From contig NC_091480.1 of NCBI RefSeq assembly GCF_036971445.1, forward strand, positions 71,548,001 through 71,612,000: DNA of 64,000 nt. Reading direction: 5' to 3'. Made by a program: the position numbers and the translations under genes. The notes beneath the pieces were generated by a model that was given only the letters and a program-made list of their open reading frames with translations, had not been told where the DNA came from and made no database searches. Shown piece by piece: positions 1 through 64,000 of this stretch. This DNA comes from Narcine bancroftii (lineage: Eukaryota). Positions within the stretch are counted from its first letter, which is position 1; each line of letters opens with the position of its first letter.

Positions 1-949
1 GACGACCCCCCAAAAAATCTGGCACTTACCTCTGACCAGTAGATGCAGTTAAAAGCAAATCATAATATTTCAATAAATTACCACATAAAGACAGCAATTT
101 TATTTAAATATTTAAAATAAACTACTGTCGGCTTCTGTAACAGGCCTTTTAAAGCCTGTACAGTGACTATGTCAATCAGACTGAGCAGATGGTCCACGCA
201 AAAGAACGCTGTGACTTTGCAAATAATTACCAGGGCACATGCAAAATTGCGGAGCTGGCAGAAAGATGGCAGCAGTGTTGACACTTCACCCGGCAAGGTA
301 TGGATTTTAGACCCATCGTACAGGACGACCCACTTTAAGGTGAAATTTTTAAGTTTTGGATCGTCCGATACAACAGCATATACAGTATTTGCATCTTGCA
401 TCCAGAAGATATTGAAAACAGGCAGCAAAATCAGTAGCAAAGCCACCATCAACTGCCACCTCCCTTTCTGCTCTTGCAACAGTGGCTTGATTTATTTGCA
501 AAGAGAAAATCTATTTATTTTTAAAGCTTCTTCCCTTTACAGGACCCAGGCTATTCCTGGTAAAGCCAAAATCTATTGTCCATTCCCAATGCTTCCTGCA
601 AGAAGATGGTAACAACGAACTGGCTTTCTCAGCTATATGAGGAAATTTATTCCACCTAAATCACAAGGGGAAATTCATGTCGCCATCTTACATTTCATAG
701 GTCACACTGGCCAAACCCATGTTCAACCAGATGATTTTTGTAGTCATCAAGTTGATGAAAATTCCATTTAATTCAATTTAAACTCCAGAGCCAACACTGT
801 GAGATTGAACTTTAGCCTCTGGCTTGCTCAGGATCACTAGTTGGGTAAGCGGACCTCGATGTCACCACAGCAACTCAAGACCCAGCATGCTCTGCTTCTC
901 CCCATGCATTATGGGCCAAGAAGCAGGTGGATAAATTTTAAAATTTATG

Positions 950-1195
950 TTTAAATTTAGGCATACAGCATGTGAACCGGCCATTTCAGCCCATGAGTCC
1001 GTGCTGCCAAATTTACACCCCATTAACCTACATTTTGAATGGTGGGAGGAAACCAGAGCCCCCCCAGAGAAAACCCACACACACATGGGGACAACCTACA
1101 GACTCTTTACAGACAGCGCCGGATTCGAACCCCGGTCCCGATCACTGGCACTGTAAAGGCGTTGCGCTAACCACTACACCAACCATGCTGCCCTA
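950..1195 (-). mobile_element. tRNA-derived HE1/V-SINE-like element. Related copies at ~3300-3540(-), 4490-4725(+), 7080-7300(+), 11315-11515(-), 13590-13715(+), 36115-36300(+), 39120-39345(+), 40795-41015(+), 55960-56105(-).
   Basis: Pol III A/B-box head (gtagtggttagc..., ggttcgaatcc) and a shared core tgtctgtaaggagtttgtacgttctccccgtg...ggtttcctccc in all copies. Confidence 0.8.
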
Positions 1196-1215
1196 AGCTT
1201 ATCTCCATTTCCTAC

Positions 1216-1316
1216 CTGCACACGTCCAAAGCTTTACGAACGTCACCCGACACAGAGGAAATCTTTCGAGCACAGAACTGAATGGCAGCAGCATCCAAGA
1301 CACTCTCCCCAGGCAC
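1216..1316 (-). CDS. CDC6: CDC6 coding exon (equivalent to human exon 8; VPGESVLDAAAIQFCARKISSVSGDVRKALDVCR, sensor-2 region). The gene continues beyond the left edge of the window.
   Basis: Manual translation matches the CDC6 FCARK..GDVRKALDVCR motif. tttag acceptor, gtagga donor, 101 bp, phase consistent with the previous exon. Confidence 0.95.
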
Positions 1317-2581
1317 CTAAATTTAAAAAAAAAGCTGAAAACCTCACACACAATTAACCAGGAGGGTGCAGTGAAAAGGTGCTGGACAGGCTTGCCAAGA
1401 TCAACTGACTGGTTCCGACATCCCCTCCAAGGAGTTAAAAATATAAAAAATGGAGATCAAATAAGAAGTGATCTATTCTAGTAATTGCTGCACCCACTCC
1501 ACACATCTGTCAGGTTACAGTACAATTCTTCCATTGCACGTTCCTCTTCCCTAGTCACACTACCACAGGAGATGAGTCAGGAATGCATCAGTAATGTTAT
1601 GGTAATGACATTTTGGATCCAAATCAGAGCAGTGATAGTAAATCATGGAATAATTCACAGTAAGCACCTTACCTTCATTAAGGGCCCAGGCCCAAAACAT
1701 TGGTTCTGCATCTTTATCTATGCTATATAAAGTACACTGTTTGACCTGCTGAGATTCTCCAGCTTTGTTTTTACTTCAAGAAGTCACGTGTACATGATTG
1801 CCAGCCACTCATAGATGGAACCACTATGTAAATTCTGCGCTCTTTACAATTAGGGAAACTTACTCCGAAGTTGAAGAGCTAGGATGGCACGTTGCATCAG
1901 TACTTGAAGTAACAAAACAAAAATCATCTCCTTAAAAATACCACTTCTCGCACAAGATCTGGAGAGCAAGGATTAGTGTCCTTGACATCCACTGTCAACC
2001 CCAGAACTCCCATCTTCGCTTCAGCCAGTTGCTCCACGTGGCAACGTGTTCCAGCAGTTCCTATAGCAGAGGATTTTAATAAAAAAAACTACTACTCCTC
2101 AAAACTCACAAGGGGAGAGGGACGTTATTTGTTCAAAATCCCAACATAAACAGCCCAGACAACAGCCTCCAAAACTGTCGTCCATTTGGGATGGGTACTA
2201 AAGCTGGGTAAGGTCACTTTGTTACATCACTGATTTACCACAGCTGAAACAAATAAAGAATACATTCACTCATTTCTTTCAGCCGCCATGAAGTCCACTT
2301 TCTTTTCATTATTTCCTAGACACAACGTTGCATTCTTCAACTCCCCAAACACCACTCAGCTAAACTTCTCCGATCTTCTCATTGGCTCACTGCCACACGG
2401 GTGATCCTGACACTCCCACTCTTCTCCTGCCACTGAGATCCATGACCCGTGCATACGCGCTATTACCCTCGCATGGCACCGCTTCCGACGAAGGTAAGTA
2501 CGTGACAGCAACAACTTTACATACAACTGCCCCATCTTGCATTATATTTGTATTCTCTGCCACATTCCACAAGCTTTCTAC

Positions 2582-2721
2582 CTGGGTCAGCCGGTCTTGT
2601 ACGATGGCCATAATTTGGTCTTTTGTGTATGGAGTAAAATTCAGGAGCTGAGGTTTGCACGTGGGACGAGCTTGCAGTCGAGGCAGGATTCGATCGGTTA
2701 GATCCAGGGCATTGGCAATTC
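2582..2721 (-). CDS. CDC6: CDC6 coding exon (exon 7; GIANALDLTDRILPRLQARPTCKPQLLNFTPYTKDQIMAIVQDRLTQ)
   Basis: Sensor-1/arginine-finger region of CDC6. cctcag acceptor, gtagaa donor, 140 bp, in phase. Confidence 0.96.
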
Positions 2722-2784
2722 CTGAGGAAAGTAAGAATTAGAGTTGAAGATCCTGATTCTGTCACGTGTTCCAACATTTAAACT

Positions 2785-3260
2785 CGAAAGTCTGCTCTGA
2801 TTGTAGTCAAAACACAGAAATGCTGGAGGTACTCAGCCGGTCTCAGCATCCAAAGGAGGTTAAGATATATTACCAACATTTTAGGCCTGAGACCCAAAAC
2901 GACTGAAAAAAACACAGGCATCTGAATTAAAGGCTGGGGAAAGAAAGGGAGAAGGGAAGAGAAGAATGAGAGAGAGGATTACAGACCAACAGACAAAGGT
3001 GTTAATTAGATAATTTGAGGAAAGGCAAGAATTAATTTTGGCTCTGTGAAAGGATACAGAGGGAAAATGGAAGAGAGTCAGAGGTAGAGGAAAGGAACAG
3101 GGGAAAGAAGTTGGGGGGGGGGGTAGGGTTCCTCACGAAACTGGAGAAGTCGATGCTAATACCATCCTGTTGGAGGGTGCCCAGATGGAAGATGAGGTGT
3201 TGTTCCTCCAATTTGTCAGTGGTCACAGTCAGACAGCGCACGAGTCCATGGAAGGGAAGT
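2785..3260 (-). mobile_element. Penelope-like element fragment (GIY-YIG end LEEQHLIFHLGTLQQDGISIDFSSF plus terminal repeat). Terminal-repeat relics also at ~12300-12390, 14070-14130, 37355-37490, 42175-42390, 46030-46130.
   Basis: ORF 3032..3241 motif and the recurring aaatgctggaggaactcagc terminal sequence. Confidence 0.65.
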
Positions 3261-4260
3261 CAGCAAGAGAATAGGGCAGAGAATTGAAATGGGTGGCCAC
3301 TGGCCCTTCCAGCTCACAAGCCCGTGCCAACCAGAATGCTCAATTAACCTACAACTCGTACTTTTTGGAGGGTGGGAGGAAACCAGAGCATCCGAAGAAA
3401 GCACACAAATGGGGAGAACGTACAAACTCAATAAGTGTCTTTGCATCCATAGTTAACCCCAGAACTGACCTTCCAAACAGTGCAGGATTCAAACCCTCAG
3501 CATTGGCACTGTAACACTGTTGCACTAACTGTGCCACCCCCTAGAAAACTATCAAAGAGGACTGTGAGAACAGGAACGTGGAAATGACATTGAGAATTAG
3601 CCAATTGTATTGAATGGTGGAGTAGGTTCAAGGGGCTAAATTACCTAGTTCACCTCAGCTAACAAATAGCAGCTGACACAAGTGGTCATAAGATAGAAGT
3701 CATCCTAAATCAATGGAATTGAGGACAATCATGGGGTGGGTAGAATCTCACTGAAACATCTTGAACATTCGTGTGGACAGAGTAGATGAAGAAAGGTTGT
3801 TTCCCATAGTGGGAGAGTCTAGGTCAAGAGGGCACAACTTCAGGATTAAAGGTTGTCTGCTTGGAACAGAGATGCGGAGGGATTTCTTCAGCTAGGGGGT
3901 GGTAATTTGTTGCCACAGGCAGTGTGGAGGCCAAATTATTGGATCTATTTCTGGCAGAGATTGATAGGTTCTTGCTTAGCCAGGGTATCAAAAGGTTATG
4001 GGTGCAGGTCGAGCAGTGGGATGAGTGGAGAAATGGATCAGCTCATGGTTAAATGGTGAGGCAGACTCAATGGGCTGAATAGCCCATTTCCGCTCCTTTG
4101 TCTCATGGTCTCATTTCCCATCTGCCTAATGTAGTTTTATTTAAAAGCAGAATTAAATGTTTTCACGACCGAATACTGCTACTGATTAATCTTGCTGTCA
4201 CCAGTATTTTTTTTTTACTGATCCAGAGTCAACATCAGGATATTCGACAATAAATCTTAC

Positions 4261-4367
4261 CGATTAGAACCAGCCGTGAGTTGGTTAATTGCGGCCACTC
4301 AAATATTGTGTAGAGGATATCCTGAGCCTTGCTATCCAGCTGGTCCATTTCATCCAAAACTAAAAGA
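4261..4367 (-). CDS. CDC6: CDC6 coding exon (exon 6; Walker [35 protein letters not shown])
   Basis: Walker B DEMDQL motif. ttgcag acceptor, gtaaga donor, 107 bp, in phase. Confidence 0.96.
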
Positions 4368-6132
4368 CTGCAAACAAAATGGAAAGTCAGACTGAATCCT
4401 GATAAAACCCATCTGCCTTGAACAATCCTCTAATGTTAATGCTAGCAATAAGCCAACTCTACTTCTTTCTTGCTTGGCCTTCTTGCATCAGGCTGCATAA
4501 TTAGCGTAGCTGTTAGTGCAACACTGTTACAGCATCTGCGAATGGGACCAAATCCGATGCTGGCTGTAAGGAATTTGTATGTTCTCCCAGTGTCTGTGGG
4601 GGCTTTCCCCAGGGGCTCTGGTTTCATCCCACTGTTAAAAACGTTTTAGGAGGTTGTAGGTCAATTGGGTGGCACAGGCTCATGGGCTGAAAGGGACCCG
4701 TTACTATACTCTGTCTAAATATAAAGTATGCATCTACCATTTAAAGTTTCAATGCTGCTCTCTATTTTTCCTTATGGTAGCCGTTTCCACAAGTGAGACG
4801 TTTGGAGGGAGTATACGCACATTCAACTCTTCCTATCAAAGGATGTAGGCTTTTCAACTAATAGTTAATAACGACATCTATGTTTCACTCAGGCAAAATT
4901 TCACTGCTGACAAAGTGCTTTTTCTCCTTTTCTACCCACCTTTATACCACAATGAAACCCCTTTGATGTACAAGATCATTTCACAAGCCATTGATTTTAA
5001 TCTCAATAAAGGGCCAGTGTAACAGAGTTAAAAATACATTTTATTAATTCTTATTCCCAACTCATTTGCAAATTTTATTTATCATTTAATAAGATAAAAT
5101 TCACAAATACAAAATCAATGAGTTGTTTTGTTATTTTATTAATGTTGCCCGTGTAAGTGACCTTTGCTGTGCAATACCTCCTTAGCTTCTGTGGCCCCTC
5201 CCCGCCTGCTCCTCACAATTCCGCTCCGCACTGCTGAGGGCAAGTTGTGGGAAAAATGCCACTGTGTCATTTTTATGAGTTCCTTTAGAAAATGAACCAT
5301 GTTGTCAGTCTTAATGCATATTATTACAGCTGGCTTTGTATTGCTTTAACTATTTATGCAAGTTTTGCAAATGTTTCCAGTTCACTTTTTTTGGTGCCAC
5401 TGTATTTTGGCATGTCATGTGACCAGAGATTTCTTAGTGTAAATTCTGTTATTTTTCATGGTTCGGAGCAGAGGTGCAGGAAGAAAGACCAGAATGCAAT
5501 TGATGTGTTATATTGACTTCTGGAGGTATGCATTTTCCTGTTATAATTTTCATTGCCAGTTTAGTCACTTAAGCCCTGTGCAGCTTTTTTAAAAAGCTTG
5601 CCCACCAGGTGTCACTGTTTTCATTTTTGTATATAGTTTTTCATGGTTTGAGAAGACTTGTAACTTATTTGAAGTGTTTTCTTATCACTCTTAATAGCTC
5701 TCGGCTAATACTATGTACGCTGAGTTGACTACATACTGAAATGTTAAAATAAAGTATGTATTTTGAGAAAAAAAAATGAAAACAGACCATGCTGCTCCGC
5801 ACTGCTGAGGGGAGCAAATACATCTGGAAAACAATTTCTTGGGTCGTCCCTTTTTCTATGCGCTATCCAAGCCTGTTACAACAAGCTCAAAAAAATGTTT
5901 TTTTTTAAAAAAAAAACTGTTCTCCCTTTTCAGGGAACTTCAACCAGTTAAAATGTTTTTGTTTCTCTAGCTCAAACGTTTGATTGTCCTTGTGATCGGA
6001 AACCTGATGCCAACCTCGTTGTTGTAAGAAACCTCTTTACAATCAAAATCCTTCAAAAGGAAGAGTTGCCCCATTCTCGATTTGCCCCATGGAAAAAATA
6101 ATTATTTGCCCAACTCAAGAGTTATTACTCAC

Positions 6133-6305
6133 ACCATCGGACCCTTGCATGTTAAATTTCTTGCCAGCCTCTTTGCAAAATCTGTTCGTGCACATTTGAG
6201 CTTTCCTTTCCCAAATACTTTGTCTGCGATGGCAGAAAAAACGGTCTGCGAGTTCCTCAGTGACATGCAGTTAATGAGAATTGGCGAAGAGGCACCAAGT
6301 TCCTC
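6133..6305 (-). CDS. CDC6: CDC6 coding exon (exon 5; EELGASSPILINCMSLRNSQTVFSAIADKVFGKGKLKCARTDFAKRLARNLTCKGPMV)
   Basis: NCMSL and KGPM motifs of CDC6. Poly-T cag acceptor, gtgagt donor, 173 bp, in phase. Confidence 0.94.
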
Positions 6306-8232
6306 CTGAAAAAAAAGTTAAAAATCAGGTCGCATACAAATCACATGAGATTCTTTTGGCATTTCTTCCATCAGGATTCCTCCATAGTTTTAATGAGTCA
6401 AAAATGCCAGTAAACTATTTGATCCAGGAAGAGAAAAATTATAAATATACTTCATGATAGGTCAATGGCCTCCACTATTAACACTCCCTGCAGATCTCAT
6501 CAGACCCAGCATCATTTCCAGCTTTTGCCATTTGTAGTATTGCCTAATTTTCTCAAATAGAATTAGTAATGATAATGAGTTTATCAGCTCAGAACTCAAT
6601 ATTGCACTAGAGTCATTGAGCAGAGGTACAAGGAAGGTGAAGATAGACACGTGTAGAGGAAAATTACAATAATCTACCAAAGGTGGAGGCAGCTTATGTC
6701 AAGCAGAAATACCACCAAGGTGCTAAAGTGGGGAATGAATTGTTCCTGTGCTACATACCCTTGGGAGATTGAAATGCACAACAGGATACAGTGCATTGCA
6801 TCTAGACAATGAGCAAACACATTGTGCCATGCACAGTTCTGGTTGCCACACTGAAGAAGTGATGCTTCCAGGGCAGAGTCGTTCAGTTTTAGAGAGATTG
6901 GAGTTGTTTTCCTCTCAGTGGAAGAGGCTGCGTAGGATGGTAGGGGAAAGAGGGTGGGTTATCTCAGTGTATATAAAATTACAAGGCAGAAAGTAGGATT
7001 TCCTCCCCAAGAGCAGAGGTGTCCAAAACTAGAAGGCAATGCACCATCTGAGAAGATACTCAGAGAATTGACACAATATAGCTTGGTTAGCATAAGTTAG
7101 CACATTGCCGTTACAACGCCAGCAACCCGGTTAGAATCCCATGTCGCCTGTAAGGAGCATGTACCTTGTCCCTGTGTCTGTCTGGGTTCCCTCCAGGTGG
7201 TCAGGTTTCCCCTCTGTTCAAAATACAACATACTGGGGAGCTGTATGTTAATTGGGCGGCATGGGCCGAAATGGCCCGTTACCATGTTGTCTGTATGTTT
7301 AACATGAAATTATCAGAACATAGAAAGCTACATACCCAAAGGAAGTTAGGATAGAGGAGTACTTGGACAGCATGGACATGGGCCAAAGGCAATGTTTTGG
7401 CAATCTCTTCTATATTGCTTCGTCCTTTGTGCCATTCCAACAAATGCCCGTGTTCACGAGCAGGGAGCCTAAAATTGAACGCTGGATGAATCTTATCCTC
7501 TCAAATATGAGAGGACACAATGTTCCCAGCTCAATTAGGAAAAAAAACTTTTTTTTCTAAAAATGGACTCCACTTCCAAACTGGTGGTCTTCTCCCAGAA
7601 GATAGCTGTATGTAATATATATATCAAGCAGCCTCCATGCACAACCCATTCTATAGTGGACCTTTAAATCTATAGCCACACAGGAATGGAGGGTTCATGC
7701 GAGTAAAGGTGCAAACTGCACATTCAAAGCCCATGAGAACTCTCGTACCAGATTTTAAAAAAACAATTTAAATCTTGAGCATCTGAAAATTAGGAAGCCT
7801 TCTTGGTGAAAATGCCTCCTGCAGAAGACAATTAGCAGAGTCCAATTTCAATAGTTTGATGAGAATATAGATCCAAATCCTTTGTGCACATATCAGTTTC
7901 CATAGAATACAGGTCAGCAACCTGCAAATGCAGCAGTAAACAGCATACTTCATTTGGGAAGTAACTGTCCCCTTGCATCTTGCTGCTTCAAGTAACTAGG
8001 ATAAGACAGGCGAGCAGACCTTGCCTCTGTAACATCACTTGCAATACTTTGTGGACACAATCTAATAAAAAGTCATAGCAAAATTTAACTACTTCCCATC
8101 TCACAGGATACCCAAGATGTTGACTCAGGCAGGAAAGCTTGGCACAATTTGAGAATCACATGCCTTTTGAGTTCCTACAGGTGAGGCATCATGGAAACCA
8201 AAACCAGTCACTTTCAGGTTACAGACCATTAC

Positions 8233-8432
8233 CTGCAAATCTGCAAGAATTCTGTTCAGACAAGCCGTCTTTCCTGTTCCAGGTGCTCCAGAAATATACA
8301 GACTGCCTGGCTTCTCCTCACAGACGTGACTCAGCAGGAAGTGGGTAATGGCTTTCGTCTCATCTTCACGTGCCAGAATGCGTTCTGGAAGGGCAGTGTT
8401 TAATACCTGCTTGGTCTGTTGGTAACACGAAT
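8233..8432 (-). CDS. CDC6: CDC6 coding exon (exon 4; Walker A SLYISGAPGTGKT)
   Basis: Lies within ORF 8125..8583: DSCYQQTKQVLNTALPERILARE...GAPGTGKTACL. tttcag acceptor, gtaatg donor, 200 bp. Confidence 0.97.
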
Positions 8433-9019
8433 CTGAAATAATATATTTTTTTAAATAAGTGATTAATCCCTGAAGTCCACAGCTCTCTGATGAATGGTGT
8501 GCACTGGTCCAGTTCCAAGATGGCCCAACATGATTTGCATTCCAAGGCAGCTCACAAAACCAACAAATTGCAAAAGTGATCATTCAAAGCTTCACATCCG
8601 GATCAAAAATCTATTGAACAGTAATTTGCCAAGAGTGTGCATGACATTTTTTGTCCCACTCTGTCAATGGGTATATTGTATTGACTGCTAATTTAAAGCA
8701 TGGGATAACACTGAGAGGAAGGTGGGAATCATTGATAAGAGCAAATATGCAACAAATCCACATGCCCACGGCATCTTAAAAAACTTACATCAGGAAGAGT
8801 CTCAGGCAACTGCTATCAATGTTGACTCTGTGTGAGCACCATTGCCTGATGGTTGGGAATTTCAGATTCATCCTGAACCAAAAAGATATGACACTCCAGT
8901 GCCATCCTGGAATAACACTGAACCATCAGAAAGCTTATGAGTAGACATTTAAAAACTAACAAATTGGTGGGGGGGGGGGTGAAATAAAACAAGCAAGATC
9001 AATTTTACACTGAACACAC

Positions 9020-9295
9020 CTTTCAGTTTAAGCAGCTGCAGAACAGGTCTATTCACCAGCCAGAAGGAATTTTGTGTTGAACGAGGAGTCTCATCCCCCT
9101 TCTGGAGACAATATGGAGTATGCTCTGGTGATTGGTCACCAAGTACAAGCTTTCCTGGAGAGCATTTTAACGGACTATTACCAAATTCCAACTTTCGACC
9201 TCGAGGTGTTGAAGGAGTAACAGGCTGGTTTTCCTTCTTCTGTTTGGAGGGGGAGCATTGCAGAGATTTAGGAATGTTACACAGGTTTTCACCAC
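9020..9295 (-). CDS. CDC6: CDC6 coding exon (exon 3; N-terminal regulatory region with CDK SP sites, KEN box and Cy motif RKLEF)
   Basis: Lies within ORF 8949..9311: GENLCNIPKSLQCSPSKQKKENQP...GRKLEFGNSPLKCSPGK. tctag acceptor, gtgtgt donor, 276 bp. Confidence 0.93.
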
Positions 9296-9799
9296 CTAGA
9301 GCAAAAGACACATTGTTAGCAAATAATATTCATAAGGCATCGTACAAAACCTTAAGACAAAAATTTTTTTGAAGAGAAGGTCACTGGGATCCTACCCCTC
9401 CCAACTTATTAATGTGATCAACTGGGATCATTGTCTAAAGAGGGCTCGCAGAATTGTTAAGGATCCTTATTGCCCATCACACAGCATCTTCCATCTACCC
9501 CGCCGGGAAAGAGATACAGAAGTATCAGAGCCAGAACCGCTACATCTGGATGTGTGTTTGGATGTTTTGCACCAAGGACTGGAGAACGCTGTTTTGTCAG
9601 GTTGTACCTGTACATTCAGATGATAATGAACTTGAACCTATCACCCACAACTCCACCAAATACAGGACTTCAATCATAATCATTTTTCTCATCCATATTG
9701 TTTTTAATCATGACTCACGTCAGCTGGCAAAAGCCCAAGATGCAAGAAACACAGGTAACCAATTTCCCTTGCCAAATTGATTGGAAAAACAAATCATGC

Positions 9800-10580
9800 A
9801 GAGGATAGAGAGTCTGCAGTGAGATATCGATAGGTTAAGTGAGTGGGCAAGGGGCTGCCAGATGGAATACAATGTTGGTAAATGTGAGGTTAGCCACTTT
9901 CGAAGGACAAGTGGAAGATCAGATTATTATTTAAATGGAAAGTGATTCCAGCATGCTGCCGTGCAGAAATAATTAAGAGTGCTTGAATCGCAAAAGGTTG
10001 GTTTGCAGGTGCAGCAGGCTGTCAAGAAGGCAATTGTACAAGGGACTGGTGAGGCCGCATCTGGAGTACTGCATGTAGTTCTGGTCTCCTAACTTGAGGA
10101 AGGATGTACTGGCCTTGGAGGTGGTGCAGAGGTTCACCAGGTTTATTCCAGAGAGGAGGGGGTTAGCCTACAAGGAGAGATGGAATCATTTAGGACTGTT
10201 CTCACTAGAATTTAGAAGAATCAGCAGGGATCTTAGAAAAATGTATAAAATTCATTGATAAAGGTAGGTGAGTTGTTTTCATTGGTAGGAGAAGAGAAGA
10301 ACTAGGAGACATAGTCTCAAGATGCAGGGTAGTAGATTAGGATGGAGATGAGGAGTGAGTGGTGAATCTAGAATTCCCTGCCTATTGAAGCAGTGGAGGC
10401 TACCTCAGGGAATATTTCAGACAAGGATGGATATATTTTTACATAATATGGGAATTAAGGGATATGGGGAAAAGGCAGGTCGGTGGAGATGAGCCCATCA
10501 TCAGATCAGCCAAGATCTCGTTGAATGGTGGAGCTGGCTCGACAGGCCGGATGGCCGACTCCTGCTCCTATTTCTTATAT
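9800..10580 (+). mobile_element. CR1/L2-clade LINE 3' fragment in CDC6 intron 2. Another 3' fragment at ~3740-4110.
   Basis: Degenerate RT C-terminus (LVRPHLEYC..FWSP, VQRFTR) and typical 3' UTR. Confidence 0.75.
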
Positions 10581-12456
10581 TCAAGAAATCTGGAAACCCA
10601 GATTTTGTGTGCTGAAGGACACAAAAAAGCCAGTTGTGTTTTTATATAAACAGGCATCTGCATGGTCACTGATTCCAGCTCGTTACAACATTCACTTTGC
10701 TGGTTCTACTTGGAGATTACATGCAAATAGAAATATTCGTCATCACATGGAATGCAAGAAATTGGCCCGCCGAGCTTGCTTCCCCATTTAATAAGATCAT
10801 GATTGATCTGGTTGTGGGCTGAGCTGCACTTACATGCCTGTCCCTTAATTTCCCCCACGCCTCAAAATTTTATCTGTGTCTTAAACACATTCAATGAGGT
10901 AGCCCTCTCTCAGAAAACATTCCTACCTTAGTCTTAAATCTAACCCCCCCCGCCCCCCCCCCAATAAATTGTGAGGCTACGTCTCCTAGTTCTACTCTCA
11001 CAATCCACTATGACTCAAGGATTGAGATGTCATCTGGTCTCTTCTTGAAGTTGCCCTTTGCATGAATGACAGCGAAGAGCACTGGGGTAAACACTTTTTA
11101 AATTGTCAGGAATCAGATTGGCTATAGGAATTAGTGCTTCTCAAGCATTACAGAAAAGGAAATGCATCAAGTTTGAAAGCAAGAAAGTAGTTAACTGCTG
11201 CAGAAATAAAAACAATAGACCAAAAGACCTCTTCTTTCAAAATAACTGATTTAAAATAAAAATATAAAAACCAGTTGTAGAAATTTGGGGCACAGGTGTA
11301 AATTTAAAACAAAAAACTTTCAGCATACAGCATGGTAACAGCCCCTTTCGCGCACTAGTCCGTGATGCCCAACTCACCTGCAACCCCGGTACGTTTTTGG
11401 AGGGTGGAAGGAAACAGGGGCACCTGAGGGAAACCCACGCAGATACTGGGAAAACAAACTCCTTACAGACAGCGCTGGATTTGAAAGCTGATCCTGTAAC
11501 AGCGTTGCAATAACTGTACCATCCTTAAATAGAATTCCAATGACTTTGCCCTTATTGTACAATTGGATTTAGGCACTTGTGTTCCCTCTCCAGGTCAGGT
11601 GCTCATCTCGGCAAGACGCACGAGCAGGCCAACAAGAGGACCTCACCTGATTCACAAGCTCCCTCTCTTGCACCAGGTGATTTAAAAGCACATGGTCACA
11701 ACTAGAATGCAAGGAACTTTAACAAACACTGAAACATTAAAAAGATTCCAACCCTATATGCCAATAGAACCTAATTTAGCAGGCCGCAGAATTTATAATA
11801 GGCCGAGCAGTCCAATCAATTCAAAACTTTCTACAACTGTAAACTTGTAGAAAATTAAAAAAACATAATATCCACTTTTCTCTTTCCCTGTTCAAGCTAA
11901 AAGTAAACTCCTTTCACAAATGCTGTCTCCTGACCTGCTGAGTGATTCCAGGATGATTTTTGTTCCAACTGGTCTATTCACTTTATCTTGAATTTATGGG
12001 CTTCTTGGAGGCAGTGTTCAAGTCCTCAGAGGGTCACTGTAAATTACTCTAATGACGGGAACACTGGAGATCAGACTTTTAACAAAAATTAAAGCATTTG
12101 GAGAAATTTCACAACTCTCTCATGACCTGAAGACGACCTTCATCTCTCAGAGGGCACTTTGCCACAGCACTGCATACTGTCAGGCTAATTTTCTTTGGCT
12201 GAAATTAAACTCTACTCAAACATGGGGGAAAGATTCTGGAAAAAAAACCCTTCAGTGCACAGAATAATACTAAAACACAATAATACTCTCAAGTCGATGA
12301 AGCTTTTACTGCATAAAGGACACTGTTGAGTTTCTCCAGCATTTTGGGCTGTTACAACCACGGGGGTCTGCAGACTTTTACTTTCGAATACTTTAAGTTA
12401 TTTAGTTAACAGAGGCACTTCCACCGCCAAAACATTTTGCACAGGTCCAAAATTAC

Positions 12457-12598
12457 CGAGGCGCTTGCGGGGGCTGAGAGGCAGCTCCTTGGGGAGCGGC
12501 GCCTTCTTGCCGGCGGCCGGAGACGCCTTGCAGCTGCGGTGCCACTTCTTTCTGGGGAAGCTGATGGTGGTTTGGGTGCGGGCTTTGGCTTGAGACAT
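12457..12598 (-). CDS. CDC6: CDC6 first coding exon (exon 2; MSQAKARTQTTISFPRKK...LPLSPRKRL). The exon's acceptor boundary is at 12624.
   Basis: Matches the vertebrate CDC6 N-terminus (TISFP.RK, LSPRKRL CDK site/D-box). tcacag acceptor upstream, gtaatt donor. Confidence 0.93.
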
Positions 12599-12837
12599 GC
12601 TGGCGGCCGCTGCTCGCTGGCAACCTGTGAAAGAACCCAGAGAAGACCCTGAACACGCAGCCTCCTTGGATCCGATCAACACACAATGGAGCCGAGATCG
12701 GCCCTTTTCCCGGGTAAATCAGGCACCGCTCTGGGACGGGACTCGGGCCGGTCGCTCTTGGCCGCACTGGTTTCCGTCGGATCTCGGCCTGACCCCGCTG
12801 TCAGATACAGGGAGCGGCGGCGGCGGCTCTCACCGCC

Positions 12838-13345
12838 CGGCTCGGCGGCCTTTCCCCTCCTCTCCCCCCCCCCCACCCCCGGGGCTCGGCGGCCTCCTCT
12901 CCCCCCCCCCCCACCCCCGGGGCTCGGCGGCCTCCTCTCCCCCCCCACCCCCGGGGCTCGGCGGCCTCCTCTCCCCCCCCCCCACCCCCGGGGCTCGGCG
13001 GCCTCCTCTCCCCCCCCCCACCCCCGGGGCTCGGCGGCCTCCTCTCCCCCCCCCCCCCCACCCCCGGGGCTCGGCGGCCTCCTCTCCCCCCACCCCCGGG
13101 GCTCGGCGGCCTCCTCTCCCCCCCCCCCCCACCCCCGGGGCTCGGCGGCCTCCTCTCCCCCCCCCACCCCCGGGGCTCGGCGGCCTCCTCTCCCCCCCCC
13201 CCACCCCCGGGGCTCGGCGGCCTCCTCTCCCCCCCCCCCACCCCCGGGGCTCGGCGGCCTCCTCTCCCCCCCCCCCACCCCCGGGGCTCGGCGGCCTCCT
13301 CCCCCCCCCCCCGGGGCTCGGCGGCCTCCTCTCCCCACCCCCGGT
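12838..13345. repeat. GC-rich minisatellite in CDC6 intron 1, ~14 copies of ccccggggctcggcggcctcctct(c)n-a (~32-42 bp unit)
   Basis: Directly visible tandem array. The core is near-identical and the C-run length varies. Confidence 0.95.
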
Positions 13346-13361
13346 TCTCTCCCGCTGATAC

Positions 13362-13400
13362 CTAGTTCCACAGCACGACCCAGCTGTAACTCCCGCGAAA
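13362..13400 (-). other. CDC6: Probable non-coding exon 1 of CDC6 (5' boundary uncertain)
   Basis: ag|gtatca donor at 13362/13361, immediately downstream of the E2F promoter cluster. Vertebrate CDC6 starts translation in exon 2. Confidence 0.55.
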
Positions 13401-13500
13401 AGAACTTCAGGTCTTGGCGCCATCCGAGCATCACTCCGCCCCCTTCCTCTGATTGGTGCTCCTTTGGCGGGAGTATTCTGCTGGTTACAGGAAGTCGGTG
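13390..13500 (-). promoter_or_regulatory. CDC6: CDC6 promoter. E2F sites TTTCGCGGGA (13391-13400, minus), TTGGCGC (13414-13420) and TTTGGCGGGAG (13463-13473); GC box (13435-13443); CCAAT (13451-13456, minus); ETS-like ACAGGAAGT (13487-13495)
   Basis: Motifs read directly in a CpG-rich segment. CDC6 is an established E2F target. Confidence 0.85.
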
Positions 13501-14208
13501 CAAACTCGAATCGAAATAGGATTCATCTTGAACCAGAAATGTTGAATATACAAATGCGTCCAAAGTTATCTGGAAGATTTGTTGGAAGGAGTTCTCCCCG
13601 TGTCTGCGTGGGGGGCTTCCCCGGGGGCTCCGGTTTCCTGCCGGGTGCAATTGGGCGGCATGGACTCGTGGGCCGAAAGGGCCAGTTACCGAGTTGTTTG
13701 TCTAAACTTAAATATCACATATGCCTATTTTTTATTGAATCTTCAAATAAAAAAATACTGATTAAATATATATTTTTGTGGGGAAATTATTCTATGATCG
13801 TTTTGTCTACAGTTCCTGGTTACATACTCGCAATAGGAAAATTCAGCTGTAACTGGGATCAGTTTTCAATATTCTGCAGCACTTTATAAATTGCCATAAT
13901 CCTGAGACTGGAAGCTTTAACACATTAATTAGCATCATTGAACACGTTTGGATGAGCCTTGCTTTGTTCTTCTGCAGCTAGAATTTAAAGACCAGTTAAT
14001 GAGCAAACATTTCATTTCTTATATTTCCTGGTTTTGTCAAAACTGTTAAATATCCCCATGAGTAAAACGCGAAAGTCTGCAGTGATTGAAGAAGAAATAG
14101 AATGCTGGAGAAACTCAGCAGGTCCCTTTGGTTTGTGGATTGATACTGCACATTTTTTCTAACCCTAAATCTATTTTTCCAAAGCGAGCGGCTTAATTTA
14201 AATATTCC

Positions 14209-17200
14209 TGTGGTGGTCCACCACCGGCCTACTGCAGGGGGCAACCTCTATACCTGCAGGTGTGTAAGGGGACAGGACAACACCTAGCCGGCTGCCAATC
14301 TGGGCCTGAATAGATCAAGCCCCACCCGGTCAGGGGTCAATCACCCTCCGGGATATAAGCCTGTGCCGGCCTCCCGAGGCCTCACTCAGAGTTACTGCAG
14401 CCATGGCCAGCCTGGCTCTGTGGAAGTCTTTGTGGATTAAAGCCTGTTGTACAGTCTTTACCTTGTGTGTGTCTGATTCTGGCTAACAGCGCACCACAGT
14501 TTAATCCACAAAATTTTCCCACGACTGCCATGAAAAAACTCCTGAGCACAGGGAGCCTCGAGGTCGACCCATGCCACCCGGAAGCCCAGACACGCTTCGA
14601 GATCTGGCAGCACGCAGTCGAGGAAATCATCGAGGCACATAAGGGCGACATCCTGGACTCCAATTAGAAGAGGTTGGTCCTACTCCGGTCAAAGCTGGGT
14701 TCCCGCGCCTTCCAGGTAACCAAAGGCTGCTCCACGTACAAGAGCGCAATAGACACTCTCAAGATCTTGTACAAGCCCCCCATGAATGTGGTCTGTGCAA
14801 GGTACTTCCTCAACACCCGAGCCCAGCAACCCGGGGAGTCGGCTGAGTCTTACCTGGGGCACTTGCGAGAGTTGGCCCGACCGTGTCTGGCTGAACCTGG
14901 GGTAAGTGTAGAGGAGGTCGAGAGGCTGATCCGGGACGCCTTCGTCCGAGGGCTACGCTCAAGGGTCATCCGGCAGAAGCTGCTGGAAGACATCATCTAT
15001 GCCCTAACCAGGTCTGTGGAAGTGATCCAAACCCTGGAAACAGCAGCCCTGCCTGTCGAAGACTTCGATTCCGGGTTCCCCCAGGCTTCCTCATGGCCCT
15101 CTCACAATGCAGCTGCAGCCCCAGGCTGAGATGGGGAGGAGAACGTCACTGCGGCAGGCGCCCAGCGCCCCTGTAAGTACTATGGGTCCTGGTGTGAGTC
15201 AGATCGACGATCGCGCCAAAATTGCTCAGCTAGGAACCAGTATTGTTCCCAATGCAGCAAGAAAGGCCACTTTGCAAAAGTGTGCCTCTCTAAACCTGCC
15301 GGCAGCTCAGCGGCTCTCTATGACCTCCCTACCTCCCCCGCAGACCCACCCCCCCCCCTCCATGTGCGCATGCCGGGCTGTGTCATTGTCTCCGTGACAA
15401 CTTCCGACTCCCCGACTTCGACCGCGCAACATCCGGCCCCGCCAGCAACCGTCGCAGCATGTGCTCCGAGCATCTGCACCAGTCCTCGCCGCTCGCTGAA
15501 AACTACAGCGACATCACTTCCGGCTCATGGCGTGACGTTACTTCTGGCTGACGTAACAACATCACTGCCGCCGGCTGTGATGACGTCACTTCCCCTGGTG
15601 CAGCGGACACGGCTGGGGAAGGAGGCCAGCCACGCAGCAGCTCCCTACGTGCCGCTGCCATCTTGGGCCAGGTCACGCCCGACATGGAGGGACCCCGACG
15701 ACGTTGAGAATGACGTGGTCAACACGGGCGATGATCAGGCCGCCCTACCGACGCCCCTCACGCCTCCAGGTGCCATCAGCTGCCGCACACCCCACCCAGT
15801 GACCGACGACAATGTGGTCAACACAGGCGATGACCAGGCCACCCTATCGACGCTCCCCATCCCTCCGGATAGCGATGACTCCGAGATGGTCCTGGCCGCC
15901 ACCATGCTGACCAGGGACATTCCCCACGATCTCGGGCACTCGATGATGGACATGCGAATCAACGGGCAGGTAACAAAGTGCCTGTTGGACAGTGGCAGCA
16001 CCGAGAGCTTTATTCACCCGAGCGTGGCCCAATCCCTACCACTTGCTCGATCGCCCTCGCCACCAAGGATAAGACTGTTGGTACCATCGGGTGCTGCTCA
16101 GTCGATATAACGGTGGGAGGGGAGACTTACACAGAATTCAGGCTCCTGGTCATGCCCAAACTCTGCGCACCACTCCTCCTGGGCCTGGATTTCCAGTGCC
16201 ACCTGCAGAGTGTCACCCTTGCCTTCGGGGGGGCCCCAACCTCCACTCACATTGCACAGCAGGCCAACCTACCAGCCCCGGCCAACCTGTGGTCTCTCCA
16301 CATTGCACATCACCCCACCAGCGCTCTTTACACATCTTGCGCTAGGCTGCAAGCCGATTGCCGCCAGAAGTAGGCGCTATTGCGCTGCAGACAGGGTCTT
16401 CGTCAAGGCGGAGGTGCGGCGACTCCTGGTGGAAGAAGTTATAGAGTCCAGTAACAGCCCTTGGAGAGCCCAAGTCCTGGTGGTCAAAGGGGGAAGTAAG
16501 CCAAGCCGAGGATGGACGTGGATTACAGCCAGACCATTAATCGGTACACCCAGCTGGATGCCTACCCACTGCCAAGGATCGCCGATGAGATTGTCAATGA
16601 GATTACCCGCTACCGGGTTTTCTCCACGATTGACCTGAAGTCGGCGTATTACCAAATCCCTATCCACCCGAAGGACAAGTCCTACACCGCCTTTGAGGCG
16701 AACGGGCGCCTGTACCAGTTCCGCCGGGTTCCTTTTGGGGTCATGAACGAGGTCTCCGTCTTCCAGCGGGAGATGGATCGCATGGTAGACCGGCACAAGC
16801 TGAAGGCGACGTTCCCATATCTGGATAATGTCACTATCTGCAGCCGTGACCAGCAGGACCATGATGCTAACCTGGAAAAATTCCTCCAGATGGCCGCGGA
16901 GCCGAACCTCACTTACAAGGAAAAGTGTTCAGCACCACCCGCCTCGCCATCCTGGGATACATTGTGGCCCGTGGAGTCGTCGGCCCAGATCTGGAAAGGA
17001 TGCGCCCATTAATGGAGTTACTCCTTTCCCCCCTTACCCCCCCCCCCACGCTAAAGGCCCTCCGCAGGTGCCTGGGCCTGTTCTCTTATTACTCGCAGTG
17101 GGTCCCTTGCTTCTCAGACAAGATCCGCCCACTGGCCCAAGCCACAACTTTTACCCTCCCACCTGAGGCACAGGCAGCCTTCACCCGCATCAGGCAAGAT

Positions 17201-19159
17201 ATCGTGGATGCCATGATGCAGGCTGTCCATGAGGACTCCCCCTCCAGGTGGAGAGCGATGCCTCCGAGGTAGCCCTTGCTGCTACCCTCAACCAAGGGGG
17301 GGGGCGCCCCGTCGCCTTCTTCTCCAGGACCATCCACGGCTCCGAGCTAGGGCACTCCGCCATTGCAAAGGAGGCCCAGGCGATTATGGAAGCGGTCTGC
17401 CACTGGCGCCACTACCTGACTGGCAGGAGATTCACACTCCTCACAGACCAGCGGGCCGTGGCATTCATGTTTAACACTACCCACAAGAGCAAGGTAAAGA
17501 ATTTCAAGATCCTGCGCTGGAGAGTCGAGCTGGCAACCTACAGCTACGACATCCAGTACCGCTCTGGGAAGTTTAACGACTCCCCTGATGCCCTCTCTCA
17601 CACCTGCTCGTCTATGCATGACGACAGGTTGCAGGCATTGCATGAGTTCCTCTGCCATCCGGGCGTCACCTGGTTGTACCATTTCGTTAAGTCCCGAAAT
17701 CTGCCGTACACCATCAGGGTCGTCAGGGACATGACCGAGGCCTGTCGGATCTGTGCGGAGTGTAAACCCCGTTTCTTCCGCCCACCCCAAGGCCTATGTT
17801 GTAAAGGCTACTCGGCCTTTTGAAGGTCTTGGCGTGGACTTCAAAGGGCCCCTGCCTTCCACGAACCGAAACGTCTATTTCCTCACGGTAGTGGACGAGT
17901 ACTCACGCTTCCCTTTCGCCATCCCTTGTCCGGACACCTCCATAGCCACCGTCATCAGGGCTTTGGAGCAGATATTCACCATGTTTGGCTACCCCGCCTT
18001 CATCCACAGCGACCGGGGGTCTAGGTTCATGAGCAACGAGCTACGCCAGTACTTGATGGCGAGGTGTATTGCGACCAGTCACATGACAAGCTATAACCCA
18101 AGAGGCAACGAGCAAGTGGAATGCGAGAATGGGGTGGTCTGGAAGGCAGTCCTCCTGGATCTCAGGTCAAAAGGGTGGGCTGTTGAGTTCTGGCAGGACA
18201 CCCTGCCTGAGGCGCTCCATGCCATTCGGTCACTACTGTGCACGGCTACCAATGAGACCCCTCATGAACGTCTGTTCTCATTCCCCAGGAGGTCGGCGAC
18301 TGGAATGTCACTCCCAGCATGGCTCACGTCCCCAGGACCGGTACTTCTGCATAAGCATGTAAGGACTCAAGGCTGAAGCCCTGGTGGAGCAGGTTTACCT
18401 CCTTCATGCAAACCATAACTACGCTTACATTAGGTTCGGCAGTGGCAGGGAGGACATCGTCTCAACCAGGGACCTAGCACCAGCAGGAGCACCCACCACA
18501 CCACGCTCCAACCCAGGACGACACTGACCGGGCATACATCCCTGTCTCCATGCAGCTATGGGGCACGCAGGGCCTCTTTGACTACCAGGGGCCTGCTTCA
18601 GCCTTGGGAGACGAACCTGCCCCCCCCCCCCCACCCATCCAATACAACTCGCATACGTCGGCCCTGGCCACCCCTCCGCACGGCGCCACACCAGCCACAC
18701 ACACCCCTGCTGCCAGACTCTCCAATTGCCCTCTGACCAGTGACCAGGAGCCAGTCCTATGATGGTCACTGAGACCCCGTCTCAACCAGTAAATATTGTA
18801 TGTACAAGGTGGGTGCGATTCCTTGTTACTGCCCCCCTCCCCCGGGATAATTTTAAAGAAGTGGGTGAATGTGGTGGTACACCACCGGCCTACTGCAGGG
18901 GGAAACCTCTGTACCTGCAGGAGTGTAAGGGGACAGGACAACACCTAGCCGGCTGCCAATCTGGGCCTGAATGGATCAAGCCCCACCCAGTCAGGTGTCA
19001 ATCACCTTCCGGGATATAAGCCTGCGCCGGCCTCCCGAGGCCTCACACTAAATTGTTGTAGCCACAGCCAGCCTGGCTCTGTGGAAGTCTTTGTGGATTA
19101 AAGCCTGTTGTACAGTCTTTACTTTGTGTGTGTCTGATTCTGTCGAATGGCGCACCACA
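14209..19159 (+). mobile_element. Near full-length Ty3/Gypsy (Mag-like) LTR retrotransposon, family A. LTRs 14209-14498 and 18870-19159 (290 bp each, TGTGGTG...CACCACA), PPT ~18855-18867, degenerate TSD attcc/attac.
   Basis: Two LTRs ~92% identical by manual count. gag (CCHC KKGHFAKVC), protease LLDSGS, RT YLDN, RNase H SDAS..EKEA-like, and integrase HHCC + DDE in gypsy order. Confidence 0.95.
14530..18560 (+). pseudogene. Disrupted gag-pol of the family A element
   Basis: ORF fragments 14467-14667, 14674-15129, 15280-16110, 15978-16373, 16512-17012, 16925-17272, 17248-17823 and 17753-18376, separated by stops and frameshifts. Confidence 0.9.
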
Positions 19160-19904
19160 ATTACTGAAGTCTTTGAGACTTACAGCACCAAAACATGCTC
19201 TCCTGCTTTTGTCGTGCCTGCTCGCAGGAGGCCCATACTTCTCATCCCTGGAGTTATCCAACTTTTTCTTAAATGAAGCTAACATACCTGCCTCTACCAC
19301 TTTGTCTGGCAGTTTGTTCCATGTGCCCTCTATCCTCTGAGTGAAGAATGACCCTTCTAAATCCCACCCATCATGCTTTCGTGCCTAAGATTTTCCAACT
19401 CCTGGGAACAGACTGTAACCATTCACCTTATCTCTGCCCCTTATGATCTTGTAGACCTCAATGAGATTCCCTCTTAACTTCTTGCGCACTAAGGAATGTA
19501 TGTGGCTTTTCCCAAATATGCTTTTAACGGACCCAAAACATGATTTTAGTCCCTCCTTGTGTGGGAGCATATCCAGCAGTAATTGGCCTGCCATAGGCCA
19601 CTATAGCATCCAAGACTAGTTCAGTCAGTGGTGGTATTTACAACAACAATTCACCAAGGTCTAGAGAAAGATGCAAATGTATCCCCCCCCCCCCAAAAAA
19701 GGAAAATACAATCCATGCATTAACTGCACGGCATCATTTGAATGCACAGCAGACTTTATTCGCTAACCATTGATGCTTCTTGGCTCATGGCTCAATAGCT
19801 GGAGCAACACACAAAATGCTGGAAGATCTCAGCAGGTCAGGCAGTGTCCATGGAAGGCAATAGGCAATTCACGTTTTGGGCCAAAACCCTTCATCAGCCC
19901 TCAT

Positions 19905-20206
19905 TGTGGTGATACAACCACTGGACTGTCTATGACTGCCTGCGCCTGTCCACCCTCTTGCATGCATTGCCTCCTGCAGGGGGTAACCTATTGTACCTGC
20001 AGGGAGGTAACCTGGGAGACTGGCTCCACCTACTCCCTGCCAATCACCGGCCCCACATAAAGGCTCATGCTGGCCCTTGGGCAGGAGCGGAGCACACAAA
20101 GCCAGATGTGATACAGAACCTTGTATGCAAGTTTTAAGCTAATTAAAGCCTGTAATACAGCCTTTCGTTGTTTGTGCTTGTTTTATTCACACTGCAGTAC
20201 ACCACA
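19905..20206 (+). mobile_element. Solo LTR, family B, TSD CTCAT
   Basis: TGTGGTG...CACCACA termini, perfect 5-bp TSD, homologous to the LTR at 24296-24590. Confidence 0.9.
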
Positions 20207-20642
20207 CTCATCATCAGGGTTCACTAGGTCTGTAAGCTTGAATAATTTGCCCCTCTGAGCCCCCTTTAAACTTTTCCCCTCAAGTCTATGCTCCCCAATT
20301 ATAGATTCCCCTACTCAGAGAAAACACTATGACTACCAGTATTTACCTCATCTATGCCCCTTGAGATTTTATAAACCTCTCCAAGGTCACCTCTCATTCT
20401 CCTATGGTCCAGGGAAAAAAGCCCCAGCCTATCCAGTCTCTTTATTACTCAAGCCATCCTATGAATCTTTTCTCTCTCCATCTTAATGACATTCTTCCAG
20501 TATCTAGGCAACTGGAACTACACGCAATATGTATAATTATGAACAAACAGAGCTACCAATAATTGTATCTGATCATACCAATAAACCAGCACTAATGGGC
20601 ACTAATGGGCAAATGTTTGTTCAAAATATTGAAGCTAGACTA

Positions 20643-23600
20643 TGATGCACAATCAATTACACAAAGACTGAAGTTACCGTGGTTGAAGGCATTTATTTAC
20701 AAGAGATAGACAGCATCCCTGTGTTGGTCGCTCACACTGACCCAGACTCGAACTGGGGGCAGGGTTGAGGCATGACAGCCTTTATGGGGGAGAAAGGGGA
20801 GGGAGACCAGGGTCAACCAGGTAAGGTCATGACATTTACATATAACGAATATGTACAATGGTTTCACCACATTCACCTCCTCTTTTGAAAGAAAAGTCCC
20901 GGGGGGGGTGTGGTGTCAGCTGACATCATAAGTTCAGTCAGTCCGGCAGTCTCATTTGGCGTTGTGACTGGCACATCCCCATCCAGGGGCCATGGCGGTC
21001 TCTGTTGGTTCTAGCTGATCCATCTCGGTTGGCCTGGCAGGGGTACTTCACTGAGCTGGGATGCGTGTGTCAGTTGCCGGGTTGGCAGGGATGGTGGGGG
21101 TGGGGAAGTTAGGCCCCGGAGAGCTAGGGGAGGGGGGTACCTGTTGGCTGGTTGGAGGGGGGTCCACATAGTCCTGTGTGTGCCAGGTCCAGGATGGATA
21201 CTGGGTCCTCACATCTGTCTGGGAATGCCACGTAGATGTACTGTGAGTTCATGTGGAGCAGCTGGATCCTCTTGACCAGAGGGTCAGATTTATGTGTCCT
21301 CACGCGTCTGCAGAGTAGGACTGGCCCGGGGAATGTCAGCCAGGTAAGTAAGGTGGTTCCCGACACCGATCTCCTGCGGAATCTAAACAGTCTCTCATGA
21401 GGTGTCTCATTGGTGGCTGGATAGCGTGGGAGCGCCTCTGGGAGGACCTCTTGCCAGTGGGGATGGGGAGGCCCTTGGACTTTAAGACCAGTAGTACTGT
21501 CTTCCAGACCATGCCGTTCTCCTGCTCCGCCTGGCCATTCCCATTGGGGTTATAGCTGGTGGTCCAGCTAGAGGCAATATTCTTGGACAGAAAATATTGA
21601 TGTAGCTCGTTGCTCATGAAGGATGAACCCCTATCGCTGTGGACATAGTAGGGGCACCCGAAAATAGTGAACAGTTTGTTCAGAGCCTTTATGATGGTAG
21701 CTGTGGTCATATCTGGGCAGGGCATGGTGAAAGGGAACTGCGAGTACTCATCGATGATGGTGATGAAATACACGATGCGGTTCATGGAGGGCAGGGGTCC
21801 TTTGAAGTTCATCCTTAGATGTTCAAAGGACCAAGTGGCCTTGATCAGGTGTGACCAGTTGGGCTGGTAGCACAGTTTGCACTCCACACAGACCTGGCAA
21901 TTTCTGGTCAGCGACCTGATGCCTTGATGAAGTGAAAAAATGGGTGATCTCAGGGTGGCAGTGCCTGCAGGCGATCCATCTGTGCACTGGAGCACGACCC
22001 TCGAGACAGGGCATACGAGGGCTCATTGAGCTTTCCGGGCCAGTACAGTATGTCGTAATTGTAGGTGGAGAGTTCAATTCTCCACTTCAGGATTTTTGAT
22101 TTTACCCCGCTGCTGATTGTTGAACATGAAGGCGACTGCTTGTTGGTCAGTCAGCAGGGTAAAATGCTTACCGGTGAGATAATGTCTTCAGTGCCGTACC
22201 GCTTCAACGATAGCCTGGGCCTCTTTCTCAATGGAGGATTTCTCAATGGGGCCCTGGAGAGTGCGTGAAAAAAACTCTACAGGCCTGCCCGCCTGGTTAA
22301 GTGTGGCAGCCAGAGCCAAGTCCGATGCATCACTCTCCATCTGGAACAGGATGGACTCTTCCACTGCGTGCATTGCGGCCTTTGCAATGTCAGCTTTGAT
22401 CCAGTTGAATGCCTCATTGGCTTCTGCTGACAGGGGGAAGTTGGTGGCCCTGATGAGGGGTCGGGCCTTCTCCACATAGTTGGGGACCCACTGAGTGTAA
22501 GAAGAGAAAAAGTCCAGGCACCTTTTCAAGGCCTTGAGGATTGGGAGTTCTCGCAGGGGGCACATGGGGTCAGGGTCGGAGCTAATGTCTCCATTCTTCA
22601 CAACGCAGCCTAGTGTAGCCAGGCGACGTGTGCTGAAGACACACTTTTCTGTGTTATATGTCAGGTTGAGGCGTTTTGCGTGTGGAGGAATTTCTGTAGG
22701 TTTCTATCATGGTCTTGCTAGTTGTGGCCGCAGATGGTGATGTGGTTGAGGTATGGAAAAGTGGCCCACAGTCCGTGTTCGTCCACCATCTGATCCATTT
22801 CCCTCTGAAAGACTGAGACTCTATTCATGACTCCAAAAGGGACCCTTAGAAAATGGTAAAGTCAGCCATCCACCTCGAGGGCAGTATACTGGTGGTCTTC
22901 TGGATGAATTGGGAGCTGGTGATACGCAGACTTAAGGTCTAGGGTGGAGAACACCCTGTATTGTTTGATCTGGTTCATCATGTCGGCTATGCGGGGCAGG
23001 GTATATGCATCCAGTTGGGTAAACTATTGATGGTCTGGGAGTAATCTATGATCATCCACTCTTCACCACCACTTCCTGGGCACTCTGTTCTATCATCCCC
23101 TCAGTGAGGAGGCGTCTCACCTCTGACTTAATAAATGCCCTGTCCCCGGTGCTATGTCACCGACGTTTAGTGGTGAGATTGGCAAACAGGGGTGGGGGAA
23201 AGATCCGGAGTGTGAAGAGGCTGCATGATGGATGCAGGGATTGGGTTTTGGGATGATGGTTAGCTATGTGATGAGAGGAGGACAGGCGGTTTAAAAACTG
23301 CTCGTTACAGACCATGAGGGGAGGGTGGGGCCCATCGTGCTCCATGGTGATGCTCTTCATGTTACACTGGAAGTCTAATCCAGTAGGATAGAGGCACAGA
23401 GCTGTGGCAGTATGAGGAGTGTAAAGTCCCGGTATACTATGCCCTGGACAGTCAGTGTTACCGTACAACTGCCACGAATCTCTGCCGAGTGAAATTTGGA
23501 TGCCATGGCATGCATCGTGGCATTGTCCTGTCTGATGTGGGCGAAGGCCACTTGTGCCTCCATGGGGAGGTGAAAGGTGGTGGCTGGGCCAATGGGCAGA

Positions 23601-24590
23601 CCTTGTCTGAGAACTAGGGGACCCACTGGAGTAGTAAGAGAAGAGCCCTAGGCACCTGCGGAGGGCCTTGAGCATGTGGGGGAGGAGCAGTTCCATCAGG
23701 GGGCACATGTGTTTGAGATCTGGACCGATGACACCATGTTCCACGACGCACTCAGGGATAGCAAGGTGGGTGGTGCTGAACACGCACTTCTCCCTATTGT
23801 AGATGAAATTTAATGCCTCTGCCGTCTGGAGGAACTTCTCCAGGTTGGCATCATGGTCCTGCTGATCATGGCCGCAGATGGTGACATTGTTCAGGTAGGG
23901 GAAGGTCACTCTCAGGTTATGTTGGTCTACCCTACGATCCATCTCCCTCTGGAACACAGAGACTCCATTTGTGACCCCAAAAGGGACCTGGCGGAACTGG
24001 TAAAGGCGCATGTCAGTCTTGAAGGCAGTATATGGCTTAACCGTGGCCTGGATGGGGAGCTGGTGATAGGCCGACTTTGAGTCAATGGTGGAAAACACCC
24101 TGTCCTGGGCTATCTCGTTGACTATGTCAGCGATGCGGGGCAGTGGGTAGGCGCCCAGCCTTAGTGCGAATAATTGCCCCGACTGAAGGCTTCCAGATCT
24201 CGGAGGGCTGGAGCTTCCAGACGTTGGTGGTCGATATCCAGTTTTTCTATGCTGAGAAACTTCTCCATGGTTCTTTAAAATTAAGCTAATTAAATTGTGA
24301 TGCATTGCAGTGCAAACAAACAAGCTTAAACCACGAAGGCTGTACTACAGCCTTTAATTAGTTTAAAACTTGCACACAAGGTTCAGTATCCCTTCTGGCT
24401 CTATGTGCTCTACTGCCTACATGAGAGCCAGCATGAGCCTTTATATGGGGCCAATGATTGGCAGGGTAGATGGAGCCAGTTTCCTAGGTTATCTCCTTGC
24501 AGGTACAATGGGTTTCCCCCTGCAGTAGGCAGTGCGGAAGTGTGGACAGGTGCAGGCAGTCACAGACAGTTCAGTGGTTGTATCACCACA
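20643..24590 (-). mobile_element. Chimeric Gypsy (Mag-like) relic. Family B 5' LTR (24296-24590), gag stub and RT (~24160-23510), fused to family C PR-RT-RH-INT (~23505-21150), PPT and family C 3' LTR (20643-20871).
   Basis: ORFs 23157..24323, 23375..23626, 22188..22601 and 21336..21995. Two RT cores. The terminal LTRs are non-homologous and there is no TSD. Confidence 0.85.
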
Positions 24591-24744
24591 CACAAGGAAT
24601 AGCTTATTTCAAGCAATTATCCCAATCTTTAATCCCAAATTGACCAATTTAGCTCGAGTAAATGAGCATGTTTCACCATCATGCCACATCTGAATCCTGA
24701 TCTGAATTATCATTTAATATAACTTTGCACTTTCTATTAGTTCT

Positions 24745-25460
24745 TAAATGGTAGGGCACTGAGGAATGCGGAGGAGCAGAGAGATCTGGGAATACAGATA
24801 CATTGTTCCCTGAAGGTGGTGTCGCAGGTGAACAGAGTTATGAAGAAAGCTTTTGGCATCTTAACCTTTATAAATCAAAGTATTGAGTATAGGAGTTGGG
24901 ATATTATGTTGAAGCCGTTTAAGACATTGGTGAGACCAAATTTGGAATGTTGTGTGCAGTTCAGGTCACCTAACTGCAGGAAGGATATCAATAAGATTAA
25001 AAGAGTACAGAAAAGATTTACTAGGATGTTGTCAAGTCTTCAGGAGTCGAGTTACAGGAAAGATTAAACAGGTTGGGACTTTATTCCTTGGAGCGAAGAA
25101 GAATGAGGGGAGATTTGATAGAGGCTTACAAGATTATGAGTGGTGTAGACAGAGTGGATGAGAGTTGGCTTTTTCCACTTAGATTGGGGGAGATAAATAT
25201 GAGAGGTCGTGTTTTAAGCTGAAAAGGGAAAGGTTTTGGGGGGAACATTAGGGGGACCTTCTTCACTCAGAGAGTGGTGGGAGTGTGGAATGAGCTCCCA
25301 TCTGATGTTGTGGGTGAAGACTCAATCGTGGGTTTTAAGAATAAATTGGATAGCTACATGGATGGGAGAGGTCTGGAGGGTTATGGAATGGGAGCAGGTC
25401 ATTGGACTAGCGAGATGATGGTCAGCACAGAGGGGCATAATGGCCTATTTTCTGTGCTGT
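24745..25460 (+). mobile_element. CR1-type LINE 3' fragment
   Basis: ORF 24816..25067 (KKAFGIL.FINQSIEYRSW...LVRPNLE.CVQF.SP). Confidence 0.85.
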
Positions 25461-25848
25461 AAGATTCTCAATAAAAACACAAGCATTAAGTTAATTAGCT
25501 TTATTTAACCTGTTTCAGAATTGAAGGAGATGCAGTGTGGTAACTGTAAAGTGTGCGGCACATCTTGAGAGAATGATGAGTGTATCTAAAGGCAGCATCC
25601 TTTTAAATTAACTATTGATCTCATTTGCCTGTTGTATGATGGATTATCTATTGTAGCATTGGTTGACAAGATCAATTCCAGAAGGTATCACTCATATTGA
25701 CACAGCTCACCCTTCACCTAATTTGAGAGGGCAGTGGATCTCAAGGAATGAAACTTTCCAGAGACTTGGAGGATTGTTATTGCAGTTCAAATCAGAATAT
25801 TTGTAGAAATCCTTGTAGTGTCAAAAGATTTCATTTCTTTGTTTCACG

Positions 25849-27424
25849 GCCTCGACTTTAAAGGCCCGCTCCCTTCCTATGACAGGAACGTCTATTTCCT
25901 TAATGCCATAGACGAATACTCCTGCTTCCCTTTTGTAATCCCATGTCCCGACGTATCGGTAGCCACGGTAATAAAGTGCCTGCAATCCATTTTCAGCATG
26001 TGTGGGTACGCCGCCTTTATGAGTGCCAAAGTCCAGCAGTACCTACGGGATAGAGGCATTGCCACCAGCCGCACCACAAGCTACACTCCCAGGGGTAATG
26101 GGCAAGTAGAAAGGGAAAATGCCACTATCTGGAAAACCATCCTGTTGACCTTAAAGGCAAAATACCCACCCGTGGAAAGATGGCAAGATGTGTTACCTGA
26201 GGCTTTGCATTCTATACGCTCGCTGTTGTGTGCCGCCACTAACACAACACCACATGAACATATGTTTTCCTTTTCGAGGAAAGCCACACTGGGCACAGTG
26301 CTGCCTAGATGGTCATGACACCGGGACTGGCACTCCTCTGGAAGCACTGCAGGCCCCACAAAATGGACCCACTGTTGGAGCCAGTGGAGTTGAGGCACAT
26401 GAACCCCCACTATGCATTTGTCGCATTCAGGGATGGATGGGAAGACTCAGTGGCCACCAGGGACCTCACACCAGCTTGAATCGTGGACGACGCAGGAGAG
26501 TCGCAGACTTCTACAGATCAGCACCAAGGAATCATGGACGACGCGGGAGAGTCGCAGACCCCGTCGGATCAGCACAAAGGACAACAGACACCAGGACAGC
26601 CAACCATCGCATCACCCCAAAGGGCCCCACCAAACAATACACCCCCAACAACCAGTACTCGTACGGAAAGCCATACACCCCCTCAGCATACTCCCACGCT
26701 GCAACCAATGGGAAGCTCTACACCCACTCAGCATACTCCCACCCTGCAACCGAAGGAAAGCCCTACACCCCCTCAGCATACTCCCACCCTGCAATCGACA
26801 GGAAGCCCTACACCCCCTCAGCATACACCCACCCTACACCCTCACAGCATACCCCCATCCAATGTCAGGACCCTTGGCCCTCAATACCCTATACTCCCCC
26901 TGCCCCAGTACCCCGAAGGTCCAGGAGAAAAAGGAAGGCCCGTCAGATACTGGACATATGAACTTACGGGGTGGGGGGGTGGGGGAGAGGTCAAAATCCT
27001 TAAGGGGGGGAATGAATGTGGTGATATGCTATTACACCATTAGGTCACCAGGTGCCACCACCTGACCACCTTGTATATAAAGCCGACTGGAGCTAGGCCC
27101 CTCCATTCTGACCCAGGCTTGCACAGAGGCAAGACCTAGATGTATCTATTAGTGTGTTGCGCTGTTAGACAGAATCAGACACACACAAGGTAAAGACTGA
27201 ACAACAGGCTTATAATCCCGGAGAGTGATTGACACCCGACCGGGTGGGGCTTGATCCATTCAGGCTGACTGATTGGCAGCCGGCCAGATGTTGTCCTGTC
27301 CCTTACACTCCTGCAGGTACAGAGGTTGCCCCCTGCAGTAGGCCAGTTGTGTACCACCACAATTAGTCTATTAAAACTAGCGTTGAACTTGCACTCTGTC
27401 TCGTGTGGTAAATGTGTCATCACA
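25849..27424 (+). mobile_element. Gypsy 3' fragment, family D: integrase core, repeat-rich tail, PPT and 3' LTR (27017-27424) interrupted by a nested LTR
   Basis: ORF 25818..26318 (LDFKGPLP...IDEYS...GNGQVEREN). aaggggggg-aatgaa|tgtggtg boundary; the LTR ends catcaca. Confidence 0.88.
27153..27361 (-). mobile_element. Internally deleted family A solo LTR nested in the family D LTR, TSD ATTAG
   Basis: Reverse complement of 14209-14498 lacking ~81 bp. attag at 27148-27152 and 27362-27366. Confidence 0.92.
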
Positions 27425-28033
27425 AATGACAGGCTTTGGCAGAATTACAGGCAGCGCTGGGGTCTTTAACATGGCCACAGTGCACAATGGTACTTCACCT
27501 TAATGCAAAGAACCACAATGTTGCTGCTGACCTCATTTGCAACATTTACAAATCTGAGGCAAGACAGCAAAGAAACATCTAAACCTAGAGCAGAGGGAAG
27601 CTGATAAACTAGAGGAGCATCACCTCGTATTTTTCCTGGGCAGCCTTCGCCCAGTGGGATGAATTTTCCAATTTTTCTCCTTTCTCCTCCGCTCCTCATT
27701 TTTTTCATCTAATTTTTTTCAGTCCAGCATCCCATCACATCACCTCCCCATTGAGTATGTGTAGGAGGGACAGCATCCTTCCATCTAATAAGTATAGCTC
27801 ATCAGGTAATAAAAAGAGCAAGGCAACTACGTGGGATTGTAGCCCACTGCCACCCCACCCTCCACCCTCGGTCCGATGCCTCTTCCAGCCACCCACCCCA
27901 AACCGCACTGAAAAATCAGTGCATCCCGCCATTTAACCACTGACCCACCATTTGGTGTGCATCGTGGAGCCTTTTTTATGTGCTCCCTCCCCCTAACATT
28001 AGAACCTGGCCTCACCCCTGAGTAGGTCTAAAC

Positions 28034-28411
28034 CAGTTGTTTTCATACTGTCCTCCTTAACTCACATTCCACTTTAAGTAATCCCTATGGCATAGATGCT
28101 CTGTGATTAATAAGGGATAGCTTAAGGTGGGATGTGAGTGGGAAGGGAAGGTTGAGAATCACTGCTCTAGACCCAATTGTTACCAAAATATTTTGTTTGA
28201 GAAAAATGATCACTGGCCCATTTCCTTTGGAGATCTGAACTGTGCACTTCATGAGTCAATGAGGGACAATTAAAACAGTTGTTCTCAAACTTTTTTCTTT
28301 CCTCCCACATCTCACCTTAAGCAATCCCTTACTAATCACAGAACACCTATAGCATAGGTGAGCGAGTTTAGTTTAGTAAGTGAGTTTAGGGGGGCAGTTT
28401 GAAAACCACTG
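28034..28411. mobile_element. Non-autonomous hAT-like (Charlie-type) composite MITE
   Basis: Outer TIRs cagttgttttcatactg / cagtttgaaaaccactg. Flanks gtctaaac / ctctaatc resemble the hAT NTCTAGAN target. Internal inverted halves. Confidence 0.65.
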
Positions 28412-29399
28412 CTCTAATCTGAGGAGAAATAGCTGTGGAAGTGGATTGCAAAGAACTGCTAATGGAAAGAGACTGAGGCTACAGAAAGACACCCTTTGTC
28501 TGTTGGTCTGTGCTCCTCCCCCTTCCCTTTCTTCCCTTCTCCCCAGCCTTTTAATTCAGACGTCTGCCTGCCTGCATTTGGCTCACACCTTGAAGAAGGG
28601 CTCAAGTCTGAAACATCTTCCATCAGGAAAGAGATCTAGGAGTATCAGAGCCAGCACCACCAGGTTGAGGAACAGCTTCTTCCCACAGGCAGTGAGACTG
28701 CTGAACGACCAAAGGAACTGCTCACACTAACCCTCCGAGACACTCAAATTCACAGAACAATATTTATTTATTTGTATCTATGAATACTTGTCCTGCACAT
28801 TTATTGTGTGTCTGCATGTTTTGCACCGAGGACCGGAGAACTCTGTTTCATTGGGTTGTACTTGTGCAATCAGATGACAATAAACCTGACTTGATGTATC
28901 TTTGCCCCCAATGGACACTGCGAGAACTGCTGAGTTTCTCCAGCCTTCCTGTGTTTTCACACAAATTGATGTCAGACAACATTCAGCAAAGTGAACAAAT
29001 TGAGTCTTTGCCATCTTTGCCAGTTTCATTGGATTGGCTGCTGATGCAGAAGTCAGCATTTAATTCCCATCCTTAATCGCCATTAAGAAGGTAGTGGTGT
29101 GATATCTTCTTGAATTTTTGCCAAGGGTATCTCCACAGTCCTCTTAGATAAGACGTTTGAGGATTTCATGGGGAATTTTACAGAAAATACAATATATTTA
29201 ACAGTTGAGCTAAGTATTTCCAAGCTGTAAAAAAAATCCCGGAAAATAAATCAGAAGATAAAAATGTGGGGAGGAAAATTTAGGACAAACTATTTTTTTA
29301 AGATGCCTTCTAGGGTTGGTAGCTTTGTGGCTAGGTTATATTCAAAACTCTGGATTACTGTATTTATCTGGGAATGTGTTCAATACCACCGTGATGGCT

Positions 29400-29770
29400 G
29401 AGGAATGTAACTCAGCCGGCAACATCTCAGGCACCAGAACACTCCATCAAAGACATCTACATGACGTGGTGTCAAGAGCCCTACCACCCAGGCCATGCCC
29501 TCTTCACTCTGCTACCATCAGGAAAAAGGTACAAGAGCCTAAAGATGAGCATTCAGTGGCACAAGGACAGCTTCTTCCTGTCTGCTCTCAGATTCCTGAA
29601 TGATCAATGAACCAAAGACACTGCCTCACTTTGACCTCTCGTGCACTATTTTTATGTATTGTTGTAAGGTGGTTTATATGAATGTTTGCACTGTGATCTT
29701 GAAACAAAACAATGAATTTTGTAACTCATCCATGGCAATAAATTCTGATTTTGATTCTGATTCAGATTCA
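29400..29770 (+). mobile_element. Rex1/Babar-like LINE 3' end with (TCTGAT)n tail. Related ends at ~9370-9640(+), 28615-28890(+), 34900-35380(-), 40210-40790(-), 58140-58430(-).
   Basis: Recurring C-terminal motif H.LF..LPSG.R.RS....T.R..NSFFP..VRLLN and short tandem tails. Confidence 0.7.
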
Positions 29771-30769
29771 GAATTGGACGTTGTCACAGGTCAATGTCCA
29801 GGATCAGAAAGAGGGGGGGGGGGGAATGTAATAAAAGGACACAAGTGGCTGTGTGTTGCTTTCCCCTTCCTATCTCCATACTTGGGGACTTTCCAGATGC
29901 TGGTAGCAGGTCTCCAGGAACTTTGTCGTAAATTCTGGGTTCCTGAATATGGAATTATGCCTGTGGACTCAAACTCAGGCCCTTCAGGGTAATGTGAATT
30001 GACTTCAAATTCTGAGTGTACAGCACTGCACATTGTCTTGGATAGTTAGCTCACTGGAAGATTCCCAAGTGTACTCTGTTAGTGATGTAGTAAGTGTCAT
30101 TGGGAGAGAGCATTTTTGGATGAAAAGTCCTCTTTGCATATGATATCTGTCCGTAAATGAACTATAGTTATGATCAAGGACTACTGGTGTAAACAAGATC
30201 TACCAGTGCATTCTAGTCTTCAAATGAAGCAGAAATATTGCTGCATTTTAAAATAAACTCCCATGTTTGGAAAAAAAACCTGTGGCAATTGCTCCACCAG
30301 GATCTAGTGTGGACTAGATGGGCAAAATGGCCTCCTTCTCTGTCATACCTTCTTATGAAGACAAAACTTTATGTCTCAACTTCAAGTTAGCACTAGAGCA
30401 CTCAGGAACTTATCTGAGTCAAAATATTGCCATACTCTCCCCCATCAAATGTGGTAGCTTTTGGAAGAGGCATCAAAAGAAAGCTCTATCGGGGTACCTC
30501 TGTGGAGGTACAGATTCTTTGCCAATATTTCTGTTATAATGTATAAATTATTGAGCGTGTGTAGTAGATATTTGATCTGCTCCAAGCTGGTGGAGTAATC
30601 GTTTTTATCATTGTTGAATTCTCATATGTACTGAGGTGCAGTGAGAAGGTTGCTCTATGCGCAATCTAGCTAATCAACACATATATAGTACAGCAATTAA
30701 GACATAGCATAGAGTACAGAGTTTCACAGAAAGAGATCAGTTAGAGCAGATCGAGGGCAAGAAATATTT

Positions 30770-31260
30770 TGATAGAACATATCAGTACAGGCCCTTAAAA
30801 AAAAGTACTAAACCCTCTCTACCCGTAACCCTCTATTTTTTTCCACCCTTGTGTCTAAGAATCTATTAAATGCCTCTAATGTTTCAACCTCCACCACCAT
30901 CCTTGGCAATGCATCCCAGGCACCCACAATTCTCTGTGTAAAAAAAAACCGTACCCTTGATGTCTGCCCTAAACTTCCCTCCCTTCACTTTGTGCATATG
31001 TCCTCTGGTGTTTGCTATTCCTGCCCTTGGAAATAGGTACTGGCTGTCCACCCTATCTATGACTCTCATAATCTTGTAGACCTCTATTAAGTCTCCTCTC
31101 ATTCTTCTACACTCCGAAGAGAAAAGTCACAGCTCTACTAACCTTGACTCATAAGACTTATGTTCCAATCCAGGCAACATCCTAGTAAATCTCTTCTGCA
31201 CCCTCTCCATGGTTTCCATATCCTTCCTGTAATGAGATGACCAAAACTGATCCTGAACAA
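30770..31260 (-). mobile_element. CR1-type LINE 3' end
   Basis: ORF 30884..31102 MRGDLIEVYKIMR..DRVD..LFP. Confidence 0.8.
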
Positions 31261-31466
31261 ACCTCAATAGCATAAGGTTCGTCCAGGAGCCTGATTACAG
31301 CAGGAAAGAAACTTTCCTCAGGACAGTTGGTGCGTAATCTCACACTTGTGAATCTTCTTCCCATAGGGAGAAGGGAGAAGAAAATGTGGTCAGTGGTGAA
31401 ATATGTCTTTTAATATGCTGGCTGCTGTAATGATAGAGTGCTAGTGGCTGTAATGATAGAGTGCTA

Positions 31467-31930
31467 GTGACAATCCTGACCACCAGAGGGAGTTGGAGAT
31501 GAGTTGTTGCAGCAGGGAATAGATTCAAAATGGATGTCTCCATGAGGTTATGAGTGCTTTAGTTAATTAAAGTATAGTTGTTACAATAAAAGAAACATCA
31601 CATGATACCAGGAATGGAAGAAACACCAGGAGTGTACAGAGCGTGAATCAGTCGATAGCAGCACAAAACATGGAGAGTGTAAAGAATCCTTATGCTGTAA
31701 ATTGGACTGGAAATGATGACCATGAGTGGAGGCTGTTGAAATAATGATTTATGCTGTACCTGCCAGCCATTGGACCTGATAACAAACCTGATGCATGGAA
31801 GATTGCACTACTACTTACTATGATGGGATCTCAGGCACTAGAGGCTTTCAACACATTTGTTTTTGCCAAGATAGCTGATCAGAGCAGCTTCAACAAGATT
31901 ATTAAGATATATGATGAACATTGTTCACTA
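31467..31930 (+). mobile_element. Gypsy (Mag-like) 5' relic: degraded LTR ending at ~31602, degenerate tRNA-type PBS (tgataccagga), gag start at 31670
   Basis: MESVK.P....WTGN...EWR...FMLYL.AIG...KIALLL...G..ALE.FNTF gag signature. Confidence 0.65.
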
Positions 31931-33030
31931 AAGGGGGTGCTATTGGATGCTGGGACCTATCTGCTGATGGGGGGTGGTGGTGCTATTGAATGCTGGGACC
32001 TCCCTGCTGATGAATGTCAACACCATCCATCCCTCTGACATAGGTGATGAGGGTGCTGCTTTTATTGCATCAATGGAGGTGTCTTCATAAGAAGGTATGA
32101 CAGAGAAGGAGGCCATTCTGCCCATCTACTCCACACTAGATCTTAGTGGAGCAATTGCCACAGTTTTTTTTCCAAACATGGGAGTTTATTTTAAAATGCA
32201 GCAATATTTCTGCTTCATTTGAAGACTAGAATGCACTGGTAGATCTTGTTTACACTAGTAGTCCTTGATCATAACTATTGTTATGACCCAATCAGTCGGG
32301 ACTTTCACTGTAAAACTGATTCTGAACTTAGGATCTAGAAAAGCTAATATGTTTTGACTTCGTCCTTCTGGGATAATATTTCTGCTTTTACTTCATTTCT
32401 TCTATATTTTCAGGCGGACAAACCATATCCACTGAATATATTTTTAATGATATGACGATACATTTTTAACAGAAACTACATTCCCAATAAAGTAGGGAGA
32501 GCAGCTCATGTTATTTTCAGATACCTGCATCTGACGTCAATGCACTGATGCAGCTATCAAATGTTAAAAGCATCTCATTTCTGCATCATCCACTCAAAAA
32601 TGACAACCAGATGCATTCTGTCACCCACTGTATTTATCTCTTGGCTTTCAGCTCTAAATGATAAGAAACAATTTTTTGAACATCATTAAAAGTCAAATGA
32701 AAATGTTGTGTTTTAAAATTCTCGATGTTGCTTCTAGCTTAGATTAAAAAAAAACCTATCTACAGTATTTTCACAGTCCACATATGACACGCCAGAGGCT
32801 GGAATTTCATATGCAACGGTGCACAGTAACACAGTAACAATGATTCCAAATAAAATTCTGGAAGTATTCAGTAGATCAGACACTAACAGCGGACAATGAT
32901 AACATTTCAGATCAATGGTCATTCATCCGGTGTGCCTTCAACAGAGAAGGAGGGAAAAAAACCGAAATAAAAATCTGCTTTGATAAAAAGGTTCATGATG
33001 CTAATGAGAAAGAAGGTCAAAGTTCAGTTT

Positions 33031-33216
33031 TGATGCACCATCAATAACTCCAAATGGAACTGACAGGCTTTTATTCACAATAGAATGGAGGTGCGTCCAT
33101 GCTGCTCGACTGCCCTGAGCTGAGGAAGGGGCTGTGGAACAGTCACCTTTATTCAGGAGCTACACAGCCAATGGGCGTTCCCAGACAGTTAAATATACAG
33201 AGAGTAGTTTACCACA
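33031..33216 (-). mobile_element. Solo LTR, family E, TSD AGTTT
   Basis: Minus-strand TGTGGT...GCATCA termini, AATAAA, and a perfect 5-bp TSD. Confidence 0.85.
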
Positions 33217-33309
33217 AGTTTCACCCTTTCACAGCCTTTAATTTGTCACCCTGTTTGTCAACAGTTGATCATCAGACGAGTAGAGATTTCCTGCAGCTAA
33301 ATACTGCAT

Positions 33310-34737
33310 TGTATCATTCGCGCTATGCAGGCGAGGAGAAGAACGACACGCACATACAAAGCCTTGAGGTCGAGACTGGTTTATTGCTCTGGCCGTCGCA
33401 TTTATATAGGCCACAGACACGGACATCAAGGCCCTGCGTCATCGGAGTGCCGGGCTTCCCACCAGAATTGCCCATCTTCCCACCGTGTGGGAGGTTACCT
33501 GGGATGATGGCCAGTGTCACCCCCAGGTTCATGCGGTCACCACACTCGTTGGCCATTTTGTGGGCTGGCCCACGTCTGTATGTGCAGGCTGCTACACATC
33601 CTCTCTCCCCCCACCAGAACCTGTGACTGATCGGGCTGTTGTCCATTGACTTGGGGGATCTGCCCCTGCGTCATGGGGGAGGAGTGGAGTCTAGTTGGTT
33701 ACAGTCCAGATCTGCCAGCTTCAAGCAGTCGACAGTATAGGTCTCCTCCTTACCGCCGATATTGAGGACAAAAATGGAGCAGTTGTCTCTGACGATCCTG
33801 AAGGGCCCCTCATAGGGTCATTTTAGGGATGGCCGGTATGCTCCCCTTCGTACAAACACATGCTGACAAGTCATTAAGTCCCTGGGGATGTTATGTTTGG
33901 GCTGACCATGTAGTGGGGATTGTCACAGGACCAGGGACTCTAGTTTTCACCGCAAATTCTCAAGGATGGCCGTGGAGTCCTTGTCCGTGAGCAAGAGTCA
34001 GATATCCTCGGGCAGTTGCTCCAGAAAGATCTGCTCGAAGAGCAGGCAAGGCTTGTGGCCCTCGGATAATTTTAGGGCAGACGGGGCCCTGTCCCCCAAT
34101 CTGTCCATATGCAGTAATCGGGCAGTGCAGTCACGCTGGAAGTGCCCAAAAGTGCAGGAAAGTAGCTCTTTGAGGGCCTCGTATTTGCCTTGCTCTGGAG
34201 GATGCCGTAGGAAATCTACAACCCTTGCTGTTGTGTCCTGATCGAGGGCGCTCATGACGTAGAAGTAGTGGGTGTCAGCGTCTGCGATGTGTCGAAGCTG
34301 GAACTGAGCCCCATCCTGCTTGAACCACACACGTGGCTGCGACATCCAAAATGTTGTGAGCCTGAGTGAGACCACGTGAATGGTCGTTGGCTCTGCCTGG
34401 TCCGTCATCTTCAGGCCCAACTGCCAGTTGGACCTGTTGGGGTCACCAATGTATTGTTCGTGCTACGCGGGCATGGAGAAGAATGGCATGCACACCAAAG
34501 CTTGTGGTTTATTGCACTGGCCATTGTGTTTATATGGGCCCCAGGTGATGATGTCAGGACCCTGCATCATTGGAGCACCAGCTTGTGATTGGATGATGTT
34601 CCCGCCACAGCTTGCTGTCTTTCTGCTGTGTAGGAGATCACCTGGGACGATGGCTGGTGTTACCCCCGGTCCATTCGGTCACCATGTTGTTGGCCATTTT
34701 GTGGGCCATTCCATGTCTCCGTGCACGGGCTGCCACA
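33310..34737 (-). mobile_element. Internally deleted CsRn1-like Gypsy element. 5' LTR 34450-34737, tRNA-type PBS TGGTGACCCC (~34439-34448), gag 33998-34420, integrase tail (PYEGPF) ~33700-33900, PPT, 3' LTR 33310-33596.
   Basis: gag L..FW..QPRVWF.Q..AQF signature, GPY/F motif, ggggggagagagg PPT, and diverged direct repeats. Confidence 0.8.
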
Positions 34738-35478
34738 GTGTTACACAAAATTTAGCCAAAGTCTTCAGCCCTGAGCACACTCCCTGCCTTATTCTGACCA
34801 ATGGCTCCTCAATGAAAATCAGCCGGATTACTTTCAAACATTAACTTCAATGGAAATGTAATTTAATGCAGGGTCATTAATATTTGGAGCAAGACCATGG
34901 ACATACTTTACATCACATACAACCCCAAGATTCTTTTTCCTGCGGGCCAAGCAGTATTTCTACTTATTGGTAATGCAAAAAACTGTACTCGGGAAGAGAA
35001 ATATAGACAAAGAAAGAAATGTAAACAAACTGATTGTGCAACATGCAGAAAAAAACCCAATAGTAAATAATGTTCAAAGTAAGGGTCTTTAAATGAATCT
35101 CTGATTAAGTTTGTCATTGAGGAGTCTGATGGTGGAGGGGGGAGCAGCTGTTCCTGAACCTGTTGGTGCGAGTCTTGTGGCACCTACACCTCTTTCCTGA
35201 TGGCAGCAGCGAAAACAGAGCATGTGCTGGGTGGTGTGGGTCTTTGATGATGGCTGCTACCTTCTGACGGCAGCATCCATGTAGATTTTCTCAATGGCAT
35301 GGAGAGTTTTGCCTGTGGTGTACTGGGTTGTGTCCACCAACTTTTGTAAGGGTTTCCCCTCAGCAGCATTGGTGCCCCCATAGGAAGTCAAGTCAAATCA
35401 AGTGACCTTTATTTATTATTCATACAGTAAAGACACAGTAAAGACAAGATGGCATTTCTCCAGGACCATGGAGCATAT

Positions 35479-35825
35479 TGTTACGAACCCAGAGGACGCC
35501 AAAACACAGCAGCAACACATATTCATCAAGACAAATGGTCACTTAAACAAAAGTTGCTTTTAATTGTCTTTAAACATGAAAACAGGATCAAACTCTAACT
35601 TTATTACTATTAACTTAACTTAACCCCCTCCTAATTCAAAGTGCACATGTATGAAATATGTGAGTAAGTTTAGAAAAGTTCATTAATTCACAGTTCAATC
35701 TCACTCCTCGAAGTTCACTGGTTGCAGGCAATTCTTACTCTGTGCACAGAATTTAACATTTATAAAGTTCACAGGCTTTGGTGCTTGAAAGGTAAATGGT
35801 TACTGCTCAGGAAAGTTCTTGTCAG
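35479..35825. mobile_element. Probable LTR fragment (TGTTACG start). Another LTR-like segment at ~36555-37070.
   Basis: TG terminus and LTR-like composition only. No partner or TSD confirmed. Confidence 0.4.
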
Positions 35826-37644
35826 AGAAAAGTACTGTTAGGGCCAGTGCAAAGGCATCATCTTTTACCAGTAAAGGTCAATATAAGAGTCGGATGATAG
35901 CAGGAAAGAAACAACCTTGAATCTGGAGGGTTTTGTTTTCAAGTACTTGTATCTTCTGTCTGATGGAAAGGGGAGAAGAGAGAATGACCAGGGTGGAATA
36001 GTCACTTATATAGAACCATAGAACATTATAGCACAGAAACAGGCCTTTTATCCCTTTTAGTCTGTGCTGATATGCACCCTCTGATTATGCACCCAGACCA
36101 TATCTCTCCATATTGGGTGGCACAGTTGGTGTAGGGTTAGCACAATGGTAGTGATGAGAACCAGGGTGCGACATTTTCCCACTGTCTGTGTGGGTTTTCC
36201 CTGGGGTCTCTGGTTTACTCCCACTCTTCAAAAATGTACTGGGGCTGTAGGTTAATTGGGTATAATTGGCGGCACAGGCTTGCTGTATGTCTAAATTTAA
36301 ATTTATACCCCACCCATCCATAGACCTGTTCAAATTTTTCTTAAATATCAAATTGTTCATGCATTTACCAATTCAGCTCCCAGCTCATTCCACACATTCC
36401 CACCACTCTTTGTGTGAAGAAGTTCCCCCTAATGTTCCCTTTAAATATTTCCCCTTTCAACCTTAACTCATGTCCTCTAGTTTTTAATCTCACCTAACCT
36501 CAGTGGGAAAAGCCTGCTTGCATTTACTCAGTCTATATCCCTCATAATTTTCGGTTTGTTGGCAGCTTTCCCGAGGCAGTGTGAGCTATAAGCGGAATGG
36601 ATGGATGGGAGGTCTGTGCGATGGCCTGATGGAAGCTCTCATTTTTACTCCACACCTATGTTGGCATCTCTGTTTCCATTGTTACAAAGGGGTAAGAGGG
36701 TCATGTGGTTTTTCAAATGGGGAGAGAGAGAGAGAGAGAATTCAGTTCTACAGTTCAGCAGCAGTAGCTGGGACTGGAACAGGACAAGCTGGCAAGCTTG
36801 TGGAAAAACCCCATTTTGAAGACAGGTTGTGAGTTCTTAGTTCAGCCTGGTCAAAGCCCTTGTGGTCCATACACGAGGAGAGGACTGGCTGCCTAATGTT
36901 TCACTTGAAATAAGAGAAACAAAAAGGAACTCTGTGGTGACCTGAAAGTGAGATGGGACAAGTTTCTTCGGCAAGACACTGACATGGCTGATGAGAAGGA
37001 ATCAGTTGTGGGTGTCCAGCGTACAACTGAGTTTCTCCAGCAAATGAGTTTCTACAACAAATCTCCCTCTGGGAATGGGAACACATTGCAATAACGTGTA
37101 TTTACTATGTGTGACTGATGGAAAATTTCTACCTTGGCACCAAACAACTTCTGGAGTTACTTCAATGAAGTGTGAGGCTGGACCACGTGACTTCCTTCTC
37201 CCCCTATCAAGGTTGACGCACCACTTTCTCATATCCTTTGGGATGCAAGAAAAAAACGTCCTTAATGTTGTTCTGTCCCCTCAGTCAATCGCCCATGTAT
37301 TACATCTCCAATACTTTCATAAACTGACAGACAAACTACGTGGAAGTAAATCACAAAAGTCTGCAGACACCGTGATTGAAGTAAAAATAATGCTGGAGAA
37401 ACTCAGCTGGTCAAGCGTGTAGTTTATGTCGCAGAGATGAAGATACATAACTGACGTTTCGGGCTTGAGCCCTTTATCAAGGTGTGGAAAAAAGGATACT
37501 CTTTGCTGCGTTTCACCATACTACTACTTTATTCATTTCATGCATATATGATGGTGTATTTCTACTTGTTTTCTAGGTGAATGGAAAGAGAACCACTACT
37601 GATATGAATAAAGAAGCAAAATTATTCCAATGGTGTCTAGGTAC

Positions 37645-37815
37645 CAGGGGTGCAGTGCTGCTGGAACTCACTGGAGCATTGCTCCAGCACCTCAGGGGGC
37701 TGCACCAGGCACCTCAGGGGACCGCTCCAGCACCTCAGGGGGGCTGCTTCAGGCACCTCCTTGTTGTCGTTTTTGGTGAGCTCCAGCACCTAAAAACATG
37801 AGCACTGCACCTCTG
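37645..37815. mobile_element. 171-bp hAT MITE with 15-bp TIRs and perfect 8-bp TSD CTAGGTAC
   Basis: caggggtgcagtgct / agcactgcacctctg. ctaggtac at 37637-37644 and 37816-37823. Internal gctccagcacctcagggg repeats. Confidence 0.9.
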
Positions 37816-39344
37816 CTAGGTACATACTGTATTTAAAGTTTAATCACATTCTTTAAAAATGAGTTCGGTGATGACTTAACTCCTCGTGGTTTATAAGAGA
37901 CTCCTGTGTGACAATCAGTTACCTTAACTTGGTCCAGAGTATTTCAGTTGTGAAGTACTGTGAGGTATCGTGAGGAAATGAAAGTTATCATAATCAATCC
38001 AATTTCTTTCTTACTTTTCGTTGATTAACTGTCTGTTCTCTCTTTGCACAAACCTTCCTGGAACAGACTGCAATAAGGTGTTACTTGTGAGAATGTATTC
38101 ACATGCCTGAAAATGTCTGGAATGCTATCAAGCTGATAGAGGCTGCAAGGGACATTTTCAAGCTCTGAAATTTTCTGCATGCTTCCAGGATCACAGGTAA
38201 ACAATTCCAGAGATAATATCAATGAAAGATCAAGGTAGTTTTTATATGTAGGGATTTTTACTTCAGCACCAGTTTTGTGAGAGCTGAGATGTATAATAAA
38301 AGACCACAGTCCTGGCAACTGACTTGAATGTGAATTTATACAGAATGACAATGCCTCCAGGTTGTTTCTGGGGAAAACATTAAAAATGAAGAGAAAGAGA
38401 GACTAGGAATGAGGATACACAGTGCTTGTACTGTACTATTTTTGACTGTTTCACTGAGTATAACATCTCTCCTGAGACTCACTAATGGACTAGCATGGTT
38501 GATATTCTCTTTCATGTCCTTATGTCTGTTCCAGGCCCCGTCAGGATTGTCTCTGCATTTCACATCACTTAATTCAGCCCTGTTTCATCTCTAGAAATCC
38601 TTACAGGCATCTTTTGCACATATTTTCTTTGCATTTTAGTTATGTCCATAAATTTATTTCTGCAGTAGATGGTCAATCAGTCATGCCAAATACTTTTGAC
38701 TTTTATCTCAGACCTCTTGACAAACATCACTTTGTTTGATTTTTTTCTGTTTCTGTCATTGCATTTTGTTTGTCAGGATCTTCATCCATTTATGAAATTT
38801 ATTTATTTGTATAGGCGTTCATTAAGGTAAAGACTATTTATTGGTTCCAGAGCCAATAATCCAGAGAGCATGAAGATTAATCCAGTCAAATTCTGTCACA
38901 GCAGCCAAGGAATTAAAAAAAAAGTTAATTAAGTGATCTGTCATCAAAACTTGTGTTGGCAAGATAAAGATTTCCTAATTGATGTTAACTTTTAAAGTGG
39001 AAAAAAAAGTTTGATGTCCTTGCATGTTAGTGCGAGAGACTCTTTGGATAATGCAATTTGTTGCATTAAAGAAAGAAAAAATTATGTTTGTATATTGCCT
39101 TCAGGAAATTCTAAAGTTTAAGGCAGCACTGTTAGCGGTTAGTGCAACACTGTTACTGTGCCAGCGATTGGGGGTGAATGTGGCGCTCTCTGTAAAGAGT
39201 TAGTACGTTCTCACTGTGTCTGCATGGGTTTCCTTCGCATACTCTGGTTTCCTCTCACCCTTCAAAACATACTGGGATTGTTGGTCAATTAGGTGTAATT
39301 GGGCGGCACAGGCTTTTGGGCCGAAAAGGCCAGTTACTGTGCTG

Positions 39345-39840
39345 TACAATGATAAATACAGCTTAGGAAAAAACAAAATACATACATGATATTTTCTATA
39401 TAAATTATAACCCCTGCAACCCCCCCCCCCAACCTCCACCTCCCTACCATAACCCACCCACCCCTCTCTAAACTACCCCCAAAGAAAAAAGGAAAGAAAG
39501 AAAGAAAGAGAGAGGAGATCACATAACATAAAACTCATCAATTAGTTGCCATGGTTCGGAACAACACCACTAATGCATGGAAAGGAGATTTAATAATTCA
39601 ACCCCATACAATTCAGATACAGGCTCCAAGTTTTAAGAAAAAAGGAATAATTATTATGTAAATTATATGTTTTATCTGTTCCCACTGAATACAAGATATC
39701 ATTTCCAAATGCCATTTCTGAATACTCAAATTAGCCTAATTTTTCCAAGTAATTGCCAAACATTTTCGAGCCACAGCTAAAGCCAATCTCAAAAAAGCGA
39801 TTTGAAATTTATTTAATTTTAACTCTAAACTCAATTCTTC
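39345..39840 (-). mobile_element. L1/Tx1-clade LINE 3' fragment
   Basis: Degenerate ORF2 C-terminus (LAVARKC.AITWK), similar to 48904..49161. Confidence 0.65.
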
Positions 39841-39919
39841 AGTTTTTGAAGACGATCATCATGGCCCTAACGGAAGTCAAGCCACCAATCTGCATATGAA
39901 AGATCCAACAAACAATGAT

Positions 39920-40080
39920 GCCATAATGATTGGATATCCTCTTCCCAGTTGTGCTGGGTAAAGGATAAATATTGACAAGGATAACTCCACTCCTCTTCAA
40001 AGTAATGCCTTGGGTCCTTTCACTTCTACCTGAGAGAAGAGCAGGCCCAAATTTAACTTCTTGTTTGAAGAAGGTACTTC
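39920..40080. mobile_element. Deu-domain SINE relic. A related relic at ~46375-46500.
   Basis: ctcctcttcaaagtaatgccttgggtcctttcac...ctgagaga...tttaac resembles the Deu core as I recall it. Confidence 0.5.
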
Positions 40081-41278
40081 CAACAATCAATTCCAAATTG
40101 GATGGTTGGCCACGAATTTTGGAGGCAACTGAGCTGCCAATTGTCAATGACAATCATAAAATACCAGACAAGGCAGAGTAGGGGCAGCAGGGTTAGTTTA
40201 TCAGTTCGCATTTCAGATTTCAGATTTATTGTCAGGGTACATACATGAAATCACATACAACCCTGAGATTCCTTTTTCCTGCGGGCCAGGCAGAATTGCC
40301 ACTTATTGGTAGTGCAAGAAATAAACTGTCCACATGTAAACAAATAAAGAACTAAACAGATAGCGAATGCAAACAAACTGTGCAATATAGAGAGAATTTT
40401 TAAAAAATCAATAAAATGCACAAGAGTCCTTAAATGAGACCCTGATTGAGTTTGTCATTGAGGAGTCTGATGGTGGAGGGGGAGCAACTGTTCCTGAACC
40501 TGGTGGGGTGGGTCTTGTGGTACCTACACCTCTTTACTGATGGTAGCGGTGAGAACAGAGCATGTAGATCATTGATGATTGCTGTTGCTCTCCAACGGCA
40601 GTGTTCCCTTTGGATGCTCTTGATAGTGGGGAGGGTTTTGCCTGTGATGTCCAGGGCTGTGTCCACTACGTTTGCAGGGCCTTACGCTGAGGGGTATTGG
40701 TGTCTCCATATGGCAACATGATGCAGCTGGTCAGCACATTCCCCACCACACACCTGTAGAAATTTGCTAGGTTTCTTGTGTCATACCAAGTAGCATAACA
40801 CCATTACAGTGCAGGTGACCTGGGTTTGAATTTGGTGCTGTCTGTAAGGAGTTTATACGTTCTCCCCGGGTATATGTGGGCTTCCTCCAGGTTGTTCAGT
40901 TTTCTCCCACCCTCCAAAAATGAACAAAGTTAGTAGCTTAATTGGTCACATGGACGTATTTGGGTAGTGTGGGCTCATGGGCCTGAAGGGCCTGTTACTG
41001 TGTTGTATCTCTAAATTCATTAAAAAAAATTAAATAAATCCTTCAAAAAAAAATTGAAAATTATTGAAACTAAATTATGTGTAGAAATCCTGAATTAACT
41101 CAGCAGTAGAAGGCACATTCCTCTGGCACGAAACCCTCTTCCTTCTACCTACAAAGTTGCAGTGGTGGGGAACAATCTTGCTGAGCTTCTCAAAACTTGG
41201 AGCAGGATCGGTGTCCAACAAGGATGGGAGTGAAGAAAGCAACATTTCTTTTTTTAATCACTTCGCTTATGTTTAATT

Positions 41279-41559
41279 ACACTGGTCAACAATTTTTTTT
41301 CATAAGGTTTGCTTCCTAAAAAAGAAATTGGGGATTATAATAAACAACTTCAAGCTGAACACAAAGAAAATTTCAGATTTTCCGTATCACATAGGAAGTT
41401 GGAGAAACATTAAATATGACAGGAAATCACAAAAATAGGTTATATCTAAAAATCAGTATGTGACGTGAAAAGTTTAAGGCGATTTTCGTGATCAGCAGTC
41501 CAAATTCCATAAAATACTCCCAAAGTGTTCAGAAAGCAAAATCTTCATTATCCAGTGTT
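41279..41559. mobile_element. Degraded Tc1/mariner-like MITE
   Basis: Imperfect TIR acactgg.caa / ttatccagtgt, with TA next to the ends. Confidence 0.4.
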
Positions 41560-42775
41560 ATTTCAATTATAAAATAAAACAATTTAATAGTTTAAAATGC
41601 ATATTTTAAAAATTATTCACCTCCATTCAAACAGTTCTGATATGCCATAGGCCTTGCTAGCACTCAAACCTTGCAGCAGTCTTCTGTGCTGTCGGCCATT
41701 GAGGTGCACTCACTCTATCCAGAGGATATGGAGGTGGTGGGTTATCACAGGGTGTGGTGTAAAACAGGGTAGCTTTGCTAGCAAGATCCTCCCCCCCCCC
41801 CCCCCCACCACCCTCTGAATCTATTCTACACTTCCATTTTATTTCTTGTTGACTTTGACATTTCTGTGCACATTACCCAGTTGCACATTGATCAGGTACA
41901 GCAGTCTGTGATGCACGGTTGCACTTTGGTTTATGCACTGATTAAATGTCGCAGGCGTTTAACAAAATCAATAGAAGCTGCAGAAGGTCTCCAACCTACT
42001 TCATCATTCAATAACATAACTCCATAGTTTTCGTCCACTAACCCTTGATTCGCAAGGAATTCAAAAACCTATGGATATCACCCTTCAATATGTCCAGCAA
42101 CTGCACATCCATAGGGTAGAGAAGATGAACGACCTTCCTTTAATCATGAACATATTTGACCAATAACAAATAGAAAACACAGAAATGCTGGAGGAACTCA
42201 GCTGGTCTCACAGTGTCCATAGGAGGTAAAGATATATAAGGCCTTCCTGACTCGACTTATTGCTTGAAGAAGGGCTCAGGCCCGAAATGACGATGATATA
42301 TCTTTACTTCCTGCGAGACCAGCCGAGTTCCTCCAGCATTTCAGTGTGTTTTTACTACAATCACAGCATCTGCAGACTTTAGTGTTTCACTCCACAATAT
42401 CCAATTGGCCAGAAAATTATATTGCATCAATCTATCAAAACTAATGTGCCGACATTTCCCAACACAGACAATACAGCTACGTTTTTGTGCTCTCCTATGT
42501 CTGTGGTCTGTTGCATGTAACGTCATGGAGTCATACAGCACAGAAAATGGCCCCTTGAACCAATCATCTATGACTTCAGGTGCCCCCCTACCTACGAAGG
42601 TCTGATATGATTTTTCAAAGTTACGACTGTTGTTATTTACTTTCATGTAATATGTTAAAGTGAGGTCACCACAAGCATTGTTGATTTTTCCAGAAACGTT
42701 GATAATTCCTCTAAGGTGAATTCTTTGTAGCCTACTTGGTCAATCACTTCTTTTAGTTCAGTCAGAAAGCTTGCA

Positions 42776-42968
42776 GGGACTGATACAGGGCTGTCAGGAG
42801 AGAGTGGGGCAGTGGGATCGGTGTTGGGAATGATAAAGGACTGTGGGGAGAGAACGGGTCAGTGCGATCAGTGTGGGGACTGATACAGCGCTGTCAGGAG
42901 AGAGCGGGCAGTGTGACCAGTGTGGGGACTGATAAAAGGCTGTGGGGAGAGAGCAGGGCAGTGGGATC
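42776..42968. repeat. Minisatellite of four ~50-bp units with A/B alternation
   Basis: gggactgatacag.gctgtcaggagagag alternates with ggga.tgataaa.g.ctgtggggagaga. Confidence 0.85.
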
Positions 42969-42971
42969 ATC

Positions 42972-45900
42972 AGCCCCTTTTAAACTGCTGCACCTGGGTC
43001 GCCCTCCTAGGCCCCGGGTACAATTACTGGGGCAAAGGTGCTCCCCGCACCTTTCAAATCGCTGGGGGATCGACCCATTAAATCGCCAACGTGGCAATTT
43101 AAGGGGGATCCCACCCCCGTGATGATGAGTCGAATGATGCGTCACGCACGCACGGGAAGTACTGCTGTATTGCTGTATGTGAGGAATCAAAGGCCTAATG
43201 GTGACTGGGACTGATCTTCAATGCAACTCTGCTGTGCTGTAGTACAGCAGGCAACTAGTCTGGCCACCACTGTCAGGCGAATGCTGCAGTCAGTTGAGGA
43301 GCAGCAGGGTATAAACACTGTGGTTTTCAGTAGATGGCTGGAGGAGGATGCAGAGGATAGGCAGACTTCTAAAGGCAGACAGAGACGTAGGCGGCCGGCT
43401 TCTTTCACCTCCTGTTGGAAATCAGTGTGAGGATAGAGCATAGGGGCCAGTACTGTGGGGGAACATCGAGTTCAAATTTGATGATGTGGAGTGGCGGACT
43501 CATTTCTGAATGTTGAAGAGCACCTTCGCCTTCATATGTGACCTCCTCAAGCCAGATTTGATGCGTCAGGTTACGAACTTCAGAAGTCCTCTGGAACCTC
43601 CTCTGGAATGTCCGGCTTGCTATTGCCTTTGTGATGGTATGCCACCCCATGTGGATATCGTACCATCAGTGTTCTTTTTGGTGTTGGTGTGGGTGGTCGT
43701 GAACAGGTGACTTGTGCCCTGAGATGGACCCTCATGAAGCGTTTCATTCAGGTACCAAGTGGGACACGCCTTCAGGAGACTATAAATGGGCTTGCCGAGA
43801 AAGAATATTCAAAGTGCGCTGGGGCTATCGACGGCACACATACTCCCATCACGGCCCCAAAAGATTACCAATCATCCTACTACAACCGTAAGGAGTGGCA
43901 CTCTATAATTCTTCAAGCTGTCGTAGACCACAAAGGACAATAAGGGAGTTAGGCTCTCTCTAATTTTGTCTGCCTGCGGAAGCAGGTGCCCACAGGTTGT
44001 TACTCATTGATTGCGCTGTTTCCTTTCCGGTTCACAGACATGCTTGTGGGATGGCCCTGCCGCACTCATGATGCTTGGGTTTTAGCCAACTCACCCCTTT
44101 ACAGGAAGGCAGTGGATGCAGGTGGCTATTTGTTCCCACAGGAAGTATGTATCTGCACCACAATGGGCAGATTGTGTCCAGGGCTGAAATAAATTATTAT
44201 TCCACCAAGACACACGTACACAGACAGCAGAATGGATGTTAAATGTGTGCATGCATTCAACAATGGGTGAGCTAAATGTGATACTCACACATCTATTCTG
44301 GACTGGTTACAATTATCCATGTACTTTGACAATGCGGAGATTCCAGCACATCTGGTCAGGGACCCTGCCTACCCCCTCAGGAATTGCTTATGAAGGGGTT
44401 CCCACAGCATCGTGCTCTCTACCCCCAGAATTGGAGGTCCAACCTTCGTCTAAGTTCGGCACGGATAGTGGTTGAGAATGCCTTTGGAGGCATTTGAGCA
44501 AACGGTTAGAGATCAGTGAGTCGTTCATGTCGGATGTTGTCATTGCCTGCTGCGTCCTGCATAACATGTGCCAGATTAATAAGGATAACTACCTGTCTGA
44601 GAAGAACATCACTCCAGAGCAGGAGCTCCGTCAGCCAGAGAGAAATTCTTTGTGTGGTTCTACAGCGCGTGTTGCCCATGCCTTCCGTGATGCCATTGTG
44701 TCAACTATGTAAACGTTGGACATTGGAGACTGTGAGATGATGTCAAAGTTCAGGTTTTTTGGATTACAATAGGAAAATTATCATGCAGCAAAATTCAAAG
44801 TAACTCAGTAAAGATTTGTATAGGCATGCAGTGCAATGTTTTAAAAGTACCCGCGCAAATGTACAACTGGCTGTCTCCAGTCATCATGCATTACTGCCAT
44901 GTGCATTTAATATGATGGTTTAATGCCTTACATTCTTTACTTGTGGCTCCATAATGTTTGATATCTTATAAAAACGTTGCATATGGACACCAGTGCTTAT
45001 CAGTCCTTTAACCTTTTCCTAGCGTTCATGCTCTGTGCAGAACATCGGTAAAAAGTAATACACAATAAAAGATAAACAGAATACAATGCACAATGTTCTT
45101 TCTCTCCTTTAATTGACCCGTGCATTAGCTTATCAACCTCAATACATTCATGTAGTTGCAGCAATGTGAGATAGCATAAAAAAACATTTGCTTAGCCCAC
45201 ACCACTGTGTGTCTGTGTCTCCATGTAAACATATTACCTGCTAATAATGTGCAACATTGTGCGTCACAGGACATTGAAATACAAAACTCTCATTTACTGA
45301 CCACTACAGCACTGCTGAGAGGATGAGGGGAAGGTAAAAGGACATAGACAATCTCCCCTTAGGACTGGTTGGCATCTACAGCAGTGGGAATGACCTCCTG
45401 CTGTGGGGTGGCCTGCAGGTAACGGGTGAATTGCAATTGGGCCTGCATCGGGACATTGGAGGAGGTGTAGAGCTCGTCGAAAGAATCAAAGACTTGTTGA
45501 TCCAAACCAAGGCCTTTATTAGCAAAAGACAGGAGCTCTTCACAGGTGGCCGACCAGTCCGGAATGATCCGACCTGGCTAGGGACACAACCCTTTAAGGC
45601 CCAGACAGTAGGCGTGGCTTAGCTCTCAGCCAATCGCTGTAAGCACGGTCTAGATACTGTAACTATATACACTATATACATTGGTGATAGATCTGTACTA
45701 TCACAGGAGGCAGCAGGCTACTGGGAGAGTGATGTGATGGGAAGGGTTGGGGTGGGGAGGGGGGGCATGTGAAAGGGACGTTGTGGAGGTCTGGACAGAA
45801 ATGCAATGGAGCAGTTCATAAGGCACACCATTTCCCGCATCATTGAGGTCTGCCCCGGCATGACATGTTGAAGGGTGGTCAGGATCCCCTCGACGCTGTC

Positions 45901-46022
45901 CAGGCTGCGCTTCACTGCACCCTGTAGACACCTGTACTCCTCCAGTCTCATCTCCTGCCACCATGGTTACATTCCTCTTCCTCCCCCGCTGTCAGAATCA
46001 TTTAAATGCAAGTCTTCCTCCT
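42972..46022 (+). mobile_element. PIF/Harbinger DNA transposon fossil. Candidate left end at ~42972, transposase pseudogene ~43200-44712, candidate convergent second (Myb/SANT-type) gene remnant ~45350-46020 on the minus strand.
   Basis: FRM.KSTF..ICD.L, GAIDGTH.PI.AP....YYNRK..HSI.LQAVVD, GWP..THDA.VL.NS.LY, D.AYP, SSAR..VENAFG and ACCVLHN motifs, with stops and frameshifts. The second gene is an inference. Confidence 0.85.
45466..45705 (-). mobile_element. Solo LTR inserted in the Harbinger element, TSD GGAGG
   Basis: TG...CA termini, minus-strand AATAAA at 45515-45520, ggagg on both flanks. Confidence 0.85.
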
Positions 46023-48501
46023 ATAAAAGAAGCAAAACACTGCAGATTCTGGAAACATGAATCAAAACACAATGCTAGAAACACCGCAGATTAGGCAGCA
46101 TCCATGGAGAGAGAGCCAATGAATATTTTAGGTTAACATCCATATTTTTGCAGTGGCAGTATTAGTTAATTCTGGCCAGTAAATATCAGTCCTATCTTGA
46201 GCTGTTCAAACATCCATGGTGAATATTGTAATAAAACTCACCAAGAAGAACATGGAAGAGAACAGCAGAGTCCAGGTCCTTTGGCTCATGAGGTTGTGTT
46301 GACCTCCTCCACATTAATCTAATCCTTTCCAACCTCACAGCCTGTTCTACTTCATTCATTCATTCCATTGAGGGATTTAGCTCAGTATTAGTGGCATAAT
46401 TTGTTCTGTCATCAAATGCTTGAAGTGTACCCGCACTCATCTTGTAGGTGAAACATTAAACTCAGGCTCTCTCAGATAGATCTGAATTCAATGAGGTATA
46501 TCCTTACCTGTTGCAAATCTTTTTGCAGCAGAAATGATAAATGGTTTTAATGAGTCAGTGATTAACTAACTCCTCCCTCGAGGACCCAACTACCCCTCAG
46601 GGCCTTCTGATCCCACTGAAAGAAAAAAAAGAATTATGGGTGGTGTGATGTCACAGCTGGGATAACTGCTGGCTTACAGCGTCAGTGGAATCACCCTCAC
46701 TATTGCAAACTCTCCATCTGACGGTGCAGAATTTCCCCTGGAAGCTCATTTGCTTTTCACATTTCAGTGATGTATGGGTTGGGAGGTTAGAACCATAGAA
46801 CACTACAGCACAGAAAACAGACCCTGTTCTAGCCGGTGCTGAAACATTCATTAGTGGCACTGACCTGCGCCCATTCCTCAACCCTCTCCCAACTTAAGAG
46901 GGAGCCCGCATTTACCACGTTAGATGGCAGCTCGTTCCACACTCCCACCACTCTCTGAGTGAAGAGGCTCTCCCTAAACATTTCCCCTTTAATCCTAAAG
47001 CCATGTCCTCTCGTATTTACCTCTCCTAATCTAATTTGAAAGAGCCTACTTGCATTTATTCTGTCAATACCCCTCATAAGCTTGTAAACCTCTAAAAAAA
47101 ATTTCCCTCATTCTTCTACACTCCAAGGAATAAAGTCGTAACCCGTTTAACCTTTCCCAGCAACATTCTAGTAAATCTTCTCTTCACTCTTTCGATCTTA
47201 CTGATATCCTTACTGTAATTTGGCGATGAGAACTGCACACAATACTCCAATTTGGCCTCACCAATGTCTTGTACAACCTTACCAAAACATCCCAACTCCT
47301 GTTCTCAATACTTTGATTTATGAAGGCCAAGATGCCAAAAGCTTTCTTTACAACCCTGTCTACCTTTGACGCCACTTTAAGGGAATTATATATCTGTATT
47401 CTCAGATCCCTGTGTTCTATCGCACTCCTCCATCCCCTACCATTTACTTTGTATGTCCCATCTTGGTTTGTCCTTCCAAAATGCAACACCTCACACTTGT
47501 CTGCTTTAAACTTCACCTGGCATTTTCTGGCCCATTTTTCCAGTTGGTCCAGATCCCTCTGCAAGCTTTGAAAGCCTTCCTCGTTGTCCACAACACCTTC
47601 AATCTTAGTGTCATCAGCAAACCTGCTGATATAATTTACTACATTATCTTCCAGATCAGTGATATAGACAACAAACAACAATGGTCCCAGCACCGATCCC
47701 TGAGGCACATCACTAGTCACAGGCCTCCAGTCTGAGAAGCAATCACCCACTACCACTCTCTGACTTCTCCCATTCAGCCAATTTCAAATCCAGTTTACCA
47801 CCTCTCTATGGATACCTAATGTCTGAACTTTCTGAACTAACCTCCCATATGGGACCTTGTTAAAGGCCTTTCTAAAGTCCATGTAGACAACATCCACAGC
47901 CTTTCCTTCATCAACATTTTTGGCAACCTCCTCAAAAATCTCTACAAGATTCGTTAAACACGACCTATCACACTCAAAGCCACACTGACTATCCTTAATC
48001 AACCCTTGGCTGCCCAAATACTTGTATATCCCATCTCTCAGAATACCCTTCAATCATTTACCTCCTCCTGAAATTAGGCTCACCGGCCTATAATTTCCTG
48101 GTTTATTTTTGGAGTATTTTTTAAACAATGGAACAACATGAGCTACCCTCCAATTCTTCAGCACCTCACCCGTGGCTAAGGACATATTAAATATTTCTTC
48201 CAGGGCTCCTGCAATTTCTACACTTGTCTTCCTCAAGGCCTGAGGGAATATCATGTCAGGCCCTGTGGATTTATCAACTCTTATTCACTGTAAGCAGCAA
48301 GCACCTCCTCCTCTTTAATCTCTACATCTCCTGTGCTGCTACTGCTTGTTTCCCTTCTTTCCTTATGCATTATGCCCGCTTCCTAAGTAAATACTGATGC
48401 ATAAATCTGTTTGATCTCCCCACTTTGTGAAGCTCCACACATAGATGGCCACTCTGATCTTCTCAGGGACCAATTTTGTCCCTTATTATCCTTTTACTCC
48501 T

Positions 48502-49960
48502 TTTTTTGATCACTTTATTTACATTTAAAATCAACATGAAAACATGAAATTCATTAATTACAAAAAAGAAACACAATCTTATCATTCAATGTTGATTTTG
48601 AGAAGGAAAAAAAAAAGAAAAAAAAAAGGAGCCCTCTCCCTCCCCCCTCCATCCACCCGGGGGGAAAAAAAGGGAGAGAAATAGTCAATATAATTGAAGA
48701 GAGAAAAGGAAGAGACAAAAAAAAAGGGAAAAGGTTTAATTGGTTCATGAATCTCCTGCCAAGGGGCAAATGTCCTGACTTACCCAGAATCCCAGGTGGT
48801 TCCCGGATGCAGGGGGCCGAGGGCAGAGGGACCATCATTAACAATCTACACCTACGTGTTGAAGATACGGACTCCAAATTTTTAGAAAAACATTGTAATT
48901 TCTCTACAGGGGAATATAAGCATATATTTCTGTTTTCCAATGGATCATATCTGGATAGGAATCAGATTTCCAGGTAACTACTATACATTTCCGGGCCACC
49001 GCCAATGCGATCTTTACAAATTCTAATTGGTGTTTCGACAGCCTCACTTTAGCCTTACATCTGCTATATTTCCTCAATATAAACAATTCCAGCATCTGTA
49101 TAAATTGAACCTTAGTGATTTGTTCTAAAAGATTTCCCAAATCGTCCCAGAAAGGCCTCACCTTGGAACGACCAGGTTGAATGCAAATAGGTTCCTGTTT
49201 CTTTGCCGCATCTAAAACATTGATCTGATATTTCTGATTTTAGTTTGTGTAATTTTTATGGCGTAAGATATAGTTGGTGCAAAATACTGTATTGGGCCAA
49301 TGTATAACTTATGTTAATAGTATTGGTCATGCTGTCCCAACATAAGTTGGACCAGACTTTTTTATCAATCAGTTTACCCAAAACTGTCTCTCACCTTTGT
49401 CTAGATTTATGTAACCCCTGTTTCGGGGAACCCATTTGAAGTAGGAAATACGCTTTTGAATGAAATTTCTTTGTCCTCCCCTTTCAAACCAGCCTCTACT
49501 TCACTGCACTGTGGTGAGGTGATCATTGGGCTCAATTTCTCCCTTAAATAAAGTCTTAATTGAAAATAGCAGAAGATAGTATTATTAGTTACACCATATT
49601 TGGCTTTTAATTGATCAAATAACATTAATTTCCCCTGTTCATAACAATCCCTGATACACCTGATCCTTTTTTGGGACCAGGTGCCCAAGATTTTATTGTC
49701 CAGTATTAAAGGTGTAAACCTATTCTGAGCTAGAGGTATTTTAGGAGATGCTCTCTTTAGTCCTGATTTGATCATTTATTTTATGCCAAATATTAATTAT
49801 TTGTTTTAATAAGGGGGGGGGGGGTTCTTTTACACCCAAAATTAATTTTGAATTCCATTTATATATAAAATCTTCTACTATGCGCTCTGCAACCTTATGC
49901 AGCTCTATTTTTGCCCAAGAAGGCTTATCTCTTCTGTAAAACTGTCCTTTTACCCTTAAC
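48502..49960 (-). mobile_element. L1/Tx1-clade LINE 3' portion nested in CR1
   Basis: ORFs 48904..49161, 49407..49775 and 49741..49962. Minus-strand AATAAA and A-tail at ~48502-48520. Confidence 0.8.
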
Positions 49961-50049
49961 ATACTTGTAGAAACCCTTCGGAGTTACCTTCAAATTATCT
50001 GACAAAGCAACCTCATGTCTTCATTTTGCCTTCCTGATTTCCTTAAATA

Positions 50050-50370
50050 CAGTGATTAACGTGATTCGTTAATCCGGGGAATCGCTTATAGTGTGGGTGT
50101 CTCTGGACCCCAAACATTGATTTTAGGAGCCAGGTTAACAGTGGCGAACAGCCACAAACTCAAAAATGGGTTCTTATGATTCATTTACAAGATGTGGATG
50201 TTAATATGTGGAGTTTAAAGGTCTTAAAGGTCTTATTATAGGGTTTGAGTCACAGTATTCTGTCTTCCTGCTTCCTGAATCGTGACATATATGCATCTGT
50301 TCTGCGACTCGGCTGTAACGCGGTATGAAATCTTGGACCCCAACTACCGTGTTCTAATGAGGTTTTACTG
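50050..50370. mobile_element. Tc1/pogo (Tigger-like) MITE with TA TSD
   Basis: ta|cagt...gaggttttactg|ta interrupts otherwise contiguous CR1 sequence. Confidence 0.65.
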
Positions 50371-52344
50371 TATTTTCTTACATTGTCTACATTCTTCTAG
50401 TATCTCATTTGCTCTTTGTTGCCTATACCTGCTATTCACTTCTCTCTTCTTCCTAACCAGATTGCCAATATCCCTTGAAATATCCCTATGCCTGTTAACT
50501 TTGCCTTTAATCCTGACAGGAACATGCAAACTCCGCACTCTCAAAATTTTGCCTTTAAAGGCCTTCCACTTACTGAACACATTTTGGCCAGAAAACAACT
50601 TATTCCAATCCACTCTTCTTAGATCCTTTCTTATTTCCACAAAATTGGCCTTTCTCCAATTTAGAATCTCAACTCAAGGACCAGACCTCTCCTTATCCAT
50701 AATTAGCTTGAAATTTGACCCAAAATGTTCACCTTCTGTCACCTGACCTGGTTCTCTTGTAGAAGATCTGAAACAATGGAACCCCGGAACATTGAACTGT
50801 CAGTCCTGCCCTCTTACACCAAGACTCACTAATAGCAATAATGTTGTAATCCCTAGTTCTATCATTATTATCTCTATATATTGATTTAGAAAATTTTCCT
50901 GAACACATTTAACAAATTCCAAGCCATCCAGCCCTTTTACAGTATGGGAGTCCCAGTAAATATGTGTGGAAAGTTAAAATCTCCTGCTATCACAACTTTC
51001 TGTTTTTTAACATTGATCTGCTATCTCTCTACATATTTGTACCTCCAATTCTCTCCAACTATTGGGTGGTCTATAATACAACTCTATCAGTGTGGTCACA
51101 CCTTTCCTGTTCCTCAGCTCCACCCTTATGGCCTCTGTGCCAAGCCCTCTGGGCTGTCCTGCCTAAGCACAGCTGTGATATTTTCCCTGACTAGCAATGC
51201 CATTTCTCCCCCTTTCATCCCTCCCCCTCTATCACATCTGAAACAACAGAACCCCGGAACATTGAACTGCCAGTCTTGCCCCTCTTACACCAAGCAATAA
51301 TGTCGTAATCCCTAGTTCTTGAATTGAAATACACCTGAGAACATTTCTATCACATACAAACCTTTGATTTCTGCAGTCATCACATGACCTTTATCATCCT
51401 CCACATCACTGTCTACACTAGCACTCTGGTTTCCATTCCCATGGCAATCCAGCTTAAGCCCCCCCCAACCAAATCAGCACTAGCAAACCTACCCACAAGG
51501 ATGCTAGTCCCCCTTCAGTTCAGGTACAAAGCATCCCTTTGGAACAGGTCCCACCTTCCCTGGAACAAAGCCCAATTGTCCAGGAACACAAAGCCCTCCC
51601 ACCTGCCCCATCTCCTTAGCTACGTATTTAGCTGCATTAACTTCCTATTTTTAGCCTCACCATAGCACCAGGGAGGCAACGGACCATCCGGGATTCTCTA
51701 CACTTGATCTTAGCCAAAAGGCCGATCTGGGAATCTCGATCTCTCCCACAGAACCTCTTATCTGTCCCCCTAACTATCGAATCCCCTATCACCACTGCTC
51801 TCCTCTATTCCCTCCTTCTGTTCTGAGCTGAGGGTCCAGTCTGGGTGCCAGAGACGTGACCACTACAGATTAATTGGCCAATATAAATTGCCTCTTGTGT
51901 GTAGGTTATTCCAGAGTGGGGGGAGGGGGTGGAGGGTGAGGGAAGAGGAGGGGGGTTTGATGGGAATGTGGGGAGAATAAAAAATGATCAGCACAGGACT
52001 AAAGTAAATAGGTGCCTGATTGTTAGCGAGTACTCAATGAGTCAAAGGGCCTACTTCCATGCTGTGTGGCTCCATAAGAACACAAGTGATATCACTGGTT
52101 TCTAGGGTGATACCTATCCCTCATCAGCAGCAGAAAATAAGTTATTTTTAATTTTAATTTAGACATACAGCACGCAGGCCCATGCAAAGCTGGTAATATG
52201 CCTGAGTCAGATGGGAAATGTAGGCCCCATTTCAAACTGCTCATTAAGTATTTTTGTAATAATTGCTAAATATATATGATTTATGTAGGGGTATATACAT
52301 GTACGTGTAGTGTAAATGATGTACTTATAAGTAACAGAACTGAA

Positions 52345-53345
52345 CATGCAGTGAAGGGGAGGGCATTAGGAATGCAGAGGAATGGAGAGATCTTGGAATA
52401 AAGATGAAAATGGATTCTCATGTAGATAGGGTGGTAAAGAAGGCTTTTGGTAGGCTGGCCTTTATAAATCAAAGCCTAGAATATAGGAGCTGGGAAGTGA
52501 TGTTGAGACTGTTCAAGGCATTGATGAGGCCAAATTTGGAATACTGTGTGCAGCTCTGGTCCCCAAATTATAGGAAGGATATCAATAAGGTGGAGAGGGG
52601 GCAGAAAAGATTTACTAAAATGTTGCCTGGATTGCAGTGTGATAATATGCTGCAGTACATCACTTGGCTACCAGGTGGCCTAGAGACACGGCACCTGACC
52701 TAATGACATCCAACCACCAGGTGGTCCCAGAGGGCCCATGGTTTAAAGCTGAGGTCCCGACTGTATGCTCTCTCTTTCTCCCCCGGGATCACAGTAAGCA
52801 CAGCTAGCAACCAACTAGATATTTATGTGAGTGGAATAAAGCTGTGTTGCCCCAAACAGTATTGTGTCTGTATTTTCCTTTGGTGCAGCCTGCCACATGC
52901 AGTATTTAGAATACAAAGAAAGACTGAGTAGACAGGGTGTTTTTTCATTGGAGCATAGAAGGTTGAGGGGGGTTTTGATAGAGGTTTTTAAAATTATGAG
53001 GGGTTTAGACAGAGTAGATGTGAATAGGCTCTTCCCCTTGAGGGTAGGTGAGATTGGAACAAGGGGTCATGTTAAGGGTTAGGGAAAAAGTTAGAATAAC
53101 ATGTGGGGAAACTTTTTCACTCAGAGAGTTGTGGCTGAGTGGAATGACCTTCCGGAAGAGGTGGTTGCAGAAGGATCATTTTTGTCATTTAAGAGAAGGT
53201 TGGATGAGTGCATGAATGTGAGGGGATTGGAGGGTTATGGGCAGGGAGAAGGTAGGTGGGACTAGTGGAGTTCACTTAAATCGGTGCGGACTAGAAGGGC
53301 TGAGATGTCCTGTTTCCGTACTGTAATTGTTATGTGGTTATATGG
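52345..53345 (+). mobile_element. CR1 LINE 3' end interrupted by a solo LTR
   Basis: ORFs 52404..52703 and 52864..53082 join across the insertion. Confidence 0.88.
52638..52897 (+). mobile_element. Solo LTR, TSD TGCAG
   Basis: TGTGAT...GCCACA termini, AATAAA, and a perfect 5-bp TSD that restores the CR1 frame LPGLQ|YLEY. Confidence 0.9.
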
Positions 53346-53499
53346 ATAAAAGGACTAGCATGATTTATAAAAAAGTAATGGCAAGCAATTTTATTCAAAA
53401 TGTATAGAAGACAATAGAACACAGTAGTGCAATAAGAAGCAGTTAATACAATATTCTGTATTCGGAATTTCAGATCATAAATAGTCATCACTTCTTCCC

Positions 53500-55070
53500 A
53501 TTCAGAAATGCTTTATGTGTTTTTCTTTTGTCAAATTCATCAATTACACCAGAAACATCGAGCAACTTTGCCTTGTTACTGTTGATGTTCAAAATTGTAA
53601 TCCATTCAAAAGTTCTTGCACCATTGTTGTCCCAAATTCATTTAAATTAATTTTTTGGACACTGAAGCTTCTCTCATTGTTGTTGCTGCCAAAAATGACA
53701 CAAAAAGACACAACACAATGAGGACATTTGGGAAAACATTACCCGATCTCAAGTTCAATATTTGACCATAAGTTTTCTTCGGTAACACAGCATTGAGTTT
53801 GAAATTCACATCAAAAATTCTTTTAAGAAGAGACATTCCTCTGAATGTCTCTTGAAATATGACTTGGGGATCGCAGCTGAAACCCTAACCCTAGCGTTTT
53901 GTAACAACTCATTCTCATCAAACTGTTTAAAGTGCCACAAAACATCAAAGAGTCCACAAATGTCCCTGACAGCAGAAAAGCGACATGAAAGGCCATCGAT
54001 AACAAAGTCATTTATGTTGAAAACTCATTCATCCTGAAGTAATTGAGTTGGGTACCCCCTGCGAGTAGCAAAACTATCTGCCACACCAGTTTTGATTGCC
54101 GCATGCCATGCTTCTTCAAGTATATCATTTCATTTCTCTCTCGGTTTCAGGATATCTGCCCGGAGTTGATCAATGTTGTCCCTTTCCACGTCCAATGTGG
54201 CCTCAGGAGATTCTATTACTGAGTTGACCTCATGGATCATTGAGAGAACGTTAATCCAAAGGCTGACATCAAAGATGTAATTCAAAGGTATCCAATATTT
54301 TTTGATACCCTGAAGATCAGACTTACACTCTGCTGTCAAATTAGTAACTTCACTCAGCTCAGCCACTGCATTTCTAACAGTATTCAAACATCGTGCAATT
54401 ACTCTCACACTGTCAATTCACACTGATCACCCGATGTACCATCAATAATTCATAAACGGCTGAGTAGTGAAACAATCAGGCTTTGAATAGCTAAAGACTG
54501 GAACACTAACAAACAACCATCCATCTTCTTGACTGATCAGAGCAAAGAGTAGCCTCCAAGGAGCTGTGGGCAGGATTGTTCTCAGGAGGCGTGTCCAGTC
54601 GGGAGCAGCCAATCACGGTGTAACAGTGGTTTGCCACAACACCTTGTCTTTGGCATTTTATGCAGTGAGACAGTATCTTCCAACCGCTGGGGACCCGAAT
54701 AATGCTTTTTTTTTTGCACAGATGATCCACAGATTTCAATGAACTGATTTTGTATTTTATTTGATAGGTTGTGTACTTGGACCAATGTTTCATTTTCCTG
54801 TAACACGTCTAACATGTTCAGCTAATACTGAATCATATTTGCTCAGAAGCAAAACAATCTCCCCAAAAAATTCTATTATGGCTATTTCCAATTTGTTCAG
54901 AAGAACCATTGAAAGCGAGCCCTCTCTCTGATAAAAATAGGATGACATCATACAACGAAGAATTTTCTTCCATTTATTACTTTCAGCCTTGAGCTGGTCA
55001 ACAATATAATTGTCAATTGAGTTGAAGCACTGCTTCAATATAGTTTACCTTGTGTAACTTAGAATTTTCA
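53500..55070 (-). pseudogene. hAT (ZMYM1/DUF4371-type) transposase fossil, internally deleted
   Basis: LFLSERGLAF.G, LL.KYD.VLAEH, YLSNKIQN.FI.ICG, TRW..RIDSV and FPN motifs in broken frames (ORFs 54790..55038, 54130..54408, 53642..53836). Confidence 0.8.
54432..54638 (-). mobile_element. Solo LTR inserted at the hAT TRW motif, degenerate TSD tcacc/acacc
   Basis: Minus-strand TGTGGC start and end similar to family E; interrupts the transposase coding sequence. Confidence 0.75.
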
Positions 55071-56174
55071 TGACTTGGAATGCAATCTTTTAATTTTCTC
55101 CACCCTTTCTCAATACTCCATCCAGGATGACTGGATCACATTAGAAGACACATCCTCCATGGTAAACAACAAACACAATACAGTGATTGCTTCATTTGAC
55201 TCCAACACAGTCAGTCCTGTTTATGTTTCTCTCAAGATGGGTTGGTTTCAGTTATCTGCATTTATTTATCTATATTTTATTTGTATTAATCTTTTATGAA
55301 TATGCTTTAAAATATTAATATTTTGTGCTAAAGGATCCCCCTTTGTCTCTCTTTACAATATCAATATTCTTTACCAAGGCAAAGGGTCCCCCCTATATAG
55401 ATGACACTTTCCTTATTCTAATATACCCTAATTTCAAAGTATCATCTTCCAAAAGTGTGAGCTGCGATATTCCAAATTTCAATCTCTTTAATCCAACAAA
55501 TCAAACTCTGTGGTTGTTACTTTATGTAGCTTTAATTCATTGATAAAACAGATAAACATTTTGCATAACTTTGCATTAATACCTTCATAACGATGAATAA
55601 CAAAGCATCTACTGTATGATAGAGATATAAAATGTATATAAAGAAGCTCAAACTTTGAATAGATACATAACAATATTTGAAGAAAGATTTCTCGTGCTCA
55701 TGCTTACTTCACGTGTTGTAAAATAATGAACAAGTCATTAGTCTGTGACATATTACATTATAGTCACTATGGTGACACTACAAACAATAGAGCTCTTAAA
55801 CAGACAGGCACAAAATTAACAAAGAGTTAAAGATCATAAGGTTTTAACTTTTACACCTTTTGCCTCTACCAGGAGGGAGCAGGCTACCTCAAAATCGTAG
55901 GCACATGCCAACTGGCCCACCTGGCCCCACCCTCTGTTCTGGCCTAACAGCACAGTAACAGGCTCTTCTGAGCCTGTTTTGAAGGGTGGGAAGAAACTGG
56001 AGCACCAGAGAAAACACACGCAGATATGGGGAGAACGTACAAACTCTTTACAGTCAGTGGCGGATTTGAAATTTCTGGTGCTGTGACAGCATTGCGCTAA
56101 CTGCTGTCTGTGATCTTTTAATACATAAATTAATCGTTGTGGATTCCACATTACAGCCACAACTATAGAGGTTT

Positions 56175-57243
56175 AGTGGCCACAGATGGTGACATTGTCG
56201 AGGTATGGGAAAGTGGCCCGCAGTCTGTGTTCATCCACCATCCGATCCAGTTCCTTCTGAAAGACAAACTCCATTCGTGACTCCAAAGGGACCCTCAGGA
56301 AATGGTAAAGAGGCCATCCCCCTCGAAGATGGTATATTCCCAAGATGGCAGCCCTCGTGTTCCCCATGAGGTGGCTGCCTGTTTGCTGGAGAACGATTCA
56401 GTGTTGTGGACGGCCACCTCTAGAGTGTTCACTAGTTCAATGGTTTGAGTCGGCTCAGTTGTCTCTGTTCGAGTAGCCTCTGCCTCACATAGTCGGAGCA
56501 GACGCCTGTGTTACAGGCGTCTCTGATCAGCAGCTGTGTGTGCTGTTCTGCACCCACAGCCTGGCAGTTACAGTACCTTGCGAGCTCCTGCAGGGCCCTG
56601 ATAACGTCATTGAAGGTTTCCCCAGGTCGCTGCCTGCGCGAGTGGAGTGTGTGCCACACGTAGACCTCATTCACCTGGACTTTATACTGGTCCTTCAGGA
56701 TGTCCATGGGATCTCTGTACGTCTGGCACTCCTGGACCATCTGGTAGACCCGGTGCCCGATGTATAAGAATAGCAAATGGATCTTGTCCTCGTCGACCTG
56801 GATCGCAGCTGTGGAAGCTGTGAGGAACTTTTCGAAACAGTGGCTCAAGAGTGCGAACTTGTCGGCTGCCTCATGTTCTCTGGGTCAATTTCCAGGCGAT
56901 CCAACTTCATGTACTTGTTCATGTTCCGAAAAAAATTTTGCAAATAAAATTGATGTGCAATCAATTGCACAAAGACTGAAGTTGCCAAGACTGAAGGCTT
57001 TTATTTACAAGAGATGGTCAGCATCCCTGTGTTGGTCGTTCACACTGACCTGGACTCGAACTGGGGGCGGGCTTGTGGTATGACAGGCTTTATGGAGAAG
57101 AAAGGGGAAGGAGTCACGAGCTGGCCAGTGAGAGCAGGGTACAATAGTGGTTTCACCACTTTCACCCCCTCGTTTAAAAGAAAGTCCCGAGGGGTGTGGT
57201 GTGTTCAGCCAACCCTCAGATGAGTGATAGTGGTTTCACAACA
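56175..57243 (-). mobile_element. Family C Gypsy relic: LTR stub (57243), 3' UTR/PPT (57161-57215), LTR (56951-57160), gag (~56920-56430) and RT fragment (~56330-56175)
   Basis: LTR and 3' UTR homologous to 20643-20920. ORFs 56432..56848 (gag) and 56173..56367 (TFPYLDNVTICGH). Confidence 0.88.
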
Positions 57244-57494
57244 GCAAGTAAGAATTTCAGTGTATTTGTACATTGTACAATGTGCATGGCAGGGAATTTA
57301 TTGTCAGTAAAGTACTGTATCATGATCAAGCTGCCAAATCTTCCAAAGCCAGCCTGAAATCTGGCCAAAGCCACAAGAGGGCACCCTCTCATGCAAACTG
57401 GGGAAGTCCACCCCATGCCAAAGAGCTGAAAGCAGTGACGATCACAAATTCAATTCCAAACAAAAAGTGACAGCAAAAGTGACCTTTTGCTTCC

Positions 57495-57850
57495 CTCATT
57501 TTAATTAGTGAGCAGCTCTCCTGTAAAAGCTCTTGTTTATTTTTGCGTAAGCGCATTCAATCAGGGCAGAACTTCATTTCAAGGACACTGTACTGTTCTT
57601 GGAAACATTAATATTGCCTCAGCGCTGAAGAGGCACACTAAATTGTATGACTTGAACATGTCTTTGCCAATTAGAAAGCACGCCAGCGTGCCATTTGTAA
57701 TCCGCATCAGTTTTCCGACTTTTATTGAAATTGCTCAGAGATCCAGATCACGTGAGCATCTGCTCTCTCCCGTAATCACATAATCTCTGCTAGCAATGCA
57801 AACAGTTAATTTAATCAGTGGAGTATCAAAGAGGGAGTTTAGTTTGAAAA
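57495..57850. promoter_or_regulatory. Candidate conserved non-coding element / enhancer
   Basis: Apparently non-repetitive island with clustered TAAT/ATTA, FOX-like TGTTTAT, E-box CACGTG and TCF ATCAAAG motifs. Conservation not tested. Confidence 0.35.
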
Positions 57851-58949
57851 TATTGAATCAAGAGATTCCTTGGAAGCCCAGGCTTAAACCCTTGCACTAA
57901 CTCCCACAGCACTGCATCAATTGAGTATGCCGACTTTGGTTTTAATTTCAAAGGTATTAGAACTATAAACGTACTGAAAATGTGTGCTACGTTGGGCAGC
58001 ATTGGTGGAGAAAGAATCGATGTATATTAGGGCAATGACTTTCATCAAGGAATTTCTTCTGATCTTGCTCGACAGCAGGTTCACCCCAAATTCCCCACCC
58101 CCTGTTCTGCCAAATAGTTTTCCTCATGACCATTAATTGTTCAGAATCAGAAATGATCGTTACAAACATGTCACGAAATTCACTGGCTTGCAGCAGCATT
58201 ACAGTTCAAAGGTTTATATGAACCCAATTACAAAATAAATAAATAAAAATAGTGCAATGAAAGGAAAAAATATATAGTAAGTCTGTGGTTCACTGCTCAT
58301 TCAGGAATCTGATGGCAGAGGGGAAGAAGCTGTCCTTGTGCCGCTGAGTGCTCGTCTTCAGGCTCCTGCACTTTTTTACCGATGTAGCAGGGTGAAGGGG
58401 GGATGGGTGGTGGGGTTCTTTGAGGATAGGGGCTGCTCCCCACAAACAATGACCAACCTGATGAAAATGGTTCCAGCATTTCGATTTTGATTGCCAACAG
58501 CTGCAAATATATTCATATAACATTATGAATGGGCAGATTTAAATGTTCATGGTTAAGTGGTGTGACAGACTGGCCCATTTGTCTTCATATTTCTCAGAGT
58601 TAGTGATTAAACTGAATGACCTCTGCAATGGGCTTAACATGTTGTGTCTGCCAGGATGTTATGAAAGGGTGGAAGTGGACAAGATCTTTCCTTACTGGAG
58701 CAAATTCTGTGCTGTTCTGGTTGCCAAAACACAGGAAAGAAATTAGATACAAGAGAGATTTATGAGCAGCAAAATTATAATTCTGTTCAAAGGTCATTAA
58801 TCTGAGGGGTCGTGGCCCTGTCGATGATCTGAGCAGATGTGTTTTGCAAAAGCTCTCCATAAAATGTATTAAAAATACGGTTTGAAAGCTCAATAATCAG
58901 AATTTCATCATCAAAAATAGATAAAACTAGCTCAACACGACCAAGATAA

Positions 58950-61005
58950 CAAAAAACAAAAACTGAACAAGCAACAGTTCAACCGTTAACATCGAGTGAA
59001 ATCCCGGTGAGGAGCAGCTCAGGGGGGGCCGTGGGACTGGCTGAGTCTAGCAGAGCTGGGTGGTCAGCCCAAGATATAGCCAACATCCTGAATAAGATGG
59101 AAAATTTGTGTACTCGTTTTACCATATATAACAATCACAGTACGGAAACAGGTCATCTTGGTCCCTCTAGTCCACACCGATTTAAATGATCTCCTCTAGT
59201 CCCACCTACCTGCTCCCTGTCCATAACCCTCCAATCCCCTCACATCCATGCACTCATCCAACCTTCTCTTAAATTACAAAATTGACCCTGCTGCAACCAA
59301 AGTCATTCCACTCAGCCACAACTCTCTGAGCAAAGAAGTTTCCCCTCATGTTACTTCTAAACTTTTGCCCCCTAACCCTTAACTTAGGACCCCTCATTCC
59401 AATCTCACCTACCCTCTAGGGGAAGAGCCTATTCACATCCACTCTATCTATTCCCCTCATAATTTTAAATACCTCTATCAAATCCCCCCTCAACCTTCTA
59501 CGCTCCAATGAATAAAGACCCAGTCTACTCAATCTTTCTTTGTATTCGAGATACTGCAATCCAGGCAACATTTTAGTAAATCTTCTCTGCACTCTCTCTA
59601 CCTTATTGATACCCTTCCTATAATTTGGGGACCAGAACTGCACACAATATTCCAAATTTGGCCTCACCAATGCCTTGAATAGTCTCAACATCACCTATAT
59701 CACCTATCTATTCTTTGATTTATAAAGGTCAGCCTACCAAAAGCCTTCTTTACCACTCTATCCACATGAGATCCACTTTCAAAGAACAATGAACCATTAT
59801 TCCAAGATCTCTCTGTTCCTCTGCATTCCTCAACACCCTCCCCTTCACTGCACATGTCCTGTTTTGATTATTCTTCCCAAAATGAAGCACCTCATACTTA
59901 TCAATATTAAACTCCATCTGCCATCTTTCAGCCCACTCTTCTAAGCAGTCTAAATCCTCCTGCAGTCTCTGAAAACGATCTTTACTATCCACAACTCCCC
60001 ATATTTTTGTATCGTCCGCATATTTACTAACCCAATTCACCATTCCATTATCAAAATCATTAATGTAAATGACAAACAACAAGGGACCCAACACCAATCC
60101 CTGAGGCCTCCATCCTAACAGATAGTTATCCACCATGACTCTCTAGCATCTACCTTCTAGCCACTGTTGAACCCATTTGACTATCTCAACATTAACACCT
60201 AGCTCCTGAACCTTCCTTACCAATCTTCCATGTGGAACCTTATCAAAGGCCTTACTGAAATCCATATAGACAACATATGCTGCTCTAACCTCTGTCCTTT
60301 TTAGCTTCCTACCTAATTCCCTATATTCATTGTTTAGGACCACTTCACTCTTCGTCCCTATGTCGTTGGTACCAACATGTACCACGACCTCTGGTTTGTT
60401 TCCTTCCCCCCTTTGGATGTCTTGGATATAAGAAGAGTTGAATCAGTGGTAAGAGACATATCAGAAATGGTATTGGAAATTAAAAAAATTGTGGAAAACT
60501 TCACGAAACAAATGACTCATTCAGAGGCTGAGCTGGACAAAACAAAAGAAAGGCCAAAGGTTCGAGAAGAAAACGCAAAAACATGGGACACAGACAGAAA
60601 AGGATTGATGGACAATATTGATTTCTGCAGACGTAACAATGTAAGAATCATTGGACTGAGAGAGGTTATAGAGGGAAAAGACGTGGTGAGTTTCTTTGAA
60701 ACATGGATCTCACAAATGCTGGGACAAAATAAGTTAAATGCAAAGCTGCAAATCGAAAGGGCTCATCAGACCCTCGGACTCAGAAGAACCGGCAAACAGC
60801 GAACCCAACCAGACCTGCTAAGACTTTTAAGTTACTGAGAGAGATGCGATCTTGGCAGCAGCTTATGAATATTCAAAAAATAATAATGGCCTATTAATGG
60901 TGGACAATACAAAAATAATGTATTTCCAGGACTTCAGCCCTGCCTTGGTCAAACAAAGAAAGGAATTTGATGAGGTAAAGAGACAACTGCAATATAAAAA
61001 CTTTA
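58950..61005 (+). mobile_element. L1-clade ORF1 relic split by a CR1 insertion
   Basis: RRNNVRIIGL.E..EG.D...F, IERAH and FQDFS..LVKQRKEF (ORFs 60377..60838, 60852..61040). Probable N-terminal part at 59007-59120. Confidence 0.75.
59121..60420 (-). mobile_element. CR1 LINE (internally deleted), same subfamily as 52345-53345
   Basis: ORFs 59416..59694, 59750..60136 (YADDTK) and 60143..60385 (HVGTND). Confidence 0.88.
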
Positions 61006-61009
61006 AATA

Positions 61010-64000
61010 CTTTATTTATAATTTTTTAACCAAAATATAATTTCATTACATTCAATTATAAATTATTTTTAAAAAATTGCATTAAAAATCCTCCCATCCC
61101 CCTCAACCCACCTTCCCACCCTCTCAACCCCACACCCCTAAAAAAGAAAAAAAGAAAGAAAAAAACTGGAGAATGCCAAGAAAATAAAACGTTTATACAG
61201 AAAAGTCTATTGGCGGTTACCAAAAAATGAGGTCTCAGAGAGTGAATCGTACATGCAAACCAGAATTTTATAAATATGGGCTCCTTATTTTCTAGAAGAC
61301 ATGATATTTATCTTGCAGATTATAAGTAAATTTCTCTAATGGACTACAACTACGAAGTTCTCATTGCCATCTTTCTATGCTTAAATGAGATAAATATTTA
61401 AATTTAATTTTAGCTTTATATCCTTAATATTACTCAATAAAAATAACACCAGAACCTGTGGGAATTTGACCCCTGTAATTCATCCCAAAAAATTAACTAC
61501 CCCTAACCAAAATTGTCTAACTTTAGGACATTGCCAAGTTGAATGAAAAAAAGGTTCTAACCTCAGATCTTCACCTAAAACATAAATCTGATATGGCAGG
61601 ATTTAATCTATTTATTTTTTGCAGAGTCAAATATAATTGATGTATAAAAATTATATTGAACTAACCTAGATCTTACATTTATAAGTTTAGTCATATTATT
61701 CTTACTTAACTCCATCCAATCCCTTTCATTTATTTGTGTCTTAAAATCTATTTCCATTCTTAATCTTGATTTATACACTCCAATTTTGGGGGCCCTTAGT
61801 TTGAAATAAGTTATACATTACTGAAATAAATTTATTTACAGTAAATGTTAGAAATTAGTAATTCTAATTCAATTTGATTAGGTAAAGTCAAACTAGGGGC
61901 TAGTTTGCCAGATAAAAAAAGCTTTAACTTGATAATAGCAAAATAAAGTATTAATAGTAAATTAAAATTTTCCCTCGTTCTTTCAAATGTTATAAATCTC
62001 CCATCCTCAATACCCTCCCATCTCCAATCCTCAAGAATTGGTTATCAATTAAAAAAGGAATTAGTCTATTTTGACATAGAGGTATTTTCCTAGATATTAA
62101 ACCTTTCATACCAATTTCATTATCAATAATATTCTACAACTCAATCATGTATTTCAAAATAGATGATTCCCTACCTCCAAATAACATCTTAGAATTCCAT
62201 TTATAAATAAAATCTTAGGGATTCATATCCCCTATTGCATTAAATTTAACAAAGCTGGAATATTATCTAAACCAAACCATACATTTATAAATCTAAATTG
62301 AGCTGCTTTATAATAATTCTTAAAAGGAAGAAGATACATATTTTCATCAATTTTTCCAAAGAGACCCTTGGCATTTTATCATTCCATAAAAATTTCCTAA
62401 TCCGTGTATTTAAATCCTTAAAATATTTTGAAGGAATTGGAATGGGAATTGATTGAAAAAGATATTGAACTAATTTTAACACTCTACCAATTAAAGTAAT
62501 AGGTAAATTATTCCATTTTTAAAAATCAGCAACAATTTTATTTAGCAAAGGTAAATAATTCAATTTATATAAATTTTTAAAATCATTTTCAATTCTAATA
62601 CCTAAATATTTAATACCTATGCCTGGGCACCTAAATTTTGTGACTGTTTTGTAATCTGTATAATCACCCACAGCGAAGGTCATAATCTCACTTTTTTTCC
62701 CCAATTAACTTTATAACCAAAGAGTTCCCCATATTCTTTCAATCTAATCTGTAATTGTTATAAAGAATTTTTAGGATCAGTTAAATAAACCAAAACATCA
62801 TCAGCAAATAAATTAATGTTATATTCTTCTTGATTCACTTTAATTCCCTTGATTTTTGAATCCTGTCTAATAAATTCAGCTAAACGTTCAATTGCTAAAA
62901 TAAATAAAGCCGGAGATAAAGGATGACCTTGCCAACTTGACCTGGTTAATGGAAAAGAAGCAGAAATTTGTCCATTAGTGATAAATGTTTCCAAAGAGTT
63001 TTTATGTAAGCCTTTAACCCAATTTATAAATGTAGAACCAATACCAAACTTCCTCAATACTTTAAACAAAAAGTTCCATTCCAACCTCTCAAAAGGCTTT
63101 ACAGAACCCAAAGTTACTGCAATACTATGATCTCCTCTTTTCTGAATTCAATTAATTAAGCTAATTAATCTTGCAATATTGTCCTGACAAACCGTTTTTT
63201 GATAAACCCGCTTGATCCATATGAATTAAATCAGGCAGATATTTAAATAATCTATTTGCTAACAATTTTGCAATAATTTTATAATCTATATTCAATAAAG
63301 ATATTGGACAATAAGATGCAGGATTTAACAAGGCTTTATCTTTCTTTGGTATAACTGTAATTATTGTCATTGAAAAAGATTCTGGTAAGGAATGGGCTTC
63401 TGTTGCCTGCTTTAACACCTCCATAAATGGAAGTATTAAAAGGTCCTTAAACCTCTTATAAAATTCAGATGGAAAACCATATTCTCTTGGAGATTTAACA
63501 TTCTGTAATGAACTAAGCATTTAATTTCTCTTATTGTAAAAGGAGCATCCAAATTTTTCTGATCTTGATATGTCAAGCTAGATAAATTTATCTGAGATAA
63601 AAAAATTATCAGTCTTATCCTCATCTCCAATAAATTCTGATCTATATAAATCGGAATAAAAAACTTTAAAAACATCATTAGTTTCTTTACAATTTATTTG
63701 ATCTCTTCCTAACAGCATTAATTATTCTAGAGGATTGTTCAGTTTTTAACTGCAAAGCTAAAACGTTATGAGCTCCTTCTCCTAATTCTTAATATATTTG
63801 CTAGTTCTATCAATCAACTCTTCAGTCCTATAAGTCTGAATCGCATTAAAATGAAACTTATTCTTTATTCTTTCTTTTCTCATCTGAGGGCTTTTTTGTA
63901 ATACCTTTTCCAAATCCTGTAGGTCTCTTTCTAATTGATTGACCTATTTTGTATAATCTTTCTTAATTTTCAATTTAAAACTTATTATTTGTCCTTTTAA
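61010..64000 (-). mobile_element. L1-clade LINE ORF2 relic and 3' end, running off the right edge
   Basis: ORFs 63161..63520 (PISLLN.DYKI), 62758..63111 (QG.PLSP.LF, LFADD) and 62519..62704 (YLGI). Confidence 0.88.

Follow-up and report, generated by a model that had tools for sequence, protein, structure and literature searches.

A clade of animal Ty3/Gypsy elements in which the primer-binding site pairs with the element's own LTR, very probably for self-priming

The window (the whole 64,000-nt stretch of Narcine bancroftii contig NC_091480.1 that was analyzed) contains a broken Ty3/Gypsy element of 4951 nt (~4.95 kb), here called element A, whose two LTRs are identical at 267 of 290 positions. 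The Ty3/Gypsy assignment follows from LTRs with TG...CA ends, a polypurine tract, a target duplication (the flanks ATTCC and ATTAC match at 4 of 5 positions of a 5-bp duplication), and the order protease, reverse transcriptase (RT), RNase H, integrase. The closest named proteins to the element A products, with 71 to 75% identity, belong to rays and sharks. No chromodomain family was detected in the open reading frames of the window. The features used below are the following.

14209..14498, plus strand: 5′ LTR of element A, 290 nt, TG...CA ends
14354..14359, plus strand: TATA-like box TATAAG, present with at most one mismatch in 29/30 copies
14381..14386, plus strand: initiator-like motif, with transcription predicted to start at A 14384; a motif lies at TATA+28 to +34 in 29/29 copies (2.4 expected)
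14429..14441, plus strand: arm, predicted 3′ end of the self-primer; its terminal ATTAAA is at 14436-14441
14442..14456, plus strand: position immediately 3′ of the arm (cut predicted at 14441/14442) and a short hairpin, imperfect in family A, with a CTGT/ACAG core
14481..14484, plus strand: GGCT, complement of AGCC at 14441-14444; used as the switch point by 14 rearranged copies
14499, plus strand: one-base spacer between LTR end and primer-binding site (PBS); G here, A in most copies
14500..14512, plus strand: PBS, complementary to the arm and pairing with 14429-14441
14530..18500 (end approximate), plus strand: broken gag-pol with stops and frameshifts; gag with a cysteine knuckle region, protease, RT (YLDN), RNase H, and integrase; chromodomain absent
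18853..18869, plus strand: polypurine tract
18870..19159, plus strand: 3′ LTR, which holds the arm and is not followed by a PBS
24282..24366, minus strand: family C junction; arm 24366-24353, LTR end 24296, PBS 24294-24282
56937..57011, minus strand: family B junction; arm 57011-56999, LTR end 56951, PBS 56949-56937

Other repeats lie near these features. A GC-rich tandem repeat (12816-13359; unit of ~37 nt, at least 13 copies) is located 850 nt upstream of element A, and a family C solo LTR occupies 19907-20207 on the plus strand. The minus strand of 20643-24591 carries a composite element: its 3′ LTR is of family B, its 5′ LTR is of family C, and its two RT stretches are separated by 1144 nt. 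The gag that follows the 5′ LTR is deleted past ~20 nt.

The arm at 14429-14441 (TTTGTGGATTAAA) and the PBS at 14500-14512 (TTTAATCCACAAA) are exact 13-nt reverse complements 58 nt apart, and the PBS starts one base past the 5′ LTR, exactly as the sequence-only reading of this DNA had described. Imperfect pairing reaches 20 nt at 85%. When the last 150 LTR bases were shuffled 2000 times, the 13/14 pairs observed were never reached. Folding of the whole region is unremarkable (z of -1.05); the pairing signal resides in the register and the specificity, not in folding energy. Families B and C, for which the same geometry with other sequences had been noted, do show it, with 12/14 and 13/14 pairs, respectively. 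The tRNA-type TGG is also missing, as that reading had it: across 120 loci, no TGG occurs in the 6 nt next to the LTR end. A PBS match to a cellular tRNA had been named as possible evidence against the idea, and among 27 host tRNA genes, which cover only about ten isotypes, the longest match was 3 to 6 nt. An Rfam covariance-model search of 14100-14700 gave no match at E up to 1. A ribozyme at the junction was considered and rejected on the basis of that result and of a conserved core limited to AAA-RCC...GGY.

The pairing is maintained among copies in the host genome. The 3.3-Gb genome contains 991 exact copies of the 20-mer that spans the LTR end, the spacer A, and the PBS, which means at least 991 such junctions; the spacer itself is A in 29/30 family A copies, compared to G in the window copy. 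At least 11 of 13 pairs are kept in 30/30, 27/30, and 25/30 loci of families A, B, and C, respectively, all of them picked by similarity to a query containing both arms. Loci picked independently of the arm pair alike, with 28/30 gag-selected loci and 28/30 loci selected by LTR end and PBS reaching at least 11/13. An example of compensation is a family B site at which C:G was found 23 times, T:A 9 times, T:G 5 times, and C:A not at all (n = 37, counted by eye; Fisher P = 1.6 × 10⁻⁵). In a separate 29-copy sample of family B, C:A was present in 2. Tolerance of U-G and rarity of C-A would fit pairing in the sense RNA. The switch of this pair is linked to a neighboring subfamily marker and may represent a single event; the tree of family-B copies is star-like and does not settle the number of independent switches.

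Relatives were collected as 94 loci from metagenomes and genome bins, the foreign loci being animal-type contigs within metagenomes and bacterial bins. LTR pairs were examined in 54 of them and pairing in the 28 that reach the gag start. An uninterrupted run of at least 13 pairs was found in 19 of the 28; by eye, six others pair with mismatches, one is arm-deleted, one is rearranged, and one is unclear. For comparison between families, 16 representatives were used, 3 from the window and 13 from other animal-type contigs, some of which are close kin (L137, L139, and L140). In 14 of the 16, no other LTR matches the PBS as well as its own (mean, 12.7 versus 9.3 of 14 pairs), and the complementarity is kept across families, as anticipated. 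The two misses are L154, where the 14-nt window is clipped by the contig edge (13/13 otherwise), and L161, which has a bulge. The register is constant: CA, one base, then a PBS starting with TTT, and an arm ending in AAA followed by RCC, with a loop of 21 to 66 nt. Perfect complementarity rarely exceeds 13 to 19 nt. Three distant Gypsy controls in the same set carry TGG sites, and the two that were scored reach 6/14 and 8/14. In a quick RT tree with local outgroups only, the two TGG controls that could be placed fell outside the group, which has a support of 80. The relatives have 5-bp target duplications (by eye), and many of their gags have two CCHC knuckles; a chromodomain was found in none of 20 polyproteins at E up to 0.1. 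A search of viral contigs yielded no relatives. Named hosts of related proteins are Hypanus, Scyliorhinus, Mobula, Narcine, Oculina, Xenia, Acropora, Porites, Paramuricea, Ischnura, and Oratosquilla, a list that concerns proteins only, the LTR geometry having been read elsewhere. The loci L201 to L214 are whole animal-type Gypsy elements in bacterial genome bins, i.e., host contamination.

The position of the arm relative to the poly(A) signal is less uniform than the three window families suggest. The sequence-only reading had the arm coincide with the poly(A) hexamer, and this holds for A, B, and C. As a general rule it fails: AATAAA or ATTAAA terminates the arm in 10 of the 16 families, the arms of the others having GTTAAA, TTTAAA, or a degenerate version, and in L137, L140, and L204 a canonical hexamer sits apart from the arm, within the loop. 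It is therefore better to say that the PBS pairs with an R-region arm ending in WTAAA than with the element's own poly(A) signal.

Directly after the arm, a stem of at least 4 pairs begins at the first base (+1) in 11/16 families compared to 1.5 expected, closed by a G-C, A-U, or G-U pair. Against shuffles preserving the first three bases, the summed stem length was 61 and the null maximum 46. The +1 hairpin covaries among families and accounts for the conserved RCC. It is not perfect in 5/16 families, including family A, and a tRNA-primed control, L214, likewise carries AATAAA-GCC. Predicted folds consist of a central duplex and a local hairpin at +1, sometimes with a second hairpin at the LTR end. 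Such a second predicted hairpin, resembling a U5-IR stem, is often found at or near the LTR end beside the PBS (14464-14498 in the window; also families B and C, L139, and L140).

Promoter motifs would place the arm well inside the transcript. A TATA-like box had been described at 14353-14358; the box is present, with TATAAG at 14354-14359. Boxes of this type lie 85 to 96 nt upstream of the arm end in 29/30, 26/29, and 27/28 copies of families A, B, and C, respectively. The initiator consensus is BBCABW, and initiator-like motifs follow at TATA+28 to +34 in 29/29, 22/26, and 10/27 copies (expected, 2.4, 2.9, and 2.5). The predicted distances from start to arm end are 58 nt for A, 64 nt for B, and about 62 nt for C. 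A TATA hexamer 35 to 50 nt upstream of the arm end, the Tf1-like position, was found in none of 87 copies. Copies of one family are not independent, and these promoter counts are effectively three related observations, not 87. The motifs agree with the earlier suggestion of a start site well upstream of the arm. By eye, a clear TATA is missing from most invertebrate families. In several invertebrate elements (L161, L188, L136, and L204), an AG-terminated pyrimidine tract closely precedes the arm or lies within it and resembles a 3′ splice acceptor or a TCT-type start.

Rearranged copies provide a different kind of evidence. In these, the upstream LTR and arm run straight into T and the inverted LTR end, which is the sequence of a primer extended on the PBS. 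The extension junction gave 61 matches within one mismatch, compared to 0 for a reversed-pattern control, and also occurs twice in family C and three times in family B. Fifty-eight loci were analyzed, and the three further matches sit in one tandem array. At L348 (G000:C5:368631766-368632060) there is a tandem array with a 90-nt unit that consists of arm context and inverted LTR end. Eleven of the 58 had inverted runs shorter than 16 nt and were dropped as plain deletions or ambiguous. L358 was considered as a PBS converted by a long primer and rejected as a normal junction, since two bases lean that way and one does not. The 46 copies retained comprise 8 of class 1, 16 of class 2, and 22 of class 3 and others.

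Class 1 copies are palindromic units in which the LTR is followed by A and then by inverted nt 233 to 1. Six of the 8 have target duplications (4 to 5 of 5 positions) directly at both U3 ends; of the remainder, one is joined to polypurine tract and internal DNA and one has an ill-defined end. Such units are unlikely to come from rearrangement of an integrated copy, and therefore the arm/PBS pairing was used during reverse transcription, before integration. Fold-back of plus-strand strong-stop DNA is the most direct route to them; it shows that the spacer and PBS were copied past the LTR end but does not identify the primer source. L305, L309, L314, L330, L331, and L347 are ~520-bp LTR-only palindromes that end in U3 on both sides, have terminal inverted repeats, and are flanked by a 5-bp target duplication; units of this kind would be misannotated as MITE or foldback elements.

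In class 2, a templated insertion follows the arm and returns at nt 232 to 237, in 14 copies via AGCC and in two with a departure near nt 250; all 13 scorable copies have target duplications. This class fits fold-back of a minus-strand strong-stop DNA ending at nt 234 and copying its own primer, or a plus-strand round trip. In class 3 and others, the inverted run exits at LTR nt 229 to 236 in 8 of 14 exits into element DNA and in 10 of 22 overall (P = 3 × 10⁻⁴ and 6 × 10⁻⁴, respectively, under the narrowest null), a window that was chosen post hoc, with microhomology blurring the exits. No exit in class 3 and others falls at the predicted start. The clustering is most simply explained by a template that ends at nt 234 (window 14442); stalling at a re-formed DNA hairpin could be the cause instead. 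Target duplications do not date classes 2 and 3. Dozens of rearranged copies break at the 3′ edge of the arm, where the cut would likely fall. The rearranged classes interleave with normal copies in an LTR tree that is star-like and poorly resolved, and the tree does not settle the number of independent events. A distant relative (L153:3425-3495) has a 5′ LTR in which the arm-PBS loop stands in reverse orientation; from there the sequence switches to the RT gene across 9 nt of microhomology, which is the structure of class 3. In L313, L311, and L308, the LTR start carries a tandemly repeated 46-nt segment (nt 12-58), repeated ~13 times in L313.

Self-priming of the Tf1 type is, as such, the best reading of these data and is highly likely. 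In the proposed mechanism, transcription would start ~58 nt upstream of the arm end, at 14384, and the arm would loop onto the PBS, with the short hairpin, which begins immediately 3′ of the arm, stacking on the arm-PBS duplex. A nuclease, presumably the RNase H of the element as in Tf1, would then cut at 14441/14442, and the capped 5′ fragment, with its last 13 nt paired, would prime minus-strand DNA across the 58-nt loop. The minus-strand DNA would jump to the 3′ R region via the stretch that separates the cut from the poly(A) site; a cut at or before the hexamer end would leave some R sequence for this first strand jump. Plus-strand synthesis would later copy the primer end and thereby renew the PBS from the arm, which would keep arm and PBS in step. 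Where the arm contains the hexamer, masking of the 5′ poly(A) signal may come as a side benefit. We lean toward this complete scheme, in which the 5′ LTR supplies a long primer, at a lower level of confidence than self-priming itself. Of the two options that the sequence-only reading had offered, the first, self-priming that follows cleavage immediately downstream of the hexamer, draws support from the fixed register, the family-specific complementarity, the U-G-tolerant compensatory site, and the rearranged copies breaking at that edge.

The long primer has a cost, namely that a 58-nt primer requires plus-strand synthesis to stop after ~13 nt or leaves an unpaired tail. The short span of perfect complementarity, rarely over 13 to 19 nt and ending abruptly, fits a short or doubly cut primer better, and a second cut or a second start would solve the plus-strand limit. 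The main rival is accordingly the exact Tf1 scheme, in which the transcript starts at or is trimmed to the first base of the arm, the primer is ~13 nt, and the TATA and initiator drive another transcript or none. Such a short primer would solve the second strand transfer. Alternative start sites are reported for Tf2 (PMC5341516), many arms begin within a pyrimidine run (by eye), and the rearranged copy L364 re-enters the LTR near nt 221. Against it stand the TATA and initiator positions in families A, B, and C, which put the start 58 to 64 nt upstream of the arm end, and the lack of any Tf1-like TATA position in the 87 copies; we consider this scheme unlikely. If instead the primer came from the arm copy at the 3′ end of the RNA, trimmed or cut after the hexamer, in cis or on a second packaged RNA, the template could start at 14442 and the hexamer would lie in U3. 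The exits at nt 229 to 236 would then need no cut in the 5′ region, the seamless run from arm to LTR nt 1 in at least 40/47 rearranged loci would be explained, and the 5′ poly(A) problem would disappear. However, no promoter motif suits a start at 14442 whereas one suits 14384, a primer of this origin would probably take up the R region on which the strand jump must land, and plus-strand synthesis would be expected to continue into the whole genome, which makes this source improbable.

The remaining explanations take the pairing out of priming. The second option of the sequence-only reading was a hairpin that forms at the 5′ LTR and masks its poly(A) signal; in this form the duplex would only hide the signal in the nascent RNA, as in HIV-1, and some host RNA would prime. 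It is consistent with a canonical hexamer ending the arm in 10/16 families, with a partner strand that is present solely after the 5′ LTR, and with the GU-rich tract that follows (14464-14475). As a general function masking does not stand, because 6/16 families lack a canonical hexamer in the arm and three have one in the loop, and without a host RNA it would leave the element primerless. In addition, a fixed one-base distance from the LTR end would be unnecessary for masking, a host primer would be faced with 16 different PBS sequences to match, and the palindromic integrated units show the pairing used in reverse transcription. Masking is at most secondary, and as the sole role of the duplex it is quite improbable. 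Alternatively, a tRNA half or fragment could prime, with the LTR match being incidental. Half-tRNA priming is described in Copia lineages (PMC6317226), and the tRNA sample was limited to the 27 genes. Since the longest match to these was 3 to 6 nt and the PBS of every family tracks its own LTR, we regard a tRNA fragment as a most improbable primer. Self-priming thus remains the preferred reading.

To our knowledge, self-priming has been proven only in fission-yeast Tf1 and is usually taken as a mark of Tf1/sushi chromoviruses. In Tf1 and Tf2 of Schizosaccharomyces pombe, in Tj1, and in Tf1/sushi chromoviruses, the PBS beside the 5′ LTR is likewise complementary to the element's own LTR, with no tRNA, and the cut proposed here at the duplex edge is analogous to the one that frees the Tf1 primer. 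In Tf1, an RNase H cut between bases 11 and 12 is described as releasing the primer (PMC7175516, PMC10085805), and priming is reported to need a three-duplex structure (PMC10085805). There are also differences. The Tf1 primer is the first 11 nt of the transcript, whereas the arm here is predicted to lie ~45 nt inside it and ends in WTAAA; Tf1 forms a three-duplex pretzel, whereas here a local hairpin is predicted at the cut. Tf1/sushi elements have a chromodomain at the integrase C terminus, which the 20 polyproteins and the window lack, and the present clade has two CCHC knuckles and a mostly YLDN RT. Because the chromodomain search came out negative, the clade was not filed in Tf1/sushi. The pairing is real and clade-wide, and very probably serves self-priming with base-level predictions unlike those for Tf1.

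A double CCHC gag is known in the Mag lineage. The Mag elements in the Culex table of PMC3286476 are also 4.5 to 5 kb long, with short LTRs, mostly 5-bp target duplications, and no chromodomain noted there; their PBS is complementary to tRNA-Leu, -Ser, or -Arg, and no such PBS is found here. The earlier description of the elements as Mag-like without a chromodomain is thus right about the chromodomain and about anatomy, and the Culex elements differ in having a tRNA PBS. Self-priming has likewise been predicted from sequence for the plant TAR Copia elements (Houba, Osr-1) and for Tcn1, according to PMC6317226; these have Copia domain order or are chromoviral, with plant hosts, unlike the element A clade. 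A variable PBS is reported for Saci2-like cestode elements in PMC12471100. The hexamer sequestering proposed above resembles that of the HIV-1 poly(A) hairpin, with the difference that the partner strand here is the PBS. In HIV-1, the 5′ R hexamer is sequestered in a hairpin that is local and present at both ends, and a tRNA primes. No report of self-priming in a non-chromoviral animal Gypsy clade was found in the literature searched, to which subscription journals and Repbase did not belong. In Repbase, certain Gypsy families of fish and marine invertebrates are reportedly annotated as self-primed, which would make the present finding less novel.

If the reading is correct, a large non-chromoviral animal clade present in sharks and rays, corals, a damselfly, and a mantis shrimp self-primes, which would imply repeated origins of the mechanism and an escape from control by tRNA supply and by 3′ tRNA fragments. 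For annotators, PBS variation in such families would not mean tRNA switching. The positions of the start, the cut, and the junction hairpin are each predicted to the base, and the rearranged copies offer a genome-only readout of priming chemistry for unculturable elements. The most detailed combination is that a widespread animal Gypsy clade outside the chromoviruses independently evolved self-priming of a kind unlike that of Tf1, with a ~60-nt capped primer released by cleavage where two internal helices meet, immediately 3′ of the poly(A) hexamer, that one duplex both primes and silences 5′ poly(A), and that dozens of mis-primed intermediates map the cut within a few bases. This combination is tentative, and we hold it to be possible rather than probable.

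The RT of these elements has an unusual catalytic motif (window 16818-16829). Among 120 proteins (P0001 to P0120), it is of the YLDN type, with the second Asp changed to Asn, in 109, has DD in 9, and was not found in 2. The corresponding change of the second Asp to Asn is crippling in HIV RT, yet some YLDN elements have LTRs that are 99 to 100% identical. No mention of YLDN together with "reverse transcriptase" was found in the literature searched, including searchable supplements. The motif is not tied to the mode of priming, because YLDD members such as L131 self-pair too.

Follow-up and report, generated by a model that had tools for sequence, protein, structure and literature searches.

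The Ty3/Gypsy elements that are described here very probably prime reverse transcription with a segment of the R sequence of their own RNA. They were recognized in a stretch of 64,000 nucleotides of the Narcine bancroftii genome (contig NC_091480.1, positions 71,548,001 to 71,612,000 of the forward strand; hereafter the window), in which the primer-binding site (PBS) following the 5' LTR is complementary to a segment (P) within that same LTR. The complementarity recurs in 21 families, five of this genome (A to E) and 16 from elsewhere, and is a real, selected feature. Moreover, we regard it as probable that the RNA would fold back at its 5' end and undergo cleavage where the duplex ends on its 3' side, the capped fragment of 55-62 nt then acting as the primer (internal-cut self-priming).

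A family B LTR and its primer-binding site

The first-pass annotation of the window reported that the minus-strand PBS of the family B element complements its own LTR (24353-24366) at 13 of 14 positions and a family B solo LTR (20134-20147) at all 14, across a loop of 58 nt. These observations were all reproduced, the spacing of 58 nt being made up of 57 nt of LTR and a 1-nt spacer. The relevant features are:

24296..24590, minus strand: family B 5' LTR, 295 bp, TGTGGTG...CATCACA, 83% to the solo LTR over 303 columns
24440..24445, minus strand: TATA-like box by sequence (TATAAA), CCAAT-like motif just upstream; putative function
24401..24414, minus strand: putative transcription start and 5' end of the primer RNA, at about 24414 (TATA+31), as suggested by the ends of early-stopping inverted B arms
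24353..24366, minus strand: segment P within R, which pairs with the PBS and has ATTAAA (24358-24353) as its last letters; the self-primer is predicted to have its 3' end here
24295..24352, minus strand: 58-nt loop (rest of R, U5 and the 1-nt spacer at 24295); predicted template of minus strong-stop DNA
24352-24338, minus strand: small hairpin opening the B loop, not significant across families
24281..24294, minus strand: PBS, complementary to P and without the TGG tRNA signature
19905..20206, plus strand: family B solo LTR with a 5-bp target duplication and an intact P at 20134-20147

When any offset between 15 and 110 was allowed in the window copy, the top match comprised 11 of the first 12 letters. 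When the 125 nt upstream were shuffled 1000 times with dinucleotides preserved, this value was never reached (mean 7.5, maximum 10). In 30 distinct B junction copies, which were drawn from the best 30 of 40 listed matches plus other loci and are thus biased towards likeness to the window copy, the offset of 58 was the best, with 94% Watson-Crick pairs over 13 positions against 48% for the next-best offset and a mean of 26%. Pairing was complete (14/14) in 13 of these copies, 13/14 in 11, 12/14 in four and 11/14 in two. The single broken pair of the window copy, which had been ascribed to decay after insertion, can indeed be attributed to it, since the same position is paired in 25 of the 30 copies. 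The window's own B copy is predicted no longer to form the helix (helix probability 0.01, against 0.90 in copy L011).

The 'B element' turned out to be a B/C mosaic, consisting of a B LTR, the start of gag and one piece of the reverse transcriptase (RT), followed by a C-type pol and a C-type 3' LTR. The flanks of the mosaic agree at only 3/5 positions, so that it likely arose by nesting or recombination. Target duplications were found at 5/5 positions for the solo B LTR and at 4/5 for the family A element, and a purine tract precedes the 3' LTRs. The remaining parts of the mosaic and the two other instances of the pairing in the window, the last of which was absent from the list of the first-pass annotation, are:

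24180..24268, minus strand: start of family B gag, thereafter deleted; 88% to B copy L019
23625..24155, minus strand: family B reverse-transcriptase piece (P0003; Ty3 RT E=1e-20; best match family B, 83%)
20871..23500, minus strand: pol of family C in a decayed state, from the end of the protease through RT and RNase H to the integrase, with the polypurine tract; top matches family C, 78-89%
20643..20870, minus strand: family C-type 3' LTR closing the mosaic
14209..19159, plus strand: family A element, P 14429-14441, PBS 14500-14512, loop 58
56936..57160, minus strand: family C LTR 57160-56951, P 57012-56999, PBS 56949-56936, loop 49; third instance in the window

Upstream of the family C LTR that precedes gag, at 57160-57200 of the minus strand, there is a polypurine tract together with an LTR-start fragment (about 57240), an arrangement that looks tandem or shared-LTR-like. 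Elsewhere in the window, inverted repeats of about 200 bp (30160-30363 and 32080-32282, 93-98% complementary) enclose 1.7 kb and likely mark a DNA transposon, and tandem repeats are present at 12816-13359, 26665-26841 and 42757-42969, their units measuring roughly 37, 45 and 50 bp. An Rfam scan of the window yielded two sub-threshold chance hits only, and the window holds no tRNA gene.

Pairing is maintained under sequence change

Within this genome (3.3 Gb) every family pairs at one offset. Per-copy percentages, which cover A, B, C and E, amounted to 97% for A (n=23), 90% for C (n=47) and 83% for E (n=18) besides the B figure given above, and family D also pairs at a fixed register. Families A and E can be aligned, and between them double changes are countable at positions 5, 8 and 12. 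The first-pass annotation had read the difference between A and B as compensatory change. That pairing is kept while the sequence changes holds for all 21 families, but the LTRs of A and B align in short patches only, so that this particular difference is not countable as compensatory. Within family C, position 9 was T-A in 20 copies, C-G in 16, T-G in five, C-A in one and otherwise in five (n=47); the variation follows subfamilies and takes four changes on the tree, one of which is forced by strong branches. The family C copy of the window (L051) and L061 form a supported pair (97) within the C-G subfamily and carry T-G and T-A at position 9, possibly an intermediate and a completed compensation. 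In the leaders of A and E (e.g. 14422-14426 with 14515-14519 in the window) the sequence 5' of P can form another short helix with the leader beyond the PBS, which is possible only if P lies internal to the RNA.

Outside this genome, relatives were collected from metagenome contigs. The upstream region was examined in 37 of the 88 loci and seven of these had too little sequence. Among the 30 evaluable loci, 21 showed a perfect run of 9-19 bp and seven an imperfect run as judged by eye, while in two (L148 and L150) neither pairing nor an LTR was found. The loci reduce to 16 families, for which the LTR end was set by an LTR pair in nine cases and by motif in seven. Taken together with the five families of this genome, cognate pairing at positions 5-12 averaged 7.81 of 8, as compared to 3.94 for 420 swapped pairs, none of which reached 8. 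In the shuffle test, 18 of the 21 valid rows (that of family E being the decayed copy E_L307) gave 0/1000, and the remaining three gave 2, 2 and 17. Some features hardly vary: the site starts 1 nt after the LTR, positions 2-3 are A-T pairs (21/21), position 10 is a G-C pair (19/21) and RCC directly follows P in 16/21 families. Loop length ranges from 23 to 87 nt. The 15 control elements of this genome with a TGG-type site, whose sites start with TGG, ATTGG or TAATTTGG, reached 6-8/12 and thus showed no self-pairing; AATAAA or ATTAAA lies within 110 nt of the LTR end in ten of them.

The emphasis that had been placed on the poly(A) signal could be upheld in part. A canonical AATAAA or ATTAAA ends P in all five families of this genome, but in only seven of the 16 families elsewhere; L102 and L104 carry a canonical hexamer in the loop, 27 and 6 nt downstream of P, respectively. 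Since nine of the 16 foreign families have the helix but no canonical hexamer at the end of P, the helix and not the hexamer is the invariant of the clade. Priming is therefore very probably the primary role and masking of the poly(A) signal possibly a second one.

Several further patterns were noted. A helix opens within 3 nt after P in 14/21 families, but folding of the loop was not better than in shuffles overall (z<-1 in 5/21), and a conserved hairpin was discarded. L134 (about 150-235) carries a second LTR-end and PBS-like stretch inside its 87-nt loop, which makes two registers possible. Nine foreign loci (L101, L102, L104, L105, L109, L125, L134, L173 and L186) show a run rich in T followed by AG immediately ahead of the conserved G at pair 10. 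To judge from the sequence this could be an initiator (in which case the primer would be short, as in Tf1) or an acceptor site for splicing or trans-splicing. Pairing that depends on splicing was ruled out, since the helix spans the AG in the genomic sequence, and priming by tRNA halves was rejected on the covariation.

Fold-back insertions

If the element's own R supplies a primer that exceeds the PBS in length, plus-strand synthesis should at times continue along this primer beyond the PBS, yielding the LTR end, the spacer and an inverted R. Family D is young, with single open frames of up to about 1500 codons (RT search) and LTR pairs that are 94.5-100% identical (seven D pairs listed). Its roughly 900 normal 5' junctions and the many long open frames with identical RT score indicate a recent burst. 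A tight pattern recovered 117 of the predicted primer-copy junctions in D (reversed-pattern control 1) next to 912 normal junctions (control 2), and the family B search, which tolerated one mismatch, gave 14 (control 0). Position 15 was an A in 2/100 listed fold-back junctions versus 74/100 listed normal junctions, indicating that the letters beyond the duplex come from the LTR and not from the leader. Fold-back junctions are thus known for D and B; among the A, C and E loci that were inspected none was seen.

Close inspection covered 96 of the 117 D junctions, in 93 loci. The inverted arm reaches the LTR start in 74 of the 96 and ends early in 22, always together with a complete left LTR. A 5-bp target duplication flanks 21 of the 27 complete D fold-back insertions, which shows that these are true integrations. 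The early ends are far from evenly distributed: 17 fall at LTR positions 137-164 (eight of them at 137-143), none at 120-136 and five at 14-119. When distinct events are counted, 15 of the 19 belong to the 137-164 cluster (p=1.5e-7 versus uniform). For comparison, the TATA-like T of the D LTR is at 109, an Inr-like TCATTCC at 139-145 and the end of P at 192. Most of the early-stopping D arms then run into sense-strand internal sequence. In family B, nine of the 14 arms reach the LTR start and five stop at TATA+31 or later, at window-equivalent positions 24414, 24411, 24408, 24401 and 24372 (the TATA T being 24445); the B arms are 72-90% identical to the solo LTR. The simplest reading of these ends would be that the arms were templated by an RNA whose 5' end is the start site, so that the primer would likely measure some 52-56 nt in D and close to 62 nt in B. 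Some caution is in place, as any plus strand that ends in PBS sequence, whatever the primer, would suffice for folding back to the LTR start, and arms that end at the start site could have been copied from a second RNA.

On the opposite side, 56 junctions leave the reference LTR after position 100. Host DNA joins, duplications of U5 and indels make up 19 of them. The other 37 are joins to internal element sequence and start in 33 cases at LTR 179-202 and in none at 134-178 (two pairs share a junction). This cluster fits strong-stop DNA that ends near a cut at the end of P. Nevertheless, 15 of the 33 joins fall within P itself (179-191) and thus past a cut at 192/193, which does not amount to a clean stop at the cut, and a polymerase that stalls at the helix could produce such a cluster as well.

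Two other observations concern the ends of the copied DNA. In L362, L409, L420, L422 and L428 the fold-back junction is preceded by a tandem copy of LTR 189/190-240, which is exactly the loop and may represent repeated rounds of strong-stop synthesis. At L337 (G000:C5:53544484-53544508) two D LTRs are joined as CA-ATAA-TG, with 4 nt between the ends, the one case of this pattern in the genome; it is as expected of an integrated two-LTR circle or an end-joined dimer, and suggests 2-nt extensions with the primer end at pair 1 or pair 2. The contigs of four runs, which are not on record as RNA, yielded no information on transcript starts or ends; a loose A-rich end near LTR 203, seen in two contigs, was set aside as too weak as evidence for an RNA end.

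Proposed mechanism

Transcription would start about 30 nt after the TATA-like box, as suggested by the motifs and the fossil ends. P would then pair with the PBS across the loop of 23-87 nt; here the complementarity and the covariation are direct observations and the fold of the RNA is a prediction. A cut near the end of P, in this genome at the poly(A) hexamer, would free a 3'-OH, for which the RNase H of the RT is the candidate nuclease by analogy with Tf1. Levin reportedly found in 1996 that this RNase H cuts the RNA duplex in Tf1. The RT would subsequently copy the loop only, and this strong-stop DNA, being short, would be transferred to the 3' R, the first transfer presumably making use of the stretch between the hexamer and the poly(A) site. 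The plus strand would in turn copy the primer and so rewrite the PBS. Where copying extends beyond the portion that matches the PBS, in the direction of the cap, the strand may fold back or jump, which would account for the observed insertions of LTR, 1 nt and inverted R. Finally, the same helix is predicted, as a secondary effect in this genome, to hide the hexamer in the 5' LTR only: the predicted unpaired probability of the last 6 nt of P was 0.01-0.10 with the PBS and 0.18-0.86 without it (A_win, B_L011, C_L052, D_L094 and E_L310).

Several other explanations have to be considered. That the pairing is a chance match of AT-rich sequence, or the inverted arms a fold-back artefact of sequencing or assembly, might be entertained on account of the composition of the B segment (12 of 14 letters are A or T) and the fact that long reads can fold back, but this is extremely improbable. 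Chance has already been refuted for the pairing by the shuffles, the swaps and the TGG-type controls, and artefacts would neither carry 5-bp target duplications nor have aged as the B arms have. If, alternatively, the helix serves to hide the 5' poly(A) signal and another RNA primes, the hexamer at the end of P in all five families here and the drop in its predicted accessibility with the PBS in five copies would be explained. The masking function, however, has no need for a site that starts invariably 1 nt after the LTR or for a helix in families without a canonical hexamer; elements of the TGG type whose AATAAA is 72-78 nt away from the end of the LTR do without such pairing, and 21 different PBS sequences that each track their own LTR leave no room for a single shared host primer. 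We therefore hold this explanation for very improbable. Plain Tf1 geometry, with a start at or near the first base of P and a primer of 10-16 nt, has in its favor that in most foreign families the conserved G of pair 10 lies in an initiator-like (T/C)(A/T)AG(T/C) context (A before the G in 12/16). It may apply to the invertebrate relatives. As an account of this genome it is very improbable, given arms that end at TATA+28 to +32, as far as 55 nt (D) and 62 nt (B) away from the P end, and the lack of a TATA-like motif about 30 nt before P.

A closer competitor retains the element's own R as primer but dispenses with the internal cut of the template, the primer being the 3' R of genomic RNA or a short LTR-polyadenylated R-only transcript that is trimmed to the duplex, in cis or in trans. 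All of the covariation is accounted for in this way; a short capped R transcript would have the same 5' end and give the same early-stopping arms, the hexamer places an RNA 3' end 10-30 nt from P, and solo LTRs are abundant. With an intact 5' R in the template, though, strong-stop DNA would be expected to end near 137-141, whereas the joins cluster at 179-202 with none at 134-178. In addition, a primer from the 3' R offers no reason for an edge of the arms at the start site, and the downstream hexamers of L102 and L104 would leave a longer tail to trim. Trimming or priming in trans thus appears unlikely, and internal-cut self-priming is preferred. The latter comes with a difficulty that Tf1 geometry avoids: a primer of 55-62 nt creates an overhang problem at the second strand transfer, which the normal pathway must solve.

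A Gypsy clade without chromodomain

The family D protein P0004 contains, according to Pfam, a protease (464-549), RVT_1 (656-814), RNase H (876-1001) and rve (1085-1181). The protease-RT-RNase H-integrase order, the TG..CA LTRs, the polypurine tract and the target duplication place the elements within Ty3/Gypsy. No chromodomain (PF00385) was found in P0004 or among the domains listed for 120 homologues, whereas many of the sushi-type matches carry one. In a tree built from RT-RNase H with 49 rows, the lineage, represented by 24 of them, forms one clade (SH-aLRT 100), from which seven chromodomain-bearing sushi-type rows (SH-aLRT 100) and three tRNA-primed groups stand apart; it is a quick tree with a midpoint root and a long-branch warning, from which L186 and L187 were dropped as too short and in which Tf1 itself is not included. 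The tRNA-primed groups are presumably of the CsRn1, SURL (Mag-SURL) and Gmr1 types, as labelled by RT motifs. By these sequence comparisons the self-pairing lineage is a separate Gypsy clade that lacks the chromodomain. Its closest protein match (99%) bears the label of a ray species, and other homologues are labelled as shark, ray, whipworm and sea anemone. A gag search for longer homologues and a search for relatives among viral contigs were both negative. The sushi-type elements of this genome are few and decayed. As to a name among the published metazoan clades, such as MolGy1/2, Cigr-1 and Tor2, the RT motif did not turn up in the literature that was searched for it, which included PMC6238403 and PMC8220671, and no term matched in the accessible part of PMC8556966.

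Comparison to known self-priming systems

In Tf1 and Tf2 of Schizosaccharomyces pombe, Tj1, Tosmo and the Tf1/sushi chromoviruses at large, the PBS complements the element's own LTR instead of a tRNA, and the primer is the extreme 5' end of the RNA (accessible parts of PMC4600332, PMC11042837 and bioRxiv 2022.12.06.519325); about half of the Tf1 cDNA retains a copy of the primer (PMC11042837, in part). As far as these portions go, the lineage described here shares with them the gag-PR-RT-RH-IN order, the PBS that matches the own LTR and the probable copying of the primer into the plus strand. It differs in that P would begin some 40-50 nt downstream of the start of R, with the poly(A) hexamer as its end, in contrast to the RNA 5' end used by the Tf1 group, and in that it lacks a chromodomain and forms a separate clade (in the tree without Tf1). 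An internal position of the self-primer is suggested in D and B by the ends of the fossil arms and their spacing from the TATA-like box. The three-duplex 'pretzel' of Tf1 found no counterpart: a duplex between the loop and the sequence downstream of the PBS beat shuffles in 0/21 families, a test in which short duplexes could be missed. Only the decayed window copy did so (p=0.005), and the mean z for loop folding was -0.42. The lineage thus works like Tf1 self-priming but is no member of Tf1/sushi.

Self-priming has also been predicted from PBS-LTR complementarity for the plant elements Tcn1 (Gypsy) and TAR, Houba and Osr-1 (Copia), which belong to other hosts and lineages; the part of PMC6317226 at hand mentions neither a poly(A)-signal geometry nor fossil junctions. 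The dictyostelid Skipper has a polypyrimidine stretch in place of a PBS and the fungal GalEa a conserved hairpin site (PMC5006619 and PMC5445492, in part). Both likewise lack a TGG site, but both papers report having found no complement in the LTR, the very feature that defines the lineage here. Similar LTR ends are known from the CsRN1 clade (TGTGGYG...MSYYAMA; PMC3601003, Table 3, seen as an excerpt). The elements of this genome that we label CsRn1-type from RT motifs, however, have a TGG-type site without self-pairing and fall in another clade. With respect to the poly(A) signal, the HIV-1 poly(A) hairpin and retroviral suppression of the 5' poly(A) site provide a precedent, in that base pairing hides the hexamer in the 5' R. 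The hexamer would be hidden likewise here, with the difference that the masking strand is the PBS itself, which is present only 3' of the 5' LTR.

Implications

No description of the priming of this lineage was found in the literature that was searched, a body of work that excluded the original Tf1/sushi papers and most subscription papers. Self-priming has so far been assigned to the Tf1/sushi chromoviruses and a few plant lineages, Tcn1 and TAR (PMC6317226 and PMC4600332, accessible parts). The wider picture that suggests itself is a tentative one, to which we would give somewhat less than an even chance: a pan-animal Gypsy clade without chromodomain in which self-priming evolved independently of Tf1, and which in rays uses a long capped primer that is cut at the element's own poly(A) signal. 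One helix would then silence 5' polyadenylation, fix the cut site and guarantee homology for the first transfer. In the young family, roughly every ninth 5' junction that was integrated would be the fossil of a primer copied to the cap, so that primer and strong-stop ends could be mapped from the genome alone.

The geometry would differ from that of Tf1 by the internal segment, the long primer and the overlap with the poly(A) signal. Fold-back insertions provide a general, purely genomic test for suspected self-primers, as one can search for an LTR end followed by an inverted R and see where the arms stop. A separate and abundant animal clade of this kind, with members labelled as shark, ray, sea anemone and whipworm, would escape both the limits of tRNA supply and silencing by tRNA fragments.

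Follow-up and report, generated by a model that had tools for sequence, protein, structure and literature searches.

The primer for minus-strand DNA synthesis binds the bases directly after a retroelement's 5ʹ long terminal repeat (LTR). At one LTR within the 64,000-nucleotide stretch of Narcine bancroftii DNA analysed here (the window), this position is filled by a sequence complementary to an AATAAA-containing segment of the LTR itself. A first-pass annotation of the letters had noted this pairing and had argued, from a single G·U wobble within it, that it functions at the RNA level in divergent families. The locus raises the question of whether such a helix is a conserved RNA structure and, if so, whether it primes reverse transcription, controls polyadenylation, or does both.

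The family C helix and its surroundings

The window carries decayed Ty3/gypsy elements with domains in the Pfam order PR-RT-RNaseH-IN, and three families of these (A, B and C) have different LTRs and share one common RT subclade (Table 1). A self-BLAST of the window found no LTR match from C to A or from C to B, which agrees with the earlier remark that the family C LTR resembles neither. The view that the structure spans divergent families stands insofar as the helix is kept in A, B, C and their relatives, but the three families all belong to that single RT subclade. Two family B LTRs in opposite orientation (19905-20206 and 24296-24590) flank a family C remnant, and the first of them resembles a solo LTR. 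The window also holds minisatellite arrays at 12816-13360, 26478-26841 and 42757-42969, with units of ~37, 45-51 and 50 nt, as well as an inverted repeat of 204 nt (30160-30363 and 32080-32282; 97% identical) whose arms are possibly DNA transposon ends.

Table 1. Positions of the family A, B and C features within the window
Feature	Position	Strand	Remarks
Family A element, PR-RT-RH-IN	14209..19159	+	Arm 14429-14441 pairs 13/13 with leader 14500-14512
Family C 3ʹ LTR belonging to another element, T-arm variant	20643..20871	-	PPT in front, no leader behind
Family B 5ʹ LTR (24590-24296) and leader	24281..24590	-	Arm 24366-24353 and leader 24294-24281 paired, with one A·C
Pol fragment	56176..56326	-	Similar to 22724-22878
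Gag remnant, broken	56432..56922	-	Stops and a frameshift
Family C leader arm at primer-binding position, no TGG	56938..56949	-	Read 56949-56938; 1 nt past the terminal CA of the LTR (LTR end 56951)
Family C LTR	56951..57160	-	Decayed; ~40 nt below the ~248-nt sibling LTRs; first base changed, TG>AG
Hairpin near LTR end	56955..56970	-	Seen in family C, predicted fold
Small hairpin GCC...GGC, candidate cleavage junction	56984..56998	-	Begins at the first base past the LTR arm
LTR arm, candidate self-primer	56999..57010	-	Read 57010-56999; family register 57012-56999; 3ʹ end of arm opposite first base of leader arm
AATAAA, likely poly(A) signal	57000..57005	-	Sole canonical hexamer in the scanned part of the LTR
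TATA-like CATAAAG	57088..57094	-	~80 nt upstream of arm; distance conserved in families A, B and C; putative function
Polypurine tract (PPT)	57161..57175	-	Directly in front of the family C LTR

The letters and positions given by the first-pass annotation hold, including the 1-nt spacer: the window helix of family C comprises 12 bp, of which 11 are Watson-Crick and one is U·G, and it encloses a loop of 49 nt. When the LTR and leader were folded together, as had been suggested, the helix was present in both the MFE and the centroid structures with a mean pair probability of 0.91. Taken in its entirety, the 261-nt fold does not stand out (z -0.6). When the leader was held to begin 0-3 nt after the LTR and the LTR was dinucleotide-shuffled 3000 times, 12 pairs were reached once. 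In full, the family C helix has 14 bp, and the window copy has also lost pair 13, which is now a C·A mismatch. The hairpin near the LTR end is a feature seen in family C. The family B copy in the window folds differently because of its mismatch.

Family C is judged to be old because the LTRs within a copy are 83-91% identical, as measured in twelve copies with both LTRs (20 stretches were taken, of which seven had no 3ʹ LTR and one was not parsed). Around the window copy (56951-57215), the PPT and ~40 nt of internal 3ʹ sequence stand before the LTR, with leader and gag after it, an arrangement that suggests a tandem remnant or an inserted one-LTR circle.

Conservation of the helix among relatives

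Relatives were collected as 89 loci from metagenome and MAG contigs, of which 49 matched the gag start; five of these without upstream DNA were dropped and three were too short, leaving 41 testable. Several loci (L161-L163 and L165-L169) are animal-type gypsy elements with LTRs in contigs under bacterial MAG names, and these probably represent host DNA in the bins. In each testable relative, the longest perfect helix upstream of gag was sought with no preset position and was compared with 40 shuffles and with gag-internal controls. A perfect helix of 10-19 bp was found in 32 of the 41, and all but one of these 32 beat every one of their 40 shuffles; the gag-internal controls reached a maximum of 9. 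No 10-bp helix was found in the remaining nine, three of which carry the same helix in broken or short form, one split over contig ends and five without a recognisable 5ʹ LTR-leader.

Sixteen representatives chosen from these relatives, together with A, B and C, make up 19 families, which are not fully independent (three stand at 88-94% RT identity); RT is present in 17 of them, with a median identity of 58%. The leader arm is preceded by the three bases CAA in 18 of the 19 families and by CAG in the other, the LTR arm ends in TAAA (17/19) or AAAA (2/19), and the loop measures 24-66 nt. Across pairs 5-12, Watson-Crick pairing holds in 149 of 152 cells while the letters vary, compared with a mean of 84 and a maximum of 120 when leaders are swapped among families; the registers are those of the longest helix, and this covariation count is to be read with the position-free search. 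For the 17 families in which the fold was scored in the correct register, mean pair probability is 0.86-0.98. Rfam returned no match at E<=1. We conclude that the helix is a real, strongly conserved feature. The pairing is very likely a feature of the RNA across families, as had been proposed.

Closely related copies add further detail. Relative to siblings that are 98-99% identical, the young element L091 carries a compensating transversion pair, and its arm change is present in both LTRs. The siblings L085, L101 and L123 have an uncorrected distal mismatch in common. In one copy (L021/L080), the 5ʹ arm and leader have both changed from G-C to C-G while the 3ʹ LTR still has G, which could reflect coincidence, hairpin-templated DNA repair or a chimeric element.

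Other elements of the 5ʹ region recur at similar places. Most copies of families A, B and C have a TATA-like motif upstream of the arm, at a distance of ~75-85 nt. A small hairpin usually begins at the first base after the arm, with a summed score of 69.5 versus 36±4 (0/2000 shuffles) across families, a pattern that was noticed post hoc and is not significant when the families are taken one by one. Thirteen of the 19 families have AATAAA or ATTAAA in the arm, and the other six have GTTAAA, TTTAAA or GATAAA. In two of these six, L082 and L083, a canonical signal lies unmasked in the loop, outside the helix, and the helix is still kept. The first-pass annotation had placed its emphasis on AATAAA, but the non-canonical hexamers of the six families and the unmasked signal in two of them imply that masking is probably secondary.

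The G·U wobble

The argument that a tolerated G·U favours RNA function mostly fails when all copies are considered, and survives only as an enrichment at this one pair. We scored 49 distinct family C copies (from 60 loci, 30 of them obtained via a pattern requiring perfect flanking pairs), 30 of family A and 28 of 30 of family B. In these 107 copies 1409 pairs were Watson-Crick, 17 were G·U, 21 were A·C and 49 were of other kinds, and mismatches were thus not biased to G·U (p=0.63). The 30 BLAST-picked C copies alone gave 8 G·U versus 9 A·C by hand count. Among the 19 family representatives, with registers set by the longest helix, the one G·U in 228 pairs is that of the window copy.

At the wobble pair itself, the 49 family C copies show C-G in 28, U-A in 11, U·G in five and C·A in one. 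Four of the 30 BLAST-picked copies have U·G at this pair versus ~0.3-0.5 expected from decay (P 3e-4 to 1e-3), in a test that is partly circular, the window copy being among the four. The G·U may be a tolerated intermediate at a single pair where family C is either C-G or U-A. The second family C LTR (20643-20871) does have T at the wobble position, as had been noted. It serves, however, as the 3ʹ LTR in a different element, has no leader and belongs to a T:A family variant. On the family C tree, the nearest relative of the window copy is U-A (support 100/97), and one U·G element (L078) carries T in each of its LTRs. The idea of a G·U sublineage that replicates was considered and is not supported, as the five U·G copies fall at scattered places in a tree of poor resolution. 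The G·U is not a family signature, and the wobble itself is minor.

Primer sites in the helix group and in other elements of the genome

A canonical TGG tRNA primer site in the leader would have spoken against the structure, and TGG directly after the LTR was found in none of 20 leaders. The best leader matches to 34 host tRNA genes, which cover 13 anticodon types only, are 5-8 nt long, with one of 11 nt. The latter joins the L098 leader to a host tRNA-Thr gene and is probably a chance match.

Other gypsy clades of the same genome served as controls, and their best helices were 4-9 bp in 16 LTR pairs. Elements that we take to be Mag-like, from their LTR ends and general background, have TGG directly after the LTR in eight of nine cases. 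One young family of this type (L260-L266 and L279), with TGG primer sites and LTRs that are 95-99% identical, is abundant in the genome. A further gypsy group (L268-L270, L273 and L276), in which integrase apparently precedes RT, has no self-helix and carries TGG only a few bases past the LTR, none directly after it.

Clade membership

The elements with the helix have the PR-RT-RNaseH-IN order, a gypsy-type RT, TG...CA LTRs, a PPT and a target site duplication (TSD) of 5 bp, the last readable in six relatives. A profile of 23 relatives has Ty3 Gag-Pol as its best PDB match (E 2e-102). A chromodomain is absent from all 23 proteins and also from the domains listed for 120 hits. Among named proteins, relatives were found in rays and sharks, in cnidarians, in a nematode and in a damselfly; no relative was found in viral contigs, and a gag-region search at E<=1e-50 returned the query alone.

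All 32 RT rows of the helix group, some of which are without a scored helix, lie on one side of a branch with support of 100, opposite 16 other host gypsy RTs, in a quick tree whose outside rows include no confirmed chromovirus RT. The Mag-like host elements show ~25% RT identity to the helix group and occupy a separate branch, and this separation and their TGG site speak against placing the helix group in the Mag lineage.

Two named clades invite comparison. Elements of the CsRn1 clade have a tRNA primer site, a CHCC gag motif and a 4-bp TSD. By these traits, which are general background here, the helix clade differs in having no TGG, a double CCHC in 86 of 120 proteins and a 5-bp TSD. The CsRn1 LTR begins with TGTGGYG (PMC3601003), and the same start is found in families A, B and C. 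Relatives begin with TGTTGTG, TGATGTG or TGTCGTA. Cigr-1 is presumably characterized by short LTRs, one gag-pol ORF of ~1200 aa, Mag-like gag knuckles and marine invertebrate hosts, all of which fit the relatives. The clade is possibly Cigr, judging by these features. A RepeatMasker subclass LTR/Gypsy-Cigr is named in supplementary material of PMC8556966. In the searchable portions of two mollusc and annelid surveys (PMC6238403, PMC8556966), the Cigr clade is named and we found no sequence or primer data for it.

A self-priming model and its alternatives

Self-priming is the simplest reading of the helix because the primer position is without TGG and covaries with the element's own LTR, and because the 3ʹ end of the arm is oriented into U5. 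Judged from sequence, the helix is probably a self-priming site, with the 5ʹ LTR arm as primer, in a chromodomain-less Ty3/gypsy clade without a tRNA site; self-priming in either form, by the 5ʹ or the 3ʹ arm, appears very probable. Masking of the poly(A) signal is probably a second role of the helix. The frequency of AATAAA and ATTAAA in the arms is also compatible with poly(A) control, which counts against the self-priming reading.

The proposed sequence of events begins with transcription. From the position of the TATA-like motif we infer a start ~50 nt upstream of the arm, which would make the primer internal. (The arm as a TATA box was rejected, since at loops of 24-28 nt the start would land on the LTR end.) None of the sequencing runs listed is registered as RNA; three contig-only runs of one study span the LTR with no start, end or poly(A) tail, and were left out of the evidence. 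The helix would then form in the 5ʹ leader and, given the hexamers found in most arms, would also hide the poly(A) signal there, whereas the 3ʹ LTR, having no leader behind it, would leave its signal free. The RNA would probably be cut at the junction of arm and hairpin by the element's RNase H, as in Tf1, producing a 3ʹ-OH at the start of the leader arm. Release of an internal arm by RNase H is not known, which counts against the model. RT would next copy U5, and the short stretch from the cut to the poly(A) site could serve first-strand transfer. If the primer were copied back into the primer site, paired double changes could be explained; copying of the full primer is less favoured because L085, L101 and L123 keep their distal mismatch.

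Self-priming might instead use the 3ʹ copy of the arm, from the tail of the same RNA or of the partner genome, trimmed from the poly(A) end rather than cleaved at the 5ʹ copy. The arm does occur in both LTRs, with its end at the likely poly(A) signal, and trimming requires no internal cut, while the internal 5ʹ arm departs from the arrangement in Tf1. Nevertheless, the local 5ʹ fold is strongly predicted in the 17 families folded in register, and priming from the 3ʹ end would presumably use up the strand-transfer acceptor, and we hold this version to be unlikely. It is also rather improbable that the helix solely hides the 5ʹ poly(A) signal, in the style of the HIV-1 polyA hairpin, with priming by some other primer. 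Masking would account for arms that end in AATAAA or ATTAAA in most families and in TAAA or AAAA in all, and for a partner present just behind the 5ʹ LTR, which gives a clean 5ʹ/3ʹ asymmetry; structure-based repression is described for HIV-1 (PMC2645353). However, the partner coincides exactly with the position of the primer, so that no second site for a primer is left, six families have the variant hexamers, the canonical signal of L082 and L083 is unmasked, and near-perfect Watson-Crick pairing exceeds what masking is likely to need.

The primer could also be a piece from within a tRNA or some other host RNA, and the LTR match secondary, as half-tRNA priming is known in some copia groups (PMC6317226), one leader has the 11-nt tRNA-Thr match and the tRNA comparison covered only the 13 anticodon types. 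The leader letters, however, vary by family and covary with their own LTR, which a fixed host RNA cannot track, making such a primer highly improbable. There is only the slimmest chance that the helix is an accident of A/T-rich sequence, or an inverted repeat at the DNA level that has no function in RNA. Both A and T are frequent in the arms, the region as a whole folds unremarkably, and the double change of the L021/L080 copy is missing from its own 3ʹ LTR, but the shuffles, the swapped leaders, the fixed register and the absence of the helix in other clades largely refute this explanation. Self-priming by the 5ʹ arm, with masking as a second role, remains the reading that we favour.

Novelty and implications

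Our literature search, whose range stopped short of subscription papers, Repbase and the original Cigr-1 paper, found no report of self-priming in this clade, and a prior mention is quite possible. Term look-ups in the texts of PMC12440569, PMC2774666, PMC9873768, PMC6934838 and PMC3670739 returned nothing decisive on this question in the portions that they reach. If true, a second gypsy clade with self-priming would bear on a question posed in PMC3601003, namely whether priming by a hairpin is an ancestral trait or has evolved several times. The elements would be freed from host tRNA and perhaps, by extension, from silencing by tRNA fragments. Furthermore, an internal primer with a link to the poly(A) signal would represent a different RNase H substrate and a compact way for an LTR to silence its 5ʹ poly(A) site. 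[quoted passage not shown] LTR finders that require a tRNA site would miss or misannotate the helix clade.

Comparison with known systems

In HIV-1, the polyA hairpin occurs at both RNA ends and the primer is a tRNA. The helix clade resembles this system in placing an RNA helix over AAUAAA near the 5ʹ end (as described in parts of PMC2645353 and PMC3694450), and differs from it in that the arm's partner is found beyond the LTR, in the position of the primer.

Self-priming has been predicted elsewhere, for the plant Tcn1 (gypsy) and TAR (copia) lineages in sections of PMC6317226 and for Tj1 in a portion of PMC4600332. The helix clade shares with Tcn1 and TAR the same sequence criterion, namely a complement of at least 10 bp that begins 0-5 bp after the LTR (PMC6317226, same sections). 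The Skipper elements of dictyostelids are mostly without TGG and, in the relevant part of PMC5006619, have no such complement to their own LTR.

The closest parallel is Tf1, for which the self-primer is the RNA's first 11 bases, cut off by RNase H (PMC7175516, in part), and lies within a structure of three duplexes, the ‘pretzel’ (PMC10085805, in part). Self-priming is proven for Tf1 only and, among gypsy elements, is regarded as characteristic of the chromoviruses of the Tf1/sushi group (PMC10085805, PMC6317226). Like Tf1/Tf2 and Tf1/sushi elements, the helix clade has no tRNA site, and a site past the 5ʹ LTR complements an LTR stretch of similar length; it also shares the superfamily and domain order of Tf1/sushi. 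Unlike the Tf1/sushi chromoviruses, it has no chromodomain (0/23). Whereas the Tf1 primer is the first 11 nt of the RNA, the arm of the helix clade is probably internal, at or beside the likely poly(A) hexamer, and is followed by a local hairpin. The pretzel duplexes were not detected, as neither flanking duplex of the Tf1 type was consistently above shuffles in 20 leaders with a simple ungapped test. As far as its letters indicate, the helix would work like that of Tf1, yet by the chromodomain and pretzel tests its clade is not a member of Tf1/sushi.
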